This document shows positions 1 to 64,000 of a stretch of DNA of 64,000 bases, one piece after another. The notes under the pieces are model-generated. The model did not search any database, had not been told where the DNA came from, and saw only the letters and a list, made by a program, of their open reading frames with translations. Where the stretch lies: assembly GCA_963801355.1 (NCBI GenBank), contig CAWDEM010000004.1, forward strand, positions 160,001 to 224,000, written 5' to 3'. The translations under genes and the position numbers were made by a program. Source of the stretch: Ignavibacteriota bacterium (GTDB taxonomy: Bacteria > Bacteroidota > Ignavibacteria > UBA10030 > UBA6906). The first letter of the stretch is position 1, and every line of letters begins with the position of its first letter.

Positions 1-1838
<1,838 letters not shown>

Positions 1839-2153
1839 CTACCGGAAACGGATATCCCGAATCACGTCCGATCCCGCTGCCGCGTTCAACTTGTGTATGA
1901 TCTCAAGACGCTTGAGTGTCAGTTCCGCCCGCCAGGGGGCGGTCTTCACACTCACAAACAACACCCCGTTGTCGATGCGTTGCGGCTCGGTCACCCTTGC
2001 GATCTGCTCCCCGACAATCTCCGCCCATCCGGCAAGTACCCGGTACCGGCGCAGCGTTCCGTCAATCCCCAACGCTGCCACCAATTCTTCGATCGCGCTG
2101 CCGATATGCACGGGCTGGTGCTTTTTCCCTTTCGTTTCAGAACGGCGCTTCAC
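1839..2153 (-). CDS. dciA: DUF721/DciA family replicative helicase loader
   Basis: W..IVGEQIA..TEP..I.NGVLFVSV...PWRAEL pattern; located between recF and gyrB. Start placed at GTG 2153 rather than the track's 2228. Confidence 0.85.
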   Translation of the reverse strand: MKRRSETKGKKHQPVHIGSAIEELVAALGIDGTLRRYRVLAGWAEIVGEQIARVTEPQRIDNGVLFVSVKTAPWRAELTLKRLEIIHKLNAAAGSDVIRDIRFR

Positions 2154-3273
2154 GGCACCTCCCGCCCTCAACGATGATTCTCCGGTGCTCACTCGTCCAC
2201 CGCATCCCCTGCCCGATGAGGGATTCATCCGTCGCTGTCATGATGCTCTGCCCCTTCGTCTGCAGACGCTGCATGACACATGCCGCACGCTGACGGTCAA
2301 GTTCTGCGAAGAGGTCGTCCAGCAGGAGCATCGGCGTTTCACCGCAGCGTACGGTGACGTATTCATACTCGGCAAGCTTCAGCGCGATCAACAGTGTCTT
2401 GTGCTCGCCCTGTGACGCATACTGCTCCGACGCGAGCCCGTCGATGGTAAACGCAAGGTCATCGCGGTGCGGGCCTACCAGTGTTGCACCCCGCCGCCGC
2501 TCCTCTGCACTCCGTCTCTCCAGCGCCCGGCCGAAGTGCTCCGCAATCGTCTCCACCGTCGACTGCGCATCCACGCCTCCGACCGTCATATAGCGTACGG
2601 CAGCACTCACACCCGCTCCTGCGAGGAAGTTGTATGCCGCACCAAATTCCTCCCGGAGCGCATCAATACATACGGCGCGTTTGTGTATAAGGCGGCTGCC
2701 AAGCCGGACCAGCTCATCATTCCAGGCCGGCAATTCTCCCGCCGGGGATGCACCGTTCAACCGCGCATCCAGCAGCAATTTGTTGCGCTGGCGCAGAACT
2801 CTGCGGTACTCGACAATGTCCGCAAAATACGTACGGCTTGTCTGACACAATACCAGGTCCAGAAACTTCCGGCGCTCCGCCGGGCTGCCGGTAATAATGC
2901 CGGCCTGCTCCGGAGAAAGAATGACCGCCGGAAACATGCCGATCAGAGCCGACATCCGGTCCAGCGCGCTTCCGTTCACCTGAACGCTCTTCTCACCCGA
3001 CAGCGCGTCCACACTGATCCGTACGTTGGACGCTCTGCCGGCGGCATCGGCCATCGCCGCGTGTACCTCCATAAGGGTGCGTCCCAGCATTACCACCTGG
3101 AGGTCGCTTGCGGCATAAAAACTCTTGCTCAGGCTGAGATACGAGACAGCCTCAAGAACGTTGGTCTTTCCCTGCCCGTTGTTGCCGAGCAACAGGGTTA
3201 TTCCCGGGCCAAACTGCAGATGTGAGTCGGCGTGATTGCGAAATGCTGAAAGATGCAACGACCGAACCTGCAT
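2137..3273 (-). CDS. recF: DNA replication/repair protein RecF
   Basis: Walker A GNNGQGKTN, GPHRDDL, ASQGE and LLLDD motifs; synteny with dnaN. Confidence 0.97.
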   Translation of the reverse strand: MQVRSLHLSAFRNHADSHLQFGPGITLLLGNNGQGKTNVLEAVSYLSLSKSFYAASDLQVVMLGRTLMEVHAAMADAAGRASNVRISVDALSGEKSVQVNGSALDRMSALIGMFPAVILSPEQAGIITGSPAERRKFLDLVLCQTSRTYFADIVEYRRVLRQRNKLLLDARLNGASPAGELPAWNDELVRLGSRLIHKRAVCIDALREEFGAAYNFLAGAGVSAAVRYMTVGGVDAQSTVETIAEHFGRALERRSAEERRRGATLVGPHRDDLAFTIDGLASEQYASQGEHKTLLIALKLAEYEYVTVRCGETPMLLLDDLFAELDRQRAACVMQRLQTKGQSIMTATDESLIGQGMRWTSEHRRIIVEGGRCREAPF

Positions 3274-3297
3274 CTGCCTCCCTGCTTATAATACGGC

Positions 3298-3318
3298 AGC
3301 CCCGCTTGTGACGGGGCT
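3298..3318 (-). terminator. Hairpin between dnaN and recF (possible terminator or processing stem)
   Basis: Minus strand AGCCCCGT-CACAA-GCGGGGCT; no clear U tract. Confidence 0.4.
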
Positions 3319-3378
3319 TCCGAAATGTTTTCGCGTAACCCGACGCGGGTGCACACTCCACACTGACACGCGTACCGC

Positions 3379-4494
3379 CTACGTGTTCAACCGCACCGGC
3401 ATAATCAACATGACTGTTGATTCATGCTGCAGCTCCTCAGCCGGAACGATGATCCCGGCGCGCGTTGACGTGCTGAATTTCAGTATGACCCGGTCCGTAT
3501 CAAGATGCGTCAGGATGTCGCCCAGATATATTGCATTGAATCCTATCTCCATCCTCTCCCCGTCATATTCACACGGCAACGTTTCCGTCGCCTCTCCACC
3601 GAAATCCACATCCTGTGCGCTGAGTTTCAAGCTGTTCGTGTCGAGTTCAAGCTTTATCTGATGTGTTGTCGCACTGGCATATAGCGATACCCGGCGGATC
3701 GATGCAATCGCCTGATCCCGGTTCACCGTTGCCAGTTTGGTGTTGTCCTGCGGAATCACACTTTCATAATTTGGATAGGTTTCCTCAATGATACGGGAAA
3801 TCAATACCGAATGATTATAGGCAAATCTGGCATGCGTGTCACTGATGCTCACCGTACACGTACCGGATTCAAGCGCCTTCGCCAGAATGCCCATTGCCTT
3901 AGACGGAATGATAACATCCTTGCTCAGACGCGCAGGTGAATCCGTGCGATAGCTCGCACGCGACAGCCGGTGACCGTCGGTGGCAACCGCTCGAATTTCC
4001 GTTCCGCTGGCCTGAAGAAGTATTCCCATCATCGCCGGGCGGAGTTCATCGGTACTCACTGCAAACGATGTGCGATACACCAATTTCTTAATGGCGCTGC
4101 TCTCAATAACAAATTCACTACTCCCCTTGAACGGCGGTATCTGGGGATATTCCTTCGCCGGTTCACCGGTAAGAGCATATTCCCCGGTCGGCGTTGTTAT
4201 GCGTATTTTGCTCGTCGTAGGATCAATTACAAACGTCACACCGGTATCCGGCAGCGATCTCATCGTATCAAGCAGTCTCTTCGCCGGAATGGCTACAATT
4301 CCATCTTCACTACCGCTCACATCAATTCCAATAGTGGAACTTACCACCAGATCCGTGGCCGTAACATTCAGAGTATTGTTCACCAATTCAAATAACAGTG
4401 TTTCAAGAATGGGCATTGTCGATTTGGAAGGAATAACACCCGCGAGTTTGGAGAGAATACGCTGGAGGTCCGAGGTACTGACCGTAAATTTCAT
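3379..4494 (-). CDS. dnaN: DNA polymerase III beta sliding clamp
   Basis: ATDL, VATDGHRL, YPNYESVIP, IGFNA.YL and C-terminal LIMPVRL motifs; 371 aa. Confidence 0.98.
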   Translation of the reverse strand: MKFTVSTSDLQRILSKLAGVIPSKSTMPILETLLFELVNNTLNVTATDLVVSSTIGIDVSGSEDGIVAIPAKRLLDTMRSLPDTGVTFVIDPTTSKIRITTPTGEYALTGEPAKEYPQIPPFKGSSEFVIESSAIKKLVYRTSFAVSTDELRPAMMGILLQASGTEIRAVATDGHRLSRASYRTDSPARLSKDVIIPSKAMGILAKALESGTCTVSISDTHARFAYNHSVLISRIIEETYPNYESVIPQDNTKLATVNRDQAIASIRRVSLYASATTHQIKLELDTNSLKLSAQDVDFGGEATETLPCEYDGERMEIGFNAIYLGDILTHLDTDRVILKFSTSTRAGIIVPAEELQHESTVMLIMPVRLNT

Positions 4495-4519
4495 CGTGAT
4501 CTCCCTGGAGGCAAAAATG

Positions 4520-4800
4520 AGGGGATAAACATGTCAGTGAAATCAAGGAAATATACGGAAAAGCTATATAATATTCCAGTTTTTAAAGAAAAGAAGAAAA
4601 GATAAGAGTAGTAATAGTAGTGTGCAAAGGTTGATAAAACGAAAAGTGGAATGATGAACAGGCGCGAGTATGTAGTAACCGGCATACAGCTCATAAGGTG
4701 CTTGAGAACGAGAGTGTGAACAAGCGAGGAGTTGCCAACAGCTGTGTGGATAAAGAAAAAGAGATAGGCAAAAGAGTGTTGTTATGAACAGTGAACTGAC
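4520..4800. other. oriC unwinding region (DnaA boxes, DnaA-trios, AT-rich tract) between dnaA and dnaN
   Basis: Perfect box TGTGGATAA 4745-4753; degenerate boxes at 4621-4629, 4629-4637 and 4715-4723; TAA-GAG-TAG-TAA-TAG-TAG trios at 4603-4620; A-rich tract about 4555-4602. Confidence 0.85.
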
Positions 4801-4853
4801 ACATTATCACCGCAATCAAGAGCACAGCACACATATTGAGAACATGCAGAGCA

Positions 4854-6353
4854 TCATACGTGGCCAAGCATCTGGAGACGGCGTTTGATCTGTTGTACAT
4901 GGGTCTGATACTTGGTATCCACCCGCATCTGATCTTCTACAGATTGATAGGCGTGGATAACCGTACTATGATCGCGCCCGCCAAAATGCATGCCGATGGT
5001 CTTGAGAGAAGCGTTGGTGAGTTCTTTGATCAAATACATGGCAATCTGGCGCGCGTTGACGATCTCCTGCTTTCTCGTCTTGGCACGCAGAAGATCATCG
5101 GGAATGCTGAAGTATTCACAGACTGTTTTCTGTATCGTTTCAATGGTAATCGGCGAACGCACATCGCCGATCACTACTTTCAGCACGTCACGGGCGAGAT
5201 CCAGGTTGATTTCGCGGCCCTCAAGTGATGACCGGGCCAGGAGGCTGATAAGACATCCTTCCAGCTCGCGGATGTTGGAGGTAACGTTGCCGGCAATGAA
5301 CTCCACGACGTCTTGCGGAAGCTCAATTCCGTCATCCACGCTCTTCTTTAACAAGATGGCGATGCGGGTCTCAAGATCCGGGGGTTGGATGTCTGACGTC
5401 AATCCCCATTGAAAACGGGAAAGTAAACGGTCGTCCAGACCCTTAAGGTCTTTGGGAGGCCGGTCGGAAGACAGGACGATCTGTTTGCCGAGCTGGTGGA
5501 GCTCATTGAACGTATGGAAGAAGCTGTCCTGCGTCTTCTCCTTTCCGGAGAGAAACTGAATGTCGTCTACGATAAGGACATCCATACTCCGGTAGAAATT
5601 TGAAAAATCGTTTGTCCGGTTGCTCTGAATGGCATCCACAAAGTCCACGGTGAACTTCTCGCTGGAGACATACATCACCCGCCGTGCTTTGCCGTGAGCA
5701 AGCACATGATTGCCGATGGCTTGAATAAGGTGGGTTTTGCCAAGACCTGTTCCACCGTAGATAACGAGGGGATTGAAGGATGTTCCCCCGGGGTTATTTG
5801 CCACCGCCGAAGCGGCTGCACGGGCCAGCTGGTTACTATCGCCCTTGATATAGTTATCGAACGTGTAACGCGGGTTGAGGAAACTCTGGAAATTCATCGT
5901 GACGGGTTCGGTACGCAGCGACAGGGGCTCCGGCGGACGCAACGGCGTCGTTGATTGAAAGCGCGATTGAAGAGCCGGGCTGGAAGGGCGCACCGGAAGC
6001 ACGGGCGGCACATATTCAAGGTCCTGCGGCGATTCCTCTGTCCGTATGGAGTATTCCAGGCGGGCGTTCTTCCCGAGGACATCAGTGATCGTGCTGTTAA
6101 TAATGGTACAGTAGTGCTCATCCAGCCAATCGTAGAAAAACTGGCTGGGCACCTGTACTCTCAACGCGCCGCTGTCCAGTTCCTGAGGAACGATCGGCTC
6201 GAACCAGGTCTTGAAGCTCTGTGAATTGACCCGTTCTCTGATCTGATCCATGCATGCCGTCCAGACTCGTTCGGCCTGCTCCTTGGATGATGGCTGCGGA
6301 ACCTGGCTCGCGCTGTTAGTGATATTCAAAGCGGAAGTTGGCGAGTTATCCAT
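4854..6353 (-). CDS. dnaA: Chromosomal replication initiator DnaA
   Basis: YTFDNYIKG, FNPLVIYGGTGLGKTHL, DDIQFL, NIRELEG, GGRDHSTVIHA. Confidence 0.99.
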   Translation of the reverse strand: MDNSPTSALNITNSASQVPQPSSKEQAERVWTACMDQIRERVNSQSFKTWFEPIVPQELDSGALRVQVPSQFFYDWLDEHYCTIINSTITDVLGKNARLEYSIRTEESPQDLEYVPPVLPVRPSSPALQSRFQSTTPLRPPEPLSLRTEPVTMNFQSFLNPRYTFDNYIKGDSNQLARAAASAVANNPGGTSFNPLVIYGGTGLGKTHLIQAIGNHVLAHGKARRVMYVSSEKFTVDFVDAIQSNRTNDFSNFYRSMDVLIVDDIQFLSGKEKTQDSFFHTFNELHQLGKQIVLSSDRPPKDLKGLDDRLLSRFQWGLTSDIQPPDLETRIAILLKKSVDDGIELPQDVVEFIAGNVTSNIRELEGCLISLLARSSLEGREINLDLARDVLKVVIGDVRSPITIETIQKTVCEYFSIPDDLLRAKTRKQEIVNARQIAMYLIKELTNASLKTIGMHFGGRDHSTVIHAYQSVEDQMRVDTKYQTHVQQIKRRLQMLGHV

Positions 6354-6590
6354 AGCAGATCTTCAGATATTCACAATTTTATCCACACACGTGTGTGCAA
6401 GTATCTTCAACATCAGGATGTCCAGGAGTTATCCACATATTCACTTATCCACACTGCTCCATAACAGCAATATTATGAATTGGTTATGGATATTTGTTAC
6501 GGAGGAGTGTGATGGATGTCAATAAGGCGGATGCGGAAGGGGGAAGCGCCGGTCTAGGAGACTGACAATTCACATGTTATCAACATGTTT
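6346..6590. promoter_or_regulatory. DnaA-box cluster upstream of dnaA (second origin half and/or autoregulation)
   Basis: TTATCCACA at 6379-6387, 6429-6437 and 6445-6453; TTATCCATA 6346-6354 over the dnaA start codon; TTATCAACA 6577-6585. Confidence 0.88.
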
Positions 6591-6611
6591 TCCCTGCCGC
6601 GTCCATATATC

Positions 6612-6640
6612 AAAATAAGGTTTCCAGGGGGGGAGCGCAA
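6612..6640 (-). promoter_or_regulatory. Putative sigma70 promoter of dnaA
   Basis: Minus strand TTGCGC-N17-TATTTT. Confidence 0.45.
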
Positions 6641-6672
6641 GGACTTTCTATGCAATGGTGCGTTCTTTACGA

Positions 6673-6701
6673 TTGTAAGTCTGGCCTGTTATTCTTATCT
6701 T
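6673..6701 (+). promoter_or_regulatory. Putative sigma70 promoter of the rpmH operon
   Basis: TTGTAA-N17-TATCTT. Confidence 0.5.
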
Positions 6702-6750
6702 GACATACTTTGTTGGTCTCCAGGAATGTTGAGAGAAGTGAGGGAAGAAT

Positions 6751-6897
6751 ATGAAGAGGACGTTTCAGCCTCATATCCGGAAACGAAAGAACACGCACGG
6801 TTTCCGTGCCCGCATGGCGACAAAAACCGGGCGTCAGGTAATTGCCCGGAGGCGGGCCAGAGGGCGCAAGAAACTCACGGTCAGCGACGAACGGTAG
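6751..6897 (+). CDS. rpmH: 50S ribosomal protein L34
   Basis: Below the ORF-track size cut-off; manual translation [48 protein letters not shown]. Confidence 0.98.
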
Positions 6898-7290
6898 GTG
6901 AAGCCGGTCGAACCGCTCCGGGGCCACGCTGCATTCGACCGTGTTTTTGATGGCGGCCGGAAAATCGGTGGCGCGTTAACGGTGTGCGTGTATCTCGTTG
7001 ATCGCGCGGGAAAGGCCGCCCTTCGTGTCGGATTCGCGGTTTCGAGCAGGCAGTTCAATGCTGTGCGGAGAAACCGTGTGCGGCGGTTGATGCGCGAGGC
7101 CGTTCGTCATGAGTGTACGCCACTGTACGCGGCACTGACACAGCTCCGCGTCTCCGCAGATCTTGTGGTGGTTTTCCGTCCGCGACCGAACCTTGATGTG
7201 CACCGTCTTACCCTTGCGCCGTTCCGCTCGGACATTGCCGATGTGTTCGGCCGGCTCGCCGAACGGCTCCTGGAGCCTGCACATGCGTAA
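6898..7290 (+). CDS. rnpA: Ribonuclease P protein component
   Basis: RVGFAVS...NAVRRNRVRRLMRE (RNR motif); directly after rpmH. Confidence 0.93.
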   Translation: MKPVEPLRGHAAFDRVFDGGRKIGGALTVCVYLVDRAGKAALRVGFAVSSRQFNAVRRNRVRRLMREAVRHECTPLYAALTQLRVSADLVVVFRPRPNLDVHRLTLAPFRSDIADVFGRLAERLLEPAHA

Positions 7291-7492
7291 CGCCGTCATC
7301 CTCCTCATTCGTGCTTACCAGCTGGCGCTTGCACCGCTGTTGCCAGCCAATACATGCCGCTACTCTCCGACCTGCTCCCAATACGCCATCGATGCCGTGC
7401 AAAAGTACGGCGTGACCCGTGGCGGATGGCGGGCCATCAAGAGAATCGGCAGATGTCATCCGTTTCATCCGGGCGGATACGACCCCGCCTGA
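7283..7492 (+). CDS. yidD: Membrane protein insertion efficiency factor YidD
   Basis: CRYSPTCSQY...RCHPFHPGGYDP; start set at ATG 7283. Confidence 0.95.
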   Translation: MRNAVILLIRAYQLALAPLLPANTCRYSPTCSQYAIDAVQKYGVTRGGWRAIKRIGRCHPFHPGGYDPA

Positions 7493-7518
7493 TTGTTGTT
7501 CTGCGCTAAGGGCACCCC

Positions 7519-9318
7519 ATGGATAAGCAATCGACATTTGGCTTCATACTCATCGGCATCATCCTTCTGGGATGGATGTGGCTGCAATCGCCACCCCCAC
7601 CCCCCTCCCCTGCCATCACCGATACGCTGTCTGTTCAGGGGAAAGCCCCCGTGGATACGGTGCGTCATGCCCCGGCACCTGCGGCCGTTGAGCCACGCAA
7701 GCCCTCCGGGTCGGATGTACTGGAACTGGGGAGCGCCTTCACCGGCAGAGAAAAGGGTGTTGAGAAGACCGTCACAATCGTGACAGAACTCTACACGGCG
7801 CAGCTCACGACACGCGGCGGCCTCCTCAAAACCTGGGAACTCCACAAGTACAAGAGCTGGGATGGGTATCCCGTACAGCTCCTGCAGGCCGAATCGGGTG
7901 GGGATATCAGCGTGCTGTTCACGTCGCGTGACGGACGGTTGATCAATACACACGGATTATTCTTCGATGTTGATGGGCCGTTTACCGACCGCATTACACT
8001 GACCGGGAGCGATTCCTGTATGGTGGCATTGGCTCTTCGCGCCAACGACGGAGGGCGTATCGTGAAACGCTTCACGTTTCACGGCAATGACTATGCGTTC
8101 GGACTGAAACTGGATTTCGAACGGATGGATTCGGTCATCTCGAATTTTGAGTACCAGGTCGTGTGGGAGAACGGCATCCGGTATGCAGAAGAGAACAGCG
8201 TGGACGAATCCAGCTTTGCCATGGCGTATGCCTATTCCGGCGGAGAGCTGACTGAAGTCGATGCATCCAGCGTCGGAGAGAATGTGCAGCGCGACATTAC
8301 GGGCGCCGCCGATTGGGTTGCGCAGCGGAACAAATATTTCATCGCGGCAATGTTGCCGCGGGGCACGAAAAGTGAAGGAGCGTATCTGGAGGGTGTTGCG
8401 CTTGGCATGCCGAATAGTGGTGTGCTGGAGCAATACGGGATGGCGTTGAAAATGCCGTTTCGCGGCCGCGCGAGCGAAAGCGCCAGCCTGGATGTCTACA
8501 TCGGACCGCTCGAATACGATCGGATGAAAGCATTCGGACTCGGCCTCGAGACAACCATGAACCTCGGTGCCGCGTGGATCATCCGTCCGATCTCTGAATA
8601 TGTGATGATACCGCTGTTCAAGTTCCTGCGCTGGTTCATCCCGAACTATGGGGTGGTCATCATCGTGTTTTCTCTGATCATCAAAATCGCACTGCACCCG
8701 CTGACAAAGACCAGCATGCGGTCAATGCGCAAGATGCAGAAGCTGGCGCCCATGATTGAGGAGATCAAAGCAAAGTACAAGGACGACCAGCAGAAGCTGA
8801 GCCAGGCCACGATGAATCTGTACAAGGAGTACGGGGCCAACCCGGCGTCGGGTTGCCTGCCCATGTTGCTGCAGATGCCGATCCTGTTTGCACTGTACGC
8901 GGTCTTCCGGTCGTCGATTGAACTGCGTCAATCATCATTCGTCTGGTGGATCAAAGATCTCTCGATTCCGGATTACCTCATCCATCTGCCATTCAGCATT
9001 CCACTCGTGGGCATCTCCGCGTTGAGCGGACTTGCACTCCTGATGACTGCAACGACGATCATCCAGCAAAAGCAGACAGTCACGGATCCGCGGCAGAAGG
9101 CAATGGTCTGGATGATGCCGCTGATGATGTTGTTGATTTTCAACAGCCTGCCGTCCGGTTTGAATCTCTACTACTTTGTGTTCAACCTTCTGTCGATAGG
9201 GCAACAGATGCTCTTTAACCGGCAGCACAAGGATGAGCCGTTGCGGAAAGTCGATCCCAAGAAGTCACAAGGGGGGATCCTGAGCCGAATAGCGAAGGAC
9301 CTGCCGAAAAGGAAGTAA
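7519..9318 (+). CDS. yidC: Membrane protein insertase YidC
   Basis: N-terminal TM, large periplasmic domain, NYGVVII, GCLPMLLQMPI, PSGLNLYY. Confidence 0.97.
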   Translation: MDKQSTFGFILIGIILLGWMWLQSPPPPPSPAITDTLSVQGKAPVDTVRHAPAPAAVEPRKPSGSDVLELGSAFTGREKGVEKTVTIVTELYTAQLTTRGGLLKTWELHKYKSWDGYPVQLLQAESGGDISVLFTSRDGRLINTHGLFFDVDGPFTDRITLTGSDSCMVALALRANDGGRIVKRFTFHGNDYAFGLKLDFERMDSVISNFEYQVVWENGIRYAEENSVDESSFAMAYAYSGGELTEVDASSVGENVQRDITGAADWVAQRNKYFIAAMLPRGTKSEGAYLEGVALGMPNSGVLEQYGMALKMPFRGRASESASLDVYIGPLEYDRMKAFGLGLETTMNLGAAWIIRPISEYVMIPLFKFLRWFIPNYGVVIIVFSLIIKIALHPLTKTSMRSMRKMQKLAPMIEEIKAKYKDDQQKLSQATMNLYKEYGANPASGCLPMLLQMPILFALYAVFRSSIELRQSSFVWWIKDLSIPDYLIHLPFSIPLVGISALSGLALLMTATTIIQQKQTVTDPRQKAMVWMMPLMMLLIFNSLPSGLNLYYFVFNLLSIGQQMLFNRQHKDEPLRKVDPKKSQGGILSRIAKDLPKRK

Positions 9319-9347
9319 GCACGCCACTGCAGGTATGTATGCATATG

Positions 9348-9384
9348 CGAGCCCCGCCGGACACCGGCGGGGCTCGACTGTTTG
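9348..9384 (+). terminator. Intrinsic terminator-like hairpin after yidC
   Basis: 13-bp perfect stem CGAGCCCCGCCGG-ACA-CCGGCGGGGCTCG followed by ACTGTTTG. Confidence 0.65.
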
Positions 9385-9389
9385 CAGCA

Positions 9390-9418
9390 TTGCGCCTCGA
9401 TGCTGAAATTCGTAGAAT
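9390..9418 (+). promoter_or_regulatory. Putative sigma70 promoter of mnmE-mnmG-rsmG
   Basis: TTGCGC-N17-TAGAAT. Confidence 0.55.
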
Positions 9419-9443
9419 ATTTGCTGTCAACGTGCGTGGATAC

Positions 9444-10877
9444 ATGCAAAATAGCGATACAATAACGGCTATAGCAACCGCGCCTGGAGTAAGTGCCGTG
9501 GCAATCGTGCGGGTGAGCGGACCGCAGGCCGTGGGTGTGGCCGATGCGGTGTTCCGGGGCCGGGCGCCGCTTTCCCGGGCTGCCGGTTTTACCGTGCACT
9601 ACGGGCATGCCGTGGACAGATCCGGGGAACCGGTGGATGAAGTGCTGGCGACCATTTTCCGCGCGCCGCATTCGTACACGGGGGAAGACCTCGTGGAGTT
9701 CGGGTGCCACGGAGGGGCTGTGGTGACCGCCGCTGTGCTGGATGCGCTTCTGGGAGCGGGGGCGCGGAATGCAGAGCCGGGAGAATTCACCCGGAGGGCC
9801 TTTCTGAACGGGAGAATGGATCTTTCTCAGGCTGAAGCCGTGGCCGATCTCATTGGTGCTCGCAGCGGTCGGGCACGGCGGGCATCACTGGAGCAGCTGT
9901 CCGGGCGCCTCGGGAGCCGTGTGGGCGAACTGCGCAAAGAGCTCCTGGATTTATGTGCGTTATTGGAACTTGATCTGGATTTTGCGGAAGAAGGATTGGA
10001 GGTCATCAAACCCTCCGACGTGGAAATGCGGCTTGGGGCGGCGGCTTCGTGCGTGCGCCACCTAGCTTCAACCTACGAAGAAGGACGGCTGTACCGCGAC
10101 GGCGTGGCGGTCGTCTTCGCCGGAAGACCCAATGCCGGCAAGTCAAGCCTCTTCAACGCCCTCCTGAAGGAGGAACGCGCAATTGTCACCGCCGTTCCCG
10201 GAACCACGCGGGACTTCCTCGAAGAATCTGTCTCCCTTGACGGAATCCTGTTCCGTTTGATCGATACCGCAGGAATCCATGTGAGCGAGAATGCAATAGA
10301 ACAGGAAGGCATTCTTCGCGCTCGAAATGCACTGCGCACCGCTGACATCATCGTGCTGGTAATAGATGCGACTGAGGAAATCTCGCCCGGCATCCCCACT
10401 AAAGAACTGGGTCCGCTTACGGAAGGACAGAAACTTCTCATAACCCTCAACAAAACCGATCTTCTGAAAAACGGTCCTCTGAAAAGCGGTCCTTTGAAAA
10501 CCGATCGTTGGGATCATGCACTCTCAGCAGATTTGGGCAACGGCGTGGAAGGTAGCGGCGAGGTTCTTCTGCCGGTTTCAGCTCTGACCGGAGATGGGAT
10601 TCAGGAACTGCACAAGACTCTCGTGAAGCTTGCATCCTCAGGATTCAGGTCGGACGAACATGATGTGATAATCACAAACCGTAGACATAAGGAGGCCCTT
10701 GAACGGGCGGCAGCGGACCTGGATCGGGCACGCACGACCCTGTCTCAGGGAGCGACTAACGAATTTGTCGCCCTGGATCTCCGGGAAGCTGTAAACTCCC
10801 TCTCGGAAATCACAGGTCAGCTGACAAGCGAAGAAATACTGAATGCCATTTTCTCCCGATTTTGCATAGGAAAGTGA
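9444..10877 (+). CDS. mnmE: tRNA modification GTPase MnmE
   Basis: [45 protein letters not shown]-terminal FCIGK; start at ATG 9444. Confidence 0.98.
10449..10508 (+). repeat. 4 x 15-bp degenerate tandem repeat inside mnmE
   Basis: AACAAAACCGATCTT/CTGAAAAACGGTCCT/CTGAAAAGCGGTCCT/TTGAAAACCGATCGT ([20 protein letters not shown]). Confidence 0.75.
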
Positions 10878-10881
10878 CCTG

Positions 10882-12762
10882 ATGTTTCACGTGGAACATC
10901 GATATGATGTCGTTGTGGTCGGAGGCGGACATGCCGGAATAGAGGCATCGCTCGCCGCGGCCAGGATGGGGTGCTCCACAGGTTTGATTACAATGCAGAA
11001 GCAGGCAATCGGCAGGATGTCATGTAATCCGGCCATCGGCGGTACCGCCAAAGGCCACCTCGTCAGGGAAATTGATGCTCTGGGAGGCGAAATGGGCAAA
11101 ATCGCCGACGCCACAGGCATCCACTTCCGTATGCTCAATACGTCGAAAGGCCCTGCGGTCTGGTCGCCTCGCTCTCAGAACGACCGGGAATGGTACGGCA
11201 GGGAAGCTCTCCGCCGCATCGAAATGCAGGATGGGATTGACATCATAGAGGACACAGTAAGTGATCTTGAGATAGAAGACGGTTCTGTGCGCGGCGTAAT
11301 AACCGGGACCGGCCTCAAGATAGGCTGTGCCACACTCGTACTCTGCAGCGGCACATTCCTCAACGCAATTATGCATACTGGAACTTCCAGGTCGGAAGGG
11401 GGGAGGTTCCAGGAGAAATCTTCCAACGGACTGACCGAACGACTCATGAAAGCCGGCCTGGTTTCCGGCCGACTTAAAACAGGTACCCCACCCCGCCTGC
11501 GAAGGGATTCTATCGACTACCAGGAGACGGAGATGCAACAGGGTGACGAGGATCCTACCCCGTTTTCGTTTCAAAACAACAAGATTACAAACCGTCAGAT
11601 CCCGATGTACCTTACTTATACGAACAGCCTGACACACGACTTACTCAGGACCGGCTTCAATGAGTCGCCTCTCTTCACAGGAAGGATCAAGGGTATCGGT
11701 CCGCGATACTGCCCGTCGATTGAGGACAAGATCAATCGCTTTGCGGACAGGGATCGCCACCAGATATTTCTCGAACCCGAGGGATATGAATCGGATGTCG
11801 TCTACGTAAATGGCTTCTCTTCCAGCCTTCCCGCAGCCGTTCAGGAGATTGCACTCAAGAGCATACCGGGGCTTTCTCACTCCGTTATGGTCCGCCCGGG
11901 ATATGCGGTCGAGTATGACTACTTCCCGCCATACCAGGTGCGCCATACACTCGAAACGAAGAAAGTGAATGGACTCTACTTTGCGGGGCAGATCAACGGG
12001 ACAAGCGGGTATGAAGAGGCCGCGGCACAGGGGCTGGTCGCAGGCATCAATGCGGCCCTGTCAGTCCAGGGGAAAGAGCCGTTCATTGTCGGCAGGAGCG
12101 AGGCATACATCGGAGTGCTGGTTGATGATCTGATAAACAAATCGACAGAAGAACCATACCGCATGTTTACATCGCGGGCAGAATACCGGCTTGCCTTGCG
12201 TCAGGACAATGCCGATTCCAGGCTTATGAGACGCGGATATGCCTTAGGGCTCATCCCGCAAGAGGCAATAGCTCGATTGGACGAGAAAGAGCTGAGCGTC
12301 ACTGCCGCCCGTGAGTACCTCCTTCGCGAGCGATTGTCAAAGAGCGAAATCCAGACTATTCTGGGAAGCGAAAATGGAGCCACGGTTCCAGAATCGGAGT
12401 CGCTGAACCAGATCCTGAGAAGACCTGGTGTAACACTGGAAAAAGTTCTCCGCGTGAGCAGACTGAAGGACAGTCATGTGGTCCAGCGGCTCATGGCTGA
12501 CCGGGACGCCGCCAGACGCCTCGAGATCGAAGTCAAATATGAAGGTTATCTGAAGCGCCAGGATGAGCAGATCGAGCTTTTCAGGAAGAATGAGTCATTG
12601 ACTATTCCCGAGAACTTCGACTATGCTGCCATCAAGTCGCTGAGCAACGAGGGAAGAGAGAAACTAACGAAAATCCGCCCACGGTCAATCGGACAGGCAA
12701 TGAGGATCAGTGGTGTAAGCCCTGCCGACGCGACTATCCTGATGATTGGCATCATGAGGTAG
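10882..12762 (+). CDS. mnmG: tRNA uridine 5-carboxymethylaminomethyl modification enzyme MnmG (GidA)
   Basis: [53 protein letters not shown]. Confidence 0.99.
10883..10898. promoter_or_regulatory. parS centromere-like site
   Basis: TGTTTCACGTGGAACA matches the 16-bp bacterial parS consensus; origin-proximal. Confidence 0.9.
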
Positions 12763-13517
12763 TGTTCCACGTGGAACAATCTATACTTTTTAACAATATT
12801 TGTAGGACAAACGGGCTGAACCTTTCACGGGAGCAGGTGGATCTCTTTGAGAGGTACGCCGGACTGCTTCTGGAGTGGAATGCCAAATTGAACCTGATTT
12901 CGCGGAAAGATCAGGAAAACCTCTGGGAAAGCCACCTGCTCCACAGCGTAGCCATATTATTTGGCCGGAGAGTTCCGGAAGAAATCAGAGTTCTGGATGT
13001 AGGCAGTGGTGGCGGTCTGCCCGGAATTCCTCTGGCGATCGTGAAACCGGGATGGAGCGTAACGCTTCTGGACTCGATAGGCAAGAAGACCAATGCGCTC
13101 CAGGACATTGTCGGTCGACTTGGCACAGGGAGGATCGAAGTAGTAAACGGGAGGGTTGAAGAGAGTGCTATTATTGCAGGGCGTCGCGGCAAGTACGATC
13201 TGGTGGTAGCGCGTGGCGTGGCGCCATTGGCTCAACTTGCGAAATGGTCCCGGCCGTATCTTACGAAGAAGACCGAAGTTACGAAGGAGAAGCATGAAGT
13301 TACAGATGAGAAGAATGAAGTTACTCGTGAAGGGCCGGGGAAGTTCCTACCTGTGCCGTCAATGGTGGCGTACAAAGGGGGGGATCTGGAGGAAGAGTTA
13401 AAGGAGTTACGCATAAAGGTTCACGGCACGGTTCAGCGGGTTGACCATCTGGTGTTCCCGGGGAGTGCCGAAGCCGGGTTGGAAGGAAAGAAGCTTGTGG
13501 TACTGCAGTTCACCTGA
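12762..13517 (+). CDS. rsmG: 16S rRNA m7G527 methyltransferase RsmG (GidB)
   Basis: WNAKLNLIS, HLLHS, LDVGSGGGLPGIPLAI, LLDSIGKK; follows mnmG. Confidence 0.96.
   Translation: MFHVEQSILFNNICRTNGLNLSREQVDLFERYAGLLLEWNAKLNLISRKDQENLWESHLLHSVAILFGRRVPEEIRVLDVGSGGGLPGIPLAIVKPGWSVTLLDSIGKKTNALQDIVGRLGTGRIEVVNGRVEESAIIAGRRGKYDLVVARGVAPLAQLAKWSRPYLTKKTEVTKEKHEVTDEKNEVTREGPGKFLPVPSMVAYKGGDLEEELKELRIKVHGTVQRVDHLVFPGSAEAGLEGKKLVVLQFT
12763..12778. promoter_or_regulatory. parS centromere-like site
   Basis: Perfect palindrome TGTTCCACGTGGAACA. Confidence 0.92.
13275..13332 (+). repeat. About 3 x 21-bp tandem repeat inside rsmG
   Basis: GAAGTTACGAAGGAGAAGCAT/GAAGTTACAGATGAGAAGAAT/GAAGTTACTCGTGAAG (EVTKEKH-EVTDEKN-EVTRE). 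Confidence 0.8.
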
Positions 13518-13544
13518 TCATTCACTCTATAGCCGTTATTGCAT

Positions 13545-14471
13545 ATGCCCCATGAACTTCTGAACACCCTGTCAAAACTGCTGACCGAGCAGCGCAATCC
13601 CGCGTCGATGAATCTCGACTGCATGTCCACCGAGGAAATCCTCCGCCTGCTCAACTCCCAGGATAAGCTTGTGCCGCTCGCAGTGGAAAAAGAGATTCCC
13701 TATATCATGCAGGCCGTCGAGCTCATCGTGAACTCATTCCGCCGCGGCGGTCGCCTGCTCTATTTTGGAGCGGGTACAAGCGGACGCCTGGGCGTCGTGG
13801 ATGCATCGGAATGCCCGCCGACATTCGGTACACCTCCGGAACAGGTTGTGGGTGTGATCGCCGGCGGCCATGCCGCAATGTTCAAGTCGCAGGAAGGCGC
13901 GGAAGACAACGAGTTACAGGGCCGGAAAGACGTTGATGCGCACAACGTGACTTCGCTGGATACGATCTGCGGCATTGCCGCCAGCCGGCGCACGCCGTAC
14001 GTGGTTGCGGCTGTCGCCCGCGCCCGGGAGCTGGGGGCGAATACTATCTACGTGACGACAAACCCGCGGGCGGATTTCGACCTCGACGTGGATGTGGCGA
14101 TCTGTCCTGAAGTCGGGCCTGAAGTCCTGATGGGCTCAACACGCATGAAGTCCGGAACAGCACAAAAGCTCGTGCTCAATATGCTCACCACAACCGCCAT
14201 GGTGAAACTCGGGAAAGTCTATGAAAACATGATGGTGGATCTGCAGCTGACCAACAAAAAACTGGTGGAGCGGTCGCGGCGCATTGTGATGATGGCAACC
14301 GGCGTGGAATATGAGGCCGCCGCAGAATACCTGAGGCGTGCGGGAGGACACGTGAAAAGCGCGATCGTCATGATCAAGACCGGAGTGGATTTTGCCGAAG
14401 CGCAGGCGCGCATCGCCGCTGCAGACGGATTTGTCCGCCGGGCTACGGGCGAAGGAGAGCAGACGCGCTGA
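13545..14471 (+). CDS. murQ: N-acetylmuramic acid 6-phosphate etherase
   Basis: TEQRNP, GAGTSGRLGVVDASECPPTFG, GPEVLMGSTRMKSGTAQKLVLNM. Confidence 0.97.
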   Translation: MPHELLNTLSKLLTEQRNPASMNLDCMSTEEILRLLNSQDKLVPLAVEKEIPYIMQAVELIVNSFRRGGRLLYFGAGTSGRLGVVDASECPPTFGTPPEQVVGVIAGGHAAMFKSQEGAEDNELQGRKDVDAHNVTSLDTICGIAASRRTPYVVAAVARARELGANTIYVTTNPRADFDLDVDVAICPEVGPEVLMGSTRMKSGTAQKLVLNMLTTTAMVKLGKVYENMMVDLQLTNKKLVERSRRIVMMATGVEYEAAAEYLRRAGGHVKSAIVMIKTGVDFAEAQARIAAADGFVRRATGEGEQTR

Positions 14472-14482
14472 ATGCGGGGAAC

Positions 14483-17400
14483 ATGATGGCAGAGGTACTC
14501 AGAACAGAACTTGACAACAGTCCGCTCATCCACACACTGGCCGACAGGCTCCGCGCAACGCAACCGGGCGACGTGGTGCTGGTCACCGGTGTCGCCGGTT
14601 CACTGACCGCGCTGCTGGTTGCATCGCTGCACGCGGCTTTGGAGCGGCAGGTGGTGCTGGTGATGCCCGAAAAGGACCAGGCCTTGCGTGCGGCGGATGA
14701 TGTGATGCTGGCGTGGGGCGAGGGGGGCGTGCGTCTTTTTCTGGGGCGTGAGGATCATGAGGCTCTGCTGAGCGGGCGCAGCCGCGAGAGCAACGACGTA
14801 CAGACGCTGCGGCTGTTGACCGGGGGGGAAGTGCGTATCCTGGTAACACATGCCGCCGGGCTCGCAGCGCGTCTCCCGCTTCCGGCGGAGGTGCAGCGTG
14901 ATGCGCTTGTACTGACACGCGGCAACGCGGCGGGATTCGAAGCAACAGTGCGGCGTCTGCAGCAGTTCCGTTTTGATCGCGCGGACATTGTTGAGCAACC
15001 CGGCGAATATGCGCTCCGTGGAGGCATTATTGATGTATTTCCCTTCGTAGGTGAGAACCCTCTCCGCATAGAGTTTTTCGGTGACACGGTGGAATCGCTG
15101 CGCGAGTTCGACGTGACGTCCCAGCGTTCCATCCGTCCGCTGGATGCGGCGGTGATTGTGCCGGACCTCCTGGCGGCGGAGCCCGGGGGCGAGGGCGGGA
15201 TCCGGGGCGACACGACCCTGGTGGACTATATCTCTGATATAGCCGTTATTGTAATTACGGAGCCGCACGAGTGCGCTGATATCTGGCAAGGTCTCGTCGC
15301 GGCGGGACGGACCGACGTCGTTCACCCCGAACGGCTTGAAGAAGTGCTGGCGCTGTTTCCCCGCATACATGTGGCCTCCCTGCCCGAACGTCCCGCCGAC
15401 CTGGATATCGGTGCACGCCACCAACCAGCGTTCAACGGCAGCGTGCAGATGCTGGTGCGCGATCTGGCGGAACGCCAGACCGGCGGGTATCGCACGCTTG
15501 TGACCTGTGAGACCGGCCCGGAGCGGGACCGCATTCAGGAACTCATCGGCACGGCGATCGCTGCGCTGGATGAAGCGGAGCGACCCGATCCCGCGCGCGT
15601 CGAGTACCTGCTGGAACCGCTCCATGAAGGATTTCTCCTCCCATCCCTCCGCCTGGCACTGTACGCCGAACACCAGATCTTCGGCCGCGTCAAACGCCAC
15701 CGCCACCGGCGCAAGGGCCGGTTCAAGGGCATTACCGAGACCGAAATGCAGCAGCTGCGCAAAGGCGACTATGTCGTGCACGAGGATTTCGGCATCGGGC
15801 GTTTTGCCGGACTCAAGACCATCCAGGTACGTGATGTGCATCTGGAGGTCGCATCCGTGGTGTATGAGGACGATGATGTTCTGTACGTCAACATCAGTTA
15901 CCTGAACAAGCTGCAGAAGTACTCCTCGAAAGACGGACACGTCCCCAAAGTGCACCGGCTTGGCAGCGGCGAATGGGAAAAACTGAAAGCCCGCACGAAG
16001 AAACGGGTGAAAGACATCGCCCGTGATCTCATACGCCTCTATGCGCGCCGCAAACACATTGAAGGGTTTTCCTTTCCTGCGGACACGCCCTGGCAGAAAG
16101 AGCTTGAAGCTTCGTTCGCGTACGAGGATACTTTTGATCAGGCGAAAGCCACCATGGACGTCAAACGTGACATGGAAAACGGCGCGCCGATGGACCGGCT
16201 GATCTGCGGGGATGTGGGCTTCGGCAAGACGGAAGTTGCCGTGCGTGCGGCGTTCAAAGCGGTGATGGCGGGCAAGCAGATGGCGATGCTGGTGCCGACC
16301 ACGATCCTCGCGCTGCAACATGTGAATACGTTTCGCGACCGCATGGGGCGGTACGGTACCGCTATCGAGGTACTCTCGCGCTTTCGCGCCCGGAAGGATC
16401 AGGAGACCGTTCTCTCGGGTCTGGCCGAAGGAAGGGTGGATGTCCTGATCGGCACGCACCGCATCCTGTCAAAGGATGTGACATTCAAGGACCTCGGTCT
16501 CCTCGTGATCGATGAGGAACATCGCTTTGGTGTCGCCGCAAAGGAGAAGCTCCGGCAGATGCGGACGCAGGTGGACACGCTCTCGTTGACCGCCACGCCG
16601 ATTCCACGGACGCTCCATTTCTCGCTTCTCGGTGCGCGGGATCTCTCGATCATCGCCACGCCGCCGCGGAACCGCCTGCCGATCATCACGGAGCTGGTGC
16701 AGTGGAATGACGAGACCATCACCGACGCGGTGCGACGGGAAATCCGCCGCGGCGGCCAGGTGTACGTCGTGCACGACCGCGTGCAGACGATTGCCGATCT
16801 CACGGCGCGCCTGCAACAGCTTCTCCCCGGCGTGCGGATGCGTTGCGCACACGGCCAGATGCATGCGCACGAACTGGAAGAAGTGATGCTTGCCTTTCTG
16901 GAGAGGAGGGTGGATTTGCTGGTCTCGACCAAGATCATCGAGTCGGGCCTGGATATTCCGAACGTCAACACTATTATCATCAACCGGGCGGACCGGTTCG
17001 GCATGGCGGAGCTCTACCAGTTGCGCGGCCGGGTCGGGCGATCCAATGTCCAGGCGTATGCCTACCTCATCATCCCTCCCCTGTCGGTGATGGGCAGAAC
17101 CACCGTGCAGCGCCTGCAGGCGTTGCAGGAGTTCAACGAGCTCGGATCGGGATTTAACCTGGCGATGCGGGATCTGGAAATCCGCGGGGCGGGCAACATG
17201 CTGGGCAGCGAACAAAGCGGCTTCATCGAGGCGATGGGGTTCGAGACGTACACCCGCATTCTAGATGAAGCGGTGCGCGAGGTGAAGGAGGAAGAATTCC
17301 GCGATCTCTTTCCCGAGATCGCAGACCAGGTCCCCGCGCGCAGCGTTGTTGTGGAGGCGGATCTCGAGGCGCTCATCCCGGAGAGTTACGTGGCAAGCGA

Positions 17401-17812
17401 AAGGGAGCGTCTGCGCATCTACCGCCGGCTGCATGCCGTCAGCACGCCCGAGCAGCTGGAGGAGGTGGGCCAGGAATTGAGCGATCGGTTCGGGAGATTG
17501 CCCGATCCGGTGGAGACGCTTCTGGGGCTCATACGCATCAAGCTGGCTGCTGCGCGCCTGCAACTGCCGAAAGTGCATGTAGGCCGGGAAACCCTCCAGC
17601 TCTCCTTCCCGCCGGAATCAGCCACCGCGTTTTACGATGCACCGGAATTTCAGCAAATGATGAACGTGATTGGGCGCATGAGGGGTGCCGGCGTGCAGCT
17701 GCAGCAGACCGCCGATCAACTCAACGCCCTGTTTCCGCTGGGCGCGCAGAAGCCCGACGAGCAGATTATTGCCCGCGCACTGGAGTACCTGAAGGCCATC
17801 TCGAGCAACTGA
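14483..17812 (+). CDS. mfd: Transcription-repair coupling factor Mfd
   Basis: UvrB-like N-terminus (RGGIIDVFP), CarD-like domain (GDYVVHEDFGIG), GDVGFGKTEV, IDEEHRFG, QLRGRVGR, DLEIRGAG. Confidence 0.98.
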   Translation: MMAEVLRTELDNSPLIHTLADRLRATQPGDVVLVTGVAGSLTALLVASLHAALERQVVLVMPEKDQALRAADDVMLAWGEGGVRLFLGREDHEALLSGRSRESNDVQTLRLLTGGEVRILVTHAAGLAARLPLPAEVQRDALVLTRGNAAGFEATVRRLQQFRFDRADIVEQPGEYALRGGIIDVFPFVGENPLRIEFFGDTVESLREFDVTSQRSIRPLDAAVIVPDLLAAEPGGEGGIRGDTTLVDYISDIAVIVITEPHECADIWQGLVAAGRTDVVHPERLEEVLALFPRIHVASLPERPADLDIGARHQPAFNGSVQMLVRDLAERQTGGYRTLVTCETGPERDRIQELIGTAIAALDEAERPDPARVEYLLEPLHEGFLLPSLRLALYAEHQIFGRVKRHRHRRKGRFKGITETEMQQLRKGDYVVHEDFGIGRFAGLKTIQVRDVHLEVASVVYEDDDVLYVNISYLNKLQKYSSKDGHVPKVHRLGSGEWEKLKARTKKRVKDIARDLIRLYARRKHIEGFSFPADTPWQKELEASFAYEDTFDQAKATMDVKRDMENGAPMDRLICGDVGFGKTEVAVRAAFKAVMAGKQMAMLVPTTILALQHVNTFRDRMGRYGTAIEVLSRFRARKDQETVLSGLAEGRVDVLIGTHRILSKDVTFKDLGLLVIDEEHRFGVAAKEKLRQMRTQVDTLSLTATPIPRTLHFSLLGARDLSIIATPPRNRLPIITELVQWNDETITDAVRREIRRGGQVYVVHDRVQTIADLTARLQQLLPGVRMRCAHGQMHAHELEEVMLAFLERRVDLLVSTKIIESGLDIPNVNTIIINRADRFGMAELYQLRGRVGRSNVQAYAYLIIPPLSVMGRTTVQRLQALQEFNELGSGFNLAMRDLEIRGAGNMLGSEQSGFIEAMGFETYTRILDEAVREVKEEEFRDLFPEIADQVPARSVVVEADLEALIPESYVASERERLRIYRRLHAVSTPEQLEEVGQELSDRFGRLPDPVETLLGLIRIKLAAARLQLPKVHVGRETLQLSFPPESATAFYDAPEFQQMMNVIGRMRGAGVQLQQTADQLNALFPLGAQKPDEQIIARALEYLKAISSN

Positions 17813-17822
17813 GGGGGGAGTC

Positions 17823-17974
17823 GTGGGGAATTTTTCTCCCCACTCCACATTTTTCCCTCCCCACTTCCCGCCGGAATTCCCCCGATTAGCCCGTAATTGC
17901 CATCCTGACTTGACTTTCACAGGTAATTCCCTATCTTATCCGAGTATTGTGGGTAAAAGTGGGTGGCTGGTGGG
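17823..17974. promoter_or_regulatory. dcw promoter with MraZ-type GTGGG repeats
   Basis: TTGACT-N16-TATCTT at 17910-17937; GTGGG at 17949, 17959 and 17970; inverted CCCAC/CCAC at 17839, 17845 and 17860. Confidence 0.7.
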
Positions 17975-17996
17975 TACATATCACTGGAGGTGATGC

Positions 17997-18440
17997 GTGT
18001 CTTCTTTCAAGGGTTCATACAGTTATTCCGTCGACAGCAAGGGACGGATTAACATCCCGGCGAGGTTGCGAAAATATGTCTCGACCGACGCCAATGATAC
18101 CTTTATTGTCACGCGTGGCTACGACCAGTGCTTGTATCTGTACCCTCAGGATGAGTGGACCCGGCTTGAACTTGAAATTCGCCAACTCTCGTCAACCAAT
18201 CCTAAGCACCGATTCTTCATTCGCAGATTGCTCGAATGGGCAACCGAAGCACAGCTCGACGGTCAGTTCCGCATCATGCTTCCGAAAGACCTGCTGCAAT
18301 TTGCCGGGATCGAAAACGACGTGCTGATCATCGGAGTGCTGGAACATATCGAAGTGTGGAATCCCCGGATCTACGAAGCGTACCTGAAGACTCAAGACGA
18401 GTCATACGAAGCCGTAGCGCAAACTGTTCTGCAGAAATAA
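17997..18440 (+). CDS. mraZ: Transcriptional regulator MraZ
   Basis: VDSKGRINIPA, LDGQFRIMLP, IGVLEHIEVW; GGAGGT SD upstream. Confidence 0.97.
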   Translation: MSSFKGSYSYSVDSKGRINIPARLRKYVSTDANDTFIVTRGYDQCLYLYPQDEWTRLELEIRQLSSTNPKHRFFIRRLLEWATEAQLDGQFRIMLPKDLLQFAGIENDVLIIGVLEHIEVWNPRIYEAYLKTQDESYEAVAQTVLQK

Positions 18441-18444
18441 CGGC

Positions 18445-19389
18445 GTGGTTCCTGGAGTGTTTCACATTCCGGTCCTTTGCCGGGAAGCGGTGGAAGCGCT
18501 GATCACGGATGCGGAAGGGTGCTATGTGGACGGCACCGTGGGAGGCGGTGGTCATGCCGAACAGCTGTGTCTCCGGCTTCGCGGCAGAGGCCGCGTCATC
18601 TGTCTGGATGCCGATGCGGAAGCCCTGACGTCTGCACGCACGCGGCTGGCCCCGTTTGCAGAGCGGACGGATTTTCTTCAAACAAATTTTGCGGAGCTCA
18701 CCGACGCGCTCCGGCGCGTGCATGTCACCCGGATACATGGGCTGCTGCTTGATCTCGGTGTGTCATCACATCAGTTCGACATCCCCGAGCGCGGTTTCAG
18801 TTTTCGTGGCGACGAACGCCTGGACATGCGTCTGGACCGGCGTCAACAGGCGACGGCGTGGGATCTGGTGAACGATGCCTCTGAAGGGGCGCTGGCCACA
18901 CTGCTCTGGGAATTCGGCGAAGAGCGGGAGTCCCGGAGAATTGCGCGCTCTATCGTGGCGGCGCGGCCGGTCGACAGCACCGGAGACCTCCGGAGGATCG
19001 TGGAGCGTGCGGTTGGCGGCCGGTACCTGGTAAAATCCCTGGCGCGGGTGTTTCAAGCATTGCGCATCGCGGTGAATCATGAACTCGACAACCTGAGAAG
19101 TGTCCTTGTACAGGCGATCGGGCTGATGGTTCCCGGGGGTCGGCTTGTGGTGATCTCGTACCATTCGCTGGAAGACCGGATCGTCAAAGAGATGTTCCGC
19201 CGTGAAGCGGCATCGGCGGAGGAAAAGGACAATCCCTTTGCCCGCGGACCGGCGGCGGAGGGGCGGCTGCGGCTGGTCACCCGCAAGCCCGTGATTCCAT
19301 CGGAAGAAGAAACAGCACAGAACCCCCGCGCGCGTAGCGCGAAGATGCGGGTGGCGGAACGAACGGATGTGGGAACGGAGCGGACATAA
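18445..19389 (+). CDS. rsmH: 16S rRNA m4C1402 methyltransferase RsmH (MraW)
   Basis: HIPVL, DGTVGGGGH, DLGVSS, RGFSF, SYHSLEDRIVK, NPRARSAK. Confidence 0.97.
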   Translation: MVPGVFHIPVLCREAVEALITDAEGCYVDGTVGGGGHAEQLCLRLRGRGRVICLDADAEALTSARTRLAPFAERTDFLQTNFAELTDALRRVHVTRIHGLLLDLGVSSHQFDIPERGFSFRGDERLDMRLDRRQQATAWDLVNDASEGALATLLWEFGEERESRRIARSIVAARPVDSTGDLRRIVERAVGGRYLVKSLARVFQALRIAVNHELDNLRSVLVQAIGLMVPGGRLVVISYHSLEDRIVKEMFRREAASAEEKDNPFARGPAAEGRLRLVTRKPVIPSEEETAQNPRARSAKMRVAERTDVGTERT

Positions 19390-19822
19390 AAGCAACGCCG
19401 GACGTGTTCCCGAAGTGCACCGGGAACAACGGTACATCTTCAACGGCGAGCCAACTGCGGCGGTGTCGGGATATGCCGTTCGCCAGAACAGACGGACCAT
19501 CCACCGCCGGCTGTCGACGTTCAATATCATCCTCGCGTTGTTTGTGCTCGGCGCCGCCATCGTGTTCTACATCGACAATATTATAATAGTCAACCGGCTG
19601 GTCGTGGATGTGAATGCACTGCAGGTCAAGTATCAGCGGCAGCTCGAGACCAATGCCGCCCTGCAGGCGGAGGTCAATCACAAGGCATCGCTGGAGCGGG
19701 TCGGGAAGATTGCCTCCGAATCGCTTGACATGATGTATCCGCAGGAACAACCGGAGTGGGTGGGCGTGGATCCTGATTTACAGGAGCGCGCGGCACAGAT
19801 CCGCAAGGAGCTTGGAGAATGA
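19367..19822 (+). CDS. ftsL: FtsL-like cell division protein (true start may be GTG 19415)
   Basis: Single TM followed by a coiled coil; between rsmH and ftsI. Confidence 0.7.
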   Translation: MWERSGHKSNAGRVPEVHREQRYIFNGEPTAAVSGYAVRQNRRTIHRRLSTFNIILALFVLGAAIVFYIDNIIIVNRLVVDVNALQVKYQRQLETNAALQAEVNHKASLERVGKIASESLDMMYPQEQPEWVGVDPDLQERAAQIRKELGE

Positions 19823-21981
19823 CGCGGCCGAACAATCCCATGGCACAGAACATGGTGCCGCGCCATCGGGGGGGCACACGTGCGCGCGGGCTGAAAATCT
19901 TCCTGCTGTTCTGTTTCCTGTTAATGACGGCCCGTCTGGTGCATATCCAGATTGTCCGTGCGGGGGCCTACCGTGAGCAGGCGCGAAGGCAATATGAAGC
20001 CCGTATGACTCTCCCGGCGGCACGCGGGACGATCAGCGACAGAAACGGCAAACTCCTTGTGTCGAATACGTTATACGTTTCGTATGCCGCAGATCCTTTT
20101 ATCGCGGGAAGCGACCGGGACGACATCGCCACCCGGTTTGCCCGGGTGTTCAACAAGCCCCAGCGGGAATACATGGGCGATATGCGCGACGGAACACGGC
20201 GCTTCGTCTGGCTTGAACGGGGCGTCAACCCTTCGGTTGCCTCGCGCATTTCCGGACGTGATCTCCGGGGACTTATCGTCCGCAAAGAGCCGAAGCGGTT
20301 GTATCACTACGACCGTGCCGCCGGACAGCTGATCGGAGTCACGGGCGTGGACAACGGTGGCCTGAGCGGTCTGGAGCAGCAGTTTGACAGGTGGCTCCGT
20401 GGTCATGACGGATTTGTGGTGCTTCAGCGTGATGCCCTGCGCAGGACGCGTCCTACGGTGGATTATCCCCGCACCGACCCCGTCGATGGCCAGAACCTTG
20501 TGCTCACCATTGATGCCGATATCCAGTCGGTGGTGGAAGAAGAACTCGAACGCGGCGTGAATCGGACCCAGGCAGAAGGCGGACAGGCCGTGATGGTGGA
20601 TCCCGCCACGGGCGAGATCCTGGCGATGGCGACGTATCCGTCGATGAACCCGAACAAGACTTCGGACCTCGACCTGGCTGCGATGCGCAACCGGGTCATT
20701 ACCGATGTGTATGAACCCGGTTCTATTTTCAAACTTGTGACGATTTCCTCCGTCGTGGAACATGGTCTTGCCCGCCTGGACGAAAAGTTCAACGCCGAAA
20801 ACGGAACGTATCATGCACCGACCGGCAATGGCCGGACACGGGAAATCACCGACACGCATCCTCAAGCGACGCTGACATTTCAGGAGGCCGTCGAGCAGTC
20901 GAGCAATATCGTGATGGCCAAAGTGGCTCTCCGTATTGGTGCGGAACGACTGTTCCGCATGGCTCGCGCGTACGGCTTCGGTGCGCCGACAGGCATCGAG
21001 CTCCCCGCGGAGGCAGCCGGCGGTCTGAAGAAACCCAAGGACTGGTCGGGAACAACACTGCAATCGATGGCGTACGGGTATGAAGTGAGTGCGACGGCGC
21101 TTCAGATTGTCATGGGATATGCCGCGGTGGCAAACAAGGGCGTTCTCATGAAGCCCTTTGTCGTCCGTCAGGTGACAAACGGACAGGGTGAAGTGATTAT
21201 GGATGCAGAACCCCAGCGGGTCCGTCCCGTCATCTCGCCGCAAAGCGCCGCAACTCTGACGAAGCTCTTTGAAGGAGCGGTGGAACGCGGGACGGGCACA
21301 CCGGCCAAACTGCCGGGGCTGCGCATCGCCGGCAAAACCGGTACCTCACGGTTGACCGTTGAAGGCCGCTACGCACCGGGGAACTATTCAGCCTCCTTTG
21401 TGGGATACTTTCCCGCAGAGGAACCGAAGATCGTTTGTCTGGTGGTGCTCGACCGGCCGCGTACGGGAAGCTATTACGGCGGACAGGCCAGCGCTCCGAT
21501 TTTCAAAGCCATTGTGGAAAAGATTCGGACGATGGCTGGCCGGCTCCGCACGGTGTCGCCCTCGACGGTCATTGCCTCCGGTGATGTGCACAGGGTGCCG
21601 AATGTGATGAACCTCCGGGCCGATGTCGCATCAACCCTTCTCGAAGGGGAGGAGTTCGTACCGGAAGTGTCCGGGGCGGGAACAATGATTGTCGCGCAGT
21701 CACCTGCGCCGGGAATTCTGGTTCCTGTAAAGAGCACAGTGAAGCTCAGCACCAACGCGCTCTCCCGGACGGTTCCTGCAGGCTTCACGCTCGTTCCGGA
21801 GGTGCGCGGACTCCCGCTCCGCCGTGCCATCAACCAGCTGGCAACCCACCAGCTGGAATTCGCCATTGTCGGATCGGGAAACGTGCGTGCACAAGCGCCT
21901 CCGCCCGGAGAACAGGTGCGGCAGGGTACACAGGTAACATTGCGGTGTGAACCCCGGCCGGCAACGGCCGGCAATTCGTAG
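19819..21981 (+). CDS. ftsI: Class B penicillin-binding protein FtsI with two C-terminal PASTA domains
   Basis: RGTISDRNG, EPGSIFK (SxxK), SSN, KTGT; PASTA-like VPNVMNL...QSPAPG and VPEVRGL...QAPPPG. Confidence 0.94.
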   Translation: MTRPNNPMAQNMVPRHRGGTRARGLKIFLLFCFLLMTARLVHIQIVRAGAYREQARRQYEARMTLPAARGTISDRNGKLLVSNTLYVSYAADPFIAGSDRDDIATRFARVFNKPQREYMGDMRDGTRRFVWLERGVNPSVASRISGRDLRGLIVRKEPKRLYHYDRAAGQLIGVTGVDNGGLSGLEQQFDRWLRGHDGFVVLQRDALRRTRPTVDYPRTDPVDGQNLVLTIDADIQSVVEEELERGVNRTQAEGGQAVMVDPATGEILAMATYPSMNPNKTSDLDLAAMRNRVITDVYEPGSIFKLVTISSVVEHGLARLDEKFNAENGTYHAPTGNGRTREITDTHPQATLTFQEAVEQSSNIVMAKVALRIGAERLFRMARAYGFGAPTGIELPAEAAGGLKKPKDWSGTTLQSMAYGYEVSATALQIVMGYAAVANKGVLMKPFVVRQVTNGQGEVIMDAEPQRVRPVISPQSAATLTKLFEGAVERGTGTPAKLPGLRIAGKTGTSRLTVEGRYAPGNYSASFVGYFPAEEPKIVCLVVLDRPRTGSYYGGQASAPIFKAIVEKIRTMAGRLRTVSPSTVIASGDVHRVPNVMNLRADVASTLLEGEEFVPEVSGAGTMIVAQSPAPGILVPVKSTVKLSTNALSRTVPAGFTLVPEVRGLPLRRAINQLATHQLEFAIVGSGNVRAQAPPPGEQVRQGTQVTLRCEPRPATAGNS

Positions 21982-21988
21982 GTAGACC

Positions 21989-23497
21989 GTGCTCCTCGGC
22001 CGATTGCTGGACGGCGTCGCTGTCAGCAAACTCTTCATGTTGCAATACGGCGCTCTGGCGCAGGTGCAGGACGTCGAAGTGCGCGCGGTGCAGTACGACT
22101 CACGGAGAGTCGATCACGGCGATCTGTTTGTCGCCATCCCCGGGACCTCGGTGAACGGCCAGCGTTTTGTCGATGACGCGATCGGCCGCGGTGCGGTGGC
22201 CGTGGTGCTCGAGGATGATATGGCGGTGCCGGACGCGTTGTTTCTGCACACGCGCGTGGTGAAGATTGTCGTTCCCAGCGCACGCAGAGCGCTCGCAGAT
22301 CTGGCCGCGAACGCATACGGCCATCCGTCTCACCGCCTGCGTCTCGTCGGTGTCACGGGGACCAACGGAAAGACAACGACAACCCACCTGATCAAGGCGG
22401 CACTGGAAGCCAACGGCGAACGGGTCGGTCTGATTGGCACGATTCACTATGATCTGGGAGATGCGCTGGTGCAGGCGACACACACGACACCCGAGTCGCT
22501 CGAACTGAACGCAATGCTCCAGACCATGATCGAACATGGTTGCACGGCGGCGGTCATGGAAGTCTCATCGCATGCACTGGCACAACACCGCGTCCACGGA
22601 GTCCGCTTCGCGGCCGGTGTCTTCACGAATCTCACACAGGATCATCTGGATTATCACGGGACCATGGACGAGTATTGCGCGGCAAAAAGGCAACTCTTCA
22701 GCGGTCTTCCGGCTGATGCCGTCGCGGTGATCAATGCCGATGATCCGCGTGGTGATGAAATGGCGAAGGGAATCCGGGCGCAGGTCGTCCGCTACAGCAT
22801 GAAATCGCACGCCGACATCAGCGCCGGGGACGTATCCATGAGTGTCCGGGGGATGGAGTTTACCGTGTCGATGCCCGGCGGATCAACCTCTGTGCGGACC
22901 GCATTGATCGGCGGATTCAATGTCGCGAACATCCTCGCTGCGATGGGAGCAGCGACGGCGGTGGGTGTGCCGCCGGACATCGCCGCCCAAGGCGTCAGCT
23001 CGGTAAAAGCCGTGCGCGGGCGTTTCGAACAGATGGTTTCACCCGCCGGCTGGACCGCGATCATTGATTACGCCCATACTCCGGATGCACTTGAGAATAC
23101 CCTGCGGGCGATACGGCAGTTGAGCGGTGCGGACAATCACGGGCGCATTATCACGGTGTTCGGATGCGGCGGAGACCGCGATCGCGGCAAACGGCCCCGG
23201 ATGGGACGCATCGCCTCCACGATGAGCGATGTCACCATTGTGACATCGGACAATCCGCGGACCGAAGATCCGCTGGCGATCATCCGGGAAATCTGCGAGG
23301 GCCTGGTCAGCGGTGCGACTGTGCATACCAACGCCGACCGCCGGGCGGCCATTGCCCAGGCACTGACCATGGCGGGTCCCGGCGATGTGGTGCTCATTGC
23401 CGGCAAGGGACACGAAACCTACCAGGTGATCGGCACCACCAGAACGCACCTGGACGACCGGGAAGAAGTGGACGCATTCATGCGCGCGCACCGATGA
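21989..23497 (+). CDS. murE: UDP-MurNAc-tripeptide synthetase MurE (meso-DAP type)
   Basis: GVTGTNGKTTT, MEVSSH, FTNLTQDHLDYH, DYAHTPD, DNPR, AGKGHE. Confidence 0.98.
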   Translation: MLLGRLLDGVAVSKLFMLQYGALAQVQDVEVRAVQYDSRRVDHGDLFVAIPGTSVNGQRFVDDAIGRGAVAVVLEDDMAVPDALFLHTRVVKIVVPSARRALADLAANAYGHPSHRLRLVGVTGTNGKTTTTHLIKAALEANGERVGLIGTIHYDLGDALVQATHTTPESLELNAMLQTMIEHGCTAAVMEVSSHALAQHRVHGVRFAAGVFTNLTQDHLDYHGTMDEYCAAKRQLFSGLPADAVAVINADDPRGDEMAKGIRAQVVRYSMKSHADISAGDVSMSVRGMEFTVSMPGGSTSVRTALIGGFNVANILAAMGAATAVGVPPDIAAQGVSSVKAVRGRFEQMVSPAGWTAIIDYAHTPDALENTLRAIRQLSGADNHGRIITVFGCGGDRDRGKRPRMGRIASTMSDVTIVTSDNPRTEDPLAIIREICEGLVSGATVHTNADRRAAIAQALTMAGPGDVVLIAGKGHETYQVIGTTRTHLDDREEVDAFMRAHR

Positions 23498-24900
23498 AAT
23501 TGACGCTCGCCGATCTGCGCAGGATTCCCCATCGGGCGCTCACCGTTCCACCGGGCGCTGCACGATGGACCGCAGCGGGAATCTCCACGGACACACGGAC
23601 GGTCACGCCGGGCATGGTGTATGTCGCGCTGCGCGGAGAGCACTTTGACGGGCATCAGTTTCTCGGGGATGCCGTTGCGCATGGTGCGTCGGCGCTGGTC
23701 GTGCACGCGGACGGTGCAGCTGGAGCGCCCGCGGACATTCCGGTGCTTGTCGTCGAGGATACCACAGCCGCCCTCGCCGCCCTGGCGCAGCAACACCGGG
23801 AGCGTTTCGACATCCCGGTGATTGCCATCGGCGGAAGCAACGGCAAGACCACGACGAAGGAGATGATCGCGGGCATTCTCGCGACACGCTTCAACGTGCT
23901 GGCCACCCGGGGAAATCTGAATAATCAGATCGGGGTCCCGCAGACGCTGTTCGGACTCGATCGCACACATGAGGTCGCGGTGGTGGAAGTGGGAACGAAC
24001 CATCCGGGTGAACTTGCGGTGCTGTGCCGCATGGTGCGGCCGACACACGTGCTCCTGACAAACATCGGTCATGAGCATCTGGAGTTCTTCGGTTCACTGG
24101 AAGGCGTGCTGGAAGAGGAGTCCATGCTGTGGCGTTGGGCGGAGCCCAAGAGCCGGGTGATAGCATTTATCAATACTGACGATCCCCTGTTGCGCAAGGC
24201 CGCACATGGTCTCAAGCGAACGATCACGTACGGGTTCGGAAGGCGGAAGGTCCGTGTGCGTGGCTCTGCTCTCCGGATCGGGGACCGGGGATGCCCCGCG
24301 TTCCGGTTCCGTGGAGGACGGATGCGCGCACGCGCGGAGATCGCTCTCAACGTTCCGGGCATACATAACGCCCATAATGCACTCGCGGCCGCCGCCGTCG
24401 GCGTCGCCTTGCATGTGCCGCCGGCGGACATCGTCGGCGCACTGCAGAATTTCCGCGCACCGGGCAAGCGGATGGAAGTGATACAGATCGGTGATGTGAC
24501 GGTAGTGAACGATGCGTACAACGCGAACGGTGATTCAACCATTGCCGCGCTGCACACGCTTGCCGGGATGCCCTCACGCGGGCACCGCATTGCCGTTCTT
24601 GCCGACATGCTGGAACTCGGAGCGCACAGCAGGGAGGAACATGCGCGCGTTGGTGCAGCGGCGGCAGCACTGCATATTGACTATGTGCTCACCTGCGGAG
24701 CATTGGCCGTGGAAATCTCGCGCGCGGCCGCCGGATGCGTGACGATGCACTACGACCAGAAAAACATGCTTGCGGAATACCTGACCGAACTCGTGGCTCC
24801 GGGCGATGTGGTCCTGGTCAAAGGTTCGCGGGGGATGGCCATGGAGGATATTGTGGTGTTTCTGCAGCAGCGGCTGGAGGCGACATCACCGGCGGCATAA
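23494..24900 (+). CDS. murF: UDP-MurNAc-tripeptide:D-Ala-D-Ala ligase MurF
   Basis: GSNGKTTTKE, GNLNNQIG, NDAYNAN, DMLELG, VKGSRG; ATGA overlap with murE fixes the start at 23494. Confidence 0.96.
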   Translation: MKLTLADLRRIPHRALTVPPGAARWTAAGISTDTRTVTPGMVYVALRGEHFDGHQFLGDAVAHGASALVVHADGAAGAPADIPVLVVEDTTAALAALAQQHRERFDIPVIAIGGSNGKTTTKEMIAGILATRFNVLATRGNLNNQIGVPQTLFGLDRTHEVAVVEVGTNHPGELAVLCRMVRPTHVLLTNIGHEHLEFFGSLEGVLEEESMLWRWAEPKSRVIAFINTDDPLLRKAAHGLKRTITYGFGRRKVRVRGSALRIGDRGCPAFRFRGGRMRARAEIALNVPGIHNAHNALAAAAVGVALHVPPADIVGALQNFRAPGKRMEVIQIGDVTVVNDAYNANGDSTIAALHTLAGMPSRGHRIAVLADMLELGAHSREEHARVGAAAAALHIDYVLTCGALAVEISRAAAGCVTMHYDQKNMLAEYLTELVAPGDVVLVKGSRGMAMEDIVVFLQQRLEATSPAA

Positions 24901-24929
24901 CACGGCACAGCGACCAGAACGGATGACGC

Positions 24930-26054
24930 ATGCTGTATATACTCCTTGAATGGATCGAACGCGTTGCCCACCCGCCCGGATTCGGGATGGTGCGCTATAT
25001 CACGTTCCGCGCCGCCGCCGCCGCCGTCACCGCGCTGTTGATGGCATTCTGGCTCGGACCCAAGATCATCCGCGCCCTGCGCGATCGCCAGATCGGTGAA
25101 GCGGCAAAGCTGGAGGCGCCCAAAACGCATCTGACCAAAGCCGGCACACCGACAATGGGCGGATTGATTGTGCTTGCGTCGGTCCTGGTGCCGACACTGC
25201 TCTGGGGCAATATCACGAACATGTACGTGGTGCTGATCCTCTTCGTCACGGCGGCACTCGGCGCGGTGGGGTTTCTGGACGACTATCTTAAAGTGATCAG
25301 GAAGAAACCCAAAGGACTTATCGGTCGCTACAAGATCGTGGGACAGGTGGTCGTGGGATTGGTCGTGGGATCGGTCATTTATTTTGCCCCCCAGTGGATT
25401 GATGCGGATTTGTGGAAGCTGAGCTCATCGACGACCGTACCGTTCTTCAAAAATCTGGAATTCGATTTCGGGCGGCTCTACATCCCGGTGGTGGTCTTTG
25501 TGATTGTCGCGACGTCCAACGCGGTCAACCTGACGGACGGCCTGGACGGTCTGGCGATCGGCACGGTGGCGATCGTGGTATTGACGCTGGGGATCATGAG
25601 TTACATTTCGGGCAATGCGGTGCTCAGTCAGTACCTCACGATTCCGTACCTGCGCGGGAATGGCGAGCTGACGGTGTTCTGCGCTGCTCTTGTCGGCGCT
25701 GCGCTGGGTTTTCTCTGGTTCAACGCCTACCCGGCACAGGTCTTCATGGGGGACACCGGTTCGCTGGCGCTCGGCGGAGCCGTGGGAGCGCTCTGTGTCC
25801 TGATCAAGAAAGAACTGCTGCTGCCGACACTCGGCGGCATCTTTCTGGCGGAGACGGTTTCCGTGATCATTCAGCGCCTGTATTTCAAGTACACGAGGCG
25901 CAAATACGGGGAAGGCCGCAGGGTCTTCCGGATGGCTCCCCTGCATCACCATTTCGAACTTCTGGGATGGCCGGAGCCGAAAATTGTCACACGCTTCTAT
26001 ATCGTCGCCATACTGCTGATGATCATCAGCCTGGCGACATTCAAGGTGCGGTGA
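24930..26054 (+). CDS. mraY: Phospho-MurNAc-pentapeptide transferase MraY
   Basis: GTPTMGG, GFLDDY, NAVNLTDGLDGL, FMGDTGSL, APLHHHFE. Confidence 0.98.
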   Translation: MLYILLEWIERVAHPPGFGMVRYITFRAAAAAVTALLMAFWLGPKIIRALRDRQIGEAAKLEAPKTHLTKAGTPTMGGLIVLASVLVPTLLWGNITNMYVVLILFVTAALGAVGFLDDYLKVIRKKPKGLIGRYKIVGQVVVGLVVGSVIYFAPQWIDADLWKLSSSTTVPFFKNLEFDFGRLYIPVVVFVIVATSNAVNLTDGLDGLAIGTVAIVVLTLGIMSYISGNAVLSQYLTIPYLRGNGELTVFCAALVGAALGFLWFNAYPAQVFMGDTGSLALGGAVGALCVLIKKELLLPTLGGIFLAETVSVIIQRLYFKYTRRKYGEGRRVFRMAPLHHHFELLGWPEPKIVTRFYIVAILLMIISLATFKVR

Positions 26055-26058
26055 TTGC

Positions 26059-27432
26059 GTGATCCCGTCCCACATACAGGGAAAGCGTTGTGCGGTGATC
26101 GGTGCGGCGCGCAGCGGCGTGGCGGTGGCCCGCCTGCTGCATGGTGCCGGCGTGCCGGTGTTTGTCAGCGACCACGCGCCCCGCGAGAAGAAGCCGGATG
26201 CAGCCCGCGCACTGGAACAGCTCGGGGTGCCTCATGAGTTCGGCGGTCACAGTGCCCGGCTTCTGGATGCGGACATTATCGTCATCAGCCCCGGTGTGCC
26301 GGATACGGTCCCGGTGGTGCAGCAGGCGCTTCAGCGCGGCATCACGGTGGTCAGCGAGCTTGAAGTGTCGAGCTGGTTCTGCCCCGGTCCCATTGTGGCA
26401 ATCACGGGTACCAACGGCAAGACCACAACGACGACTCTGTGCGGGCGGATATTCGAAGATGCCCGGAAGCCCGTGGTGGTGGGAGGCAACATCGATCCGG
26501 CATTCGCCGATGTGGTGGGCGGCATGACACCCGGGCACACCGCGATCCTGGAAGTAAGCAGTTTTCAATTGGATCATGTGGCCTCGTTCCGCCCGCGCGT
26601 AGCGGTCGTGCTGAATATCACGCCGGATCATATGGACCGGTACGGACATGATTTCTCGAAATACATTGCAAGCAAGTGCCGTGTATTTGCGCAGCAGTGC
26701 GCGGGAGATGCGGTGATTTATAACAATGATGATGAAGTCACGCGGCAGGCGGTGGAGGAACGTCTGCCGGCCGGCGTGCACCGTCTGCCCTTCAGCGTCC
26801 GGCACACGCTGACGGAGGGAGCCTGGCTGGCGGAAAGGACGCTTGCCACGTCCATTCACGGACTGCGCACAGACGTCATCGCAGCGGACGAGATCAGCAT
26901 CCCCGGAACACACAACCTGTACAACGCCATGGCCGCTACGCTGGCAGCACAGGTCATGGGGGTAAGCACGGCATCCATACGCGCAACGCTGCGCGACTTC
27001 AAAGGCGTGGAGCACCGCCTGGAAATGGTGCGGACGGTTGGCGGGGTCACGTACGTCAACGACTCCAAAGCCACCAATGTCGATTCGGTCTGGTATGCAT
27101 TGCAGAGTTACACTGCGCCGCTGGTCCTCCTGCTGGGGGGGCGCGACAAAGGGAACGACTATGCGCGGCTCCGGGAGCCCGTCCGGGACCATGTCAAGGC
27201 CATCGTCGCCATCGGTGAATCGGCCGGCAAGGTGCAGTCGGCGTTTGCCGACATTGTGGCGGTGGACATAGCAACATCAATGGAACAGGCGGTGCGTCTG
27301 GCAACCGGTCGCGCGGCACGTGGCGACATCGTGCTGCTCTCGCCGGCCTGCGCATCGTTCGACTGGTTTGACAATTACGAACACCGCGGCAGGGTGTTCA
27401 AAGAAATTGTGTGCGCGCTTCCGGGTGCATGA
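26059..27432 (+). CDS. murD: UDP-MurNAc-L-Ala:D-Glu ligase MurD
   Basis: ITGTNGKTTTT, EVSSFQL, NDSKATN, LLSPACASFD. Confidence 0.98.
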   Translation: MIPSHIQGKRCAVIGAARSGVAVARLLHGAGVPVFVSDHAPREKKPDAARALEQLGVPHEFGGHSARLLDADIIVISPGVPDTVPVVQQALQRGITVVSELEVSSWFCPGPIVAITGTNGKTTTTTLCGRIFEDARKPVVVGGNIDPAFADVVGGMTPGHTAILEVSSFQLDHVASFRPRVAVVLNITPDHMDRYGHDFSKYIASKCRVFAQQCAGDAVIYNNDDEVTRQAVEERLPAGVHRLPFSVRHTLTEGAWLAERTLATSIHGLRTDVIAADEISIPGTHNLYNAMAATLAAQVMGVSTASIRATLRDFKGVEHRLEMVRTVGGVTYVNDSKATNVDSVWYALQSYTAPLVLLLGGRDKGNDYARLREPVRDHVKAIVAIGESAGKVQSAFADIVAVDIATSMEQAVRLATGRAARGDIVLLSPACASFDWFDNYEHRGRVFKEIVCALPGA

Positions 27433-28625
27433 GTATGTGGACCTCGAAAGTACAGAAGAACCATATCGACCTGATCACGCTGATTGCGGCGCTCTTTCTT
27501 ATGGTCATGAGCGTAGGCATCGTGTACAGCGCAAGCTCCAGCTACGCACTGCAGCGGTGGGGCGAGAGCGGAAGGCTGCTGGGGAGTCATGCCGCAAAGG
27601 TGATCGCCGGATTCCTGGTCATGTTTGTTGCGATGCAGGTGGACTATCACCTGCTGAAAAAGATTTCCAAACCACTCCTGATCACGATTGTGCTGCTGCT
27701 TGTCGTCACCCGGCTCACCGGAGGCGAGGTGCACGGTGCGGCGCGATGGCTCCGCATCGGCGGCTTCGGCCTGCAACCTTCGGAGTTTGCCCGCTTTGCC
27801 CTTATTGTCCACCTCGCGCTGCTGATGTCGCTGCGCGGGGAACGGGTGCGGGATTTCAAGACGGGATATCTCCCGCTGATGATCTGGGTCGGCCTGGTGA
27901 CCGCCCTGGTGCTGGTCCAGCCCGGGTTCAGCACAGGATCGATGATCTTTGCCGTGAGCATGATCATGCTGTTTCTCGGCGGCGTGAAGCTGAGCCATCT
28001 GGGTCTGACATTAAGCGCGTTGATACCCGCGTTGCTGGTGTATATGGTCAGCGCGGAATACCGAATGACCCGGGTGGTGGATTTCGTCCGGGGAGTGTTC
28101 ACTGAATCCGGCGTGACCAGAATCAACCACCAGGTCTTTCAGGGATTGATCGGATTTGCGAACGGCGGTTTGCTCGGCCTCGGTCCGGGAAACAGCAGGC
28201 AACGCGACCTGTTTCTCCCGGAGCCGTACGGGGATTTCGTCTATCCCATTATCGGTGAGGAATACGGTTTGCTGGGCGCCGTCGCCGTGCTCGCAATCTT
28301 TGTGGTACTCCTGGTGCGCGGCATGAAGATCGCGAATCATGCACGGGATGAGTTCGGGCGGTACCTGGCCCTCGGCATCACCTGCAGTATCACGCTGTAC
28401 GCCCTGGTGAATGCCGGTGTCACGCTCGGCGTTCTCCCGACAACAGGTCTGCCGATGCCGTTCATCAGCTACGGCGGATCATCCATGCTCGTGAGTTCCA
28501 TGATGATCGGCGTGCTGTTGAACATCTCCGCACAGACCGACCTCTACCCCCGGCAGACGGCGGGTGCGGATGGAACCGTGCCGCTGCGGACCGACCGTGC
28601 ACCGGCAGTGGGAAAGGTCTACTGA
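27429..28625 (+). CDS. ftsW: Peptidoglycan glycosyltransferase FtsW (SEDS family)
   Basis: GAARW, QPSEF, LPEPYGDF, IGEEYG, PTTGLPMPFISYGGSS; ATGA overlap with murD. Confidence 0.95.
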   Translation: MSMWTSKVQKNHIDLITLIAALFLMVMSVGIVYSASSSYALQRWGESGRLLGSHAAKVIAGFLVMFVAMQVDYHLLKKISKPLLITIVLLLVVTRLTGGEVHGAARWLRIGGFGLQPSEFARFALIVHLALLMSLRGERVRDFKTGYLPLMIWVGLVTALVLVQPGFSTGSMIFAVSMIMLFLGGVKLSHLGLTLSALIPALLVYMVSAEYRMTRVVDFVRGVFTESGVTRINHQVFQGLIGFANGGLLGLGPGNSRQRDLFLPEPYGDFVYPIIGEEYGLLGAVAVLAIFVVLLVRGMKIANHARDEFGRYLALGITCSITLYALVNAGVTLGVLPTTGLPMPFISYGGSSMLVSSMMIGVLLNISAQTDLYPRQTAGADGTVPLRTDRAPAVGKVY

Positions 28626-28627
28626 GC

Positions 28628-29722
28628 ATGTCGCGGCGGGTACTGTTTGCATGCGGAGGAACCGGCGGGCACGTGTTTCCCGCTCTGGCCATTGCGGAGG
28701 CCTTGCAGCGGACAGCGCTGGATGTGGAGATACTGTTTGTGGGTACGCGCGGACGGATTGAAGCGCGGGTCGTGCCGGCGCATGGTTTTCCGTTCATGAG
28801 CATATGGATTGCCGGATTCAGCCGTCGCCTGTCGGCCGGGACGCTGTTGTTCCCATTGAAGCTGATGGTCTCGCTGGTGCAGTCCCTGGTGTTGCTGCTC
28901 CGTTTCCGGCCGTCGGTTGTTGTCGGCACAGGAGGGTATGTGAGCGGGCCGCCGGTGTTCGTGGCGACGCTCCTGGGGATTCCGACGGTGGTGCAGGAAC
29001 AAAACAGCTATCCGGGAATAACAACCCGTTTGCTGGCGGGTCGCGTTCGCGAAGTACACATAGCGTTTGAAGCGACCAGGAAGTTTCTCCGGCGGAGCCG
29101 TGGAGTATTTCTTTCCGGAACTCCGATCAGGGCGGCCGTAGGAACGCTGGCGCGGCCGGAGAGCCTGCAGCGGCTCGGACTTCTTCCGGGGCGGCACACC
29201 GTGCTTGTCGTGGGCGGGAGCCAGGGCGCGGCATCCATCAACGATGCCCTGCTTGCCGCGCCGGATCTGTTGAGCCGGACGGATGTGCAGATACTCTGGT
29301 TGACCGGCGCATCGGAGCTTGCACGGGTACAACAACGTGTCGCGGCATTGCCCGGGAGCGCGGGTATCCACCTCCGCGGATTTCTGGAACAGATGCCCCT
29401 GGCCTATGCAGCGGCGGATCTGGTTGTGTGCCGTGCGGGGGCGTCAACACTGGCAGAAGTACTCTGTGCGGGATTGCCGGCGGTGCTTGTACCGTATCCC
29501 TATGCGGCGGCAGACCATCAGACGCTGAATGCCCGGACGCTTGCCGCGGCCGGTGCAGCGGTACTCGTTCCTGACGCGGATGTACAAGAGCGGCTCGGGA
29601 AGGAAATCCGGGAGATACTCGCCCATCCCGAGCGCCGGGAGGCGATGGGTACGGCCGCCCGGGCGCTGGCGCTGCCTGACGCAGCGCGGACTATCGCGAA
29701 TGCAGTGCTGAAACTCATGTGA
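28628..29722 (+). CDS. murG: Undecaprenyl-PP-MurNAc-pentapeptide GlcNAc transferase MurG
   Basis: GGTGGHVFP, GTGGYVS, EQNSYPG, GGSQGA, RAGAST, HQTLNA. Confidence 0.97.
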   Translation: MSRRVLFACGGTGGHVFPALAIAEALQRTALDVEILFVGTRGRIEARVVPAHGFPFMSIWIAGFSRRLSAGTLLFPLKLMVSLVQSLVLLLRFRPSVVVGTGGYVSGPPVFVATLLGIPTVVQEQNSYPGITTRLLAGRVREVHIAFEATRKFLRRSRGVFLSGTPIRAAVGTLARPESLQRLGLLPGRHTVLVVGGSQGAASINDALLAAPDLLSRTDVQILWLTGASELARVQQRVAALPGSAGIHLRGFLEQMPLAYAAADLVVCRAGASTLAEVLCAGLPAVLVPYPYAAADHQTLNARTLAAAGAAVLVPDADVQERLGKEIREILAHPERREAMGTAARALALPDAARTIANAVLKLM

Positions 29723-29729
29723 CAAGACT

Positions 29730-30236
29730 ATGGCGGATGAGGGAAAAATATTCAAGTACAAACTCGACTTCTACTACCAGTCAGCGCTCATCTATCTTCT
29801 CACGTTGATTGTGTATGGTGGCATCCGCGGCAATTTCGTCGAGGCCGAGTTCAAGTACGTGTTGCATGATCCCTTGATGTATGTCATTGTCTTCTTCGTG
29901 GTGATGTCATTTGTGACGTTGCTGCTCAATATGGCGCGCAACCGGCGCCTGATCATCACCCAGGATGCGGTCATCTTCAAACACCGGTGGGACGAACGCC
30001 GCATCGCCATCGGGGAGATCGAATGGATGCACATCGGCCGGGAAGCCGGCGTGCAAACCAGCGGCCGTTTCCAGGTCATCCTGATCAAACTGAACGACAA
30101 ACGGCGCGCCTACCGTATCCGCGTCGGACGCTATGAGCGGGAAAAAGAACTTGTGCAGGAAATGCAGGCCATTGCTGCGCGTGTGCCGGGGCGCAAGCGG
30201 CGTGTGTGGCGACGGCCCCGGATCACAGACCGGTAA
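29730..30236 (+). CDS. Hypothetical membrane protein (2 TM plus PH-like C-terminal domain) inside the dcw cluster
   Basis: 168-aa ORF filling the murG-murC gap on the same strand; two hydrophobic helices, then a beta-rich basic domain. Confidence 0.8.
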   Translation: MADEGKIFKYKLDFYYQSALIYLLTLIVYGGIRGNFVEAEFKYVLHDPLMYVIVFFVVMSFVTLLLNMARNRRLIITQDAVIFKHRWDERRIAIGEIEWMHIGREAGVQTSGRFQVILIKLNDKRRAYRIRVGRYEREKELVQEMQAIAARVPGRKRRVWRRPRITDR

Positions 30237-30263
30237 TGATACAGCGACAGAGAGAGTACACGC

Positions 30264-31646
30264 ATGTTCACTTCCATTAAGAAACTCCATTTCGTCGGTA
30301 TCGGCGGCATCGGCATGAGCGGCATCGCGGAAATCCTTATCGATCAGGGCTTCACCATCACAGGGTCGGACCGTGCGGGCAACGACAACATCGATCGCCT
30401 CACCGCGCTCGGCGCACAGATCTCGATCGGCCATCAAGCCTCGAATGTCGCTCCCGACGTGGATGCCATCGTGTACTCGTCGGCCATCCCGCCGGACAAT
30501 CCGGAAATTGTCGTCGCGCACCAGCGCAAGATCCCCGTCATCCGCCGTGCAGAGATGCTGGCGGAAGTCATGCGGCTGAAATACGGCATCGGCATCGCCG
30601 GAACGCACGGAAAGACCACAACGACGTCCATGGTCAGCCTCGTGCTGATGGAAGGCGGCGTGGATCCCACCGTGATCGTCGGCGGTCGCCTGCATGGGCT
30701 GGCCGGGTCCAACGCACGGATGGGAAAAGGGGAATTCATCGTCGTGGAGGCGGATGAGTTTGACCGTTCGTTCCTGTCGATCACCCCCACCATTGCGGTG
30801 CTGACGACGCTCGAAACCGATCATCTTGACTGCTATCGCGATCTGGAAGATATCAAAGCGGCGTTCATTCAATTCGCGGGCAAAGTTCCCTTCTACGGAT
30901 TTGTCGTGCTTTGCCTTGATGAGCCCGCCCTGCAGGATATCATGCCGAAGATCAAGAAGAAAATTATCACCTACGGTCTGAACAGCCAGGCGGATTTGCA
31001 GGCGGTGGATATCTCGCACAAACAAAACCGGACGCGCTTCACCGTGCTGCAGAACGGACGGGAATTGGGCGAAGTGGAACTGCAAATTCCGGGCAAGCAC
31101 AACGTACAGAACGCCCTGGCGGCTATCACGGTCGGCCTGGAGCTCCAGGTACCGTTTGCGCAGGTCAAGGCCGGCATCGAGAAATTCACGGGTGTTTTCC
31201 GGCGCTGGGAAGTGAAAGCGGAAATCGGAGATATCACCGTCGTCGACGACTATGCCCATCACCCGACGGAAATCAAGGCGACCCTTGCGGGAGTGAAAGC
31301 GGGATGGCGGAGACGCGTGATCTGCGTGTTTCAACCGCACCTGTATTCACGGACGCGCGACTTCTACGACGAATTCGGCCGGTCCTTCTTCAACGCCGAC
31401 GTCCTGGTCATCACCGATGTCTACCCGGCACGTGAGGAACCCATACAGGGCGTCAGCGGTGAATTGATCGTCAATGCCGCAAAGGAATTCGGGCATAAGC
31501 ATGTGGAATACCTTGCGGACAAAACCGGCGTCCCGGCATTGCTGATGGAGATCAAACAACCGGGTGATATTATCATCACGATGGGTGCCGGGGATATCTG
31601 GCGGTTCGGTGAGGAGTTTATTCGCAAACTGAAAGCCGCACAGTGA
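30264..31646 (+). CDS. murC: UDP-MurNAc:L-alanine ligase MurC
   Basis: HFVGIGGIGMSG, AGTHGKTTTT, EADEFD, DDYAHHPTE, FQPHLYSRT. Confidence 0.98.
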   Translation: MFTSIKKLHFVGIGGIGMSGIAEILIDQGFTITGSDRAGNDNIDRLTALGAQISIGHQASNVAPDVDAIVYSSAIPPDNPEIVVAHQRKIPVIRRAEMLAEVMRLKYGIGIAGTHGKTTTTSMVSLVLMEGGVDPTVIVGGRLHGLAGSNARMGKGEFIVVEADEFDRSFLSITPTIAVLTTLETDHLDCYRDLEDIKAAFIQFAGKVPFYGFVVLCLDEPALQDIMPKIKKKIITYGLNSQADLQAVDISHKQNRTRFTVLQNGRELGEVELQIPGKHNVQNALAAITVGLELQVPFAQVKAGIEKFTGVFRRWEVKAEIGDITVVDDYAHHPTEIKATLAGVKAGWRRRVICVFQPHLYSRTRDFYDEFGRSFFNADVLVITDVYPAREEPIQGVSGELIVNAAKEFGHKHVEYLADKTGVPALLMEIKQPGDIIITMGAGDIWRFGEEFIRKLKAAQ

Positions 31647-32437
31647 GCACACAACGGACGCCATCTCCGGCACCGCACGCGCCGCGGCGCGGCCCGGAGC
31701 TTCTCGTACTTCTCCTGCTGGCACTGGTGGCCATCGGCGCAGCCGTGGGAGCCCGCATCTGGATGGACACGCTCCAGGTGCGCGGCGTCCGCATCGAGGG
31801 AACGCGGATCGTTCCATCCGCCGACATCTTCCACCTTGCGGCTGTGCCCATGGACCAGGCGTTGAACGACGTCCGGCTGGCTGAAGTGCGTGACCGCGTG
31901 CGCCGGAACCCGTTTGTCCAGGACGTTGTGGTGCACCGGGATCCCCCGGATCGCATCCTCATCCAGGTTGAGGAACGGACGCCTGTGGCAGTTGTTGCCG
32001 CAGAGCATATGTTCTATGTGGATGCCGGAGGCATGCTGATGCCGGTCATCCGGTCGGAAGACGCTTTCGATCTTCCGGTGATTACAGGCGTTGAAGAAAT
32101 CCAATCGTGCGCAAGCGGGAAACAGCTCACACACCCGGCAATCCGGGAGGCGGTGCTTCTGGTGATGGCCGCCCGGCAGCTTCATGACGGGCTGTACCGG
32201 CGGATTTCCGAGGTGCATGTCGATGACTCGGGAGACCTCCTGATGTACACCGCTGACACCGGTGTACCCGTCGTCGTCGGCCGCGGCGACATCACGACAA
32301 AGCTTGAAAAATTCGAGGCGTTCTGGAACGCCGTTGTGACCAACCGGGGTGCGCAGACCCTCGCGTCGGTCGATCTTCGCTTTGCAGATCAAGTAGTGGT
32401 ACGCTGGACGAAGAGTAGCGAACAGATGGCGAACTGA
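31643..32437 (+). CDS. ftsQ: Cell division protein FtsQ/DivIB
   Basis: TM, POTRA domain, VEERTP, LPVITG, VDLRF. Confidence 0.9.
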   Translation: MSTQRTPSPAPHAPRRGPELLVLLLLALVAIGAAVGARIWMDTLQVRGVRIEGTRIVPSADIFHLAAVPMDQALNDVRLAEVRDRVRRNPFVQDVVVHRDPPDRILIQVEERTPVAVVAAEHMFYVDAGGMLMPVIRSEDAFDLPVITGVEEIQSCASGKQLTHPAIREAVLLVMAARQLHDGLYRRISEVHVDDSGDLLMYTADTGVPVVVGRGDITTKLEKFEAFWNAVVTNRGAQTLASVDLRFADQVVVRWTKSSEQMAN

Positions 32438-32461
32438 CTGATGTCACCGGAAGGACATTCT

Positions 32462-33700
32462 ATGGACAACATTATTGTAGGCCTCGATATCGGCACCACA
32501 AAAGTGTGTGCGGTCGTCGCCGGCACAGACGAACACGGACGCATCAACATCCTTGGCGTGGGACGGTCGGTCTGCGAAGGAATGACCCGCGGCGTGGTGA
32601 CGCATATCGATCGTACCACCGCGGCCATCAGCACTGCCATCAGTGAGGCACAGGCCTCCTCGGGCGTTGCCATCCGTTCTGTGATCGTCGGTATCGCGGG
32701 TGACCACATCCAGAGCTTTCAAAGCCGTGGGGTGATCGGCATCAGCGGCGCGGAACACGAAGTGACGAACGCCGATATCGATCGCCTCATTGAAGACACC
32801 AAACGCGTGGCCCTGCCGTCGGACCGGAAAATCATTCATGTCATCCCCCAGGAGTTCATTATCGACGGACAGGATGGCGTGTACGATCCCCTCGGCATGG
32901 CGGGCGTGCGGATGGAAGCCAATGTGCATATCATCACCGGGCTGGTCAGTGCGTCGCAAAATATCTATAAATGCGTGCAGCGCGCGGGCCTTGAAATCAG
33001 CGATATGGTACTCGAGCCGCTGGCATCCAGCTACGCCGTCCTGGACGATGAAGAAAAAGAAGTGGGGATCGCTCTCCTGGATATCGGCGGGGGCACCACC
33101 GATCTGGCGGTGTTCGAAGAACGGACGATCCGGCATACGGCGGTCATCGGGGTCGCAGGAAAGAAAGTCACGGATGACATACGCAAGGGGCTTGGAATTC
33201 TTACAGAGCAAGCCGAGCGCATCAAGAAGGACCATGGCTGTGCATACGTCCCCGCCGTCGTGGACAATGAACCCATCGTGCTTCCCGGTGTGGGCGGGCG
33301 GGATCCGATCAGCATTGACAAGCGTGTTCTCGCGCAGATCATCCAGCCCCGGATGGAGGAAATTCTGGAAATCGCTGCCATTGAAATCAAACGCTCCGGG
33401 TACAGCAAACATCTGGCGGGAGGAGTGGTGCTGACAGGCGGGGGCGCACTCATCAAAGGCACAAGCGAATTGGCGCATATGGTGCTGGGCATGCCCGTGA
33501 AGATCGGCATTCCCAGCGGCTTCTCCGGGGGTCTCGTCCGCGAAATAGAGAACCCGGCGTATGCCACGGCAGTCGGTTTGATCTACCATGGTTTGAAACA
33601 TCGCCCGTCCGCAGCCTCAACCGGATCGGGACGAAGCAGGAAAGAAAACAACCTGGGCGTCTGGGTGCGCAAGGTGCGCGAGTTTTTTGATGCCCTGTAA
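32462..33700 (+). CDS. ftsA: Cell division protein FtsA
   Basis: VGLDIGTTK, LDIGGGTTD, VLTGGG, C-terminal amphipathic WVRKVREFF; start at ATG 32462 (or 32441). Confidence 0.97.
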   Translation: MDNIIVGLDIGTTKVCAVVAGTDEHGRINILGVGRSVCEGMTRGVVTHIDRTTAAISTAISEAQASSGVAIRSVIVGIAGDHIQSFQSRGVIGISGAEHEVTNADIDRLIEDTKRVALPSDRKIIHVIPQEFIIDGQDGVYDPLGMAGVRMEANVHIITGLVSASQNIYKCVQRAGLEISDMVLEPLASSYAVLDDEEKEVGIALLDIGGGTTDLAVFEERTIRHTAVIGVAGKKVTDDIRKGLGILTEQAERIKKDHGCAYVPAVVDNEPIVLPGVGGRDPISIDKRVLAQIIQPRMEEILEIAAIEIKRSGYSKHLAGGVVLTGGGALIKGTSELAHMVLGMPVKIGIPSGFSGGLVREIENPAYATAVGLIYHGLKHRPSAASTGSGRSRKENNLGVWVRKVREFFDAL

Positions 33701-33739
33701 CCACGAGTGTAACTTATAAACCCAAAGGAGGAACAACCT

Positions 33740-34924
33740 GTGATCGAACTGGACAATGGATTCGATCGTGGAGCAAAAATCCGCGTGGTCGGTGTAGGCG
33801 GCGGTGGCGGCAACGCCGTCAACAGTATGATCAAGAAAGGGTTGCACGGTGTGGACTTCTTCGCGGTCAACACCGATGTCCAGGCCCTGCAAAGGAACCA
33901 GGCACCGAACAAGATACAAATCGGCAAGAACCTAACCCACGGTCTGGGTGCGGGCGCCGATCCGACGATCGGGTACCGCGCGGTGGAGGAAGACCGCGAA
34001 GAGATCGCCCGCGCCTTGACCGGGAGCGATATGGTATTTGTGACCGCCGGCATGGGAGGCGGCACGGGAACCGGCGGAGCCCCGCTCGTGAGCAACATCG
34101 CGAAGAGCCTGGGTGCTCTGGTCGTGGGTATTGTCACCCGCCCCTTCCAGTGCGAAGGCAAGAAACGTACGGGACAGGCCGATCAGGGCATTGACGAGTT
34201 GCGCAAGCAGGTGGACACCCTCATCGTCATCCCGAATCAGAAACTGTTGTCGATCGTAGAACGCCGCACGCCGCTGACCGAAGCATTTGACATTGCCAAC
34301 AGCGTGCTGTACGGCGCCACACGCGGCATCTCGGAACTCATTACGGTTCCCGGCTTGATCAATGTGGACTTCGCCGATGTCCGGACCATCATGCGGGAGA
34401 TGGGTGATGCCGTCATGGGCACAGGAGAGGCCACGGGAGAAAACCGGGCAACGGAAGCCGCACATATGGCGATCTCCAGCCCGCTCCTGGATGATGTTTC
34501 CATCAGCGGTGCCCGGGGTGTTCTGGTGAATATCACCGGCGGACCATCGATGGCACTGTATGAGATCGATGAAGCGACCGAGATTATTCACAGCGCCGCC
34601 GGCGATGAGGCAAACGTGATCCTGGGTGCGGTCATTGACGATCAGCTCACGGAAGAGATTATTGTCACCGTCATTGCCACGGGTTTCAATCAGCACGTGC
34701 CGCTGGCGAGTGCGGTGCATCCCGTCGCGCAGAAGTCGGTGCGCCCGATCGAAAGGGTTCCGACAGGTGCAGATGACCTGCAGCTCCTCGATGTTCCGGC
34801 CTACAAGCGGCGCGGCATCGAATTGAACATTGCGGGAAGCCGTACCGAGCAGGATCCACCGAAAGAGAGAATCGACAAGAGCGATCGGGAAAAGCCGGCG
34901 TTTCTCCGTAAAGTCATGGACTGA
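33740..34924 (+). CDS. ftsZ: Cell division protein FtsZ
   Basis: GVGGGGGN, GGGTGTG tubulin signature, INVDFAD, C-terminal PAFLRK; AAAGGAGG SD. Confidence 0.99.
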   Translation: MIELDNGFDRGAKIRVVGVGGGGGNAVNSMIKKGLHGVDFFAVNTDVQALQRNQAPNKIQIGKNLTHGLGAGADPTIGYRAVEEDREEIARALTGSDMVFVTAGMGGGTGTGGAPLVSNIAKSLGALVVGIVTRPFQCEGKKRTGQADQGIDELRKQVDTLIVIPNQKLLSIVERRTPLTEAFDIANSVLYGATRGISELITVPGLINVDFADVRTIMREMGDAVMGTGEATGENRATEAAHMAISSPLLDDVSISGARGVLVNITGGPSMALYEIDEATEIIHSAAGDEANVILGAVIDDQLTEEIIVTVIATGFNQHVPLASAVHPVAQKSVRPIERVPTGADDLQLLDVPAYKRRGIELNIAGSRTEQDPPKERIDKSDREKPAFLRKVMD

Positions 34925-34943
34925 GCAGTGATGATCCACGGAC

Positions 34944-34979
34944 GTGACACTCACCTGCGCCCACGCAGGTGAGTGTCAC
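34944..34979 (+). terminator. 16-bp perfect hairpin after ftsZ
   Basis: GTGACACTCACCTGCG-CCCA-CGCAGGTGAGTGTCAC; no U tract. Confidence 0.6.
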
Positions 34980-35046
34980 CTCACGTCTCCACGTCACCTC
35001 ACGGCTTTACGTCGCATTGCGTTTCTACGTAACCTTCCGTCTCTTC
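34975..35046. repeat. 4 x 18-bp degenerate intergenic tandem repeat
   Basis: GTCACCTCACGTCTCCAC/GTCACCTCACGGCTTTAC/GTCGCATTGCGTTTCTAC/GTAACCTTCCGTCTCTTC. Confidence 0.75.
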
Positions 35047-35049
35047 CGG

Positions 35050-35078
35050 TTGCTTCTTCCTCCCGACTTTTCTACTTT
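35050..35078 (+). promoter_or_regulatory. Putative promoter giving a leaderless DUF4159 transcript
   Basis: TTGCTT-N17-TACTTT ending 5 nt before ATG 35084; no SD. Confidence 0.45.
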
Positions 35079-35083
35079 TCCTC

Positions 35084-35758
35084 ATGATTCGCACGCTATT
35101 TTTCTGTGTTCTCCTCTTCTGTTGTGCCGCCGAGGTGGTGCAGACCCAGACGGGAACGCCCGCCAGCGCCGTCCGCATCGGCCGCGTGAAGTACGCCGGG
35201 GGAGGCGATTGGTACAACGACCCGTCCGCCGAGGTGAACCTCCTCGCGTTCGTGCGTCAGCACGCGGGTATCGATGTCGATCCGACATACACGCCGGTGG
35301 ACATCGGCAGCGAGCAGATCTTTTCGTTTCCGATCCTGTTCATGACGGGACACGGAAATATTGCGTTGACCGGGAAGGACCTGGAGAACCTGCGCACGTA
35401 CCTGCAAAACGGAGGGTTCCTCTACGCCGACGACGACTACGGCATGGACAAATCCTTCCGGCGTGAACTCCACCGCGCGTTTCCGGACCGGGATCTTGTG
35501 GAACTCCCATTCTCGTTCGGGCTCTATCACACGCCGTTCTCCTTCTCTGCGGGCCCTCCGAAAACCCATAAGCACGATGAACACCCCCCCCGTGCCTACG
35601 GCCTGTTCCATGAAGGACGCCTGATTGTGCTGTATACGTATGAGAGCAATCCCTCGGACGGGTGGGCGGATCCCGAAGTGCACGGCGACCCGCCCGACAA
35701 ACGGGAAGAGGCGCTCCGATTCGGCATGAACATTATCATGTGGGCCCTGACCCATTGA
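35084..35758 (+). CDS. DUF4159 domain secreted protein
   Basis: Signal peptide; KYAGGGDWY, MTGHG, LRTYLQNGGFLYADDDYG, DGW. Confidence 0.85.
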   Translation: MIRTLFFCVLLFCCAAEVVQTQTGTPASAVRIGRVKYAGGGDWYNDPSAEVNLLAFVRQHAGIDVDPTYTPVDIGSEQIFSFPILFMTGHGNIALTGKDLENLRTYLQNGGFLYADDDYGMDKSFRRELHRAFPDRDLVELPFSFGLYHTPFSFSAGPPKTHKHDEHPPRAYGLFHEGRLIVLYTYESNPSDGWADPEVHGDPPDKREEALRFGMNIIMWALTH

Positions 35759-35759
35759 G

Positions 35760-38700
35760 GTGCTGACACACCACATGTCTACCGGTATCAATAGCATTCT
35801 GAGCCGATTTGCCGATGTTCGCCGTCGGGACAATGGCGTGCGATCCATCAGCGGGCTGCTGTTTGCCCTTGCGCTCATCATTGCCGCGATCGTGGTCCTG
35901 CTCGGCGTCGAGGCGCTGTTCTGGCTCGATGTGACATCACGCACCGTCATTGCGGTGGTAGTGCTGGCCGGCGGTATCGGTCTCATCCTCTGGCTGGCCG
36001 GCATCCCGTTCGCCCGCCGTCTTGGCATTCTCCGTTCTGAGACAGATCTCGTGACGGCCGGCCGGATCGGCCGTGTCTTCCCCGAAATTCACGACCGCCT
36101 GCTCAACATCGTTCAATTGGAGCAACAAAAAGCATCAGCGTCCGCTTACTACTCCACAGAACTCATCGATGCAGCTCTGGAAGACACACAAAGGGATGTG
36201 GCGTCCGTGGACTTTTCGGCGATTATTGATCGCGGTCCGCTCCGGACGGCACGCCGTCTCCTGCTGGCGGGGATTGTGCTGGCGGCTCTCGTAGCAGCCA
36301 TTCTGCCGCTGGACATCAGCCAGGCGGGGTATCGTCTTGTGCATTTCCGGCAGTCATTCTCCCCGCCGGCGACGCTCGTCCTGCACGTCGAACCCGGGAA
36401 CCGTGACGTCGTAAAAGGGGAATCGATTGACGTCATTGTGCGCGCGCTGGGAACGGTGCATGCGCCGGTTGAAGCCCTGCTGCGCCCCGAAGGCCAGGTG
36501 ACGACCGACGTCCACACCCTTGCGGCGCGGGCCGACGGAACCTATCACTACCGTCTGGAGGGAGTCCGCCTGTCGACATCCTATTGGATTCGCTCGGGTG
36601 ATGTCAGGACCGACGAATATCTCCTCCGGGTGCTCGACCGGCCTTCCATCGTGGCGCTCCAGGTCCGGCTGACATATCCCCGGTACACCGGCCTTCCGCC
36701 GAAGGAACTCGATGAAAACATCGGCGATGTCACCGCGCCAGCCGGGAGCATCATGCGGGTCATGCTGCGATCCAGCAAGACGGTAGCCGGCGCAACGGTG
36801 TGGTTTGACGACAGTACACATGTCGCATTGACGAGTGATGCGAAGAGCGCTCAGGGGACGCTGATGCTGCGCGCCGACCGGAAGTACCATCTCGACATCG
36901 TGGACACGGAGGGGCTCCACAATGCGGATCCGATAGAATACGCAATCCGCGTCATTCCCGACGCGCCTCCGTCCATCACCATTGTCACGCCCGGCGTGAA
37001 TCTGAATGTCGCAGGCAACGAACGGTTGCCGATGGTGTTTCGCATCACCGATGATTACGGCATCTCGCATCTCCGCCTTGCACACAGGCTTGTGCATTCA
37101 CGCTACGAACCGGCCGCGGAGGATTTCACCGTGGTGGAAGTACCCTTCGCACCGGGACCTGGAAACGAATGGATCGCGCCGTTCGCGTGGGAGCTTTCCT
37201 CGCTTCACCTCTCGCCCGAAGATGTTGTCGAGTATCATGCGGAAGTACTTGACAACGACGCCGTGTCCGGACCAAAGGCTGCTGTCAGCGGCACCTATAC
37301 GCTCCGGCTCCCGTCCCTTGATGAAGTGTTTGCCGAAGCCGAAAAGGGGCACGAGGCGGCGGAAGGCGATCTTGACAAGGCATTGAAGCAAGCGGAGGAT
37401 GCCCGCAAGGAACTTGAAGAGCTGACACGCCAGGTAAAGAGGCAACAGCAAAAACTGAACTGGAACGAGCAGAAGAAAGCGGAGGAACTTGCCAGACGCT
37501 ACGAGGAGATCCGCAAGAAAGTCGACGACGTGCAGCGTACGGTCGACAGCATGCTGGAGGAGATGCAAAAGAACAACGTGCTCTCGCCCGAAACGATGGA
37601 GAAGTATCAGGAGCTCCAGCAGCTGATGGAGCAGATTTCCTCTCCGGAGTTTGCCGAAGCGCTCAAACGGTTGCAGCAGAACATGCAGCAGATGACTCCG
37701 GAGGCGCTCAAACAGGCGCTCGAGAAGTTCCAGTTCTCGGAGGAACAATTCCGGAAGAGCATAGAGCGCACATTGAACCTCCTGAAGCGCATCCAGGTTG
37801 AGCTGAAAGTGGATGAGATGCTGAAGCGCACGGAGTCGATGGAGAAGGCGCAGCAAGGATTGCGTGAAGACCTGGAGCAACATCCTCCGGCGGACAAATC
37901 GGCCGCAGAGCCGAAAGCACGGGAACAAAACGATCTGCGTGACCAGGCGGCGTCCCTGAAACGGGACCTCGCGGCGTTGGAAAAGAATATGGAGGAATTC
38001 CCCGCCGAAATGCCGGTGGAGCAGATGCAGGAGCTGCAAGCACTCCTTGAGAAGAGCGGAATGGAAGCCGCCATGCAGCAGAGCACGGAGCAGATCCGGC
38101 AGGGCGACTATCAGCAGGCCATGCAGCAGCAGGAGAAATCCTCGCAGGCGTTACGTTCGCTCTCACAGGGACTCCAGCGGATGAAACGAGAGATGCTGCA
38201 AAATCAACAGCGGCAGGTAGTTCAGGAAATGCAGCGTGCGACGCAGGACCTGCTGGAGATCTCGAAGCGTGAAGAAGGGCTGAAGAACGAATCCCGCGGG
38301 CTTGATCCCTCCGCTCAACGCTTTCGGGAAAATGCCCAGCAGCAAATGGATGCGCTGCGTGATCTGGGGAATGTCACCGGCCGTCTGGGTGGGCTTTCCC
38401 AGAAGACCTTCAGCATTTCGCCGGAGATGGGCAAGACGCTCGGCGACGCAATGCGTGCCATGGCACAGGCACTTGAATCCCTCGAGCAACGGAACGGGGC
38501 CCAGGCAGCCCAGCAGCAGGGAGCCGCAATGGGCTCGTTGAACCAGGCCGCGCAACAGTTGCAGGAAGCCGCACAGGGGTTGATGCAGGGTGGCGGACAG
38601 GGCATGGGGATGGCGGGTTTCATGCAACGGCTCCAGCGGCTCTCCGGAATGCAGCAAGGCATCAACGACGCGACACAGGGCCTCAGTCCGCAGCAGGCAG

Positions 38701-39131
38701 CCGAAATGGCGCGGCTTGCCGGGGAACAGGGCATGGTGCGCAAGTCCATGGAGGAGCTTGCCCGTGAGGCCGGCCGGACAGGTGAAATGAGCAAACTCCT
38801 GGGCGATCTGAACCGCGTCGCGCAAGACATGCGGGAGGTCCAGACAGATCTTGCACAGGGCAACGTCAATTCTGAAACGCTCCACAAGCAGGAACGCATT
38901 CTCTCACGCATGCTCGATGCACAGCGCTCCATGCGCGAACGGGACTACGAGAAGCGGCGCAAGTCGGAATCCGGAACGGACGTCGCCCGCCGGAGTCCGG
39001 GCGCGCTGGATCTCTCAACACCGGAAGGCCGGAGCAAGCTCCAGCAAGACCTGCTGCGTGCGCTGGAAGAGGGATACAGCAAAGACTATGAAGAGCTCAT
39101 CCGCAAATACTTTGAAGCATTGCAGAAATAA
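35760..39131 (+). CDS. DUF4175-family membrane-anchored protein with Ig-like repeats and long Gln/Glu-rich coiled coil
   Basis: Three N-terminal TMs, DDYG motif, DNDAVSGPK, coiled coil, C-terminal Y..LIRKYF; start may be ATG 35775. Confidence 0.75.
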   Translation: MLTHHMSTGINSILSRFADVRRRDNGVRSISGLLFALALIIAAIVVLLGVEALFWLDVTSRTVIAVVVLAGGIGLILWLAGIPFARRLGILRSETDLVTAGRIGRVFPEIHDRLLNIVQLEQQKASASAYYSTELIDAALEDTQRDVASVDFSAIIDRGPLRTARRLLLAGIVLAALVAAILPLDISQAGYRLVHFRQSFSPPATLVLHVEPGNRDVVKGESIDVIVRALGTVHAPVEALLRPEGQVTTDVHTLAARADGTYHYRLEGVRLSTSYWIRSGDVRTDEYLLRVLDRPSIVALQVRLTYPRYTGLPPKELDENIGDVTAPAGSIMRVMLRSSKTVAGATVWFDDSTHVALTSDAKSAQGTLMLRADRKYHLDIVDTEGLHNADPIEYAIRVIPDAPPSITIVTPGVNLNVAGNERLPMVFRITDDYGISHLRLAHRLVHSRYEPAAEDFTVVEVPFAPGPGNEWIAPFAWELSSLHLSPEDVVEYHAEVLDNDAVSGPKAAVSGTYTLRLPSLDEVFAEAEKGHEAAEGDLDKALKQAEDARKELEELTRQVKRQQQKLNWNEQKKAEELARRYEEIRKKVDDVQRTVDSMLEEMQKNNVLSPETMEKYQELQQLMEQISSPEFAEALKRLQQNMQQMTPEALKQALEKFQFSEEQFRKSIERTLNLLKRIQVELKVDEMLKRTESMEKAQQGLREDLEQHPPADKSAAEPKAREQNDLRDQAASLKRDLAALEKNMEEFPAEMPVEQMQELQALLEKSGMEAAMQQSTEQIRQGDYQQAMQQQEKSSQALRSLSQGLQRMKREMLQNQQRQVVQEMQRATQDLLEISKREEGLKNESRGLDPSAQRFRENAQQQMDALRDLGNVTGRLGGLSQKTFSISPEMGKTLGDAMRAMAQALESLEQRNGAQAAQQQGAAMGSLNQAAQQLQEAAQGLMQGGGQGMGMAGFMQRLQRLSGMQQGINDATQGLSPQQAAEMARLAGEQGMVRKSMEELAREAGRTGEMSKLLGDLNRVAQDMREVQTDLAQGNVNSETLHKQERILSRMLDAQRSMRERDYEKRRKSESGTDVARRSPGALDLSTPEGRSKLQQDLLRALEEGYSKDYEELIRKYFEALQK

Positions 39132-39137
39132 CACACC

Positions 39138-40316
39138 ATGCACACCATCTCCTCGATTGCCCGCATGCTGTATAAGAACTATGCCGGCTTCCGTCTGGAT
39201 CACCAGTCGCCGGCGACCTGCGTCCACGCCGGGCTTTGTGCGGAAATGCAGCGTCTCGTCGGCGGCAGCAACGGTCTCCTCACGCAGCGGGAAATCGGCC
39301 GGTCGATAGAGGGACGCAGCATTCATCTTCTCACCGCGGGTTCCGGTCCGCTGAACATTCTGCTCTGGTCGCAAATGCACGGTGATGAATCCACCGCGAC
39401 ACTTGCGTTGCTCGACATTGCACACTTCTTCACGCGCGAAAGCCGGCTGCCCTGGGTGGCAAACATACTTCGGTCCCTCTCGGTGCACTGCATCCCCATG
39501 GTCAATCCTGATGGGGCCGAATCCCGCACGCGCTACAATGCCGTCGGCATCGACATCAACCGTGATGCCCGCACTGCTGTCTCCCCCGAGGCCAGGGCGC
39601 TGCGTCAGATCCAGCGGAGCATTGCGCCGGAGTTCGCATTCAACCTGCATGATCAGAACCTTCATTCAGCCGGTGATACAGCACGCGTTGCTGCCCTCGC
39701 ATTACTGGCGCCTCCTCCTGATGAGCAGCGATCCACCCCGCGTGTGCGGCGGCGCGCCATGCGCCTGGGTGCGCTTATCGCAAAAGCGCTCCATCCATTT
39801 GCCGGCGGACACATCACTCGGTACGATGACGCCTACGAACCGCGCGCATTCGGAGATCTCTTTCAGTCTCTGGGGAGCAGTACGCTGCTGATCGAATCGG
39901 GCCACTGGCCGCATGATCCGGAAAAAGCGACGATACGCAAGTTGAACGTCGTGGGAATTCTCACGGCTCTCTGGAGCATCGCCGGCGGTGCGTATGAAGA
40001 TGTCGACCTGGATTCCTATACCGGTCTACCCCCCAACGGCCAGCGGATGTTTGACCTGCTGATCAGGGGGGTGGAACTTCGCCATGACAGCGGGTGGTCC
40101 GGTGCGGCTGATCTCGGCGTACTGTACGAGCGTTACGGTGATCGTGCAACCATCAAGGAAATAGGGGATCTCCGGCTGTACGGCGGGCTGGAAGTGCACA
40201 CCCTGCGGAAACGTGTTCTCCCCCCGGCCTTGATGCGCGTCGAGAGCAGCATGCAACGCCGGACGCTCTATGATCTCCTGCAAATCTACCGGGCCTCACC
40301 CCCTTCCTGCGCTTGA
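39138..40316 (+). CDS. M14 family zinc carboxypeptidase
   Basis: GRSIEGR, SQMHGDE (HxxE), PMVNPDG, RYNA.GIDINRD, NLHDQ. Confidence 0.85.
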   Translation: MHTISSIARMLYKNYAGFRLDHQSPATCVHAGLCAEMQRLVGGSNGLLTQREIGRSIEGRSIHLLTAGSGPLNILLWSQMHGDESTATLALLDIAHFFTRESRLPWVANILRSLSVHCIPMVNPDGAESRTRYNAVGIDINRDARTAVSPEARALRQIQRSIAPEFAFNLHDQNLHSAGDTARVAALALLAPPPDEQRSTPRVRRRAMRLGALIAKALHPFAGGHITRYDDAYEPRAFGDLFQSLGSSTLLIESGHWPHDPEKATIRKLNVVGILTALWSIAGGAYEDVDLDSYTGLPPNGQRMFDLLIRGVELRHDSGWSGAADLGVLYERYGDRATIKEIGDLRLYGGLEVHTLRKRVLPPALMRVESSMQRRTLYDLLQIYRASPPSCA

Positions 40317-40341
40317 CAGTTCCCAAAGTATCGCGTATCAT
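40313..40341 (+). promoter_or_regulatory. sigma70 promoter of the ECF sigma gene
   Basis: TTGACA-N17-TATCAT. Confidence 0.7.
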
Positions 40342-40381
40342 TAATGTTCGAGAAGACACTCCCTTTTTTGTGACGGATGCC

Positions 40382-40954
40382 ATGAAGGCCGCAGGCAAGA
40401 ACACAAAGCAGCGGGAATTTGAGTCCGAGGCCCTTCCACATGCCGACATCCTCTACAACTACGCCCTCCGCATGACCGCCAACGCCGCCGACGCGGATGA
40501 TCTGGTGCAGGAAACCTTCCTCAAGGCGTTCCGGTTCTGGGAGAAATACGAAAAAGGGACGAACATCCGTGCGTGGCTGTTCCGCATCATGAAAAACTCG
40601 TACATCAACCGTTACCGGCGTGAGTCGAAAGAACCTGACACGGTAGATTACGAAGAGGTGCAGAATTTCTACAATACGATCCGCGCCGACTCGGCACCAT
40701 CCAGCGACACACAGGAGACGGCGTTCGGACAGCTCCTTGACGATGATGTCGCGACGGCGATTGTCCACCTTCCCGAGGACTTCCGCACAGTGGTCATCCT
40801 CTGCGATATTGAGGGGCTGACCTACGAGGAGATTTCAGAGTTTCTCGCCGTGCCGCTGGGCACCGTGCGTTCACGACTGCATCGTGGAAGGAGCCTCCTC
40901 CGCGTGGAGCTGCTCAATTACGCGAAAGATCGTGGGTACGCTCCAAGGGATTAA
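40382..40954 (+). CDS. ECF RNA polymerase sigma factor (SigR/SigH-like)
   Basis: Region 2 DADDLVQETFLKA...AWLFRI; region 4 GLTYEEI...GTVRSRLHRGR; start at ATG 40382, downstream of the promoter. Confidence 0.93.
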   Translation: MKAAGKNTKQREFESEALPHADILYNYALRMTANAADADDLVQETFLKAFRFWEKYEKGTNIRAWLFRIMKNSYINRYRRESKEPDTVDYEEVQNFYNTIRADSAPSSDTQETAFGQLLDDDVATAIVHLPEDFRTVVILCDIEGLTYEEISEFLAVPLGTVRSRLHRGRSLLRVELLNYAKDRGYAPRD

Positions 40955-40957
40955 GAA

Positions 40958-40976
40958 CGGCACGCACGGCGTGCCG
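40958..40976 (+). terminator. Hairpin after the ECF sigma gene
   Basis: CGGCACGC-ACG-GCGTGCCG; no U tract. Confidence 0.4.
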
Positions 40977-41002
40977 GCATCCCCCGCCGATATATCGTCG
41001 AG

Positions 41003-41031
41003 TTGACAAACCGCCCCCTTTGTGGTACCTT
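41003..41031 (+). promoter_or_regulatory. sigma70 promoter of lon-dnaX
   Basis: TTGACA-N17-TACCTT with TGn extension. Confidence 0.7.
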
Positions 41032-41060
41032 ATCATTCCCAATTCAGCACACGTGTTGCC

Positions 41061-43463
41061 ATGGCATCAGAAAAACACCAGCACAATGTCGCAGCCTCCG
41101 CTCCTCCGGAGAATATTCCGACCCGGCTGCCGGTGCTCCCGCTCCGCGACGTGGTCATCTATCCGTATATGATCTTCCCCGTTCTCGTCGGTCGCGAATC
41201 GTCTCTGCGCGCCGTCAATGAGGCCCTCGAGCGGCAGAAGTACATTTTCCTGGTGGCACAGAAGAGCTCCATCACGGAAGAACCGGGCATCGAAGAGATC
41301 TATCACGAGGGCACGGTTGCCAAGATCATTCAGATCCTGAAGCTGCCCAACGGGCTGATGAAGATTCTCGTTGACGGTGTGGTGCAGGCAAAAGTGGATC
41401 GCTTTGTCGCCAATCCCAAGTACCTCGAGGCCGATGTGGTGCTTGCGTCACTCCCGGTGGTGGTCGATTCCGAGCTGGATGCCCTGCTGCGGCACACGGC
41501 GACGCTCTTCGCGGAGTACGTACACCTCAACCGGAACGTCCCCAGCGAGGTTCTCGTGGCCTTTGAGAATACCCGCGAGGCACTCCGCCGGATGTTCTAC
41601 ATCGCTGCAAACATTCTCCAGTCGGTCGAGGTCAAACAGCGCATCCTCCAGCTCACCTCCATACGTGAGCAGCTTCACGAACTCATCCGCATCCTCAACT
41701 CCGAAAACGACGTCCTCAAGATCGAAAAAGAGATTGACACCAAGGTACACGACAACATCGCCAAATCGCAGCGTAAGTTCTTCATTCAGGAACAGATCCG
41801 CATCCTGCAGGACGAACTCGGCGACGAAGAGACCTCGCCGGAGCTTCTGAAGTTGAAGGAGGACCTGAAGAAGTGCCGGATGCCGAAAGCGGTGGAAGAG
41901 AAGGCGATGGAGGAGTATGTCAAACTCAAGAAGACACCCTCCATGTCGCCGGAGTCCACGGTGATCAGAAGCTATCTCGACTGGATGATCAACGTCCCGT
42001 GGTACAAGAGGACCAAAGACAAGCTCAACGTGGAGCATGTCAAAAAGATCCTGGATGACGATCATTTCGGCCTCGAGAAGCCGAAGGAACGGATTCTGGA
42101 GCATATTGCCGTACTCAACCTCGTGCGGGAAATGAAGGGGCAGATTCTCTGCTTTGTCGGCCCCCCCGGGGTGGGCAAGACGTCACTGGCGAAATCCATT
42201 GCCCGTGCGCTGGGACGCACGCTGGTGCGCATTTCACTCGGGGGTGTCCGCGATGAGGCGGAAATACGCGGACACCGTCGTACGTACATTGGATCGATGC
42301 CGGGGAAAATCGTGCAGTCGATGCGGCGCGCCGGCGTCATTAATCCCCTGATGTTGCTGGATGAGGTCGACAAAATGAGTATGGACTTCCGCGGCGATCC
42401 TTCCGCGGCAATGCTGGAGGTCCTTGATCCCGAACAGAATGTCGCATTCAATGATCACTATCTGGACGTCGACTACGACCTGTCGCACGTCATGTTCATC
42501 ACGACGGCAAATGTACGCTATGCTATCCCGCTGCCGTTGCAGGATCGCATGGAGATTATCGAGCTCCCGGGATACCTGCAACACGACAAGATGGAGATCG
42601 CCCGCCGTCACATCATCCCGAAACAGCTGGCGGAACACGGGCTGCAGGACCGCAATATCGTGATCACAGACGCGGCGATCACCAAGGTGATCACGGAGTA
42701 CACCCGGGAAGCGGGCGTCCGGAACCTGGAACGGGAAATTGCGTCGCTCTGCCGTAAAGTGGCAAAAGACATTGTCGCGGCGAAGCAGAAGAAGTCCAAG
42801 CGGAGCAAGGGTGAATTCACGGTGGATGAGGATCTGGTCGAGAAGTATCTCGGTGTGCCGCGGTTCCGCAACAGGCAACGTTCAGAAGAGCGCCGCGTGG
42901 GTTCGGTGACCGGGTTGGCGTGGACCAGCGTGGGCGGCGATATCCTCCATGTCGATGTGAGCGTCATGCGCGGTGCGGAGAAGCTGACATTGACCGGACA
43001 GCTTGGCGACGTCATGAAGGAATCGGCACAGGCGGCGTTGAGCTACCTGCGGTCGCATGCAAAACAGCTGCATCTGCCCGAGACGTTCTTCAAGGGAAGA
43101 GAGATTCACGTGCATCTGCCGGAAGGCGCCATTCCCAAGGACGGACCCTCCGCCGGTATTACCATGGCGCTGGCCATGTATTCGGCGATCAGCGGAAGGT
43201 CAGCCCGGTCCGATGTCGCCATGACCGGCGAGATTACGCTCCGCGGTGAAGTACTCAGCATCGGCGGTCTGAACGAAAAGCTCCTCGCGGCACAGCGGAG
43301 CGGCATCGGCACCGTGTTGATCCCGCAAGAAAACGTGAAGGACCTTCAGGAAATACCGGCAAGAGTGAAGGAAGGGTTGACACTTGTGCCAATCAGCCGG
43401 ATAGAAGAGGCCCTGCCCTATGTCTTCTCCGCCGCCCCACGGAAACGCAAAGCAACGTCCTGA
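41061..43463 (+). CDS. lon: ATP-dependent protease Lon
   Basis: [32 protein letters not shown] (catalytic Ser), IGGLNEK; start at ATG 41061. Confidence 0.98.
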
Positions 43464-43478
43464 CAACGCGACCTCCTC

Positions 43479-45107
43479 ATGAGTGAATTCATCGTTACGG
43501 CGCGCAAATGGCGCCCTATGAAATTCGAAGATGTCGTGGGGCAACGACACGTCATCGTGACACTTCGCAACGCCCTGTCGACGGGACGCATTGCCCATGC
43601 GTATATCTTCAGCGGACCCCGGGGCGTCGGCAAGACCACGACTGCGCGCCTGCTGGCGAAAGCGGTGAATTGCCTTTCACCGGTTGATCTGAACCCCGAC
43701 AACGCATGCGAAATCTGCACGGAGATCACCGAAGGGCGTTCGTTCGACGTGCAGGAAATTGACGGGGCTTCGAATCGCAGCGTCGAAGATATACGCAATC
43801 TCCGCGAGGCGGTGCGCTATGCGCCGGTCAAGGGCCGCTACAAAGTGTATATCATCGACGAAGTGCATATGCTGACGAAGGAGGCGTTCAACGCGCTTCT
43901 GAAGACTCTGGAAGAACCCCCGCCCCACATCCTGTTCATCTTTGCCACCACAGAGCTCCAAAAGGTCCCGGCCACAATCCTCTCGCGCTGCCAGCGCTTT
44001 GACTTCCGGCGCATTCCGACAGGTGAGATTCACCGGAACCTTGCAGGTATCGCCCGGCACGAAGACCTCGCGGTGGAGGACGAAGCATTGCTCCTGATCG
44101 CACGGCGCGCTGACGGCTCGCTTCGCGATGCCCAGAGCCTGTTTGACCAGGTGATCGCCCTCTGCGGCCGCACGGTAACCCATGCGGCAATGCTGGATGC
44201 GCTCAATATCGTCGACGAGGACTATTTCTTCCGCGTGACATCGCTGATGGGGACACAGGATCCTGCAGGAGGTCTCGCCCTCGTGGAGGACCTGATGAGT
44301 CACGGGTACGACCTCCGTGAATTTCTGGTCGGCCTGATTGAACATTTCCGGAATCTCCTCGTGGCCAAGGCCACGGGCAAACTCGAGCTGATTGATGCCT
44401 CCGACGTCATGCGGAAACGGTACGGGGAGGTCGCAGCCCAATTCTCCATCGGCGACCTTCTGCGCGCACAGCGCCATGTCTGCGCGACCGAAATGAGCCT
44501 TTCCCGCACCGCCCAGGCCCGCTTCCGGCTTGAAGCAGATATCGTTCAGCTCGTGACCATGCCGCGGTCGGTGGACCTTACCATGCTAATCGAAGGGCTC
44601 GACGAGCTAAAAAAAAAACTGACCGGTGAACGGCAGCCTTCCCCACCCACTTCCACTTCCACTGAATCACCGGCGCACAGAATTCCCCTTGCGCCGCCTG
44701 TCTCTGCACCTCCGCGTGCGGTACCACCTCCGGTGTCTCCCGACAAACGTCCGGTTTCTTCCGCGGCGGTGAATGAAAACGAAGTCCGATCGCGGTGGAC
44801 GGAATTCGTCGCCGAGGTATCACGCGCCAAGATCTCCGTCGGCACGGTGCTGGGATCGACGACTTTCCTGGGTGTTCAGGAGGGTATCCTGCGGATCGGC
44901 TGTGTTGATGAGTTCCAGGTGGCTTCCGTGGAGCGCAATCGTGAAGTGCTGGCCGGAATTTTTCATGCGGTCTTTCACGTGCACCTGCGCGTTGCCGGAG
45001 AACGGATGGTATCGGCGGAGCCGACAGCGCTTTCCCCGGCTAAGGCTGATGATGAACATCCCATCATCAAAGCCCTCAAACGTGAGCTCGGTGCGGAGCC
45101 GATCTGA
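43479..45107 (+). CDS. dnaX: DNA polymerase III subunit tau/gamma
   Basis: ARKWRP, GPRGVGKTT, Zn-binding cysteines, IIDEVHML, SRC; Pro-rich linker and C-terminal domain; internal A10 run. Confidence 0.97.
   Translation: MSEFIVTARKWRPMKFEDVVGQRHVIVTLRNALSTGRIAHAYIFSGPRGVGKTTTARLLAKAVNCLSPVDLNPDNACEICTEITEGRSFDVQEIDGASNRSVEDIRNLREAVRYAPVKGRYKVYIIDEVHMLTKEAFNALLKTLEEPPPHILFIFATTELQKVPATILSRCQRFDFRRIPTGEIHRNLAGIARHEDLAVEDEALLLIARRADGSLRDAQSLFDQVIALCGRTVTHAAMLDALNIVDEDYFFRVTSLMGTQDPAGGLALVEDLMSHGYDLREFLVGLIEHFRNLLVAKATGKLELIDASDVMRKRYGEVAAQFSIGDLLRAQRHVCATEMSLSRTAQARFRLEADIVQLVTMPRSVDLTMLIEGLDELKKKLTGERQPSPPTSTSTESPAHRIPLAPPVSAPPRAVPPPVSPDKRPVSSAAVNENEVRSRWTEFVAEVSRAKISVGTVLGSTTFLGVQEGILRIGCVDEFQVASVERNREVLAGIFHAVFHVHLRVAGERMVSAEPTALSPAKADDEHPIIKALKRELGAEPI
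44607..44628 (+). other. Candidate slippage/frameshift site in dnaX
   Basis: CTA AAA AAA AAA CTG ACC GGT GA; 10 A at 44609-44618; TGA in both alternative frames. Confidence 0.75.
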
Positions 45108-45157
45108 AGCACCCCTGTTGCATCCTGGTTTGAAGCACCCCCCGTCTCATCCCGGTT
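45105..45157. repeat. Imperfect 26/27-bp direct duplication starting at the dnaX stop codon
   Basis: TGAAGCACCCCTGTTGCATCCTGGTT / TGAAGCACCCCCCGTCTCATCCCGGTT. Confidence 0.65.
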
Positions 45158-45225
45158 TATTTTTTTCTCCCCTCGAAAAAGTCCCGCTCCCGGTGTAATA
45201 ACAGTTGAGCAGTGTTATCGTTCTT

Positions 45226-45553
45226 TTCGGCGCAGACCTCTACGCCTGGTCGGTTGCGACAGCGGAATAGCCGCCCGGTCGGGTCGACGACGGCGCAGAG
45301 GATGTCGTGTTTCCCGTTCCCCCGGGATCCGTTTTTCGTGGCACCCTCGTGCAGTATCCCCCGTCAGCGGTCGTTGCGGGCGAGCGCGGGCCGGGGATCA
45401 GGGCGCGGAACGAGGGGACCGGGATGCGGATGAACGGTGTGCAGCGGGAAACACCTCCGCGCCGAATGTGTACCGGGACAGCCGGAGGCACAACGCCTGA
45501 ACCGCGGCGGGTTCGGGGTGCTGGAGCCCCCGGCTCCCGGCGCTTGATTCTTT
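45226..45553 (+). ncRNA. Unidentified highly structured RNA candidate
   Basis: Nested complementary segments forming a three-way junction (45226-45466) plus a further long hairpin (45473-45540); no credible ORF; family not recognised. Confidence 0.55.
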
Positions 45554-45572
45554 AGCGGGTTTTTGGGATACT
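45544..45572 (+). promoter_or_regulatory. Putative promoter of the PorV-family gene
   Basis: TTGATT-N17-GATACT with TGn extension. Confidence 0.5.
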
Positions 45573-45612
45573 GTCTCTGGAAGCTGGCGTGATGACAAGC
45601 AGCGGGAGACAT

Positions 45613-46638
45613 ATGAGATACGGGATGCTGGTCGTGCTCCTCGTTCTCGCGCAATGGGCGGCGGCGGGGACAGGTGTGGCAAAGTATGCAGGTGAGTTCA
45701 TCTCGCTGGGTGTCGGAGGCCGTGCGCTCGGATTGGGTGGAGCGTATGTGGCGCTCGGGAACGACGTCACCGCCGGCTATTGGAATCCCGCCGGCCTCGC
45801 CCGGATTTCCTACCCCCAAATCACATTGATGCACGACGAACGCTTCGGCAGTCTGGTGAACTATGACTACGGCGCCGTGGCGTTCCCCTTCGGAGCACAA
45901 TCCAGCATCGGTGTCAGCCTGTTGCGTCTCGGGGTGGATGACATCCCGGACACGCGCAATGCCGGTGTGGACATCAACGGCAATCTTACCTACGATCCCT
46001 CTCAGTTCAGCCGGGTCGATCCCAACCGTGTCATGTACTTCAATGCGGCTGACTGGGCGCTGTATGTGTCGTACGCCCGTGCGTATTCGGAGGATTTTTC
46101 GTACGGTGCAAATGTGAAACTGATCCGCCGCGAGCTGGGCGATCACGGCGCCACGGGTATCGGCGTCGACATCGGCGTGTGGTACACGCCTTTTGAGAAC
46201 CTGCTCCTTGGTGCGAACTTCCAGGATGTGACGACAACGTTCCTTGCGTGGGATACCGGAACCAACGAACTGATTTCGCCGACGCTGAAAGTCGGTTCGG
46301 CCTATCTCATCGAGGCCTTCGGTGGCCGTTTTGCACCTGCGATGGATTTTGACATCCGTTTTGAAAACCGCCGGACGGCGTCGCTGGCGCACCTGGGACC
46401 TGTGAGTGTTGACCTCCACACGGGGATGGAGTACCAGTTCAAAGACTTGATCGCTCTGCGTGTGGGGTACAGCGACATCAAACAACTTACGCTGGGTGCG
46501 GGTGTGCATCTCCCCAAGCTGAACATCGACTACTCATTCATGAGATTCGATCAGGCCGATAACATGGATACCCACCGTATATCCATGACGTTCACGCTGG
46601 AATCAGAGGAATTCCAGAGGGTCCCCGACGCCGAGTAG
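45613..46638 (+). CDS. PorV/PorQ-family (FadL-like) outer membrane protein
   Basis: Signal peptide; FISLGVGGRALGLGGA...YWNPAGL; alternating beta strands; LRVGY and THRIS near the C-terminus. Confidence 0.8.
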   Translation: MRYGMLVVLLVLAQWAAAGTGVAKYAGEFISLGVGGRALGLGGAYVALGNDVTAGYWNPAGLARISYPQITLMHDERFGSLVNYDYGAVAFPFGAQSSIGVSLLRLGVDDIPDTRNAGVDINGNLTYDPSQFSRVDPNRVMYFNAADWALYVSYARAYSEDFSYGANVKLIRRELGDHGATGIGVDIGVWYTPFENLLLGANFQDVTTTFLAWDTGTNELISPTLKVGSAYLIEAFGGRFAPAMDFDIRFENRRTASLAHLGPVSVDLHTGMEYQFKDLIALRVGYSDIKQLTLGAGVHLPKLNIDYSFMRFDQADNMDTHRISMTFTLESEEFQRVPDAE

Positions 46639-46660
46639 CCGGTTGCCGTTGACTGCCCGC

Positions 46661-48871
46661 CTATTTGGTTGTCATCACGAACACGCCGTCCCAGTCGTCA
46701 GGCGGAGGTTGCTGCCGGTAGGTGTGAGCCCGCTCAAGATGGAGTTGTGTGGGATAGTCGTGCGGCTGTATCGCGAGAGCCGCCTCAAAGGCTGTGCAGG
46801 CCTCCTGCCAGTGGCGTGAAAAATACGCCGCCATGCCCTCTGCGTAGTATGTCAGGAAGCGTTCCAACGCATCGGTGGTCTCCTCCCCTTTCATTCCCAT
46901 CAGTTCATACACGCGCACCGGTTCACGCCTTCCCCGTACGGTAATGCGGTCCAGCTCGCGGCCGACAATTTCGTTTCTGACGAGTTCAAAGGTGCGATGC
47001 GCCACCATGATACCTGTACGGTACTCGCGGTTTGCGCCTTCAAGCCGGGACGCGAGGTTGACGCTGTCGCCGATCACCGTATAGGCGAATTTGCCGGTCG
47101 CACCCATGTTTCCGACAACCATGTCGCCGGTATTGAGACCGATGCGTATGCGGAGCGGCAACCTGTTGAGTTTTTGCCACTCGGCGTTCAGCTGCACAGT
47201 GCTGTGCTGCATTTGCAGCGCCGTCGTGCACGCACGCAGCGCATGATCATCCTGGGGAATCGGGGCTCCCCAGAAGGCCATGATGGCATCCCCTTCATAT
47301 TTGTCCAGCGTCCCGTCATTCTGGAAAATCAGGCCCGACATCACACTGAAGTACTCATTGAGAATGCTCACCAGGCTTTCCGGCGGGAGATGTTCGGACA
47401 TGGCCGTGAAGCCTTCGATGTCGCTGAACAACACCGTCAGCTCCTCGCGCCGTCCGCCGAGCACCAAGCGCTCGGGGTGAGCGACGAGCTCGTCGACCAG
47501 GGAGGGGTTGACATAGGTGCTGAACATGGACTTGATGAGCATGCGTTCCCTGCGCTCGACGACGAGATGGTAGGTCGTGCTCATCACATACCCGCCGAGC
47601 ACGGCGAGAATGGGGCTCACCACCGCCATGACATAATCAAAGCGGATGAAGACAAATAGCGCCACGCCGACAATGATCACGATCTCGGCCATCGTGAACA
47701 GAAACCCCAGAAGTCCGACCAGCAGATGATACCGGGTTTGCACGTCGCGCAGCAGCGACGTCGCGATGAGTGTGACGAGCACCAGGAACAGTATGACCAG
47801 CGATTCTGAGAAGGGCGACTGCACCGTAAGAAACGAATTCCGGAGAATGCTCTCGATCACATTGGCATGGATTTCGACACCATACATCAGGTTGTCGCGC
47901 TTCTGCACCCCGCGGGCGATAGCAACGGGAAAAAGGTCTTTGTACTCCGGGACCGTCACGCCCACGAGGACGATTTTGCCTGCAAAGGTGCTGTCGTGGA
48001 GATATCCGTAAAACGGATCACTGAACGTATTGATATCCTGCGATAGGGTCTTCTCGTCGAGCGTTTTCAGGGTCTCGTCGTCAATGACATCATGAAAGCG
48101 GATATGCGGGAATGTTCCGTTGGGCCCCGCCAGGTTGATGAGAAATGATCCGGCGTCATACCGCGGGATGGTGCGCCCGGCGTAGAGGAACCCGTCACCC
48201 TGCGCCACGGGAACAGTGTGCGGTGGCAGCTGCAGGGCTTTGTTCAAGACCGCGAAGGCCAGTGTGGGAACAGCAATCTCGGTGCCGCCCGAATCAATCA
48301 CAAACAACGTGTTGTACGTCCGGAACACACCATCCGCATCATTACGGATATTCACCAGGCCTAAGGAGGGATCGACCGTATAGAAGACGTTGCTGAAGTT
48401 CTCGTCGGCAGAGGAGGTCACATAGACATCACTGTCGGCTTCGCGTTTGCCGGCCAGAACGGCAATCCCGGTTTCGCGGATGGCGTGTGCGAGAGCCGAG
48501 TCATTGGCAGGCGAATACAAATCCGGACCGGTGAACAACAGATCGATCCCCACGGCGCGGGCGCCCGCGGCCTTGAGATTGCGCAGCAGATGGGCATAGT
48601 GTGCACGTGGCCAGGGAAACCGTTCCGGAAAATTCCGGAACGTATCTTCGGAAATCTCGACGATGACCACATGCGGGGAGTCTTTCACCGCGGCATTGGA
48701 TCCACGCATCTGGAAGCGGTAGTCGATCGTGGCGAGCTCGATGCGCTGGACCACGCCCAGCCGCATCACACGCACCTGTGTCAGGACGATGATCAATGCC
48801 GCCATCCCGAACGCCAGACCGAAGCGTGTCAACCAGCCGCGTTGACCAATCGTGAGCCGGATTGCTGGCAT
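46661..48871 (-). CDS. CHASE2-domain class III adenylate cyclase with C-terminal TPR-like tail
   Basis: N-terminal TM, CHASE2 motifs (FPWPR, GIDLLF, DADGVFR, GKIVLVG, MYGVEIHAN), 3 TMs, FSDIEGFT, DKYEGDA, YTVIGDSVNLASRLE; Lys/Thr at the purine-specifying positions suggests ATP. Confidence 0.92.
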   Translation of the reverse strand: MPAIRLTIGQRGWLTRFGLAFGMAALIIVLTQVRVMRLGVVQRIELATIDYRFQMRGSNAAVKDSPHVVIVEISEDTFRNFPERFPWPRAHYAHLLRNLKAAGARAVGIDLLFTGPDLYSPANDSALAHAIRETGIAVLAGKREADSDVYVTSSADENFSNVFYTVDPSLGLVNIRNDADGVFRTYNTLFVIDSGGTEIAVPTLAFAVLNKALQLPPHTVPVAQGDGFLYAGRTIPRYDAGSFLINLAGPNGTFPHIRFHDVIDDETLKTLDEKTLSQDINTFSDPFYGYLHDSTFAGKIVLVGVTVPEYKDLFPVAIARGVQKRDNLMYGVEIHANVIESILRNSFLTVQSPFSESLVILFLVLVTLIATSLLRDVQTRYHLLVGLLGFLFTMAEIVIIVGVALFVFIRFDYVMAVVSPILAVLGGYVMSTTYHLVVERRERMLIKSMFSTYVNPSLVDELVAHPERLVLGGRREELTVLFSDIEGFTAMSEHLPPESLVSILNEYFSVMSGLIFQNDGTLDKYEGDAIMAFWGAPIPQDDHALRACTTALQMQHSTVQLNAEWQKLNRLPLRIRIGLNTGDMVVGNMGATGKFAYTVIGDSVNLASRLEGANREYRTGIMVAHRTFELVRNEIVGRELDRITVRGRREPVRVYELMGMKGEETTDALERFLTYYAEGMAAYFSRHWQEACTAFEAALAIQPHDYPTQLHLERAHTYRQQPPPDDWDGVFVMTTK

Positions 48872-48882
48872 CGCCTCCCGCC

Positions 48883-51315
48883 CTAAATGGTGACCCGGTA
48901 GCGCAGATTGACGATGCTGTCATTCATGCCATCGTCGGTGCGGAAATATGTGCCCTGCATCTGGAAGCTCATATCGGGTCTGACGTACCATTCCACCCCC
49001 AGATCAACGGCTGTGCGCCGGTAATCGCCGAATGTCGGCGCAATGGTACCGGTGAGCGTCAGCACTTCCCTGATCAGCGCATAGCGTCCCATAAGGGAAA
49101 CCGCCGTGTAGTTCCAATCGACACTCTGGCCGGGAGCCCGGCTGACGGGCATGCTGTTCCTGTGCACCCCGACGCTCACGACTGTCTGCAGGGGTATTGC
49201 GTACTGTGTGGTGAGGCCGGCTTCACCCGAGAAACCTGAAAGGTTGTACTTGCGCACGGTTTCATCGGTGCGCTTCGAGGTGGAAAGACTGAGCGTGGCC
49301 GTGTGCCGCGCCGCCAGCTGAAAATCGTACGAGGTTTGCAGGTACAGGCGTACTGTCGCATCCAGGATTGCGGAGAGTGAATCCGGGCCGGCCGTGGACA
49401 GGCTGTTGTCATTGCTGTACTGCGAGAACCCCGCCGTCACCATCGGCATGTCAAGATGGGGAAACCATGTTGCGGCAACGTTGACATTCGAATATACCGT
49501 TGTCGCTACCTTGGTCTTCGCCGTGTTATCCTCTAATCGCTCGAAACCCAGCGTGAGGAACAGCTGATCGTCCAGCAGCCGGGCGCGGTCGGTCAATTGG
49601 ACGCCCCGGATGTCCGTCTGGAGAAAGGACTGGCCGAACGACGTATAATCGCTGCCGCGGAAGAGATACGTGGCATGGAAGGCGTTGCCAAAATACTCCA
49701 GACCGACGCCGACCTGGTACGCGAGCGTCGAAAGCCTCTTCAGCGACAGTGGCCGCAAATTATCGTTGACCGTGATAAAGCGGGTCAGAATGTCGCGAAC
49801 CGCCTTGATGGTCCCTGGATTGCTTTTGTAGACGGAATCGATGTATGCATCCGTGAAATTGCCGCTGCTGATATCTGCGTTGTAGGCCGTCAGGGCCGCC
49901 TGGCCGGTCAGCTCGACGCGATTGTTGTCAAACCTGGTCATGAAATCGGTGCCCAGTAGTATGTTCTCCTGGGGTTTCGTGCCGTTCCGGATGGAGCCGA
50001 CATCATCGCCGGAACTCAACCAGGAGAATCCCACTTCCCAGTCTTCCCTGTTTCCAATGCTGGGTCGGACCGCAAACAGCCTGCGTGCGTAGGTTCCGTA
50101 GGAGAATTTTCCCCAGGTCGTGCCGTCGATCCGGTTGAACGCCGCCGTCGAGTCGCGCCTGAATTCCAGGGTGAGGCTGTCGACAGGAAACGACGAAATG
50201 AGCGTCCCCTCGACGCTGCGTGTAACCTCACCCAGTGAGAGATCCAGGCCGAACACGCCGTACCTGACGTTCGTCTGCACACCACGCACGCGCTTGCCGT
50301 TGAGCACGAGCTCCGGCAGCGCGGGATAATGGTCTCCGTATCCAACGGCAAGCCAGGGAGTTTCCAGACCGACAAAGTAGCGGTGCTGGGGTTGCCGGTT
50401 ACTCTTCTCATCAGAAGTGAGAAACAGATTGCCGTTGAATTTCCATATATCCGTACGCCCGCTGAACAGCGCGGAGGCGCGATTGTACCAGATACCGGAA
50501 CTGCTGATGTCTTCGTGGCGCGATTCCACCTGAAGAGTTGCGTTGTAGTCAAAAGGCGGCCGGGGCATGGTCGACGAGAGCGGAGTCTCTGTGCCGGACT
50601 GGCGCACGAAGAACGTGAGCACCGAGGTGGCATGCAACCGTCCCATCCGATTGAAGAGGCCCACCTTGACCGTGTGCCGGCCCGGCGCGAGCCTGATGCC
50701 AAGATTCTCCGGCGCGAGAATCACCAGGTCACCACTGAAGAGAGCCCCTTTGGTGACGTTCGCATCGTCCAGTTTGATTTGGGTGGCCTGCTGTACCACC
50801 GCGGTGTCCGCCCGGAGCAGCGAAATGGAGATCAAGACATCGTCAGCACGCAGTACCTCGTTTGGATCCGGGCTCAAGAACAGTATCTGTTCTTGTGCGG
50901 CATCGCTGACGGGGATGCGCAAGAGTTGCGGGGGGGGCACGACAAGCGGATCACCGGCACCACTCCGGGGGTATGCCTCGCGGCGTCCGGCGGCATCAGA
51001 GAGAACAAGGTAGTACTCGACGAAGGGCGGAATAACGCTGGTGGCGGGGATGAGGAATGAAGCGGAGGATCCGCGAAGATCCATTTCCGCCCTCCGGAAC
51101 TCCCGCGTGCCAAAGGGCCGGTACAGCAGGAGGACCGTTGTTGCTGCATGTCCGTCACGCAGCGTGGCGGTGACCATAACGCTGGTCCGGGAAATTCCCT
51201 CACCCGCTGCAACGTCGGTAACAGATGAGGAAAGCTGCGCGCTGGCACCCCACACCGGAAGAAGAAAGAGCATTACCAGGACAGCAAACGGGGATGTGTT
51301 CATGCGTGCCGGCAT
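48883..51315 (-). CDS. Hypothetical large outer-membrane protein (Ig-like N-terminus, probable beta-barrel)
   Basis: Signal peptide; Pro-rich linkers; about 550 aa of amphipathic beta strands ending VNLRYRVTI. Confidence 0.65.
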   Translation of the reverse strand: MPARMNTSPFAVLVMLFLLPVWGASAQLSSSVTDVAAGEGISRTSVMVTATLRDGHAATTVLLLYRPFGTREFRRAEMDLRGSSASFLIPATSVIPPFVEYYLVLSDAAGRREAYPRSGAGDPLVVPPPQLLRIPVSDAAQEQILFLSPDPNEVLRADDVLISISLLRADTAVVQQATQIKLDDANVTKGALFSGDLVILAPENLGIRLAPGRHTVKVGLFNRMGRLHATSVLTFFVRQSGTETPLSSTMPRPPFDYNATLQVESRHEDISSSGIWYNRASALFSGRTDIWKFNGNLFLTSDEKSNRQPQHRYFVGLETPWLAVGYGDHYPALPELVLNGKRVRGVQTNVRYGVFGLDLSLGEVTRSVEGTLISSFPVDSLTLEFRRDSTAAFNRIDGTTWGKFSYGTYARRLFAVRPSIGNREDWEVGFSWLSSGDDVGSIRNGTKPQENILLGTDFMTRFDNNRVELTGQAALTAYNADISSGNFTDAYIDSVYKSNPGTIKAVRDILTRFITVNDNLRPLSLKRLSTLAYQVGVGLEYFGNAFHATYLFRGSDYTSFGQSFLQTDIRGVQLTDRARLLDDQLFLTLGFERLEDNTAKTKVATTVYSNVNVAATWFPHLDMPMVTAGFSQYSNDNSLSTAGPDSLSAILDATVRLYLQTSYDFQLAARHTATLSLSTSKRTDETVRKYNLSGFSGEAGLTTQYAIPLQTVVSVGVHRNSMPVSRAPGQSVDWNYTAVSLMGRYALIREVLTLTGTIAPTFGDYRRTAVDLGVEWYVRPDMSFQMQGTYFRTDDGMNDSIVNLRYRVTI

Positions 51316-51324
51316 CCCAGGATA

Positions 51325-52020
51325 CTAATCCTTATACTCGATCTTCAGCCGGCTGGTCTTCCCCTGCGGGTTGCGCAACTCAAGCTCGATTCTCTTGTTC
51401 TGGCCGTCCTGCAGGGCATCAGCCGCCACCTTCCGTTCGCGGTCCGTGGATTCGCGGACCACAAGAGTGCCGTCGCCGTTAGAAATCCCGGTGAATCCCG
51501 AACGGACTTCAAGAGACCGGGAAGATGAACGGTTGGAAAATTGAATTGCGCCGTCGGTCACAACCAGCGTGTCGGATCCTATGGCTGTGCTGAAGGCACC
51601 GGTTGTTCCGCGAATCGATGCAACGGAGGTTGGTGACGTGAAGCGGAATTCTTCCCCCGCACGTTGCTTTACCACGTTGAAACCGACGACGCCGGTCTGG
51701 ACTTCCACCGATTTCGAGAAGGAACCGCCGGATGTGTTGCCGGTGACCGTGAGTTCGGATTTTTCACGGAGGTGCACAAGGCTGTTGTCTTTGAACTTGA
51801 TGATGGCAAGGGAAGCCGGACCCGTGCGCACCATATCTCCGGTTGACAGCGTTTGTCCGCGGGCGGCTTTTTCCCATGTTCGCCCGGTTTCCTTCCGCTG
51901 TACTTCGAGTATCACTTTGCTGAGAAGTCCGATCGGCGCGGCCGGAGGATCAGTCGCGACGACCGTACCCGGAGTGGAACACAGGGCCAGCATGAGAAGA
52001 GAGAGCAGAATCGGTTTCAT
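51325..52020 (-). CDS. Secreted FecR-domain protein
   Basis: Signal peptide; L.TGD.VRTG..S.A.I.F.DNS...L...S.L and F.SPTSVASIRGT FecR-like pattern. Confidence 0.82.
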   Translation of the reverse strand: MKPILLSLLMLALCSTPGTVVATDPPAAPIGLLSKVILEVQRKETGRTWEKAARGQTLSTGDMVRTGPASLAIIKFKDNSLVHLREKSELTVTGNTSGGSFSKSVEVQTGVVGFNVVKQRAGEEFRFTSPTSVASIRGTTGAFSTAIGSDTLVVTDGAIQFSNRSSSRSLEVRSGFTGISNGDGTLVVRESTDRERKVAADALQDGQNKRIELELRNPQGKTSRLKIEYKD

Positions 52021-52044
52021 GGCAGACTCCAGTGGAGAGGCGTC

Positions 52045-53097
52045 CTACTCTATGGCCGCATTGATGACGCTCGCGGGATTTTCGCGTATCTGTTCAATCA
52101 GCTTGACGAGTTCGGCAGTTGTCACCGGAGCGCCGTTCAACATGATCTGGCCTGTGGGAGACAACGCTTCGCTCCGGATACGTTCGAACAGGGCTTTGTG
52201 TTGTGGGCCCAGCGCCCGCTCGAGTTCGTCCAACAAACTCTGGATTGCCGAATTGCCGCCGCCGCCGTTCACCGTGAACGAGCGAATCGGACTGCGCAAC
52301 GTGCGGCTGCTTCCACCCGCTGTGCCGAACAGCCCTTCCACGAACCACACATAGGTCTTTGCCGGTTCAAGCGGGCGGACTCCCGCGCTCGGGTAGAGGA
52401 AGGAGTTGCCTGTCACCTCTGAAACCACCTGCGGGACGCCGCTGGTGGCTTCTTCGGGAGAGGATTGCCCGGGCAGCCGTTCGAAAACTGAAATGCGCGC
52501 ACGCGGCCCGTCAAAGTTCCACTGGAAGAGAGGAAACTGACCTACGCCGGTGTCATTGTCCATCGGGAACACGAGTTCAACCCGTGAAGGGTTGGAAAGG
52601 ACGAACCTGAATGTGGCCCGGAAGATCTGCTGCTGCGCGTTCTCGACCTCGATGCGGAATGTATAGACGCCGGCGGGGAGCACCCCGGCAGGAAGCGCAA
52701 CATCCTCGAACCGTCGTTTGGCCGCCGGGTCCATGCCGTACTCCCGGCGGATTTCCGGGTTCCGGAGATCGAGATTGGTGAATGACCGGCCGCCCTCGAT
52801 ATTGAACGGTTTCGTTGCATAGTGTAAGGCCGAGGGAAGAGACTCGCCATCGGACAAATGGACATCAAGGAAGAGCCGCATCGCCTCGACTGAAGCCGTA
52901 GCGCCTACCGCCCCTTTGACCCGGAGGTCAATGGTAAACAGCCACTTCGGGGATGTGGAATTGATGAAATCCACATCCTGGAGCGTCAGCATATCGACAG
53001 GAGCGGCAACGGTGGTGATTTCGATCGTCGGGACCTGCGCATACAGCGGCAGCACTGCAGCGACGACGATGGCGATGAGAAGAAAGGATGTTCTCAT
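52045..53097 (-). CDS. Hypothetical secreted protein (Ig/FN3-like domains)
   Basis: Signal peptide; LPAGVYTF, LVFP...PLFQW, LEPAKTYVW; first gene of the cyclase operon. Confidence 0.75.
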   Translation of the reverse strand: MRTSFLLIAIVVAAVLPLYAQVPTIEITTVAAPVDMLTLQDVDFINSTSPKWLFTIDLRVKGAVGATASVEAMRLFLDVHLSDGESLPSALHYATKPFNIEGGRSFTNLDLRNPEIRREYGMDPAAKRRFEDVALPAGVLPAGVYTFRIEVENAQQQIFRATFRFVLSNPSRVELVFPMDNDTGVGQFPLFQWNFDGPRARISVFERLPGQSSPEEATSGVPQVVSEVTGNSFLYPSAGVRPLEPAKTYVWFVEGLFGTAGGSSRTLRSPIRSFTVNGGGGNSAIQSLLDELERALGPQHKALFERIRSEALSPTGQIMLNGAPVTTAELVKLIEQIRENPASVINAAIE

Positions 53098-53140
53098 GAG
53101 ATCGCCCGATAGGAAGTGAGAGAACTACCAGTAAAAATGA

Positions 53141-53169
53141 AGTATAGCAAATAACGGCGTGTCGTGCAA
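53141..53169 (-). promoter_or_regulatory. sigma70 promoter of the four-gene cyclase operon
   Basis: Minus strand TTGCAC-N17-TATACT with TGC extended -10. Confidence 0.7.
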
Positions 53170-53173
53170 ATGC

Positions 53174-54490
53174 CTAGAATTGCATCAAATCGTTGTACAC
53201 CACATAAGCCATGAACGCCAGCAAAAGCACGAATCCTGCCTTCTGAAGCGCCATACGCACTTTTACCGGAATCTCACGCCGGAATATGGCTTCGTAGATA
53301 AGGAAGACCATGTGTCCCCCATCGAGTGCAGGGAACGGAAGGAAATTCAAAATAGCCAGACTCATGCTCAGCAATGCCATGAAACCCAGATACGTGAGAA
53401 TCCCCAGCTCCGCTGTCTGGGTGGCCATTTGGGCGATCTTGATCGGTCCACCAACGGACTCGGAAAACGCGATCTTGCCTGCGATAATCTGCCCGACCTG
53501 CTTTACGAAAAGTACGCTGACACTGAATACGTCACTCCAGGCGCGCGAAAAAGATTCGGGGATCGAGTACTCCACTTTGTGCACGGGACCGTTATAGCGC
53601 AGCGCGTAACCAATGCCGATCATGCCTTCGGCCGTGGGAATCGTCGTGCCCGTCAGCTTCTCTCCGTTGCGCTGCCACTCCACCTGTATTGGCTTGCCTG
53701 CATTGGCCTGCACCAGCGGTTTCACCTGGCTATCCGCACCAAGGGGCGTGCCGTTGATGGAAGTCAGCACATCGCCCGGTTTCAGTCCCATGATGTCGGC
53801 GGGCAGGCCGGATTGCACCGTGGTAACGACGATCTCGGTGTGAGTTGGGACAATGCCAAAAACGCTTTCCGATCGATCGGGGATTGAAGCGCGCGGAACC
53901 TGTACGTGAAGTTGTGCACTCCGGCGCATGATGGTGAAATCGATGTCGTCGCCGGCGTTGTCGATGTAGACGCCGTTGAGAATGGCATCCCAATCGCTCA
54001 CCGGCGTGCCGTTGACTTCAAGAATGCGGTCGCCGCTCTGCAGTCCGGCCTTCGCGGCAGCACTCTCCTGGAGCACCGTCCCGATCTCGGTGGTTTCGCG
54101 GACCACCTTGCCCTGCAGGTAGTTAATACCCCAGAAAATGGCCACGGCAAGCAGGATATTCATGATGACCCCGCCTGAAATCACAAGCATCCGTTGCCAG
54201 ATCGGTTTCGCGCGGAATTCCCAGGGTTGCGCCTCCTGTCCCAGGAACTCCGTGTCAAAGCTTTCGTCGATCATGCCGGCAATCTTCACATAGCCGCCGA
54301 TAGGTATCCACGAGACGCAGTAATCGGTGTCTCCGTATACTTTCCCGAAGGCCCGTGGAGGGAATCCGATCGAAAACCGGTCCACCCGCATGCCGCAGAG
54401 CTTGGCAGTGATGAAGTGCCCGAATTCATGGACGAAGACGAGCACGCCGAGGGTAATCACAAAATAGAGGAGAGTCTCAAGTACCTGCAT
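53174..54490 (-). CDS. rseP: RIP metalloprotease RseP
   Basis: HEFGH, FSIGF, GGYVKI, two PDZ domains, NFLPFPALDGGH. Confidence 0.96.
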   Translation of the reverse strand: MQVLETLLYFVITLGVLVFVHEFGHFITAKLCGMRVDRFSIGFPPRAFGKVYGDTDYCVSWIPIGGYVKIAGMIDESFDTEFLGQEAQPWEFRAKPIWQRMLVISGGVIMNILLAVAIFWGINYLQGKVVRETTEIGTVLQESAAAKAGLQSGDRILEVNGTPVSDWDAILNGVYIDNAGDDIDFTIMRRSAQLHVQVPRASIPDRSESVFGIVPTHTEIVVTTVQSGLPADIMGLKPGDVLTSINGTPLGADSQVKPLVQANAGKPIQVEWQRNGEKLTGTTIPTAEGMIGIGYALRYNGPVHKVEYSIPESFSRAWSDVFSVSVLFVKQVGQIIAGKIAFSESVGGPIKIAQMATQTAELGILTYLGFMALLSMSLAILNFLPFPALDGGHMVFLIYEAIFRREIPVKVRMALQKAGFVLLLAFMAYVVYNDLMQF

Positions 54491-54499
54491 AGTTCTTTC

Positions 54500-55666
54500 T
54501 CACGAAGGGACTACATTCAAGTGCCCGACCACGAATGCACGCGCTTCTCGATCGGCACGAAGGATATCGGATAATTGCGGATGGTGCACCGTGCGGTGCG
54601 ATGCCAGCGCCGCGGTGATGAGTTCAGGTATCGCGCTGAAGGTTATGCGGCCTTCGAGAAACTCCTGCACGGCCACTTCATTCGCCGCATTCATGACCGC
54701 CGGTGCCGTACCCCCGGTACGCAAGGCCTGGTACGCCAGCGCGAGGCAGCGGAATTTCACCATATCGGGTGCAAAGAAGGTCATATGCTCTAAAGCAGCG
54801 AAGTCCAGCCGCTGAAACGCGGAACGCGGGCGTTCCGGGTATGTCAGCGCGTACTGTATGGGGAGTTTCATGTCCGGGATGCCCAGCTGGGCCTTCACCG
54901 AGCCATCCACAAATTCAACCATCGAATGAATGATGGATTGGGGGTGGACCACCACATCAATGGCCTCCGCAGGCAAACCAAAAAGCCAGTGGGCTTCGAT
55001 CACCTCAAGCCCCTTATTCATCAGCGTGGCCGAGTCAATCGTGATTTTGCTGCCCATTTTCCAGGTCGGATGGCGCAGCGCCTGCGCGGGCGTTATGTGC
55101 GCGAAGTCCTGGGTGCCGATATTGAGAAACGGCCCGCCGGATGCCGTGAGAATCAGACGCGCGACGCTCAGCGTATCCTCCCCCTGGAGGCATTGCAGGA
55201 TTGCGCTGTGTTCGCTGTCGATCGGCAGGAGCTTGACCCCGTGTTCCCTGACCTTCTGCATCACCAGCTCACCCGCCACAACCAGCGTTTCCTTGTTTGC
55301 GAGTGCGATGTCTTTTCGCGCTTCTATCGCACGGAGCGTCGGGAGCAATCCCGCAAACCCGACGACCGCACTGACGACCGTGTCAACATCGTCGCGCGAC
55401 ACCACCTCCAGCAGACCCTCTTCCCCTACCAGCACCTCAGTGGCGCCATTCACGAGGCTGCGGACGCGGTGCGCGCTGGGTGCATCGAGGACAACCACGC
55501 CGCGCGGTTGGAACCTGCGGATCTGTTCCATCAGCAGGTCTACATTCCGGTTTGCCGACAGATACGTAATGCGGAAGCGGTCTGGAAAGGTACTAATGAC
55601 TTCCAGGCTGCTTTGACCGATCGAACCGGTGGAGCCAAGGACGGCGATGTGGGTTGTGCGATTCAA
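54500..55666 (-). CDS. dxr: 1-deoxy-D-xylulose-5-phosphate reductoisomerase
   Basis: LGSTGSIG, LANKE, PIDSEHSA, TASGGPF, HPTWKMGSKITIDSATLMNKGLE, NAANE. Confidence 0.98.
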   Translation of the reverse strand: MNRTTHIAVLGSTGSIGQSSLEVISTFPDRFRITYLSANRNVDLLMEQIRRFQPRGVVVLDAPSAHRVRSLVNGATEVLVGEEGLLEVVSRDDVDTVVSAVVGFAGLLPTLRAIEARKDIALANKETLVVAGELVMQKVREHGVKLLPIDSEHSAILQCLQGEDTLSVARLILTASGGPFLNIGTQDFAHITPAQALRHPTWKMGSKITIDSATLMNKGLEVIEAHWLFGLPAEAIDVVVHPQSIIHSMVEFVDGSVKAQLGIPDMKLPIQYALTYPERPRSAFQRLDFAALEHMTFFAPDMVKFRCLALAYQALRTGGTAPAVMNAANEVAVQEFLEGRITFSAIPELITAALASHRTVHHPQLSDILRADREARAFVVGHLNVVPS

Positions 55667-55686
55667 CGGAATTCACTTGTCTTTTC

Positions 55687-55733
55687 AAGGTAACCAAACC
55701 CTGCTTGTATATCAAGCAACAGGAAGCTACATT
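55687..55733. promoter_or_regulatory. Back-to-back divergent promoters (dxr and TPR operon)
   Basis: Minus TTGATA-N17-TACCTT (55715-55687); plus TTGTAT-N17-TACATT (55705-55733). Confidence 0.55.
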
Positions 55734-55754
55734 TCTGGAGGGTCAACAGCCGGA

Positions 55755-57662
55755 ATGACGGAAGTAATGAAGCAACAGAACGCATATCACCGTGCGCTTC
55801 ATATGATCCGGGACTGTATTCTCACGCTTTCGTGTGCAGTCGTGTGCACGGGCATCCTCCAGTCTCAAACGCCGGATGCGCAGGCGAAGTTTCGTCTTGC
55901 CCAGGGATTTGAGCAGGCGAGTGAGTGGGATCGGGCTGCGGAACTCTACCGTGACCTTCTCGTGACTGAACCGGGTAATTTTGCCTATTTTGACGGACTC
56001 CAACGGATGTACGTGCAATTGAAGCGCTATGAAGACGCCGGACGCGTGATCCGGGAACGTATCACACTGATGCCGAATGATCCGATGCTGTACGGCATGC
56101 TCGGGACAGTGGAGTATCGGGCCGGGCATGAACCGGAGGCCACACGTGCATGGGAACGTGCAATCGACATTGCCCCCACCAACCAGCAATCCTACAGGCT
56201 TGTCGCCACACTCATGATCGAAAACCGGTTGCTTGACAGGGCTGCGGAGGTATACCGGAGGGGCCGGGCGGCATGCGGGGATCAGCAACTGTTCACGTTC
56301 GAACTCGCGCAACTTCTCGTTGCCTCCATGGACTATGCCGGTGCAACGGAAGAGTACGTGCGCTGGCTTGAACAAAACCCGGCACAGATCGCATTTGTGG
56401 AGAACCGCCTTGCGGCATTCTCGTATAAAGACGAAGGCCGTGCTGCAGCCACCCGTGTGGTGCAGTCCCGCCTGGATCGCCAGCCCACCCCCGGTCTCTA
56501 CGAAATCCTTGCCTGGCTCTACATGGAGGGGAAAGAATTCGATCAGGCGTTTCAGGTGTACCGCCGCATCGACGACAACTCCAGTGCCGACGGTGTCGCG
56601 CTTCTGGGCTTTGCCGACCGTGCCGTTCGTGAGCGATCGTACGACGTTGCGACCCGGGCATATCGTGAAGCGCTGAGCCGGCCACTGCCGGCACAACGCG
56701 TGCCTCAGGCGATGTACGGCAATGCGTGTGCGCTCAAAGAGCTCCAGGTGGCCGCTGACAGCGCCGATGTTCTCACCGTGACAGGCATCCGGACGGCCGG
56801 CGGTGCGCGCGCGCGCCTCACGGAAGCGGTCGGCGCTTTCAACGCCATTGCGGGGGCATATCCGGGTACCGAGTATGCCGCAAAGTCACTCTATCAGATA
56901 GGCCTCATCCAGCTGCGCCAATTTCAGGATCTGGACGGTGCGGCGAGTACATTTCAGCGGGTACTTGCAGATCCGTCGGCGAACCCCTCCATGCGCAATG
57001 ACGTCCAGCTGCGGATGGCGGAACTCCTGATTGCCCGGGCCGACACGACCAATGCGGCTGCGGCGCTGCAGACTGTAGCGGCGTCCCGGAACGCCACACC
57101 CGATCAGACGGATGAGGCCCAACTGCACCTTGCCGAGCTCGCCCTGTTCAACGGGCGGATTGACGATGCGGTCAAGTCGTTGTCGGCAATATCGACCAAT
57201 CTGCAAAACGACTTTGCCAACGATGCCATCGCCCTGCAGGTGCTGCTGCAGAAAAATGCCGGCGCTTCGCCCCAGGCACTCATCCTGTACGGACGGGCGG
57301 AATATCTTGCCCGCCAGCACAGGACACCCGAGGCCGTACAGCAGTTCATGGAGCTCGCGAAGCGCTATCCGGCAACGCCACTCATCGATGATGCGCTTTT
57401 GCGCGCGGGGGGATTGCTTGCACAGGCCGGACGCTATCGCGACGCGCTCGGCGTCTACGACAGCCTGCTGACACACTATCGCGAGCAGAGCAAAATGCTG
57501 GACTACGCTTTGCTGAGCATAGGCGAAGTGCACCAGTACGGTTTAGGTCAGCCGGCGGAGGCGATCGGCGCGTACGAACGCCTGCTCTCCGACTATCCAC
57601 AATCGGTGCTTGTGAACGAAGCACGGCGGCGCATCCGCATGCTGCGGGGAGAATCGTTGTGA
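55755..57662 (+). CDS. Secreted tetratricopeptide repeat protein (start 55755, 55767 or 55803)
   Basis: Signal-peptide-like segment from M55803; many TPR helical pairs (A..LY..LL...P, YP.S..A). Confidence 0.85.
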   Translation: MTEVMKQQNAYHRALHMIRDCILTLSCAVVCTGILQSQTPDAQAKFRLAQGFEQASEWDRAAELYRDLLVTEPGNFAYFDGLQRMYVQLKRYEDAGRVIRERITLMPNDPMLYGMLGTVEYRAGHEPEATRAWERAIDIAPTNQQSYRLVATLMIENRLLDRAAEVYRRGRAACGDQQLFTFELAQLLVASMDYAGATEEYVRWLEQNPAQIAFVENRLAAFSYKDEGRAAATRVVQSRLDRQPTPGLYEILAWLYMEGKEFDQAFQVYRRIDDNSSADGVALLGFADRAVRERSYDVATRAYREALSRPLPAQRVPQAMYGNACALKELQVAADSADVLTVTGIRTAGGARARLTEAVGAFNAIAGAYPGTEYAAKSLYQIGLIQLRQFQDLDGAASTFQRVLADPSANPSMRNDVQLRMAELLIARADTTNAAAALQTVAASRNATPDQTDEAQLHLAELALFNGRIDDAVKSLSAISTNLQNDFANDAIALQVLLQKNAGASPQALILYGRAEYLARQHRTPEAVQQFMELAKRYPATPLIDDALLRAGGLLAQAGRYRDALGVYDSLLTHYREQSKMLDYALLSIGEVHQYGLGQPAEAIGAYERLLSDYPQSVLVNEARRRIRMLRGESL

Positions 57663-58942
57663 AGATGCCCGGATGGAAATTGTGGGCCTGCATCATTGTG
57701 GTGAGCATGTGTGCCGGCCTGTCACCGGCACAGGACAAGATCCTGGTGATGATGGATCCGGCGCAAACGGATCACCTGAAGGCCTACGGGATAGCATACT
57801 GGGCGCTGACGAAGAACATGGCGGTTGACTGGCTGCTCAACTACCGGGGGGGCTCGTTCATGATGGACGAGAACCCGGTGCTTGCCACGGAGTGCAGCGT
57901 CCGGGGTGTCGCCTTCGCGAGAATTCCCGGCGCAGCTGCGGTACAGATCTATGCAGAGGTGCAGCGCGACGATAACAACATGGATGTCGTACGGCTGGAG
58001 AAAGCTCCGAAGATCGCCGTGTACGTTCCGCCGGGATACAAACCATGGGATGATGCCGTTACCCTCGCACTCACGTACGCTGAAATCCCCTACGAGAAAC
58101 TCTGGGACAAGGAAGTTCTCGAAGGGAAATTGCACGAGTACGACTGGTTGCACCTGCACCACGAGGATTTCACCGGACAGTACGGAAAATTCTTCGCATC
58201 CTTTGCCAGTGCGAACTGGTATCTCGAACAACAGGCGATGCTTGAAAAAGAGGCCCGGACCCTCGGGTTCAAGAAAGTGTCCGAACTTAAGAAAGCCGTT
58301 GCCCGCAGCATCAAGGAGTACATCTCCACCGGCGGATTCATGTTTGCCATGTGCTCCGCAACCGATACGTATGACATTGCGCTCGCGGCGGAGAACACCG
58401 ACATCTGCGATGCGATGTACGACGGCGATCCTCCTGACCCCGACGCCCAGGCACGCCTGGACTTTTCCAAAACGCTGGCGTTCACCGATTTCACGCTGGA
58501 GAAGAATCCGCTGCGGTACGAGTATTCAGACATTGATCAGCCTCCCAGTGATCTGCTCGCGCTTCAGAATCCTGAAACGGACTACTTCACGCTCTTTGAG
58601 TTCTCCGCGAAATTTGATCCCGTACCGACGATGTTGACGCAGAATCATGTGAATGTCATCAAAGGATTCCTCGGCCAGACCACCAGCTTCAAGAAAGCGT
58701 GCATCAAGAAGACCGTCATCATTCTTGCCCAGAAGGAGGGAACGGATGAGGTGCGCTACCTCCACGGCAACTACGGTCGGGGCACGTTCACCTTCTACGG
58801 CGGCCACGACCCGGAAGACTACCAGCACGCGGTGGGGGACCCGCCGACGGATCTCTCATTGCACAAGAACTCGCCGGGATACAGGCTCATCTTGAACAAT
58901 ATCCTTTTTCCGGCGGCGAAGAAGAAACAGCAGAAGACCTAG
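57659..58942 (+). CDS. Conserved secreted protein of the FCB family often mislabelled 'asparagine synthetase B'
   Basis: Signal peptide; HLKAYG..YW, WLLNYRGGSF, PWDDAVTL, WLHLHHEDFTGQYGKF, GHDPEDY, SPGYRLILNN; no AsnB motifs. Confidence 0.75.
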   Translation: MKMPGWKLWACIIVVSMCAGLSPAQDKILVMMDPAQTDHLKAYGIAYWALTKNMAVDWLLNYRGGSFMMDENPVLATECSVRGVAFARIPGAAAVQIYAEVQRDDNNMDVVRLEKAPKIAVYVPPGYKPWDDAVTLALTYAEIPYEKLWDKEVLEGKLHEYDWLHLHHEDFTGQYGKFFASFASANWYLEQQAMLEKEARTLGFKKVSELKKAVARSIKEYISTGGFMFAMCSATDTYDIALAAENTDICDAMYDGDPPDPDAQARLDFSKTLAFTDFTLEKNPLRYEYSDIDQPPSDLLALQNPETDYFTLFEFSAKFDPVPTMLTQNHVNVIKGFLGQTTSFKKACIKKTVIILAQKEGTDEVRYLHGNYGRGTFTFYGGHDPEDYQHAVGDPPTDLSLHKNSPGYRLILNNILFPAAKKKQQKT

Positions 58943-58988
58943 ACAAGTGAGCATCAGAGACCATTTTCCCACCATTTCCGGAGGTTCC

Positions 58989-59636
58989 ATGCGTTCGTTC
59001 ATACTTGCTGTTGCGTTGCTCGTAACGACAGCCGCTGTCGCGCAGCCGATTGTCGGAGGGCTCGCTCCTTCGGTCAACTTCGGTGTCCATGCGAATTTCA
59101 TGAATGCGAATTTCCCGGGCCCACAGGTCAACGGAGCCTCTGCGTTGAAAGATGTCTATGGCGCAGGATTCGGCGGCGGAGTTCATCTCGACGTCCAGCT
59201 GGCCATGGTCAGCTTCCGCCTCTCCGGCGACTACCTGTCATTCTCTCCGGACAACGACAAATACCGTCAGGGGCTTGAAGGAATCATCGGAACCGCTGCC
59301 GGCCAGTTCAGCGTCTCCGGCGGCGGGATCACGATGTGGTCCGGCAACCTCAATGCCAAGATGGCGATCCTCCCTCTGCCGATTATCAAGCCCTACCTCA
59401 CCGGTGGCATCGGGTTGGCCCGGCTGAGCGTCGACGATGCGAAGGTCATGCAGGGCGGTGTTGAGACAAAAGCCTACGCGGGATTCGCCTCGGGAACCAA
59501 AACAGCATGGAATTTCGGCGCGGGTGTTGACCTGTCAATCGGAGTCACGCTCTTTCTTGAGGTCAAGTACATGTGGGTGATGACCGATCCGGAGACAAGC
59601 ACGCTTATTCCGGTGACCATCGGCGTGACGTTCTAG
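58989..59636 (+). CDS. Outer-membrane beta-barrel protein (OmpA/OmpW-like, about 8 strands)
   Basis: GGAGGT SD, signal peptide, PYLTGGIG, WNFGAGVD, C-terminal GVTF. Confidence 0.85.
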   Translation: MRSFILAVALLVTTAAVAQPIVGGLAPSVNFGVHANFMNANFPGPQVNGASALKDVYGAGFGGGVHLDVQLAMVSFRLSGDYLSFSPDNDKYRQGLEGIIGTAAGQFSVSGGGITMWSGNLNAKMAILPLPIIKPYLTGGIGLARLSVDDAKVMQGGVETKAYAGFASGTKTAWNFGAGVDLSIGVTLFLEVKYMWVMTDPETSTLIPVTIGVTF

Positions 59637-61076
59637 TGTAGATGGTGTTCCGGGTCTTGCGGGGCATCGCACGCACCGGCCTGGCTGGCAGTATGATTGG
59701 TGCAGTTCAATCGCCCCGAGGTGAAGAATTGCCGAGTCAATGGCCGTACGCCCGCGGAGCACATGCAGCTCGACGGTTCGCGTAACGCTGTTGCGCGGCG
59801 GGGTGGGCAGGGCCCCGGCCACTGCGCGCGCGTGCCGGCAGAGGACGCGGTCATTGAAGAGACGGCCGTAGAGCAACGCCATCGGCACAAGAGTATTCAT
59901 GATGATGGCATCGATGCGATGCGGCCCGAGGGCGATCGGCGTGCCGGTTCTCCTGTTCCGGAAGTGCAGGTGGCGGTCCCAGAACCCGTCGGGCGTAAAC
60001 ACAAATGCCGAGCGCAGCCTCTTCACGCGCGCGCGGGAAGGAAGTCCGGCGGAACGGAATATCTCAAGTATCCGGCGCGCGCCGGACTCGTTGAAGAGCG
60101 CCGGCAGAAGAAACACGAAGGCAGCAAGCCGGCCGGTGGGAAAATTGACCGGACGCAGACGGAAGAACAGCCATTCGGCTTCATGAAGCAGAGGGCGATG
60201 GATCTGTCGCCGGAGTTCCTTCCACCGGCGCCGCAATCGGCGCACGTACCGCACGGACGCTTGTTCCTTCACGCCGCGTGGTGAAGGCAACAGGCCCGAA
60301 GCTCCGAAAAGAATCGCCATCATAGTTTCCCTGTCCGTGAGAGACCAGCGCTGCAACAGCTTCAGCGGCACATTCTGTGCGAGCTCGCTGAACGGCTTCT
60401 TGTTCTTGACATATCCCAGTCCTTCCATAATGCCCTCATAGAGCATCTGATCCCATGCGGGTTGAGCGTTCAGCTCGCACAGTGTCCATCTCTCCGCCGT
60501 TGTGCGCTCACCCTCCGGAGCCTTTCTGTAGCAGCGTCGCTGTTCATGCACGGTCCAGTGCTCTTCCCGGAGCAGTTCGTTGAGCCGTGCCTCAAGGGTG
60601 TGCATCCGGCGCCTGATGCGCCGCCATCCGAGACGCTGCAAGATCCGGCGGAGGGATGCCGCCGGAACAGGACCGGGTTGGCGGACACATGGGGGGGTCA
60701 CCGGGGAAGGGGCGGCTGAGGGTGTTCCATCCGGAGGCAGGATGAGGATCGGGACGATCCGCTTTCCCGCCGTGTGTGTGGGCAGAAGCGTGCTGTGGCA
60801 CTCGCCCACGACGTGGAGGATGACACTGTTGTAGTGTGCGTCTGTGTCGTGATGATGTGCCGCCCAGTCACGTGCATGCAGATGCACCTCCACAGTGCCG
60901 CGATACAAGCGCCCATCGAGGCGTATCAGCCCGTCAGTGTAGTCCGGTCCGCCATCACTATTCGGTACTCCGGGCGAAAGCACAATCAGAGGGCGGCCGT
61001 CGGCAGTATACAGGAGGGAGGTCGAAAGGAGTCGTTCCCACGCGCGGCGGATGGATACTTCTGAGATTCCATCCAT
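59535..61076 (-). CDS. DUF2851 family protein
   Basis: PG.PN.DGGPDY, G.VEVH, W..H.H..D.HYN.VILHVV, LGY.KNK.PF, RLRP.NFP, C-terminal C....C..C; start ATG 61076 (track gives 61124). Confidence 0.85.
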   Translation of the reverse strand: MDGISEVSIRRAWERLLSTSLLYTADGRPLIVLSPGVPNSDGGPDYTDGLIRLDGRLYRGTVEVHLHARDWAAHHHDTDAHYNSVILHVVGECHSTLLPTHTAGKRIVPILILPPDGTPSAAPSPVTPPCVRQPGPVPAASLRRILQRLGWRRIRRRMHTLEARLNELLREEHWTVHEQRRCYRKAPEGERTTAERWTLCELNAQPAWDQMLYEGIMEGLGYVKNKKPFSELAQNVPLKLLQRWSLTDRETMMAILFGASGLLPSPRGVKEQASVRYVRRLRRRWKELRRQIHRPLLHEAEWLFFRLRPVNFPTGRLAAFVFLLPALFNESGARRILEIFRSAGLPSRARVKRLRSAFVFTPDGFWDRHLHFRNRRTGTPIALGPHRIDAIIMNTLVPMALLYGRLFNDRVLCRHARAVAGALPTPPRNSVTRTVELHVLRGRTAIDSAILHLGAIELHQSYCQPGRCVRCPARPGTPSTLERHADGHRNKRACLRIGHHPHVLDLKKERDSD

Positions 61077-61139
61077 ACTGAGGCACCATAACGATGAACA
61101 CCCTTTCGACCGGGAGATCGGCATCCGGCCGCGGGTGTG

Positions 61140-61970
61140 TTACGCGACGACGCGATATCCGTTGATCTGGTCGCGCATCGTCGATGCAGCGCTCCTGGCG
61201 GCGTGAGCGAAGTCTTCTCCGGCGGAGGCGTAGATCACGTTCCGTCCGGCGTTGATAATAGCGAGGAAGCCGTCCTTGTCGCAGCCGTACTGTACAGCCC
61301 GCCTGAGATCGCCCCCCTGTGCCCCGACGCCGGGGATGAGCAGGGGAAGCCGGGGTGCGAGTGACCGGATGCGTTTCAATTGGGACGGCCGGGTTGCCCC
61401 GGCGACGAGGCCGAGGTTTCCTTGCGTGTTCCACCGTTTGACGCGTGCGATCACCTGCTCGTAGAGCGGTTTTCCGGCGCTTTTCAGGTACTGAAGATCT
61501 CTCGCCCCCGGGTTTGAGGTGAGTGCGAGCACAAAGACGCCGTGCCAGGCGGAACGGAAAAATGGTTCGAGGGAATCGCGGCCCATATACGGATGCACGG
61601 TGGACGCGTCGAAGCGCAATTCGTTCACGAGGGCGCGCGCATAGAGTTCTGAAGAATTTCCGATATCTCCCCGCTTGCCGTCAGCGATGGCAATAACAGA
61701 CGCGGGGATATGCTCCCGTGTCTTGTGCAGCACCGTCCATCCCTGTTCGCCGAGTGCCTCATAGAACGCCAGATTCAATTTGTACGCGCATGCAAGATCA
61801 TGCGTGGCATCGATCAGCCGTTTATTGAACTCAAGGACACCTTCGGGAGTCCGGGGGAGATGTGCGGGAAGTCTCGCGATGTCAGTGTCGAGGCCGATAC
61901 AGAGAAGAGAACGCTGCGAGCCCTGCAGTGCACGGAGGCGCTCGGTAAAAGGTGTCACGGTGTTTTCCAT
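61140..61970 (-). CDS. pyrF: Orotidine-5'-phosphate decarboxylase
   Basis: LCIGLD, YKLNLAFYE, DGKRGDIGNS, TSNPG, LLIPGVGAQGG. Confidence 0.96.
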   Translation of the reverse strand: MENTVTPFTERLRALQGSQRSLLCIGLDTDIARLPAHLPRTPEGVLEFNKRLIDATHDLACAYKLNLAFYEALGEQGWTVLHKTREHIPASVIAIADGKRGDIGNSSELYARALVNELRFDASTVHPYMGRDSLEPFFRSAWHGVFVLALTSNPGARDLQYLKSAGKPLYEQVIARVKRWNTQGNLGLVAGATRPSQLKRIRSLAPRLPLLIPGVGAQGGDLRRAVQYGCDKDGFLAIINAGRNVIYASAGEDFAHAARSAASTMRDQINGYRVVA

Positions 61971-62803
61971 CGTTGTTTTTCCTCTTCTGTCAGCAGTTCA
62001 TTCATGGAGCCGGTGCGGTATCCTTGCAGGTCAAGCGTGACATACGTGAACCCGAGTTGTTTGAAGCGTGCGATAAGTTCGCCGCGCAGGGGTTCTTTGA
62101 TCAGACGTTCAATCTCTGTGGGATCCACTTCCACACGTGCCGTGCTGGCGTCGTGGAAGCGCACCCGGAAGCGACGAAAACCGTTGTCGCGGAGAAAAGT
62201 CTCGGCGGCGTCAACCCGGTTCAGGTTTTCACGAAGAATGGGAGTGCCGTAAGGGAAGCGGGACGAGAGACAGGCAAATGACGGCTTGTCCCAGGTAGAC
62301 AGACCCAGATGGCGGGAGAGCTCCCGGACGTCGGCTTTCGAAAAGCCTGCTTCCAGCAACGGCGAGCGGACCTCCCCCTCGGAGCGGGCCCGCATACCGG
62401 GCCGGAAGTCGCCAAGGTCATCTGTGATGGTTCCGTCAGCGATCCAGAGAATGCCTTCCCGTCGGGCAATATCACGGAGCTTGCCGAACAGCTCCGTTTT
62501 GCAGTAATAGCATCGGTCCGGAGGGTTTTCCTGGAACTTGAGCTCATCGGTCTCTTCCGTGCGCACAATTTCGTATCGTGCGCCGATGGTCCGGGCCAGG
62601 GCAAGTGCCTCTTCGAATTCCCGGGTCGGGTATGTTTCCGAGCGGCCGATCATTGCCAGGGTTTTTCCGCCGAGCTGATCGACTGCAACTTTCAGCAGAA
62701 GCGTGCTGTCCACTCCGCCGGAATATCCGATGACCAGACTCTGCATGTCATCCAGGATGCGCCGCAGGGCGCCATATTTTTCCTCGAGTGCCGGGTTGAG
62801 CAT
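61955..62803 (-). CDS. larE: LarE-family ATP-dependent sulfur transferase
   Basis: PP-loop SGGVDS, NPPDRCYYCK, DDLGDFRPG, KPSFACLSSRFPYG, DLQGYRTGS; start at ATG 62803. Confidence 0.9.
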   Translation of the reverse strand: MLNPALEEKYGALRRILDDMQSLVIGYSGGVDSTLLLKVAVDQLGGKTLAMIGRSETYPTREFEEALALARTIGARYEIVRTEETDELKFQENPPDRCYYCKTELFGKLRDIARREGILWIADGTITDDLGDFRPGMRARSEGEVRSPLLEAGFSKADVRELSRHLGLSTWDKPSFACLSSRFPYGTPILRENLNRVDAAETFLRDNGFRRFRVRFHDASTARVEVDPTEIERLIKEPLRGELIARFKQLGFTYVTLDLQGYRTGSMNELLTEEEKQRWKTP

Positions 62804-62820
62804 GTTGCATCCATCCGTGT

Positions 62821-62860
62821 GAACGAAACGACCTCGCCCCACCGAGGCGGAGCGAGGTCG
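62821..62860 (-). terminator. Intrinsic terminator after the TPR gene
   Basis: Minus strand CGACCTCGCTCC-GCCTCGGT-GGGGCGAGGTCG followed by TTTCGTTC. Confidence 0.65.
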
Positions 62861-62882
62861 GCGGTCGACGCCGTTGCGCCGC

Positions 62883-64000
62883 CTACTTCCGCAGGAGATT
62901 CTTAAATTCTTTCATTGTCTTGACCCCGGGGAATTCGCGCTCGAAATCCTTGCGCATGTTCGGATCAAGACGGAATGAGCTTTTCAGAGATTCTACTGCT
63001 TCAAAGTTGCGGTTCAGTACCATGAGTACTTTGGCCCGCAGATAGAACGATTCAGCCGACTTGGGGTTCACATCCACAGAACGGTCAAAGGCTTTGAGTG
63101 CCTGGCGAAAATACCCCAGCTCAAAGAGCGTCTCGCCGTAATCAAGCCACGCCTCAAAGTTGCGGGGATCAAGCCGGGTCACCATCCGGTAGCTCACGAG
63201 CGATTCACGGAGCTTTCCCATATTGTACAGGAGATCGGCCTTCGCGTACCAGAGTTCGGGATATTCCCGGTAGAGCGCGATCGCTTTGTTGTAGTCCGCC
63301 AGCGCCCGGCGAAAGTCCTCCATGGCGTCATAGCAGCTGCCGCGGCCGAAATAGGACTCATAATGGGTGTCGTCAAGCTTGATGGCCTGTGTAAAGCTAT
63401 TGATGGCATGCGTATATTCGGCAAGCTCTTCGTAAGCGTTCCCGAGGTTGTGCCAGGCGGGCAGGTCCCGGGGCTCAAGACGGAGTGTCTCCTGGTAGCA
63501 CTCGACAGCATCGTGCAGGCGGCCCAGGTTTGCCAGGGCATTCCCCTTGTTATACCAGGCCGCAGGAAAGTCCTCACGAATTGCCAGAGCGGTGTCGTAA
63601 CTCTCTAGAGCCCTGTGGAATTGGCCGATCCGGCTCAGGACGATACCGCGGTTGTACCAGGCGTTGAAATTGTAGGGGTCACGGTCGATATGCTCGTCAT
63701 AGCACCGCAGCGAGTCTTCAAGCTGGTCCAGATAGTCATAGCAGTATCCCAGCTCGTACCATGCTTCACGGTGGTCGGGGTTTCCATCCAGGATGAACCG
63801 CAGGATTTGGGCGGCATCATCGTATTTTTCCATCTTTTCGAGCGTAACGGCCTTATTGAAAAGAGCTTCCCCATTGGTCGGTTCGATGTCAAGGGCCCGG
63901 TTGTAGCTAGCGATGGCCTCCTCGAGTCTCCCCAGCTCGTCCAGAGCAATCCCGCGGTTGACAAGGATCTCCGTGTCCACCGGGTTCAGGTTCAGTGCCG
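62883..64000 (-). CDS. Tetratricopeptide repeat protein (5' end outside the window)
   Basis: Regular 34-aa TPR units (AWYNRG, AWYELG, AWHNLG); frame stays open past 63980 to the window edge. Confidence 0.92.
   Translation of the reverse strand, partial: ALNLNPVDTEILVNRGIALDELGRLEEAIASYNRALDIEPTNGEALFNKAVTLEKMEKYDDAAQILRFILDGNPDHREAWYELGYCYDYLDQLEDSLRCYDEHIDRDPYNFNAWYNRGIVLSRIGQFHRALESYDTALAIREDFPAAWYNKGNALANLGRLHDAVECYQETLRLEPRDLPAWHNLGNAYEELAEYTHAINSFTQAIKLDDTHYESYFGRGSCYDAMEDFRRALADYNKAIALYREYPELWYAKADLLYNMGKLRESLVSYRMVTRLDPRNFEAWLDYGETLFELGYFRQALKAFDRSVDVNPKSAESFYLRAKVLMVLNRNFEAVESLKSSFRLDPNMRKDFEREFPGVKTMKEFKNLLRK

Follow-up and report, generated by a model that had tools for sequence, protein, structure and literature searches.

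The window, by which we mean the whole stretch of 64,000 nucleotides that was analysed, contains a gap after dnaX that was interpreted in an earlier note, made from the sequence alone, as an unrecognised structured RNA of about 320 nucleotides. This locus raises the question of whether there is such an RNA, which part of it forms the conserved unit, and how it might act. Profile matches confirmed that the flanking genes are indeed dnaX and a gene for a PorV-like protein. Our analysis points to a candidate non-coding structured RNA that appears to be real, is an orphan with respect to known families, and seems confined to one genus of uncultivated Bacteroidota. This element follows dnaX on the + strand and measures about 180 to 340 bases, depending on the species. 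The main case for its function comes from comparative data, namely conservation above the neutral level, pairing that is kept through substitutions, and strand asymmetry.

Predicted structure and folding

Every stem that had been drawn by manual pairing was found at its position in the sequence, and the closing stem, arm 1, the rod and the 3' hairpin all reappear in the minimum-energy fold (Table 1); the separate 3' hairpin was confirmed at 45473-45540 in both the sequence and the fold. The proposal that these parts form one molecule of about 320 nt with three arms did not hold up, as the conserved unit is the 175-nt rod, and arm 1 is missing in 4 of the 7 distinct sequences. The base of the rod is made up of a closing helix, CGGCGC/GCGCCG, and an invariant helix, GUGUUUCCCG/CGGGAAACAC. 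Its middle is variable yet paired, and its apex is conserved. The apex holds a terminal hairpin, GUCAGCGGUCG-UUGCGGG-CGAGCGC, and GAUCAGGGCGCGGAACGAGGG on the 3' side.

Table 1. Features of the dnaX-PorV interval, in positions of the window
Feature	Position	Strand	Basis
dnaX (DNA polymerase III gamma/tau), upstream neighbour	43479..45107	+	Pfam and NCBIfam
Spacer without significant structure or terminator	45108..45225	+	z -0.63; 60/200 shuffles as good
Closing stem, TTCGGCGC / GCGCCGAA	45226-33 / 45459-66	+	minimum-energy fold; 5' strand only in species with arm 1
Arm 1, lineage-variable hairpin	45237..45301	+	alignment; z -2.59
Arm 1 closing pairs, CCTCTACGCC / GGCGCAGAGG	45237-46 / 45292-301	+	read in sequence
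Conserved core (175-nt rod)	45291..45466	+	CM R1, alifold, pairing counts, z -3.52
Rod helix, GTGTTTCCCG / CGGGAAACAC	45307-16 / 45445-54	+	read in sequence
Near-invariant rod apex	45344..45417	+	identity to relatives versus dnaX four-fold sites
GC-rich hairpin, then U-rich UUGAUUCUUU	45470..45553 (stem 45470-45543)	+	-45.5 kcal/mol, z -3.23, 1/200
PorV-like promoter-like block: TTGATT, 17-nt spacer, GATACT (GATAAT in relatives)	45544..45572	+	genus conservation
PorV/PorQ-family outer-membrane protein gene	45589..46638	+	NF033709, 128.9 bits (cut-off 90)

Arm 1 (63 nt) is flanked by a 9-nt direct repeat, CGGCGCAGA, at 45228-36 and 45291-99. Using G000 for the source genome, G001 to G004 for the other genomes of its genus, and numbers beginning with L for other loci, we find arm 1 in G000, G002 and G003 and not in G001, G004, L148 or L151. 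A small hairpin replaces arm 1 in a sister clade.

The folding z-scores of the element are moderate. On the + strand, positions 45226-45553 have a folding energy of -174.4 kcal/mol, compared with a mean of -157.4 (sd 5.6) for shuffled sequences (z -3.04), and 1 of 100 dinucleotide shuffles folded as well. The rod alone (45290-45468) reaches z -3.52, with none of 200 dinucleotide shuffles as good, and arm 1 was equalled by 1 of 200 shuffles. Folding energy, which had been suggested as a check on the element, is lower than in nearly all shuffles on the + strand, but the minus strand of the whole stretch scores even better (z -3.98). Because the minus strand also scores well, the z-scores alone give neither the strand nor a function.

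Distribution of the element

The element occurs in a single copy in the source genome, according to BLAST searches of that genome that included blastn-short. It is present in all 5 genomes of genus g1 (G000-G004) and in 4 metagenome contigs (L148, L150, L151 and L152), and at each of these 9 loci it lies after dnaX. BLAST detected it in 4 of the 4 other genomes of the genus, and a covariance model, CM R1, found exactly one match of 151-189 bits in each of the five. Among 68 genomes of the family, CM R1 gave 5 matches, all in genus g1, and did not find the element in the 63 others; among 151 genomes of the order, only G000 and G003 matched, and none of the 149 others did. These family and order runs used strict filters, by which 18-40 candidates were scored per genome, so that weak homologues may be missed. 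With filters off, the best score at the dnaX loci of 8 genomes from other genera was 14.3 bits (E 0.12). Short BLAST matches of 26-54 nt (E 7e-4 to 8e-3) were also considered in G010, G017 and G028, but none was confirmed by the CM; those in G010 and G017 lie on contigs other than the one carrying dnaX.

A search with an 18-base pattern among genome contigs gave at least 118 stretches. Among the 80 matches listed, only one is real (L105, a G002 contig), and the remainder of those listed were rejected as chance matches, including a recurring Nocardia sequence. The metagenome pattern search gave 9 stretches, of which 4 are full-length (146.8-183.2 bits) and all situated between dnaX and the PorV-like gene; the other 5 we regard as chance occurrences in unrelated, coding-like sequence. 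Two pattern scans of viral contigs yielded 12 loci, none of them real. Among the papers listed in a literature search, none describes such an element, and two 2026 bioRxiv catalogues of prokaryotic intergenic elements might include the motif.

Conservation of sequence and pairing

We compared parts of the RNA to the four-fold sites of dnaX, which served as a proxy for neutral evolution (Table 2). From this comparison, the element appears to be kept by selection.

Table 2. Identity to the reference sequence (G000) in the RNA and at the neutral proxy
Sites	G002	G001 / L148 / L151
dnaX four-fold sites	69%	49-50%
RNA apex	97%	84-89%
RNA base helices	94%	90-94%
RNA middle	87%	45-55%

Alignment of 5 sequences using alifold gave 63 pairs, 12 of them compensatory, and alignment of the 7 distinct sequences gave 53 pairs, 5 of them compensatory, as well as 8 cells with double changes. 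Over these 7 sequences, 96.5% of 371 cells are paired, versus 35-47% when the partners are slid. Neither the paired share nor the number of double-change cells was reached in any of 500 shuffles, and the covariation score was reached in 1 of 500. The number of pairs changed on both sides was no better than in shuffles (60 of 500 reach the observed value), and neither was the number of further pair types (411 of 500). The invariant helices (29 of the 53 pairs) are uninformative on structure. In the middle of the rod (helix 3), 85.7% of cells are still paired while the sequence drifts near the neutral rate. In arm 1, all 24 pairs are kept in 3 sequences, with 8 one-sided G-U/G-C changes and 1 compensatory change. 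Covariation had been named in the earlier note as a further check; what it gives is kept pairing and some compensatory pairs, but the signal is modest, because no more than 7 distinct sequences, all from one genus, are available, and 2 of the 5 covariation and pairing measures are not above shuffles.

The strand is better resolved by comparing sequences. The consensus fold has -70.5 kcal/mol on the + strand and -45.7 on the minus strand, and for each of the 7 sequences the + strand folds 14-27 kcal/mol better. G-U pairs, whose bias toward the plus strand had been remarked upon previously, account for 39 of the 371 cells and would be A-C mismatches on the opposite strand.

No conserved reading frame was found when we looked for one across species in the element. 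Variable columns are distributed 31/26/25 over the three codon phases, an ATG is lost in G002 and G003, and single-base indels in L148 and G003 shift the invariant apex into different frames. A long frame starts in G000 with GTG, behind an SD-like AGAGGA; we rejected a coding reading of it, as it is not preserved from species to species. A level of conservation beyond the neutral one, kept pairing, strand asymmetry and the lack of a coding frame are generic marks of functional ncRNAs, and each was found here.

Comparison with known RNA families

Rfam 15 has no match at the gathering score anywhere in the window. At E<=10, there are 3 matches in 45050-45650, all eukaryotic or viral miRNA or lncRNA noise, and at E<=1 the loci of four relatives show 7 matches to miRNA families, none of them on the element. 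No known aptamer or riboswitch family in Rfam lies on it. The RNA is therefore as unrecognised by Rfam as had been presumed. It had also been argued that the element is not SRP RNA, RNase P RNA or tmRNA, which is consistent with the presence of all three elsewhere in the genome with scores above the cut-off (C8:391572, 66.2 bits; C8:2426070, 244.7 bits; and C8:511867, 184.2 bits, respectively).

We considered other classes of RNA by way of their partners. A gene for Ro/Rsr, with its TROVE domain, usually adjoins a bacterial Y RNA; G000, whose genome is 100% complete, has no Ro/TROVE (Rsr) match, and we rejected this class. A CsrA sponge of the CsrB/RsmZ type was rejected because the architecture is one long rod, rather than many short hairpins with GGA loops. 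The only CsrA gene lies in a motA-motB-fliW-csrA cluster, i.e., it is of the flagellar type that is paired with FliW; in B. subtilis, CsrA of this type is antagonised by the FliW protein. A blastn-short search of the genome for complementary stretches, self excluded, found none longer than 17 nt (E 0.083).

CpxQ and SroC are bacterial sRNAs that derive from 3' UTRs and depend on Hfq. The element resembles such 3' UTR-derived or embedded sRNAs in that it directly follows a coding gene, with which it probably shares a terminator. However, it is much larger and far more structured, it possibly has its own promoter, and no Hfq gene was found in the genome. The element also resembles the orphan structured RNA motifs catalogued as candidates in Rfam, which are likewise defined by conservation, covariation and genomic position and have a narrow range; in contrast to these, the element is absent from Rfam 15 and is represented by 7 distinct sequences from one genus.

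Proposed explanation

Our preferred explanation, to which as a whole we assign a probability of roughly 0.6, is a selected non-coding RNA of the + strand with a rod as its core, optional arms, a terminator, a distribution confined to one genus, and an apex used for docking. The RNA would be read in the same direction as dnaX, and its functional core would be the rod at 45291-45466. The conserved closing helix would clamp the ends of the rod, the middle would be a freely evolving spacer that is always paired, and the apex of about 75 nt is nearly invariant. Arm 1 and the small hairpin of the sister clade would be optional decorations, and the hairpin at 45470-45543 would terminate the transcript immediately upstream of the PorV-like promoter. 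The element would have arisen within, or be restricted to, a single genus of Bacteroidota from soil and sediment, by insertion into an otherwise short spacer between dnaX and the PorV-like gene. The RNA itself could have a promoter of its own (at about 45173-45201), or it could be the 3' tail of a lon-dnaX transcript.

As to the mode of action, we infer a stable RNA whose apex and base helix might form a sequence-specific docking site, most probably for a protein, with the rod serving as a rigid spacer. It is important to emphasize that the transcript ends, the promoter and the partner are all inferred, and that no test so far supports any partner, target or mechanism.

A more ambitious version, which we consider doubtful, is that the rod is an RNA gene of recent birth: a foldback insertion in the dnaX-PorV spacer of a single genus would have been domesticated into a new class of stable RNA, regulatory or protein-docking, with the invariant apex of 75 nt as a specific binding or catalytic module. 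Such a class would be unrelated to 6S, SRP or Y RNA or to any Rfam family, and would be dispensable for the rest of the family.

If transcribed, the element would constitute a new RNA family for a poorly studied, uncultivated branch of the Bacteroidota. It would also provide a clear instance of a structured RNA that is young and restricted to one genus, with parts that evolve at very different rates. Its optional arms, apparently gained and lost by short direct-repeat events, would make it a case for RNA gene birth and modular remodelling. We regard its importance as moderate, and it touches no long-standing open question.

Transcription, and the element as a possible part of the dnaX mRNA

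The most serious alternative, although we find it rather unlikely, is that the rod is a cis-acting domain in the 3' UTR of the lon-dnaX mRNA. The rod would then block 3'-to-5' exonucleases or direct processing of the RNase III type, and so set the stability of the dnaX mRNA, and a free RNA, if any, would arise by processing. Several aspects of the locus agree with this idea. A consensus scan of 44900-45800 found no promoter, and no terminator between dnaX and the element; from the dnaX stop to the element, there is also no significant structure (Table 1). The sole terminator-like hairpin, at 45470-45543, occupies the place where other genera have the dnaX terminator, directly before the PorV promoter. 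The rod is linked to dnaX in all 9 loci, and in G003 it comes directly after dnaX.

Against this, the spacer has a promoter-like block consisting of TCGAAA (45173-78), a 17-nt spacer and TAATAA (45196-201), the latter preceded by TG. We propose this block as a candidate promoter of the element. A similar site, TTGATT-17-TACAAT, precedes tmRNA in this genome, and the block is kept in 6 of the 7 distinct sequences (G000, G001, G002, G004, L148 and L151); the exception is G003, where no such block stands upstream of the rod. Moreover, structure would be enough for a mere stabiliser, which leaves the high identity of the apex (84-97%, against 50-69% at neutral sites) unexplained. Finally, 63 other genomes of the family have dnaX without the rod.

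Some support for transcription, which is weak, comes from a single fragment. Of the 24 sequencing runs listed, one is an RNA run, and 19 DNA runs contain parts of the stretch. The RNA run, a metatranscriptome, contains one adapter-flanked fragment of 142 nt (45268-45409) that lies wholly inside the element. Nothing was seen from the flanking 460 nt, and the uncovered parts are no evidence either way. The fragment was taken from Logan contigs, which show no strand or ends, and it could reflect DNA carry-over.

The element as a possible leader of the PorV-like gene

The earlier note had preferred a stand-alone ncRNA over a leader. We agree in rejecting the leader, as detailed below, but the stand-alone transcript is less secure, given the lack of a terminator after dnaX and a promoter-like block that the scan misses and G003 lacks.

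A leader would be a long attenuator of the PorV-like gene, in which the fold of the rod or a ligand decides between read-through and a stop at the hairpin at 45470-45543. The order of rod, terminator-like hairpin and gene is what such a mechanism needs. In addition, alternative pairings are conceivable, since CGGCGC occurs three times (45228, 45291 and 45538) and GCGCCG, its complement, once (45459); however, those that we drew make the terminator longer and do not disrupt it. The element matches no riboswitch family.

The position of the promoter is more decisive. The PorV-like gene had been thought to have its own promoter, and a promoter-like block was indeed located between the hairpin and the gene, downstream of the element (Table 1). 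Upstream of the PorV-like gene, a block of the type TTGA[CT]T...GAT is present in each of the 12 spacers that we read from other genera, which lack the element, although a strict promoter scan misses the block in G000. Because this promoter, which is shared across the family, is downstream of the element, we conclude that the element is not a leader, and we consider that reading very unlikely. Based on an SD sequence (GGGAGA), a signal peptide and the alignment, the true start of the gene is probably the ATG at 45613.

The G003 locus also contradicts a leader, in that a 2-kb cassette of three genes separates the rod from the hairpin, the promoter and the gene. The 3' hairpin is kept in G000, G001, G002, G004, L148 and L151, and in G003 it is found 2 kb downstream, after the inserted cassette. 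As it stays there with the PorV promoter, apart from the rod, its earlier assignment to the same unit as the rod had to be abandoned. The hairpin together with its U-rich tail overlaps the -35 of the next promoter and is probably a terminator shared by dnaX and the RNA. Our terminator scan, which covers simple stems only, does not list it.

The element as a possible relic of a mobile element

The hairpin could in principle represent the inverted-repeat ends of a foldback (MITE-like) element or another insertion, of which only a functionless relic is left. We judge this highly improbable. The element was inserted into a spacer whose length is about 50-300 nt in 19 of the 20 syntenic loci from other genera, and its two ends are imperfect inverted repeats of 20-26 nt. 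In two other genera (L179 and L181), unrelated structured inserts are likewise present in the spacer that follows dnaX, and the direct repeat around arm 1 suggests an insertion as well. This repeat brackets only arm 1, and we saw no direct duplication flanking the whole element as a target-site duplication. MITEs and foldback elements share with our element the intergenic insertion and a single long hairpin formed by inverted-repeat ends. However, MITE and REP sequences exist as multiple dispersed copies, whereas the element is present once per genome and none of the 12 viral-contig loci is real. A relic is also difficult to reconcile with purifying selection, under which the apex and base change at a much lower rate than neutral sites and the middle drifts yet stays paired, or with G-U pairs, which point to a constraint on one RNA strand and not on DNA. 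A mobile origin followed by domestication may nonetheless apply.

The element as a possible second 6S-type RNA

The earlier note had kept open a divergent 6S RNA, which in the present case would be a second, highly divergent RNA polymerase-binding RNA like 6S-2 of Bacillus or Ms1. Like 6S RNA (RF00013) and Ms1, the element is a GC-rich, single-copy rod of about 180 nt with clamped, paired ends that is independent of its neighbour's function, and by Rfam alone the 6S slot is open, as RF00013 finds no 6S in the whole genome at E<=1. We now consider this possibility remote, because the genome has a 6S-like RNA at another locus, and no central bubble is conserved in the rod. The consensus folds and the minimum-energy fold show a near-continuous imperfect helix in place of a large bubble; the 9-sequence consensus does show an unpaired stretch of 9 x 12, most of which pairs in single sequences, for G001 and G003 by our own reading. 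There is no 6S match at E<=10 in 45050-45650. CM R1 shows no similarity to the 6S-like RNAs, with a best score of 10 bits (E 0.4) elsewhere in their loci. A 12-nt identity with the 6S-like RNA (GCGCGGAACGAG) was rejected, as it lies in a part that differs from genus to genus, and neither nhmmer nor the CM supports it. The element is also confined to one genus and has no RF00013 match, while 6S is broadly conserved.

In 6 of 41 genomes, RF00013 picks up the 6S-like RNA of the family with sub-threshold scores of 35-41 bits, and at E<=0.01 none of the 5 genomes of genus g1 matches that model. The homologue in the source genome, at G000:C8:893370-893613, matches the family RNA in nhmmer with E 7.8e-50, has a rod fold with z -5.2, and ends in a U-run.

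Structure and anatomy of the element

The 500-nt gap between dnaX and the PorV-like gene holds all of the stems that the earlier note had listed, every one of them at the position claimed for it. Moreover, when 45226-45553 (+) is folded to minimum energy, the closing stem, arm 1 and the long rod all reappear, as does the 3' hairpin that stands apart from them. In a comparison with dinucleotide shuffles, a check that the note had proposed, this stretch reaches -174.4 kcal/mol, whereas the shuffles average -157.4 (z -3.04), and 1 in 100 of them folded equally well. Its parts were also scored individually: the rod (45290-45468) has a z of -3.52, with 0 of 200 shuffles as good, while the 3' hairpin (z -3.23) and arm 1 (z -2.59) were each equalled by 1 of 200. 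Significant structure was not found in the spacer at 45108-45225 (z -0.63). Over its full length, the minus strand folds well too (z -3.98), and therefore folding of a single sequence shows only that pairing is above chance.

We redefine the conserved unit as a rod with optional modules (see table). Arm 1 is present in the genome under study (G000) and in two others of its genus (G002 and G003), and is absent from G001, G004 and the metagenome contigs L148 and L151. In these four, an extra insert of ~55 nt, which includes a short hairpin, instead separates the rod from the terminator hairpin. Where arm 1 is present, the closing stem is kept by a duplicated CGGCGC. Peripheral stems typically come and go as modules in this way. 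In the clade that lacks arm 1, there is exactly one copy of the repeat CGGCGCAGA, as would be expected for loss or gain by short-repeat recombination.

Features of the locus and of related loci in the same genome (C8, contig of G000; other positions are in the window)
Feature	Position	Strand	Remarks
dnaX	43479-45107		upstream neighbour of the element
Candidate upstream promoter block	45173-45201		TCGAAA, 17 nt, TAATAA with a preceding TG
Arm 1	45237-45301	+	63 nt; bounded by a 9-nt direct repeat, CGGCGCAGA, at 45228-45236 and 45291-45299
Rod	45291-45466	+	conserved unit, 175 nt
Rod closing helix			CGGCGC/GCGCCG
Rod invariant helix			10 bp; GUGUUUCCCG/CGGGAAACAC
Rod middle			variable
Rod apex	45344-45417		~75 nt; nearly invariant
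3' hairpin	45470-45543		GC-rich
PorV/PorQ-family gene	45589-46638		NF033709, 128.9 bits vs cut-off 90
6S-like RNA	C8:893370-893613	-	locus L190:268-516, ~245 nt
motA-motB-fliW-csrA cluster	C8:2760300-2764300		locus L203

Distribution and genomic context

The element is single-copy in its own genome, and BLAST located it in each of the genus's four other genomes, with identities of 74-92%. Using R1, a covariance model of the rod, under strict filters, we detected it in 5 of 68 genomes of the family, all from this genus (g1), and not in the 63 genomes from 28 other genera; under such filters, absence means that it was not found in those searched. The two matches among 151 genomes of the order, with the same filters, are the two g1 members sampled. 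With filters off, R1 found nothing in the dnaX neighbourhoods of eight genomes of other genera (best E 0.12). Among the matches listed in a pattern scan of species genomes, 1 of 80 loci is real, a G002 contig. Four of nine metagenome matches carry the element, the other five being chance matches in unrelated sequence, and none of 12 viral loci does. The rod is a new genus-restricted RNA family.

In all nine loci that hold it, the element lies 3' of dnaX. The PorV-like gene follows dnaX in 24 of 30 family loci, including 20 of the 26 outside the genus; of the six loci without this order, one stops at the edge of its contig. The PorV-like gene starts 436-482 nt past the dnaX stop within the genus and ~50-300 nt past it in 19 of 20 loci outside (~510 nt in one). 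All 12 of the other-genus spacers that we read contain a promoter-like block upstream of the PorV-like gene, consisting of TTGA[CT]T and then a GAT-type -10 (GAT[TA][TA]T), which corresponds to 45544-45572. On this comparative evidence, the element was inserted past the dnaX stop and ahead of a PorV promoter that was already there. A leader of the PorV-like gene, which the earlier note had already considered the less likely option, is ruled out by this placement, since the element lies 5' of a block that is common to genera without it.

In G003, a 2-kb cassette (L005:1780-3240, L011:1-1660) separates the rod, which stays with dnaX, from the 3' hairpin, which stays with the promoter. Its products, by our reading of the translations, are a MauE/DoxX-like membrane protein, a Cys-rich secreted peptide of 71 aa and a propeller-like protein of 375 aa. 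Ahead of the 3' hairpin, this genome also carries the 3' end of the rod a second time, as a short and incomplete copy.

Several other observations concern this region. Directly before the PorV-like start codon, four loci (L166, L167, L168 and L178) have what looks like an attenuator, namely a small hairpin (GTCCGGACAGC...GTCCGGC) with a T-run. Long, strongly structured inserts unrelated to the element occupy the first 260-510 nt after dnaX in L179 (genus g38) and L181 (genus g7). This spacer looks like a hot spot of structured insertion. In G001, a hairpin at L003:212-302, ~1.2 kb away from the element in the direction of the PorV-like gene, is hit on either strand by several models of miRNA precursors, with scores of 29-40 bits that stay below gathering score; it is probably a long palindrome. 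For the PorV-like gene itself, the ATG at 45613, with the SD GGGAGA and a signal peptide (MRYGMLVV...), is a likelier start than the ORF list's GTG at 45589, ahead of which only ~8 nt would remain with the predicted PorV promoter.

Selection, covariation and strand

As a neutral yardstick, we used the four-fold degenerate sites of dnaX (see table). The middle of the RNA evolves at approximately the neutral rate, but pairing persists in 85.7% of its cells (helix 3).

Identity to G000 of dnaX four-fold sites and of parts of the RNA
Region	G002	G001/L148/L151
dnaX four-fold sites	69%	49-50%
RNA apex	97%	84-89%
RNA base helices	94%	90-94%
RNA middle	87%	45-55%

Covariation, which the earlier note had proposed to look for among relatives, is real but modest. 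Compensatory changes occur in 12 of 63 pairs with five sequences and in 5 of 53 pairs (8 cells) with seven distinct sequences. Overall, 96.5% of 371 cells are paired, and shifting the partners by 1-3 columns lowers this to 35-47%. Neither the observed paired share nor the number of double-change cells was reached by any of 500 shuffles, and the covariation score was reached by one. However, the count of double-change pairs and that of further pair types do not stand out, as 60 and 411 of the 500 shuffles, respectively, reach them. In arm 1, all 24 pairs are kept in three sequences, with eight one-sided G-U/G-C changes and one compensatory change.

The consensus fold reaches -70.5 kcal/mol on the plus strand versus -45.7 on the minus strand, and all seven sequences fold 14-27 kcal/mol better on the plus strand. 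By count, 39 of the 371 cells are G-U, i.e., mismatches on the opposite strand. A protein gene is rejected: variable columns number 31/26/25 in the three codon phases, G002 and G003 have lost the ATG, and single-base indels shift the invariant apex into different frames in L148 and G003.

Relation to known RNAs

No Rfam 15 family matches the 64-kb window at gathering score or the homologous stretch in four relatives, and a search of 45050-45650 at E<=10 returned only three miRNA/lncRNA noise matches (best E 1.7). The description of the element as an unrecognised structured RNA is supported. SRP RNA, RNase P RNA and tmRNA, which the note had set aside, are each found elsewhere in the genome above their cut-offs.

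The note had left room for a divergent 6S RNA. The 6S model (RF00013) has no match in the genome at E<=1, and gives sub-threshold RNAs of ~240 nt in 6 of 41 family genomes (34.9-40.8 bits versus a cut-off of 46.4). These RNAs belong to other genera of the family. An nhmmer profile built from four such RNAs identified a clear homologue in G000 (E 7.8e-50), and therefore a 6S-like RNA exists elsewhere in this genome. It has a rod fold that ends in a U-run (z -5.17) and is probably the divergent 6S RNA of this lineage. R1 detects no similarity to the family's 6S-like RNAs; its best score, 10 bits (E 0.4), falls elsewhere in those loci. Both results speak against the element being 6S RNA.

Transcription and possible function

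An invariant apex and base joined by a spacer that is free to change but stays paired suggest a protein-binding stable RNA. We infer that the apex and base would offer a surface for sequence-specific docking, with the rod as its rigid support. The main rival explanation is that the element is a cis-acting domain of the dnaX 3' UTR. Neither a terminator nor a stable structure was found between dnaX and the element, so read-through from dnaX is likely. The 3' hairpin and the UUGAUUCUUU that follows it are a probable common terminator, although a simple terminator scan did not list it. The candidate upstream promoter block is kept in 6 of 7 distinct sequences, G003 being without it, and is similar to the TTGATT-17-TACAAT site that precedes tmRNA in this genome; a consensus promoter scan did not call it. 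The sole hint of expression is an adapter-flanked 142-nt fragment of 45268-45409 with two mismatches in one metatranscriptome run, which might be DNA carry-over and comes from contigs that give neither strand nor level; nothing else of the 601 nt compared with that run is covered.

Against a base-pairing regulator, we found no complementary stretch of more than 17 nt to the element in its own genome, and no Hfq gene in G000. Against a Y RNA, a search of this genome found no TROVE/Ro gene. A CsrA sponge is disfavoured by the misfit architecture and by the location of the sole csrA in a motA-motB-fliW-csrA cluster; the organism has a flagellar-type CsrA with FliW.
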